Part shown: positions 1 to 11,453 of the stretch, in pieces
How positions within the stretch are numbered: the first letter of the stretch is position 1
Layout: each line of letters opens with the position of its first letter
Source: an uncultured Candidatus Bathyarchaeia archaeon
GTDB lineage: Archaea; Thermoproteota; Bathyarchaeia; Bathyarchaeales; Bathycorpusculaceae
DNA length: 11,453 nt
Reading direction: 5' to 3'
Assembly: GCA_964450845.1 (NCBI GenBank)
Contig: CAYVGZ010000048.1
Coordinates: 1 to 11,453 of the forward strand
Program-made: the position numbers and the translations under genes
Notes under the pieces: generated by a model
Told to the model about the DNA's origin: nothing
Database searches by the model: none
What the model saw: the letters and a program-made list of their open reading frames with translations, nothing else

Positions 1-85
1 TGGAGGAAACGAAGCCACAATCCCCTCGCTTAAGGCTAAATTTGGACTCTTCGGTTCTGAACCCGAATGGATCTGGGTCCAGTTA

Positions 86-160
86 TGGGGCTGCCCGGAT
101 TTGAACCGGGGTCACGAGCGCCCGAGGCTCATAGCCTAGACCAAGCTAGCCGACAGCCCC
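86..160 (-). tRNA. tRNA-Pro(CGG), intronless, CCA not encoded
   Basis: Reverse complement folds as GGGGCTG/CAGCCCC acceptor stem, D arm GGCT-AGCTTGGTCTA-GGCT, anticodon arm TGAGC-CT[CGG]GC-GCTCG, T arm CCCGG-TTCAAAT-CCGGG, discriminator A at 86. Confidence 0.95.
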
Positions 161-267
161 ACGGCGTTAACTCTCCATTCCAATATCATAGAAGATAAGT
201 GTTCCCTAACACCTTTAAACTCTTACTTCTAAAATAATATCTTCACAGAGGGGAGGCTAGAATAGGT
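161..267. promoter_or_regulatory. Divergent promoter region for tRNA-Pro (-) and the NrdD-like gene (+)
   Basis: AT-rich spacer with TTTAAA at 214-219, a CTTATC box on the minus strand near 194-199, inverted repeat GTGTT-ccct-AACAC at 199-212, and RBS-like GAGGGGAGG at 248-256 ahead of TTG 268. Confidence 0.45.
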
Positions 268-2457
268 TTGTCGGTTCCACATCGTATGCGCGGGGTCAGA
301 ATACTTAAGGCAGTTTCTTCACCCCTTAGGCTGCAGATTTTGAACTTACTTTTTGACAGAGGCTCTCTTTCTTACACGGAGTTGATGGGTTCGCTGAAGA
401 TGAATCCTAGCAGGGATGCTGGAAGATTTGCCTATCACTTAAAGTTTCTGCTTAAGACGGATCTGATCGAGGCAGATGTTGAAACAAAGAAATATTGCCT
501 TACCGAGTTGGGCAAGGTTGTCATTGATGTGGCAGAAAGAATTGAAAAAAACGCCTTTAAACCAAAAGGAATGCTTGTCCGCACTTCCCGATTTGCACCA
601 GAAGAATTTGACGCAAACAAGATTGCAAATTCCCTCATAAAAGAGACGAAAATGCCTGCAGAGTTAGCTCGAAAGGTGGCTAAAGAAGCAGAAAAATGGT
701 TGCTTAAATCAAAAACGAAATATTTGACAGCCCCCCTCGTCAGAGAAGTTGCAAATGCAATTTTAATCGAGCAAGGTTTAGAGGAATACCGCCATAAACT
801 TACGCGTTTGGGTCTTCCAGTCTACGACGTAACTGCTCTTATTGATACAAAAAGTAAAACTTCTGAAGGGTCAGCCTCCATACACGAAACCGCTGGAGAA
901 ACAGTTCTTAAAGAATACACTCTTTTGAACGTCTTTCCAAGAGACATTGCAGATGCACACTTGTCAGGTTCGTTGCACATTCATGGTTTAAGCTCTTGGA
1001 TTTTGAAGCCAAGCGAAATAATGCATGACTTAAGATTTTTCTTCCAAAACGGCTTAAACCTAGAGAAAATAAACGCTCTTCAGCCTTCCTATTCTCCACC
1101 CCAAAACTTAGAGTCCGCTTTATCCATAGCATTTAATGTTCTCTTACATTCTGTCAAAGAAGTAGATGAAACGCAAACAATTGACTACTTCAACGTTTTT
1201 CTTGCACCGTTTATAAAAGGCATGGATTCCTCAGAGATTAAAGAGGCTCTACGCTTATTCATTGCCAACATAAATCAACATGTAAACACTTCTTTAGGCT
1301 TAGAGCTTACAATCCCAGACTTCATAGCAGATAAGCCAGCTTTTGGACCTTTCGGAGAACATGCAGGCAAATACGCAGATTTCCTTGAAGAAAACCAAAT
1401 CTTAGCATCGCTTATTTTCGAGATATTTGCCGAAGAAAGCGCACGAAAACCAATGTTTAATCCAAAAATCATTTTAAAAATCCGCTCGGAAACATTTGCT
1501 GATGAGAAAGCAAAGGCAATGCTTCTGAAAGCACATCAGTTGGCATCAGAGAAAGGCATGCTGTACTTTGCTAATCTGTTAGAAAAAGACCAAAAGTATT
1601 CTGTTTTCTCAAGTTCTGGATTTAGACTTAAAGCAGATTTGAATGGAGACTGGGAAATCGATACGTTACGCACGGGCTGTTTAGGATATGTAACGATTAA
1701 CTTACCACGGATTGCATATGAATCTGGCAAGGACAAGACAAAGTTTTTTGAAATCTTAAGAGAAAGACTTGAGATGGCAACTCGTGCTTTAGAAATTAAG
1801 GACAGAATACTAAAACAGCACGGCAAAGGTTTACTGCCATTTCTAATGCAAAGCGTTAATGGCGACCACTACTTTAGACTTGAAAATTGTTCTCGTATAA
1901 TAAACTTGGCAGGTTTAAAAGAAGCTTCAGAGGCATTCAGCGAAAAAAAATTGGAGTTTGCTGACGAAACAATGCAAAACATTCTGGCTTACATTCAGAA
2001 AATCCGCAGAAAACGTAGAAAACGTCTATCCACAGCCACACTGCTAGACTTTGAAGCTTTAGAAAGACTAGTGCAGTTAGACATTGAAAGATATGGCATC
2101 GCCAAAGTTCGATTTTCGGGGACAAGGGAAAAACCATTTTACTCAACAATCAGCAAGCTAATTCTTCAAGATGGCAAAATTTCTCCAGAGTCTTCAATAT
2201 TTGAACGGAAGATGCGTGGACTACATGGTGGGAACCTAACGGTAATAGACCTCGGAGAAGCTGAACATAAAACAGATGAGCTTATGTCCTTAACTAAACA
2301 GGTTTTTGAAATTCATAACATGGAATTTCTAACATATAACCGCAAATCGACCTACTGTGTCAACTGCAGAAGAAGCTGGTTTGGATTATTACACAAATGT
2401 CCTTCATGCGGGTCAACAGGCACTTTGACGACCTTTGATCGATTTGCATTAACATAA
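268..2457 (+). CDS. ArsR-type winged-HTH / ATP-cone / anaerobic ribonucleoside-triphosphate reductase (NrdD)-like fusion; predicted catalytically inactive
   Basis: aa ~8-92 wHTH (SSPLRLQILNLL..LSYTELM..GRFAYHLKFL..KKYCLTELGK); aa ~102-175 ATP-cone (VRTS..EEFDANKI..LTAPLVRE..GLEEYR); NrdD landmarks HLSG-LHIH, HDLRFF, FNVFLAP, GDWEIDTLRTG, VTINLPRIAY, HGG..LGE and C-terminal CxxC-x10-CPSCG. The RxxGY glycyl motif and catalytic Cys residues are absent. TTG start with RBS; ATG 286 is an alternative start. Confidence 0.88.
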   Translation: MSVPHRMRGVRILKAVSSPLRLQILNLLFDRGSLSYTELMGSLKMNPSRDAGRFAYHLKFLLKTDLIEADVETKKYCLTELGKVVIDVAERIEKNAFKPKGMLVRTSRFAPEEFDANKIANSLIKETKMPAELARKVAKEAEKWLLKSKTKYLTAPLVREVANAILIEQGLEEYRHKLTRLGLPVYDVTALIDTKSKTSEGSASIHETAGETVLKEYTLLNVFPRDIADAHLSGSLHIHGLSSWILKPSEIMHDLRFFFQNGLNLEKINALQPSYSPPQNLESALSIAFNVLLHSVKEVDETQTIDYFNVFLAPFIKGMDSSEIKEALRLFIANINQHVNTSLGLELTIPDFIADKPAFGPFGEHAGKYADFLEENQILASLIFEIFAEESARKPMFNPKIILKIRSETFADEKAKAMLLKAHQLASEKGMLYFANLLEKDQKYSVFSSSGFRLKADLNGDWEIDTLRTGCLGYVTINLPRIAYESGKDKTKFFEILRERLEMATRALEIKDRILKQHGKGLLPFLMQSVNGDHYFRLENCSRIINLAGLKEASEAFSEKKLEFADETMQNILAYIQKIRRKRRKRLSTATLLDFEALERLVQLDIERYGIAKVRFSGTREKPFYSTISKLILQDGKISPESSIFERKMRGLHGGNLTVIDLGEAEHKTDELMSLTKQVFEIHNMEFLTYNRKSTYCVNCRRSWFGLLHKCPSCGSTGTLTTFDRFALT

Positions 2458-2479
2458 GCGTTAAAGAGGAAGTAAAATG

Positions 2480-3537
<1,058 letters not shown>

Positions 3538-4002
3538 ATGAGTGAAACTGAGTTGTATGTTTCCAAAATTAAGGATGGCACGGTTATTGATCATATTACT
3601 GGCGGACACGCGTTAGACATTGCCAAAATTTTGGGGATAACTGGGCGGGAGAAAAGAGTCATTACGATTGCAATCAATGTGCCTAGTAAACGCTTCAAGA
3701 TGAAGGATATAGTTAAGATTGAGGGGAGAGAGTTAAACCCACAAGAAGTGCATAAAATTGCCTTGCTTGCTCCCCATGCAACAATTAACATTATCCGCGA
3801 TTATAGGGTTACAGAAAAGCAGAGGGTTCAGCTTCCAAAAATCATTGAAAACATTGTCAAGTGTGCTAATCCCGCTTGCATAAGCAACAGCAATGAGCCA
3901 GTGCAAGCCAAATTTTATGTTGAAGGCGAGGAACCGCTACTGCTGAAGTGCCATTACTGCGGTCATATTATGGAGAAAAAAGATGTGCTTGAGCAGTTTT
4001 AG
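3538..4002 (+). CDS. pyrI: Aspartate carbamoyltransferase regulatory subunit
   Basis: VSKIKDGTVIDHI N-terminus, KDIVKIE, APHATINII, and four Zn ligands (KCANPACISN, KCHYCG). Confidence 0.97.
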   Translation: MSETELYVSKIKDGTVIDHITGGHALDIAKILGITGREKRVITIAINVPSKRFKMKDIVKIEGRELNPQEVHKIALLAPHATINIIRDYRVTEKQRVQLPKIIENIVKCANPACISNSNEPVQAKFYVEGEEPLLLKCHYCGHIMEKKDVLEQF

Positions 4003-4060
4003 AGTACATTTTAGGTATTCGGAAACGTACATAATGCTTATATCGTAAGAGTTAATATTC

Positions 4061-4090
4061 TGAAGATAGATATGTCTTCAAAAAGACATA
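4061..4090. repeat. Two overlapping inverted repeats upstream of the 105-aa ORF
   Basis: TATGTCTT-caaa-AAGACATA (4071-4090, perfect 8-4-8) and TGAAGA-tagatatg-TCTTCA (4061-4080) share the central segment. Confidence 0.7.
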
Positions 4091-4128
4091 CTGTATCCGT
4101 GTAGAATATAAATACACATGGTGAAAGC

Positions 4129-4446
4129 ATGATGGAAATAATAATGGTAACATTATGGGTATGCCTCGCAACCTATATAACATGGTATTTTACATCAGCA
4201 AAAAATTATGCTCCAATAACCTCTAAGGAAGCAAGAATACTGTGGAAAATTCATAAACGTAACATCCTATGTGATGCCAGAAGATGGCGGGAGATAAAAC
4301 GTGGGGGCAAAATAATAGGTTTTGAATGTGAATGTGGATACAAACATGTACAAAAACGCCCAATAGTAGCCAACACGCCCTCACCTAACATTAACTCACA
4401 AACCTCCGTATTCGACAGACTGCACGCTCCTTATAGAGCAAAGTAA
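4129..4446 (+). CDS. Hypothetical small membrane-anchored protein with putative metal-binding His/Cys residues
   Basis: RBS GGTGA at 4120-4124 (start 4129 or 4132); hydrophobic N-terminal ~20 aa (IIMVTLWVCLATYITWYF); WKIHK-x4-C...FECECGYKH; fills the gap between pyrI and the convergent radical SAM gene. Confidence 0.8.
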   Translation: MMEIIMVTLWVCLATYITWYFTSAKNYAPITSKEARILWKIHKRNILCDARRWREIKRGGKIIGFECECGYKHVQKRPIVANTPSPNINSQTSVFDRLHAPYRAK

Positions 4447-4485
4447 ATTTCAATTTTCTCTATAAAGTTCTATGAAATTTGTAAA

Positions 4486-5916
4486 CTAGGTAATGCTGCG
4501 CATATTTTCTCTGATGTCGCCTATTCGGCTTAGGTTGTTTAATACAATTTGCTTTCGATAGGAGCTTTTCACAGTTCTTGCTATTTGTTCTATTAAGAAG
4601 TTTGGTCGACGGATAAAATGATAAAAGGCTTCATGAATCATGTGCTTGATTTCGTTAAGCGGCACCGCAGTTGGACATATCTCGGAAACTGCGACGCCTG
4701 TTTCCCAATATTCCCCTCCTTTTAGAAGCCCCTTAGCCTCGAATTCATTCCAGATGTCGTTTCCAGGATAAACACCCAATATGTTAAATTGTGGGAAATC
4801 TATCGGAATTTGTTTTGCAAATTCGATTGTATTCTGAGTTTCTTCTCTGGTCTCGTCTGGAGCGCCTACAATAAAAGACCCAACCACAACGTCTATTCCA
4901 GCCTTTCTGGCTGTTTTTACGGCAGTTTTAGACTGTTGGGGTGTTGTCTGTTTATTGTAGTAGTTTAGGATTCTTTGGTTGGCGCTTTCGATGCCAAAGT
5001 AAAGGATTCTGCAGCCTGCTCTGGCAATTTCCCGCAGCATTTCATAGGAGCAATTGTCAACTCTTCCCTCGCAGATCCAGTCCATATCTATTTTTTCCTT
5101 TCTCATTTCTCTGCAAAGCTTGATTACTCTTTTTTGGTTCAGCGTAAAGCTGTCATCTATAAAAATGAACTGTTCATATCCCTCACTAGCGAGAAAATGT
5201 AACTCGTCCAGAGTGTTTTGAATAGATCTTGGTCTCCACATGCCACGAGCGAACTGTCGACAACTGCAAAATCGACATCTGTAAACGCATCCACGCGAAG
5301 AAACTATGCTTGTGAATTTTTTCGGCGCCACATTAGCTCCAGCAATAATGGAATGATATTCATCGTCAATTAGCTCACGGTCTGGAAAAGGAAGCGAATC
5401 CAAATCCCTTATTAGGGGTTGATCAGGAGTGGAAACCATATTTTCTCCGTTTTTGAAAGTAACTCCTCGAACTTTTTTGAGACTGCCTTTGTTTCTCAAG
5501 CAACTTACAAGTTCGATGACTGTGTTTTCTCCTTCTCCTCGAACAATGATATCAACGGAAGGGTATTTCCTCAGAATTCGTTCCGGGTTGAATGTTGCAT
5601 AATAGTTGCCAAACACCGTGATGACATTTGGGTTTTTTTCTTTCACCTTCTTACTGATTAATGCGGCTGTGCGACCAGAACTCGCGAAGGTTGAGAAACC
5701 AAGAATGTCAGGATTTTCTTTCTCTACCCAATTAACTGTTTCTTCAATTGTGAAACTTTTTGCTGGCTGATCTAGAACAGAAACTTCTATCCCTCTTTCC
5801 TGAAGCACCGCACCCAAATACAAAATGCCCAAAGGCGGCCACGAAGCAATACTTTTTCTTCTTTCACGTTCATCTAAGCCTTCATTGGGACTAGCATTGA
5901 TGACAGAGAATTTCAT
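4486..5916 (-). CDS. Cobalamin-binding-domain radical SAM protein (class B methyltransferase-like)
   Basis: PPLGILYLGAVL and DILGFS B12-binding-type N-terminus; SSRGCVYRCRFC (CxxxCxxC); FIDDSF; YFGIESANQRIL; SFIVGAPDET. Likely start is ATG 5916 (MKFSVINASP); the ORF track extends to 5961. Confidence 0.9.
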   Translation of the reverse strand: MKFSVINASPNEGLDERERRKSIASWPPLGILYLGAVLQERGIEVSVLDQPAKSFTIEETVNWVEKENPDILGFSTFASSGRTAALISKKVKEKNPNVITVFGNYYATFNPERILRKYPSVDIIVRGEGENTVIELVSCLRNKGSLKKVRGVTFKNGENMVSTPDQPLIRDLDSLPFPDRELIDDEYHSIIAGANVAPKKFTSIVSSRGCVYRCRFCSCRQFARGMWRPRSIQNTLDELHFLASEGYEQFIFIDDSFTLNQKRVIKLCREMRKEKIDMDWICEGRVDNCSYEMLREIARAGCRILYFGIESANQRILNYYNKQTTPQQSKTAVKTARKAGIDVVVGSFIVGAPDETREETQNTIEFAKQIPIDFPQFNILGVYPGNDIWNEFEAKGLLKGGEYWETGVAVSEICPTAVPLNEIKHMIHEAFYHFIRRPNFLIEQIARTVKSSYRKQIVLNNLSRIGDIRENMRSIT

Positions 5917-5956
5917 TTCTAACACTTCAACAACTTCACGTTTATTATTCTCATTA

Positions 5957-5969
5957 CACATAAACTTTT
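5957..5969 (-). promoter_or_regulatory. Candidate BRE/TATA for the radical SAM gene
   Basis: Minus strand AAAAGTTTATGTG about 40 nt upstream of ATG 5916. Confidence 0.4.
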
Positions 5970-6020
5970 ACGCAAATCTGTATGCGCTACATCAAGGAAG
6001 TGTATTCCAGAAAATGCTTT

Positions 6021-6125
6021 TGGCGCCGCCGATAGGACTTTCAACAAGAGGTGTGCCTCCTTGTTCTTGAACCTATGACCGACTGGTTAACAGCCAGCCG
6101 CTCTACCTAGCTGAGCTACGGCGGC
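6021..6125 (-). tRNA. tRNA-Asn(GTT) with encoded CCA and a 28-nt intron at position 59/60 (T-loop)
   Basis: GCCGCCG/CGGCGGC acceptor stem, GCTC/GAGC D stem, GCTGG-CT[GTT]AA-CCAGT anticodon arm, T stem ATAGG/CCTAT. Removing 6038-6065 restores loop TTCAAGT and a 77-nt tRNA ending GCCA. Confidence 0.95.
6038..6065 (-). other. tRNA intron with strict bulge-helix-bulge motif
   Basis: Intron AACAAGGAGGCACACCTCTTGTTGAAAG. Exon helix ATAGG/CCTAT, central 4-bp helix TTCA/TGAA, 3-nt bulges AG|A and AG|T, intron helix ACAAG(G)AGG/CCTCTTGT. Confidence 0.9.
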
Positions 6126-6164
6126 TACTGCTTAAAGCATTATGAGTTTTGAGGATTGCGGTGG

Positions 6165-6175
6165 TATTTAAGTTT
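6165..6175 (-). promoter_or_regulatory. Candidate TATA box for tRNA-Asn
   Basis: Minus strand AAACTTAAATA about 40 nt upstream of G1 (6125), directly after the stop of the upstream radical SAM gene. Confidence 0.5.
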
Positions 6176-6177
6176 AG

Positions 6178-7695
6178 TTATCTGTAGCTTTTTATTGGAA
6201 TTCCAGCTTTTTCCGCTTTATACTTGGCAATTCTTGCGAAAATTTTATAGAAAGATTGTAAGATGTTTGCATACCATTTTCCAGCAACGGATAAGTCAAT
6301 TAGTTTTTCTACCCAGTGGAAGTCATGTTCTGCACATTTAATCAGCAATTCCTTGTGCAACTCGCTCATTTGTGCTTCTTTAAACCACTGCTCGTCCTTT
6401 AATCTGCCCATAGGAACAAAAAACAAAGGCACAATTAGACTTCTAACATCTTTAAGGTCATCCATCAGCTCTATCGTCTTGATAACGTCATCTTCTGTTT
6501 CTTCTGGAGCCCCAACAATCAATGTGCCTGCAGGAACTAGCTTGTTATCGTGCATTAAACCCATGCCAGTGCGAACGACTTCTGGCCACTGTTCCGGCTT
6601 AAAGGGATGAGCTTTTGCAGGCATAACTTTCTTGGCAAGGTCTGGCGAACCTGTTTCTATTCCAATTTCGGCGCCCCACCAAGGCTGCTTTTGCAGTATG
6701 ATTTCAGATATTTTTGAAAAGAGTTTTGGTTTTGACGCTACGGCTGCTAGTGAGCAGTGACTCCAGCAGATGCTTTCACATTTCTTTGCAACTAATTCAT
6801 GAAGTTTGACGAGCTTTTCATCGTTCGGCAACGTATTTTTAGAGCCGTAGAGCATAATGTCTTCTGCGTGGAGACATGACCAATTTATGTTTCCAACCTT
6901 TAAGTTTACATCTATTTCCCGCAGTATTTTCTCATAGGGATACCAACGCAACGATCTCAAAGTCACGCTGCAAAATTTACATCCCCGACAACATCCGCGA
7001 CCAACTTCCACTAAGCCATTGACAGAGGGTCTCACAATATCGGGTATCTCCTCCACACTTGGAGCCTCTTTAACGTCAACCTCGTAGTATTGAGGAAGAG
7101 CTTCACCGTTAAGAGCAGCCCGAGCGATTTTCCCAATGACCTTCTCAGCCTCTCCTTCAACTATACAGTCTATCCCATATTCCTCAACAAACTTTGGCCT
7201 ATAACGAAACTGCCAAACACCTGGACCGCCAACAATAATCCTTAACCCACTTTTCTTCGCTTTTCTAATTTCCAGACTGTCCAGCAGAGCACGGAAATAT
7301 TGTGCAAGAAATGGCTCCTTTTTTAGAATGGAGGCTAAGGTGCTTGAGGCTGGGCCTAAGCCAAAGGGGTCCATTACATGTATGCCTAGAACCTTTACTT
7401 TGTTCACACACTTTCCAAGATGGTTTGGTGCAACAGTTGACACGTCGAAGCCTTCGCTCAAAAGTTGAGCCTCAATTTTTCTTAACCCATACGGTGCCGC
7501 CACAGGCATACCCTTCAAAGTTTTTATGGGCGGAAAGAAAAGCCATTTGTAAAGCCAGTCTGGAACAAAATTTGGGGGGGCACACGTTCCAAACCCTAAA
7601 AATTCATTGCGATGGTAATCACTCATCAAAGTTTGGTCAGCAGTTAGGAGTATTTTGTCACCTGCTGATTCTTGTAGCAAATCATCGGCTTCCAT
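6178..7695 (-). CDS. Archaeal radical SAM protein with B12-binding-like N-terminal domain, function unknown
   Basis: EVGRGCCRGCKFC (CxxxCxxC), IIVGGPG, APYGLRKIEAQL, GIETGSP, GTLIVGAPEETEDD; N-terminal LLTADQTLMSDY. Confidence 0.88.
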   Translation of the reverse strand: MEADDLLQESAGDKILLTADQTLMSDYHRNEFLGFGTCAPPNFVPDWLYKWLFFPPIKTLKGMPVAAPYGLRKIEAQLLSEGFDVSTVAPNHLGKCVNKVKVLGIHVMDPFGLGPASSTLASILKKEPFLAQYFRALLDSLEIRKAKKSGLRIIVGGPGVWQFRYRPKFVEEYGIDCIVEGEAEKVIGKIARAALNGEALPQYYEVDVKEAPSVEEIPDIVRPSVNGLVEVGRGCCRGCKFCSVTLRSLRWYPYEKILREIDVNLKVGNINWSCLHAEDIMLYGSKNTLPNDEKLVKLHELVAKKCESICWSHCSLAAVASKPKLFSKISEIILQKQPWWGAEIGIETGSPDLAKKVMPAKAHPFKPEQWPEVVRTGMGLMHDNKLVPAGTLIVGAPEETEDDVIKTIELMDDLKDVRSLIVPLFFVPMGRLKDEQWFKEAQMSELHKELLIKCAEHDFHWVEKLIDLSVAGKWYANILQSFYKIFARIAKYKAEKAGIPIKSYR

Positions 7696-7793
7696 ATTTT
7701 TAGTTTCAAAACCTTTAGATTCTAATATGTCTCTTATTTACTTAAAAATTACGATTGCCAACAGCTTAAAAGAATTAGTTGTTTTTCCACTTT

Positions 7794-7838
7794 CATGTTT
7801 CGTTTTGCCTGCTTGCTTTAGAAACATGTATATTATAG
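7794..7838 (+). promoter_or_regulatory. Candidate promoter of the oxidoreductase operon with upstream inverted repeat
   Basis: TATATTATAG at 7829-7838, immediately preceded by CATGTTTC-N19-GAAACATG (7794-7828). Confidence 0.4.
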
Positions 7839-7863
7839 ATTTCCCAATAAGCTTGAAAGATTA

Positions 7864-8439
7864 ATGGAGAGCAACAAATTGAAAAAAATCTTGGAAGTCA
7901 GATGGCATGGCAGAGGCGGCCAAGGAGCATGGACAGCAAGCGAATTGTTAGCTAGAGCAGCCATTTACGAGGGAAAATACATTCAATCTTTTCCAGAGTT
8001 TGGCCCAGAAAGAATGGGAGCACCAATAACCGCCTTTACAAGAATAAGCACCGAGCCTATTCAAATACACTGCTCAGTTTATAATCCCGATGTTGTAGCT
8101 GTTTTAGACCCAACATTACTAAAATCAGTTCCATTTACTGATGGGTTAGATGAGAAAGGAACAATTCTGATTAATTCAAAGGACAACCCAGCAGAAATCA
8201 GGAAAATATTCAACACAGGCAAAGGTAAAGTATGGATTGTTCCAGCAACAGAAATTGCCATAAAAATTTTAGGAATGCCCATAACAAACACAGCCATGCT
8301 GGGAGCTGTTGCACGGGCAACTGGAATAGTCAGCTTGGAAAGCGTAGAAAAAGTGGTTGGAGAACGTTTTAGGCGGGACATTGCGGAGAAAAACTTTGCA
8401 GTAATAAAAGAGGCTTATGAGGAGGTAAAATCCGAATGA
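7864..8439 (+). CDS. porC: Pyruvate/2-ketoisovalerate:ferredoxin oxidoreductase gamma subunit
   Basis: EVRWHGRGGQGAWTA, FPEFGPERMGAP, NTAMLGA. TTG 7879 (MKKILEVRW, GGAG 9 nt upstream) is an alternative start. POR versus VOR specificity is not resolvable by eye. Confidence 0.92.
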   Translation: MESNKLKKILEVRWHGRGGQGAWTASELLARAAIYEGKYIQSFPEFGPERMGAPITAFTRISTEPIQIHCSVYNPDVVAVLDPTLLKSVPFTDGLDEKGTILINSKDNPAEIRKIFNTGKGKVWIVPATEIAIKILGMPITNTAMLGAVARATGIVSLESVEKVVGERFRRDIAEKNFAVIKEAYEEVKSE

Positions 8440-8714
8440 CGTCTAAAGAAAAAAGTTGGAAAGAAATTGCACCAGCAGGCGTATGCTGGAAGCCTAGCAC
8501 CGAATTTTTGACTGGAGATTGGAAAACATACAAACCAGTGAGAGATTTGGAGAAATGCACGCGATGTTTGTTGTGTGTGCTTTTTTGTCCAGATGGAGCA
8601 ATACATTGGAACAGTGAAAAGGGAGACATAGAATTTGATTTTAACTTCTGCAAAGGCTGCGGAATATGCGCCAACGAATGCCCAACCAAAGCGATTGAAA
8701 TGAAACTTGAATAG
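8436..8714 (+). CDS. porD: 2-oxoacid:ferredoxin oxidoreductase delta subunit (2x[4Fe-4S] ferredoxin-like)
   Basis: TGDWKTYKP, CTRCLLCVLFCP and CKGCGICANECP; ATGA overlap with the gamma stop; RBS GGAGGT near 8420-8425. Confidence 0.93.
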   Translation: MTSKEKSWKEIAPAGVCWKPSTEFLTGDWKTYKPVRDLEKCTRCLLCVLFCPDGAIHWNSEKGDIEFDFNFCKGCGICANECPTKAIEMKLE

Positions 8715-8727
8715 GAGCGAATAATAA

Positions 8728-9960
8728 ATGAAAAGTGTTGTTAAACAAGAGGTTTTAGCCCTAAACGGAGACGAGGCAGTTGCCCTCGCTGCAAAACAAG
8801 CAGACGTGGATGTGGTGGCAGCCTACCCAGTGACTCCGCAGACAATAATTGTGGAAAAATTCAGCGAATATGTGGCCAACGGCGAAGTTGACACAGAATT
8901 TGTATGCACAGAATCTGAACACAGTGCTATGACCGCTTGCCTAACTGCTTCAGCTATGGGCGCAAGAACATTCACTGCTACGTCAGCTCCAGGCTTAGCC
9001 CTAATGCATGAGATGCTTTTTGTAACTTCTGGATGTCGCGCCCCAGTGATAATGGCAGTCGCCAACAGGGCTCTGTCAGCACCGCTGAACATTCACTGCG
9101 ATCATTCTGACACCATGGCTCAGCGAGACAGTGGGTGGATTCAATTATATGCTGAGAATGCGCAGGAAGCTTACGATTCAATAATTCAGGCTTTCAGAAT
9201 TGCTGAAGATCAAGATGTTTTATTGCCTGTCATGGTTGGTTTGGATGGGTTTACGCTGACGCATACGTTGGAGAATGTTGAGGTGCTTTCGGATGAGGTT
9301 GTTAGGAAGTTTGTTGGAAGTCGTCAAATCCCAAAAGTTGTGACTCATGAAGGAAAAATTGTGCCTTTCAAGCTTGACCCGGCTAATCCGATGTCAATGG
9401 GACCTATTGCTTTGCCGAATTATTATTTTGAATTTAAACGGCAACAAGAAGAAGCTATGGGAAATGCTTTGGAGAAAATTTCGAAAGTGAATGAGGAATT
9501 CGAGGAAATAAGCGGTAGGCGATGTGGGGATGGATTGCTTGAACTTTATCATATTGGAGATGCTGAAATAGCGATTGTATGTTTAGGCTCAACCACTGGA
9601 ACTGTTAAGGCTACCGTGGATGAGCTTAGAGAAGAAGGCGTCAAAGCAGGAGTTCTCAAGGTTCGCACTTTTAGACCTTTACCAGTTGAAGGAATTGTTG
9701 AGGCGCTTAGAAAAATGAAGGCGGTGGCGGTTATGGATAGAAGTATGAGTTTTGGAGGAAACGGTGGACCAGTGTTTCACGAAGTTCGTCATGTGCTTTA
9801 CGATTTGCCTACGCATCCTTACGTAGTAAACTACGTTTATGGTTTGGGAGGAAGAGACACGAGTCAAAGCCAAATTTGCAGAATCTACGAGGACTTGCAG
9901 GAGATGCTGCAAACAAAGCGTGTTGAGAGTCCGATAAATTATGTTGGGTTGAGAGGGTAA
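8728..9960 (+). CDS. porA: Pyruvate/2-ketoisovalerate:ferredoxin oxidoreductase alpha subunit
   Basis: AAYPVTPQT, ESEHSAM, TATSAPGLALMHE, NRALSAPLNIHCDHSD, YGLGGRD; RBS AGGAG at 8713-8717. Confidence 0.93.
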   Translation: MKSVVKQEVLALNGDEAVALAAKQADVDVVAAYPVTPQTIIVEKFSEYVANGEVDTEFVCTESEHSAMTACLTASAMGARTFTATSAPGLALMHEMLFVTSGCRAPVIMAVANRALSAPLNIHCDHSDTMAQRDSGWIQLYAENAQEAYDSIIQAFRIAEDQDVLLPVMVGLDGFTLTHTLENVEVLSDEVVRKFVGSRQIPKVVTHEGKIVPFKLDPANPMSMGPIALPNYYFEFKRQQEEAMGNALEKISKVNEEFEEISGRRCGDGLLELYHIGDAEIAIVCLGSTTGTVKATVDELREEGVKAGVLKVRTFRPLPVEGIVEALRKMKAVAVMDRSMSFGGNGGPVFHEVRHVLYDLPTHPYVVNYVYGLGGRDTSQSQICRIYEDLQEMLQTKRVESPINYVGLRG

Positions 9961-9971
9961 AAGGAGGAAAA

Positions 9972-10961
9972 ATGGGGATGTTTTCTGAATGGAAATTTAC
10001 CGCAAAAGACATCGCTGAAAAACCAGACTTGTTCATGTCGGGGCACAGAGCATGCGCAGGGTGTGCACCAGCAACAGTTTTGAGGCTTATTATGAAAGCT
10101 ACTAGAGGACCAACGATAGTGACGAATGCGACTGGATGCATGGAAGTGGTGTCGTCAATTTATCCGTACACTTCTTGGGCTACGCCGTGGATTCACACGG
10201 CTTTTGAAAATGCTGCTGCAAATGCGTCGGGAATCGAGGCGGCTATAAAAATATTGAAGAAGAAGGGAAAGATGAAGCAGGAGCAGATAGACGTTATTGC
10301 GCTTGCTGGAGATGGGGGCACGTATGATATAGGCATACAAGCGCTTTCTGGAGCAGTGGAAAGGGGACATGATTTTCTGTTTGTGCTTTATGATAATGAG
10401 GCTTACATGAACACGGGCATTCAACGCAGCGGTGGAACGCCGTTAGGTGCGTCTACAACTACTTCGCCTGCTGGCACAGTCGTTCCTGGGAAGTTGGAGA
10501 ACAAGAAGCCTATTGCTGATATTATGGTGGCGCATGAAATGCCCTATGTGGCTACAGCATCGCCCTATTACTGGCGAGACCTGCTTGTAAAAGTTAGAAG
10601 GGGAATTGAAGTTAATGGTCCAGCGTTTTTGCATGTGTTTGCGCCGTGTCCGAGGGGGTGGAGAAGTGATCCAGCCAAGTCTATTGAGCTTTCGCGTTTG
10701 GCTGTGGAGACGTGTGTGTTCCCGCTTTGGGAAGCCGTAAATGGCGAATATCGGCTTTCAGCACCAAGCAAAGTCGTAGCTTTAGCGCCGCAAAAGAAGA
10801 AGCCATTGAAGGAGTATTTGCAGGTGCAGGGACGATTTAGGCATTTGTTCACGCCGAAATACGAGAAAATGCTAGGCGAAATACAGCGGATGACAGATGA
10901 GAGATGGGATAAGCTGCTTAAGAAATGTGGAGTGACGCAGCCAGCGAAAGCAACAGTTTAG
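9972..10961 (+). CDS. porB: Pyruvate/2-ketoisovalerate:ferredoxin oxidoreductase beta subunit (TPP-binding)
   Basis: GHRACAGC, TGCMEV, GDGGTYDIG...YDNEAYMNTGIQRS TPP motif, PCPRGW; RBS AGGAGG at 9962-9967. Confidence 0.93.
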   Translation: MGMFSEWKFTAKDIAEKPDLFMSGHRACAGCAPATVLRLIMKATRGPTIVTNATGCMEVVSSIYPYTSWATPWIHTAFENAAANASGIEAAIKILKKKGKMKQEQIDVIALAGDGGTYDIGIQALSGAVERGHDFLFVLYDNEAYMNTGIQRSGGTPLGASTTTSPAGTVVPGKLENKKPIADIMVAHEMPYVATASPYYWRDLLVKVRRGIEVNGPAFLHVFAPCPRGWRSDPAKSIELSRLAVETCVFPLWEAVNGEYRLSAPSKVVALAPQKKKPLKEYLQVQGRFRHLFTPKYEKMLGEIQRMTDERWDKLLKKCGVTQPAKATV

Positions 10962-10970
10962 ATTCTCAAC

Positions 10971-10981
10971 TTTTATCTTTT
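10971..10981 (+). terminator. Candidate oligo-T terminator of the oxidoreductase operon
   Basis: TTTTATCTTTT starting 10 nt after the porB stop; archaeal terminators are typically T-rich tracts. Confidence 0.4.
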
Positions 10982-11017
10982 CAGCTTATCCTATATTGTC
11001 TGTTTAGAGGCTTTACT

Positions 11018-11453
11018 ATGGAAGTTGTTTCGGTTGCTGATGGCTACGAGCAGATGTTCTTGAATTATGTGAATCGTGACAGGATAAATTTCTATTTTTT
11101 TATATTTGATTGGACTCAACGTAGGGAGCAGACGAAGATATTCTTGGCAGTCGAAGGAAAGGAAGTGTTGGGTTCATTGTTAGTTTTTGCTGATTATATT
11201 GTCCAGTTTAGAGGTAGCCGAGAGGCTGTGCAGAAGTTGCTTGTGTATGCTGATTTTGAGAAGGTTGAGTTGCAGGCGCCGCTTGACTGCGAGGACATTG
11301 TTTGTCGGAAATATAGGCCCCGCATCAGGCAGGACATGGTGCTGATGCGCTTGAATCGGGGAGAGGAGCATGTTCGCTTAACTGAAACTCCTGCAAGACT
11401 TAATGTTGAAGATGCTGAGGAGGTTGCGGCTCTGATGAGACGATGTGACCCTG
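11018..11453 (+). CDS. Probable GNAT-family N-acetyltransferase, 3'-truncated by the window edge
   Basis: My translation from ATG 11018 (GAGG RBS at 11007-11010) has 145 codons without a stop: MEVVSVADGYEQMFLNYVNRDRINFYFFIFDW...DMVLMRLNRGEEHVRLTETPARLNVEDAEEVAALMRRCDP. This resembles the N-terminal region and start of the catalytic domain of two-domain GNATs; the acetyl-CoA motif A is not in the window. Confidence 0.6.
   Translation, partial: MEVVSVADGYEQMFLNYVNRDRINFYFFIFDWTQRREQTKIFLAVEGKEVLGSLLVFADYIVQFRGSREAVQKLLVYADFEKVELQAPLDCEDIVCRKYRPRIRQDMVLMRLNRGEEHVRLTETPARLNVEDAEEVAALMRRCDP

Follow-up and report, generated by a model that had tools for sequence, protein, structure and literature searches.

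The gene at positions 268 to 2457 encodes a single protein that joins an ArsR/SmtB-type winged helix and an ATP-cone to the body of a class III ribonucleotide reductase (RNR; NrdD). We think it probable (about 0.6) that this fusion protein is a homo-oligomeric, nucleotide-sensing transcription factor that regulates nucleotide or dNTP metabolism, is controlled by its ATP-cone and is built on an NrdD paralogue that appears catalytically dead. The gene lies in an 11,453 nt stretch of DNA (the window) from a Bathyarchaeia metagenome-assembled genome (MAG), and the features discussed here are as follows.

162..267, no strand assigned: promoter region shared with a divergent tRNA-Pro (sequence, orthologous promoters).
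268..2457, + strand: whole gene, protein P0001, 729 aa; winged helix, ATP-cone and apparently dead class III RNR body (ORF, translation, Pfam).
277..555, + strand: ArsR/SmtB-type winged helix-turn-helix, aa 4-96, a1-a2-a3-a4-b1-b2-a5 (Pfam, profile search, Foldseek, conservation).
571..801, + strand: divergent ATP-cone, aa ~102-178, b-hairpin plus helices (Pfam at cut-off, conservation).
874..2430, + strand: class III RNR (NrdD) barrel, aa 203-721, without catalytic residues (Pfam NRDD, BLASTP, Foldseek, residue audit).
1609..1629, + strand: remnant of the Cys-radical (finger) loop, aa 448-454, SSSGFRL (BLASTP to the genome's own NrdD, MAFFT alignments).
2356..2409, + strand: zinc ribbon CxxC-N10-CxxC, C697, C700, C711 and C714 (translation, family alignments).
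2431..2457, + strand: remnant of a shortened glycyl-radical domain, ...TFDRFALT-stop (translation, alignments).
2480..3451, - strand: pyrB, aspartate carbamoyltransferase (ATCase) catalytic chain, tail-to-tail with the fusion gene across a 22 bp gap (Pfam; context, not shown as a target).
3538..4002, + strand: pyrI, ATCase regulatory chain, divergent from pyrB (Pfam; context only).

The reading frame is unbroken from a TTG start to a TAA stop. There is a Shine-Dalgarno-like GAGGGGAGG at 248-256, and the start position is the same in the orthologues, where the codon is ATG, GTG or TTG. The full-length structure model has a pLDDT of 88.6 and matches class III RNR structures in Foldseek (9d3x, 8p2s, 4coj and 1hk8; E 1e-26 to 1e-17). 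The original prediction described a winged helix, an ATP-cone and an NrdD body ending in a zinc ribbon within one ORF, and all of these domains are real: HTH_5, ATP-cone and NRDD are all matched in the Pfam scan, with profile and fold matches in agreement for the winged helix and fold matches for the RNR body.

The N-terminal domain is recognised by Pfam as HTH_5 (aa 18-68, E 5e-5, over its cut-off) and as DUF7347 (aa 13-87, E 2.5e-6). A profile of aa 1-200 matches solved ArsR/SmtB proteins (HlyU, CadC, ArsR and NolR; best E 4.7e-5), and the N-terminal model superimposes on HlyU, CzrA and SmtB with TM scores of 0.70-0.79 and an rmsd of 2-3 A (Foldseek). Pfam, profile and fold thus agree that the N-terminal ~95 aa are a winged helix. 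The recognition helix carries the motif DAGrFAYHLK, in which G52, F54, Y56 and H57 are invariant, and this helix and the ATP-cone are the most conserved parts of the family. Both the fold and the recognition-helix signature are common to the ArsR/SmtB repressors (PF01022; HlyU, CzrA, CadC and SmtB), but the metal- or thiol-sensing sites of those proteins are absent. Additionally, ArsR/SmtB proteins dimerise through helices a1 and a5, whereas in the fusion protein the barrel probably supplies dimerisation and the sensor module, unlike theirs, would be the cone and barrel.

The barrel is a strong match to Pfam NRDD (PF13597; aa 203-721, E 3e-66) and is 25 % identical to the NrdD of the same genome. 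It has the NrdD fold, a ten-stranded a/b barrel, over aa ~200-720 (PF13597, TIGR02487; 1hk8, 4coj, 8p23 and 9d3x), and the N-terminal ATP-cone, the C-terminal zinc ribbon and the structural motifs AxAHxxGxxH, NLPR, GxxE and RxxxxD are also those of NrdD. The fusion protein differs from NrdD in its additional N-terminal winged helix and its shortened glycyl-radical domain, in scoring below the NCBIfam equivalog cut-off (240 bits against 326) and in the absence of the thiyl Cys, the second active-site Cys, the NxN flap, loop 2 and the Gly-Tyr site. The finger loop reads SSSGFRL, with no Cys, where active NrdD reads SMCCRL or MGCR, and the C-terminus is DRFALT-stop, with no Gly-Tyr, where active NrdD reads YSRVVGYLRP.

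This loss extends across the family. We compared 80 members with 17 active NrdDs, mapping the substrate and specificity elements to P. copri NrdD through two alignments, so that single positions are approximate. The thiyl column holds Cys in 4 % of the 80 members, and the Cys aligned with Cys174 of the genome's own NrdD is kept in none. The NxN flap is kept in 0-5 %, the loop 2 Arg/Gln in 1 % and the substrate-bridging Glu (the conserved Glu of EATPAE) in 33 %; the two conserved Gln before loop 2 are also lost family-wide. The glycyl-radical Gly is found in 17 % and its Tyr in 4 %, with RxxGY in 2 of the 80 and RxxGY together with a finger-loop Cys in none. The zinc-ribbon Cys, by comparison, are kept in 96-97 %. 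Judged by these residues, the body is catalytically dead: neither radical site remains, and the elements for substrate and specificity are gone as well. The original prediction did not state this, but its idea requires it. It had also suggested that the barrel might still hold a dNTP specificity site, and here the audit speaks against it: across the family, loop 2, the preceding Gln pair, the NxN flap and also the Glu that contacts the substrate have been lost. The barrel is therefore more likely to be a scaffold than a dNTP sensor.

The genome has other reductases. There is an intact nrdR-nrdD-nrdG cluster on contig C15, in which nrdG adjoins the canonical nrdD and not the fusion gene, and a second RNR, with a class I/II barrel plus cone, on contig C53. 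The separate RNR genes for which the original prediction had called are thus present, and it follows that the fusion protein is not the reductase of this genome. Additionally, the family is present in aerobic ammonia oxidisers. In five complete Nitrosopumilaceae genomes the fusion homologue is the only NRDD match, no active NrdD was found and none (0/5) has an NrdG2 activase above the cut-off. This supports the view that the family would be independent of class III chemistry. Many database sources name the relatives 'anaerobic ribonucleoside-triphosphate reductase', and this name and the strength of the NRDD match are the case for a working reductase, possibly with unusual chemistry. We give this a negligible probability in view of the missing radical, substrate and specificity elements, the score below the equivalog cut-off, the occurrence in aerobes where the activase search came up empty and the two other RNRs.

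NrdR is a repressor of nrd genes that consists of a zinc ribbon and an ATP-cone (PF22811 + PF03477). The fusion protein resembles it in joining an ATP-cone to a DNA-binding element, in having a zinc ribbon and in its linkage to RNR genes, and the proposed logic would be the same, with a nucleotide-loaded cone controlling oligomerisation and DNA binding. The architecture is different: in NrdR the N-terminal ribbon lies directly before the cone in a protein of about 150 aa, whereas the fusion protein is about five times larger, has an ArsR-type winged helix and not a ribbon as its DNA-binding element, and has a whole barrel, apparently dead, between cone and ribbon. A genuine NrdR of 155 aa, with both Pfam domains, is encoded elsewhere in the genome, and the nrdR-nrdD-nrdG promoter carries conserved palindromes resembling bacterial NrdR boxes. 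This suggests that the fusion protein adds to NrdR and does not replace it. Of the NrdR-like function by a different route that had been predicted, the RNR-linked architecture of ATP-cone and DNA-binding domain stands, but in addition to a true NrdR.

The ATP-cone is divergent. Pfam ATP-cone (PF03477) matches aa 104-174 with E 1.6e-5 and 25.8 bits, which is exactly the gathering score, and neither the cone alone nor the N-terminal profile found a sequence match among solved ATP-cones in the PDB. The model shows a hairpin and helices (pLDDT 75-87). The cone motif, LVRTSR...EEFD...YLTAPLvRE...EEYRHkLTRLGLPVYDV, is the best-conserved segment of the family, and R105, F114, I119, E126, R159, R175 and R180 are invariant in the region. 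The canonical K-R-D-G is R-T-S-R in the fusion protein, and R105 alone is kept of the two basic hairpin residues. In P. copri NrdD the last cone helix holds a second nucleotide site; in the fusion protein this helix is short and the site is not recognisable. The same odd motif (VRTSR...LIRE...TRLGLPxYDV) is found in the active NrdDs that adjoin the fusion gene in relatives, which suggests a working cone subtype and not decay.

It could be argued from the threshold score, the change to R-T-S-R and the unrecognisable second site that the cone and barrel are purely structural, in a DNA-binding regulator with no ligand or with one other than an adenine nucleotide. We consider this improbable, because no segment of the family is better conserved than the cone, which keeps invariant Arg and Glu residues, and the same variant occurs in active NrdDs, where a cone is an allosteric site. 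Since the specificity-site elements are lost family-wide, no nucleotide site other than the ATP-cone still looks functional. We predict that it binds an adenine nucleotide (ATP or dATP); the divergence of the cone counts against this, and the adenine nucleotide is a candidate ligand.

The fusion is old and widespread. A full-length, intact frame is present in 39 of 40 related genomes (44-92 % identity) and the N-terminal module in 205 of the 301 genomes sampled from the phylum. In the tree, the fused proteins lie together on the same side of one branch (SH-aLRT 100). The recurrence in 39 of 40 relatives shows that the fusion is not a chimera of a single assembly. A literature search on the architecture, DUF7347 and the ammonia-oxidiser homologues found nothing relevant (subscription journals were outside its coverage), and the family is large and apparently unstudied. 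Each of the 41 order-level genomes that we searched has a single fused copy. This near-universality and the negative operator searches described below, together with a weak resemblance to Sso10a-type chromatin proteins in NCBIfam, would fit a protein with a general role in chromatin or replication, one that would tether or mark DNA with no gene-specific regulation. Such a role is very improbable, however, for a protein of 729 aa with a nucleotide-binding domain, which is unlike known archaeal chromatin proteins, and the recurring linkage to both RNR and pyr genes indicates a specific pathway.

This linkage was surveyed in 32 loci from about 30 families. An active NrdD is encoded directly downstream of the fusion gene in seven of these loci, with an NrdH-like redoxin in front of it in the three where such a redoxin was called, and a class I/II-barrel RNR is nearby in four, directly downstream in three. 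In relatives, then, working RNR genes of two classes (nrdH-nrdD or a class I/II-barrel RNR) follow directly downstream of the fusion gene. pyrB or pyrI is no more than three genes away in 13-14 of the 32 loci. Within Bathyarchaeia pyrB is the first downstream gene, tail-to-tail, in 52 of 53 loci, and this arrangement is also seen in distant families. Several observations count against a regulator: within the window the fusion gene adjoins no RNR; its sole conserved neighbour, pyrB, is convergent, so that the two genes have no promoter in common; and an NrdR is already present in the genome.

The same neighbourhoods could also be explained by a pseudo-enzyme that acts through protein contacts, for example as a partner of active RNR or ATCase, with a winged helix that is protein-binding or vestigial. 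The retained barrel with several structural motifs, the frequent adjacency to active RNR, the almost constant adjacency to pyrB in Bathyarchaeia and the negative operator searches are consistent with this. However, the recognition helix is among the best-kept stretches, has the ArsR-like xxYHLKxL signature and keeps H57 invariant. Additionally, the partners vary by lineage (class III, class I/II-type or none adjacent) and no NrdD is available as a partner in the ammonia oxidisers, so that a single conserved protein partner is unlikely. We see a small chance that this explanation is correct and favour the transcription factor.

No operator could be defined in the source genome or its relatives despite motif searches, and this counts against a regulator. 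The promoter region at 162..267 contains a TATA-like TTTAAA (214-219), a palindrome, GTGTTCCCTAACAC (199-212), and the Shine-Dalgarno-like sequence; a CTTTAAACTCTTRC stretch is conserved among family-level orthologues. The palindrome was rejected as an operator because it has 36 near-matches per strand genome-wide, compared with 72 for a control pattern, and because no near-match falls at an nrd or pyr promoter. A decamer, TAAACTCT(T)AC, is common to the fusion-gene and nrdR promoters. Its nrdR copy is half of a palindrome (ACNCTA-N4-TAGNGT) that is NrdR-box-like and conserved in 20 relatives, so it is no evidence for the fusion protein. The pair of AGCTAA boxes on either side of the TATA in front of the C53 RNR gene is kept in the same genus but not in other relatives. 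The pyrB-pyrI spacer contains a conserved TTAAA-TCTTTTAT...TATAGCC, explained as a bidirectional core promoter, and has no motif in common with the fusion-gene promoter.

The TATA flanks are conserved in orthologous promoters (TTAGTTAAG-TTTAAACTCT...AATAATAGGTAG) and are not general promoter features, but their recurrence at other genes could not be shown. In ammonia oxidisers, GATC-containing boxes occur at 22.5 per kb upstream of the gene and 15.3 in the spacer to the RNR gene, compared with 5.6 elsewhere, which is a weak lead towards regulation. A direct repeat, TAYACAG-N7-TAYACAG, was spotted by eye upstream of nrdH/nrdD in order-level relatives.

Taken together, the domains, the apparently dead body, the separate RNRs, the spread of the family and its RNR linkage partly support the predicted regulator; a dNTP specificity site in the barrel is not supported, and the protein would act in addition to NrdR. 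The architecture, the lost catalytic residues, the conservation, the distribution and the gene context are observed, and from these DNA binding, nucleotide sensing, oligomerisation and the targets are inferred. We propose that an NrdD paralogue unable to make or use a radical, with its ArsR-type winged helix at the N-terminus, would bind DNA in a sequence-specific manner and use the NrdD-like barrel and zinc ribbon as an oligomerisation scaffold that pairs two winged helices. ATP or dATP on the conserved cone would alter the oligomeric state or the domain arrangement, and hence DNA binding; NrdR and the cone-regulated RNRs are the model for such nucleotide control. The regulon is probably nucleotide or dNTP metabolism; in relatives the gene lies directly upstream of active RNR genes. 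In the source genome, where a neighbouring RNR is absent, the candidate targets would be its own promoter, the C53 RNR and the adjacent pyrB/pyrI.

To our knowledge, it is not understood how most archaea regulate RNR. A more speculative and rather doubtful reading is that Thermoproteota (Bathyarchaeia, ammonia-oxidising Nitrososphaeria, Methanomethylicia and Culexarchaeia) have in this family their long-missing regulator of DNA-precursor supply. The dead barrel would then be an ATP/dATP-driven oligomerisation switch for the winged helix, and the protein would coordinate whichever RNR class the host has with pyrBI. Coordination of RNR genes with de novo pyrimidine synthesis would explain why the adjacency to pyrB is kept across classes. 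The candidate regulator is near-universal and conserved across a phylum that includes cultured ammonia oxidisers, which makes the question directly testable. When aerobes and uncultured archaea are reconstructed metabolically, the name 'anaerobic ribonucleoside-triphosphate reductase' gives the false impression that they make dNTPs anaerobically. If the proposal is true, the family would show clearly how an essential radical enzyme can become the ligand-sensing scaffold of a transcription factor.

The fused gene is a single open reading frame in the window (268-2457, plus strand) encoding 729 aa. It begins with a TTG codon 11 nt past a GAGGGGAGG run, and the start position is the same in the orthologues, in which the codon is ATG, GTG or TTG. 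Pfam assigns the following domains to the protein:

aa 18-68: HTH_5 (ArsR-type HTH)
aa 13-87: DUF7347 (ArsR-type HTH)
aa 104-174: ATP-cone (25.8 bits, exactly the gathering score)
aa 203-721: NRDD (E 3e-66)

Against the NCBIfam NrdD equivalog model the protein scores 240 bits, short of the 326-bit cut-off. When a profile of the first 200 aa was compared with solved structures the best match was HlyU (4.7e-5), followed by CadC, ArsR and NolR (ArsR/SmtB), and a separate model of the N-terminal region superimposes on HlyU, CzrA, SmtB and CadC with TM scores of 0.70-0.79 and an rmsd of 2-3 Å. An AlphaFold model of the full protein, with an alignment of 51 family members as input, has a pLDDT of 88.6, and every one of its top structural matches is a class III RNR (E 1e-26 to 1e-17). 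The Pfam, profile and structural matches therefore bear out the original prediction that a winged helix, an ATP-cone and an NrdD body are joined in one ORF.

The proposed search for homologues combining winged helix and NRDD found that 39 of 40 same-order genomes have a full-length fused frame (44-92 % identity); one in-frame stop was seen, in a single genome. Hundreds of clusters in the protein databases carry the same Pfam string, 368 representatives were recovered at E <= 1e-30, and two signature peptides of the family are found in >595 species genomes. Of 301 genomes taken from across the phylum, 205 have the N-terminal 200 aa module; the carriers include, by source names, Nitrosopumilaceae (Ca. 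Nitrosotenuis cloacae), Methanosuratincola and Culexarchaeia. Conservation is strongest in the recognition helix, DAGkFAYHLK (H57 invariant), and in the cone together with its linker, LVRTSR..EEFD..YLTAPLIRE..EEYRHxLTRLGLPVYDV. In a maximum-likelihood tree a single branch (SH-aLRT 100) separates 42 fused from 17 active rows, which is consistent with a single origin, the tree being unrooted. Judged from sequence comparison, the fusion is ancient and has been maintained by selection.

The fused protein is 25 % identical to the host genome's own canonical NrdD (P0002, contig C15). The finger loop reads SSSGFRL in the fused protein and SMCCRL in P0002, and the C-terminus CPSCG...TFDRFALT-stop as against CPTCG...YSRVVGYLRP. 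We aligned 80 phylum-wide fused members with 17 NrdDs having both radical motifs and audited the columns conserved in >=88 % of the latter. Functions were assigned to the flap, loop 2 and Glu on the basis of structures of P. copri NrdD (PMC11226230) and transferred to the fused family via two alignments, so that single positions are approximate.

Retention of audited NrdD columns in 80 fused members
Cys aligned with Cys174 of the host's NrdD (second active-site Cys): 0 %
Thiyl Cys column: 4 %
NxN flap, two Asn: 0 % and 5 %
Loop 2 Arg and Gln: 1 % each, mostly deleted
Two Gln preceding loop 2: 4-5 %
P-A-E of EATPAE: 28 %, 4 % and 33 %
Radical Gly and Tyr: 17 % and 4 %

A Cys close to the finger loop is present in a minority of members, among them the closest relative (70 % identical), which reads SGCKL. 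RxxGY occurs in 2/80 members, and together with the finger-loop Cys in 0/80. The four ribbon Cys (96-97 %) and NLPR (80-100 %) are retained, as are AxAHxxGxxH, GxxE, RxxxxD and a GG loop. Judged by this residue pattern the barrel is catalytically dead. The fused protein does not belong to active NrdD, since the defining radical sites were looked for and are absent.

These losses also go against reuse of the dNTP specificity site as the sensor, which had been considered possible: across the 80 members the loop 2 residues stand at 1 % and the preceding Gln at 4-5 %. In the cone, the hairpin keeps one of two basic residues (R105), compared with K-R in canonical cones, and R159, R175 and R180 are invariant in the family. 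P. copri NrdD has a second nucleotide site (Tyr83, Arg87, Arg91); in the alignment such a site is not recognisable in the fused-family cone because the last cone helix is short. Since the active-site and specificity-site elements are gone and the cone residues are partly kept, we infer that the cone would hold the sensor and regard the barrel as scaffold.

The host genome (1.64 Mb, 93 % complete) has nrdR, nrdD and nrdG consecutively on contig C15, confirming a separate intact nrdD-nrdG; this nrdD scores 656 bits to PF13597 and its cone is normal. Contig C53 encodes a 699-aa RNR with a class I/II barrel and a cone. By gene content, the fused protein is not the host cell's reductase. Two relatives (L181, L182; genomes G002, G006) have a homologue of the C53 RNR whose class I/II-barrel frame, of ~1065-1080 aa, matches the C53 protein in two separate blocks with the break at residue ~375; this suggests an intein or other insertion.

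There is a palindrome, ACNCTA-N4-TAGNGT, directly after the TATA box of the nrdR promoter in the host (C15, L001:4047-4200, minus strand) and in 20 relatives (L134-L153), with a second box, AACACTA, ~20 nt downstream. We take this pair to resemble the bacterial NrdR box pair. The sole perfect match in the host genome is the nrdR promoter itself; there is none at the fused gene or the C53 RNR. A true NrdR system thus coexists with the fused protein.

In five complete ammonia-oxidiser genomes, with the queries used, the fused homologue is the only NRDD match and no NrdG2-type activase scores >52 bits (cut-off 131). In these organisms the family appears independent of class III chemistry.

The fused gene has these neighbours in the window:

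85-161, minus strand: tRNA-Pro(CGG), divergent from the fused gene
2458-2479: 22 bp gap to pyrB, which is convergent with the fused gene; pyrI is divergent from pyrB
4129-4446, plus strand: 105-aa ORF between pyrI and a radical-SAM gene, with no Pfam match
4486-5961 and 6178-7695, both minus strand: two large radical-SAM proteins side by side, one with a B12-binding domain
7864-10961, plus strand: four-subunit 2-oxoacid:ferredoxin oxidoreductase operon, after the radical-SAM pair

The 106-bp spacer between tRNA-Pro and the fused gene must hold the promoters of both, and this pairing is kept in one subgroup of relatives. No link of the radical-SAM or oxidoreductase genes to the fused gene was seen.

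Where the downstream sequence is long enough (53 Bathyarchaeia species loci within L028-L107), pyrB is the first downstream gene in 52, tail-to-tail with a gap of 7-110 bp. The two genes are also neighbours in other classes of the phylum. In order-level relatives the fused gene is followed by an NrdH-like redoxin (where called), an active NrdD with NSQCCRL and SRITGY, pyrB on the opposite strand and pyrI. In one subgroup this NrdD has the same unusual cone motif as the fused protein, VRTSR...LIRE...TRLGLPLYDV; the shared motif points to an origin of the fused gene by duplication of this NrdD type and speaks for the odd cone being a functional variant. The redoxin and active NrdD are absent from the locus in the host's family, so that the fused gene abuts pyrB.

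We surveyed 32 loci from about 30 families, related genomes among them not being independent, so that the counts overstate support. Active NrdD is directly downstream in 7/32, a class I/II-barrel RNR is nearby in four (directly downstream in three), an ammonia oxidiser included, and pyrB or pyrI lies <=3 genes away in 13-14, Culexarchaeia (30 % identity) among them. In 8/32 the gene is followed by a housekeeping cluster (NAC, PUA, PAN, HflX, TFE).

A search for the operator in the host genome gave nothing solid. In 20 ammonia-oxidiser loci (L108, L185-L203, Nitrosopumilaceae), A/T-flanked GATC boxes occur at 22.5 per kb upstream of the homologue, a set that partly overlaps an acidic N-terminal extension, at 15.3 per kb in the spacer between homologue and RNR gene, and at 5.6 per kb in the rest of these loci; other palindromic tetramers are not enriched there, and all these genomes are closely related. 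The arrays, of up to 8 boxes in 150 nt, are a candidate operator for this branch, as a lead only. Separately, a direct repeat, TAYACAG-N7-TAYACAG (12-nt period), is found in the spacer that separates the fused gene from nrdH/nrdD in order-level relatives (L020, L022, L024, L025, L026, L116), where it immediately precedes the A/T-rich promoter of the adjacent active RNR operon.

We found no paper on the fused family in the searchable literature. The fused protein is not a member of NrdR because its domain architecture differs. It probably works like NrdR. By its sequence and modelled fold it is a pseudo-RNR with a predicted DNA-binding head, and its most likely role is cone-controlled regulation of transcription in nucleotide or dNTP metabolism.

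What the first reader, a model, noticed from the sequence alone, without database searches (positions are those of the whole stretch)
2356..2457. The NrdD-like protein has lost its glycyl-radical site but kept the Zn ribbon
Seen: C697-x2-C700...C711-x2-C714 is intact, then LTTFDRFALT-stop. Established: class III RNRs have R-x-x-G-Y (e.g. DRITGY; Gly580 in T4 NrdD) at this position, and the Gly radical is indispensable. Here the Arg (R725, nt 2440) is retained, the Gly position is Leu728, and the protein ends one residue later. The other two + frames contain no GY, and the convergent pyrB stop is only 22 bp away, so a simple frameshift error does not rescue the motif. Inference: it cannot be activated by NrdG; the Zn ribbon is kept for a structural or new role. 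No nrdG-like activase is present in the window.
Basis: partly seen in the sequence, partly recalled or inferred. Interest (0 to 1): 0.8.

Follow-up and report, generated by a model that had tools for sequence, protein, structure and literature searches.

The report
Dead anaerobic reductase turned DNA-binding regulator
This archaeal gene encodes a copy of the anaerobic DNA-precursor enzyme that has lost its radical glycine tail and both catalytic cysteines but gained a DNA-binding head, so it is most likely an undescribed nucleotide-sensing gene regulator that databases mislabel as an active enzyme.

Summary
ORF 268-2457 (729 aa) keeps the Zn ribbon (C697, C700, C711, C714) and ends 15 residues later as TLTTFDRFALT-stop. 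R725 remains and Leu728 sits where the radical Gly belongs. It is not an error or a decaying gene: over 100 orthologues (69-92% identity) end the same way, and dN/dS is 0.09-0.16.

The loss goes beyond the glycine. The thiyl-loop CC is now GF, the beta1 Cys is Glu250, and the NxN flap and HxHD motif are degraded. Among 72 diverse wHTH-fused relatives none keeps all three radical residues. Deeper branches keep a full-length tail with Ala, Ser or Thr at the Gly position, and this lineage truncated it.

The fold is still a class III RNR (AF2 pLDDT 90; Z 33 to NrdD structures). The chain stops at the tip of the former Gly loop.

The genome has a separate working nrdR-nrdD-nrdG operon. The fused proteins form one clade. 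In other lineages the gene lies directly upstream of an active nrdD or a class II RNR gene.

Best reading (0.6): a nucleotide-sensing transcription regulator, analogous to NrdR. No operator was found and no paper describes it.

This scan has flagged the same family in at least 26 other genomes.

The parts
268..2457 (+). Gene for the wHTH + ATP-cone + dead NrdD protein (729 aa, TTG start)
   Evidence: ORF list and translation. Orthologues start at the same codon with ATG, GTG or TTG behind a GGAGG-like site. dN/dS is 0.09-0.16 against orthologues.
203..220 (+). Conserved BRE/TATA-like promoter element (GTTCCCTAAC + CTTTAAAC)
   Evidence: Upstream regions of about 75 orthologous loci all carry (C/T)TAA(C/G)-TTTAAAC 45-60 bp before the start. 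The promoter function is inferred.
304..528 (+). ArsR-like winged helix-turn-helix (aa 13-87)
   Evidence: Pfam DUF7347 28.0 bits (cut-off 27.6) and HTH_5 23.5 bits (cut-off 22). L28, H57, Y76 and G82 are invariant, and the helix DAG(K/R)FAYHL is about 90% conserved.
577..789 (+). ATP-cone (aa 104-174) of the 'VRTS' subtype, followed by the conserved linker TRLGLPVYDV
   Evidence: Pfam ATP-cone 25.8 bits, exactly at the cut-off. It is the best-conserved part of the family: R105, F114, I119, L123, E126, R159, L166, R175, R180, G182 and P184 are invariant. Active neighbouring NrdDs in other lineages have the same cone type.
874..2343 (+). Class III RNR alpha/beta-barrel body (aa 203-692), catalytically dead
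   Evidence: Pfam NRDD 224.6 bits. AF2 pLDDT 90.2. VIA-align Z 31-33, rmsd 2.5-2.7 A over about 500 residues to the P. copri, T. maritima and T4 NrdD structures.
1015..1017 (+). Glu250 at the position of the beta1 catalytic Cys
   Evidence: BLASTP against the genome's own NrdD aligns GPYCVGWD with KPSEIMHD. None of 72 fused representatives has Cys here.
1618..1623 (+). Gly451-Phe452 at the position of the thiyl-radical Cys-Cys of the finger loop
   Evidence: SMCCRL aligns with SSGFRL. Two of 72 fused representatives have a Cys in these columns, against 9 of 9 canonical NrdDs.
1699..1701 (+). Asn478 of the INLPR motif, retained and invariant
   Evidence: Invariant in alignment A1. The motif is shared with canonical NrdD.
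2356..2409 (+). Zn ribbon C697-x2-C700 ... C711-x2-C714
   Evidence: Sequence. All four Cys are invariant in 68 family members.
2410..2457 (+). 15-residue remnant of the glycyl-radical loop (GSTGTLTTFDRFALT) plus the stop codon; R725 kept, Leu728 at the Gly position
   Evidence: The tail motif TL.xFDRFA is conserved in orthologues. The model's C-terminus superposes on the Gly tip of solved NrdDs.
2458..2479 (.). 22-bp spacer between the convergent stop codons
2480..3451 (-). pyrB (aspartate carbamoyltransferase catalytic chain), tail to tail with the gene
   Evidence: Pfam OTCace_N and OTCace. This arrangement is kept in 77 of 78 related loci that include downstream DNA.
3538..4002 (+). pyrI, divergent from pyrB
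   Evidence: Pfam PyrI and PyrI_C.
85..161 (-). tRNA-Pro (CGG) directly upstream, syntenic in close relatives
   Evidence: ARAGORN. The tRNA's 5' end is visible upstream of the gene in many loci.

Best explanation
The gene encodes a pseudoenzyme. It is a paralogue of an archaeal class III ribonucleotide reductase that keeps the ATP-cone, the barrel fold and the Zn ribbon. It has lost the glycyl-radical loop (cut off at its tip), both catalytic cysteines and the substrate-covering flap, and it carries an N-terminal ArsR-type winged helix. That it cannot reduce nucleotides and is under purifying selection is shown. That it acts as a nucleotide-sensing transcription regulator of deoxynucleotide/nucleotide synthesis genes is inferred. 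In that model the ATP-cone, and possibly the former effector or substrate pockets of the dead barrel, bind (d)NTPs. Binding would change oligomeric state or conformation, and this would set how the wHTH binds promoters. This is the logic of bacterial NrdR, built from different parts. In this lineage the working nrdD has moved to a separate nrdR-nrdD-nrdG operon, so the regulator's present targets in this genome are unknown.
For: Dead enzyme:
- The Gly, thiyl Cys and beta1 Cys are all replaced.
- HxHD is HIHG here and is not conserved in the family. The NxN flap region (aa 193-208) is variable (the roles of these motifs are taken from PMC11226230).
- The protein scores below the TIGR02487 cut-off.

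Functional gene:
- The tail is identical or near-identical in more than 100 orthologues.
- dN/dS is 0.09-0.16 overall, 0.04-0.13 for the wHTH and 0.06-0.15 for the cone.
- The AF2 model is confident (pLDDT 90.2, pTM 0.82) and has an NrdD fold (Z 33).

Regulator:
- The wHTH passes the Pfam cut-offs.
- The wHTH and the cone are the most conserved regions.
- The cone is of the same VRTS type as in the active NrdDs encoded next door in sister lineages.

Link to RNR:
- In deep Bathyarchaeia the gene lies directly upstream, on the same strand, of an active nrdD (SQCCRL, SRITGYY), sometimes followed by nrdG (L091-096, L098, L099).
- In two other families, one of them probably ammonia oxidisers, it lies directly upstream of a class II RNR gene (L102, L103, L110-115).
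- Five complete genomes of that second group have no other NRDD-family gene and no NrdR.

Single origin:
- All 64 fused sequences form one clade, with 100* support on full-length sequences and 99* with wHTH and tail removed.
Against: No DNA-binding site was identified. A TGTCAA...TTGA element upstream of the RNR TATA box in two lineages is not found at the gene's own promoter. Nor is it found at the nrdR-nrdD-nrdG promoter or in the pyrB-pyrI spacer of this family. Genome-wide palindromes of that type are mostly inside genes.

In this genome the gene is not next to any RNR gene, and a canonical NrdR with NrdR-box-like palindromes already sits on the nrdD operon.

The two basic residues of the classical cone motif (KR in VxKRDG) are Thr-Ser here, so ATP/dATP binding is assumed, not shown. 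Gene neighbourhood is circumstantial evidence, and no experiment exists.
Confidence: 0.6

Rival explanations
1. It is a protein-level regulator or scaffold. The dead subunit would bind the active RNR (for example as a heterodimer with NrdD) or PyrB and modulate it directly. The wHTH would serve protein contacts or tethering rather than promoter control.
For: NrdD works as a dimer, and the barrel that forms the dimer is kept. The genome has an active NrdD. The adjacency to pyrB is extremely stable (77 of 78 loci).
Against: Five complete genomes carry the fused gene but no other NRDD-family gene, so an NrdD partner cannot be the general role. The wHTH recognition helix is about 90% conserved, as in DNA-binding ArsR-type domains. 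The pyrB adjacency is explained by ancestry: the older gene order is fused gene, nrdD, (nrdG), then convergent pyrB.
Confidence: 0.15
2. It regulates pyrimidine synthesis genes (pyrB/pyrI) rather than RNR genes in this lineage.
For: The tail-to-tail pyrB neighbour is kept even where pyrI, the radical-SAM genes and the POR genes have moved away. pyrB/pyrI also flank the cluster in deeper lineages.
Against: Convergent genes share no promoter. The pyrB-pyrI spacer shows no conserved operator-like element beyond the promoter boxes. The TGTCAA/CGTCAA pair at 3454-3470 is limited to the two closest relatives.
Confidence: 0.1
3. It is still an enzyme. It would use either non-radical chemistry in the old barrel, or a radical supplied in trans, or a radical on a non-glycine residue as in the aminoacyl radical enzymes.
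For: Several barrel residues stay invariant or nearly so: D229, H231, G234, N478, R481, E552, R600, D605 and Y625. Deeper relatives have Ala, Ser or Thr at the Gly position, and such residues can carry radicals in PFL-type enzymes (PMC11528403).
Against: The thiyl Cys needed by every RNR and glycyl-radical enzyme is absent here and in 70 of 72 relatives. The beta1 Cys is absent in all 72. Here the chain ends at the loop tip, so no radical residue is left. The conserved barrel residues are the same ones conserved in active NrdDs, which fits fold or ligand binding. The family also occurs in probable aerobic ammonia oxidisers.
Confidence: 0.04
4. It is a sequencing or assembly artefact, or a recently broken nrdD pseudogene.
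For: The protein ends just where the essential motif should begin. A few relatives carry an in-frame stop (G061, G288, G324).
Against: The same end occurs in more than 100 independent assemblies. There is no GY in the other frames. Selection is strongly purifying on every domain, including the Zn ribbon plus tail. The structure model is confident.
Confidence: 0.01

Closest known systems
Class III (anaerobic, glycyl-radical) ribonucleotide reductase NrdD (PF13597, TIGR02487; structures 1H7A, 4COI, 8P2S)
   Same: It shares the ATP-cone, the ten-stranded barrel fold (Z 33), the INLPR Asn, the C-terminal Zn ribbon, and a common ancestry with archaeal NrdDs that have a VRTS-type cone.
   Different: It has no radical Gly, no thiyl Cys, no beta1 Cys, and degraded HxHD and NxN flap motifs. 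It carries an extra N-terminal wHTH. It scores below the equivalog cut-off and is not paired with nrdG.
NrdR, the bacterial RNR-specific repressor (Zn ribbon + ATP-cone; TIGR00244; PMC9110341, PMC12176259)
   Same: Both join a DNA-binding module to an ATP-cone, and both are often encoded beside RNR genes. The proposed logic is the same: the nucleotide state of the cone sets DNA binding.
   Different: DNA binding would be by a wHTH, not an N-terminal Zn ribbon. A whole dead RNR body of about 500 residues lies behind the cone. The protein is not homologous to NrdR outside the cone. This genome also has a true NrdR, so the two are not simple substitutes here.
ArsR/SmtB-type winged-helix regulators with a fused sensor domain
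   Same: The N-terminal wHTH passes the HTH_5 and DUF7347 cut-offs. The architecture is that of a one-component regulator.
   Different: The sensor is a former radical enzyme, not a metal site or a small ligand domain. No metal-sensing motif was examined.
Aminoacyl radical enzymes (PFL-family enzymes with Ala/Ser/Thr in place of the radical Gly; PMC11528403)
   Same: Deeper family members have Ala, Ser or Thr at the Gly position inside a full-length glycyl-radical domain.
   Different: Those enzymes keep the catalytic Cys and an activase. This family lacks the Cys, and this protein lacks the residue altogether.

Membership tests
Class III RNR NrdD (active enzyme) | C-terminal glycyl-radical motif RxxG(Y) after the Zn ribbon | tested here: not met
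   The tail is DRFALT-stop with Leu728 at the Gly position. All 9 canonical sequences in the same alignment have R..GY.
Class III RNR NrdD (active enzyme) | Thiyl-radical Cys at the tip of the finger loop | tested here: not met
   The CC of SMCCRL aligns with G451-F452.
Class III RNR NrdD (active enzyme) | Second catalytic Cys on the first barrel strand | tested here: not met
   The Cys aligns with Glu250. None of 72 family members has it.
Class III RNR NrdD (active enzyme) | Substrate triphosphate motif HxHD and the NxN flap | tested here: not met
   The motif is HIHG here. The second His and the Asp are not conserved in the family, and the flap region (aa 193-208) is variable. The roles of these motifs are taken from PMC11226230.
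Class III RNR NrdD (active enzyme) | Ten-stranded alpha/beta barrel of the RNR/glycyl-radical enzyme fold | tested here: met
   The AF2 model matches 8P2S, 4U3E and 1H7B with Z 32-33 and rmsd 2.5-2.7 A over 464-509 residues.
Class III RNR NrdD (active enzyme) | C-terminal Zn site (four Cys) | tested here: met
   C697, C700, C711 and C714 are invariant.
Class III RNR NrdD (active enzyme) | Score above the curated equivalog cut-off (TIGR02487) | tested here: not met
   The score is 240 bits against a cut-off of 326.35. The genome's other NrdD matches PF13597 over the whole profile at 657 bits.
Class III RNR NrdD (active enzyme) | Radical formation by NrdG and NTP reduction | not testable with these tools
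   This needs EPR and an activity assay.
NrdR | N-terminal NrdR-type Zn ribbon followed by an ATP-cone | tested here: not met
   There is no Zn_ribbon_NrdR or TIGR00244 hit. The N-terminus is a wHTH. The genome's true NrdR (P0123) does have both domains.
NrdR | ATP/dATP-dependent binding to boxes at RNR promoters | not testable with these tools
   Only the neighbourhood next to RNR genes in other lineages was seen.
ArsR-type wHTH regulators | Winged helix-turn-helix domain passing the family cut-offs | tested here: met
   HTH_5 scores 23.5 (cut-off 22) and DUF7347 scores 28.0 (cut-off 27.6). The AF2 secondary structure for aa 3-96 is helices, then two strands, then a helix.
ArsR-type wHTH regulators | Sequence-specific DNA binding | tested here: inconclusive
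   No conserved operator could be defined.
ATP-cone domains | Pfam PF03477 match and nucleotide-binding residues | tested here: inconclusive
   The score is 25.8 bits, exactly at the cut-off. The KR of the roof motif is TS here, while the Tyr and Arg residues of the last helix (Y174, R175, R180) are kept. Active neighbouring NrdDs have the same subtype.
Aminoacyl radical enzymes | Ala/Ser/Thr at the radical position plus a catalytic Cys and an activase | tested here: not met
   The chain ends at the loop tip and there is no thiyl Cys.

The most novel reading that the evidence does not exclude
The family is the main transcriptional controller of DNA-precursor synthesis in Thermoproteota-type archaea, taking the role NrdR has in bacteria. 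It would use a complete but dead ribonucleotide reductase as its sensor. That would let it read the ATP/dATP ratio at the cone and also dNTP balance at the former specificity or substrate pockets. The remnant of the glycyl-radical domain, whose order and disorder is cone-controlled in active NrdD (PMC11226230), would serve as part of the signal relay to the DNA-binding head.
Probability: 0.35. Interest if true: 0.85.

Novelty: new variant of a known kind. Interest (0 to 1): 0.7.

Why it matters
NrdR, the known RNR gene regulator, is rare in archaea (PMC9110341), and how most archaea control dNTP synthesis genes is open. This family is large: 1842 cluster representatives match the query, although that count includes canonical NrdDs. 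About 130 of 401 sampled genomes of the phylum carry a wHTH-containing match. All five of the probable ammonia-oxidiser genomes examined carry it as their only NRDD-family gene.

It would be a clear case of a radical enzyme recycled whole into a ligand-sensing module. It also offers a graded natural series of glycyl-radical-domain decay: Gly to Ala, Ser or Thr, and then truncation.

In practice, annotation pipelines name these genes 'anaerobic ribonucleoside-triphosphate reductase'. That wrongly assigns class III RNR, and an anaerobic trait, to genomes such as those of ammonia oxidisers.

Tried and rejected
1. Frameshift or read-through rescue of RxxGY: the other frames and the downstream sequence hold no GY.

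2. Assembly error or pseudogene: rejected by conservation and dN/dS.

3. Operator search.
- TGTCAA...TTGA elements lie 45-60 bp upstream of the nrdD or nrdJ TATA box in deep Bathyarchaeia and in the ammonia-oxidiser-like family.
- They are absent upstream of the regulator gene itself in those loci.
- They are not conserved at the nrdR operon promoter or in the pyrB-pyrI spacer.
- The window genome has five TGTCAA-N0-8-TTGACA palindromes against about 1.5 expected by my own estimate. Four lie inside ORFs. The one intergenic site (C14:725) precedes small ORFs with no family.
- The result is inconclusive.

4. GTGTT-N4-AACAC upstream of the gene's TATA box: the right arm is not conserved, so it is more likely BRE plus flank.

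5. Literature: six full-text searches and five papers read. None describes a wHTH-fused or radical-less NrdD family. This covers open-access text only.

6. Rfam scan of the conserved nrdR leader: nothing.

Contexts of distant members came from the genome search and the fetch from genomes instead.

8. Mapping of the allosteric specificity site: not possible at residue level with these tools, so left open.
Full report
**Observation.**
- The + strand ORF 268-2457 encodes 729 aa. Its last 34 residues are CVNCRRSWFGLLHKCPSCGSTGTLTTFDRFALT, followed by TAA.
- The four Zn-ribbon cysteines are residues 697, 700, 711 and 714. R725 is the codon at nt 2440. Leu728 lies three residues after R725, and the chain ends at 729.
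- Neither alternative frame contains GY. The convergent pyrB stop is 22 bp away.
- Pfam's NRDD model matches only profile positions 10-534 of 562. The NCBIfam NrdD equivalog scores 240 bits against a cut-off of 326.

**Not an artefact.**
- A search of 5.8 billion proteins returned 2362 relatives. All listed homologues of 69-92% identity end with the same short tail (TL.xFDRFA..) or an even shorter one. All come from Bathyarchaeia metagenomes and MAGs.
- The 7-residue length difference from the 736-aa orthologues is an internal in-frame indel at residue 558.
- Pairwise dN/dS against nine orthologues is 0.09-0.16 overall. It is 0.04-0.13 for the wHTH, 0.06-0.15 for the ATP-cone, 0.09-0.18 for the barrel and 0.09-0.33 for the Zn ribbon plus tail, wherever dS is not saturated.
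- The gene is therefore maintained by selection in its truncated form.

**More than the glycine is gone.**
- The same genome holds a canonical operon on contig C15. It comprises NrdR (Zn_ribbon_NrdR plus ATP-cone), NrdD (708 aa, with MCCRL and SRVVGY) and NrdG (TIGR02495, 185 bits).
- Aligned with that NrdD (25% identity), the window protein has G451-F452 in place of the finger-loop Cys-Cys. It has Glu250 in place of the beta1 Cys.
- The substrate triphosphate motif HxHD is HIHG. The region of the NxN flap is variable in the family. The TPAE and YTNS blocks of active NrdDs are absent (the roles of these elements are from PMC11226230).
- What is kept is the fold-defining set: ADAH..G, INLPR with invariant Asn478, GL.E, R..LD...Y, GG and the Zn ribbon.

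**Structure.**
- AlphaFold2 with a 68-sequence alignment gives pLDDT 90.2 and pTM 0.82.
- Foldseek and VIA-align place the model with class III RNRs from P. copri, T. maritima, S. thermophilus and phage T4. Z is 30-33 and rmsd 2.5-2.7 A over 460-510 residues. Class I and II RNRs and PFL-type enzymes follow at Z about 19-21.
- The last model residue, 729, aligns with T4 residue 581/582, T. maritima 622/623 and P. copri 712/714. This is one or two residues past the radical Gly (Gly580 in T4, Gly711 in P. copri).
- The tail therefore follows the ingoing arm of the former Gly loop and stops at its tip. It also suggests the remnant still plugs the barrel (inference).

**Family-wide pattern.**
- A profile-free search of 1.84 billion cluster representatives found 1842 hits.
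- Among 72 representatives that carry the wHTH, none has the beta1 Cys. Two have a Cys in the thiyl columns. Eleven have Gly in the radical column, and only P0174 (RRLGY) and P0150 (RAEGY) look like the motif. No member has all three radical residues.
- All nine canonical NrdDs in the same alignment have R, G, Y, Cys and [GC]C.
- Tail lengths after the last Zn Cys are bimodal. One group has 37-51 residues, a full glycyl-radical domain with Ala, Ser, Thr or Asn at the Gly position (for example YSRSLAKYLPL...). The other has 7-23 residues and is truncated.
- In the tree, the window protein sits in a small truncated group whose neighbours have long tails. The ammonia-oxidiser-like clade is truncated separately. 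The decay therefore went from point substitution to truncation, more than once.
- The 64 fused sequences form one clade. Support is 100* SH-like on full-length sequences and 99* after removing the wHTH and tail from most rows. These are FastTree trees, with the genome's own divergent NrdD as outgroup.
- The clade is nested among archaeal NrdDs. Its sister is a wHTH-less gene (L097) that has already lost the finger loop and has Ala at the Gly position.

**What the conserved parts say.**
- The most conserved segments of the family are the wHTH recognition region (DAG(K/R)FAYHL) and the ATP-cone with its linker (VRTS...EEFD..KI...YLTAPLIRE..NAIL.E.G.EEYRH.LTRLGLPVYDV). Eleven invariant residues lie in the cone and linker, and only two in the barrel outside the Zn site.
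- The classical KR of the cone roof is TS. However, the same VRTS cone and linker occur in the active NrdDs encoded beside the fused gene in other lineages. This looks like a functional cone subtype, not a decayed one (inference).

**Genomic context.**
- In 77 of 78 Bathyarchaeia loci with downstream sequence, the gene is tail to tail with pyrB. This holds even where pyrI, the B12-radical-SAM genes and the POR genes have moved.
- Deeper lineages explain this. There the order is fused gene, then an active nrdD (SQCCRL, SRITGYY), sometimes nrdG, then convergent pyrB and divergent pyrI (L091-096, L098, L099).
- In this family the working nrdD has left for the nrdR operon, and the regulator gene was left beside pyrB. 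NrdR was found in 29 of 30 sampled genomes of the family.
- In two further families the fused gene lies directly upstream of a class II RNR gene with Ribonuc_red_lgC and an ATP-cone (L102, L103, L110-115). Relatives of one of these families are named Nitrososphaerales.
- Five complete genomes of that family have no other NRDD-family gene and no NrdR.
- In the phylum sample of 401 genomes, about 130 of the 150 listed matches begin within the first 18 residues, so they include the wHTH.

**Mechanism.**
- Shown: the protein cannot carry out glycyl-radical chemistry. It is conserved and well folded. It unites a DNA-binding-type domain with a nucleotide-binding-type domain. Its gene is recurrently placed at RNR genes of two different classes.
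- Inferred: it is a transcription regulator whose DNA binding depends on nucleotides bound to the cone, and perhaps to the old effector or substrate sites. The likely route is changes in oligomeric state, as in NrdR (PMC9110341) and in NrdD itself (PMC11226230).
- Open: I could not define an operator, and the targets in this genome are unknown (see the operator search under tried and rejected). I put 0.6 on the regulator model and about 0.95 on 'conserved pseudoenzyme'.

**Comparison with known systems.**
- It is not a member of active NrdD, because four defining catalytic features were tested and not met.
- It is not NrdR, because it lacks the NrdR Zn ribbon.
- It is not an aminoacyl radical enzyme, because it has no Cys and no radical residue.
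- It works most like NrdR in concept.
- I found no description of the family in six full-text searches and five papers read. Sources label members either 'anaerobic ribonucleoside-triphosphate reductase' or 'ArsR family transcriptional regulator'.

**Earlier work of this scan.**
- Look-ups made after I had fixed my reading show the same family flagged in at least 26 other genomes, with the same interpretation. Those are unchecked AI notes, not independent evidence.
- New in this report: the structural placement of the chain end at the Gly tip; the substitution-then-truncation series; the shared VRTS cone with active neighbours; and the explanation of the pyrB adjacency as a relic of a regulator-nrdD-pyrB cluster.

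Noticed in passing
L131:1966-2270 (minus strand; own genome contig C15, upstream of nrdR): About 200 nt upstream of the nrdR-nrdD-nrdG operon are conserved across roughly 20 genomes of the family. The stretch holds a distal BRE/TATA-like box, several conserved blocks with short hairpins, a proximal TATA box and two NrdR-box-like palindromes (ACTCTACATTTAGCGT, AACACTAA). It could be a long leader, a small RNA or extra operators. Rfam found nothing.
   Followed up: partly
L097:4176-6101 (minus strand): This is a wHTH-less NrdD-like gene next to a fused one. Its finger loop is deleted and the NxN flap is lost. It has SRSIAFY in place of SRITGYY but keeps the beta1 Cys. It is sister to the whole fused clade, so it may be an intermediate stage of enzyme death.
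   Followed up: partly
L091-L096 (nrdD genes next to the fused gene): Active archaeal NrdDs here start their ATP-cone with VRTS instead of the usual KRDG-type roof motif. They share the linker TRLGLPV.DV with the dead paralogue. I did not find this cone subtype discussed in the papers read.
   Followed up: partly
proteins P0172, P0173, P0182, P0187, P0212, P0218, P0228: These canonical NrdD relatives are 1146-1707 aa long and match in 2-4 separate stretches, so they probably contain inteins.
   Followed up: no
window 6021-6125: Another first-reader note places an intron-bearing tRNA-Asn here. ARAGORN with default settings reports only tRNA-Pro (85-161) in the window.
   Followed up: no
window 2480-3537: pyrB and pyrI are transcribed divergently rather than as one operon. 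Orthologues align to pyrB only from residue 19-20, so the true pyrB start is probably downstream of the TTG at 3451.
   Followed up: no
window 4486-7695: Two adjacent B12-binding radical-SAM genes (491 and 505 aa) lie on the minus strand between pyrI and the four POR subunit genes. Their substrate is unknown.
   Followed up: no
genomes G061, G288, G324: The fused gene carries one in-frame TAA in these genomes. This may be occasional real pseudogenisation or assembly error.
   Followed up: no
L092-L096, L099 and L110-L115 (regulator-RNR intergenic regions): TGTCAA followed by TTGA at a 2-5 bp distance lies 45-60 bp upstream of the RNR gene's TATA box in two distant lineages. It is a candidate binding site but is not confirmed elsewhere.
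   Followed up: partly
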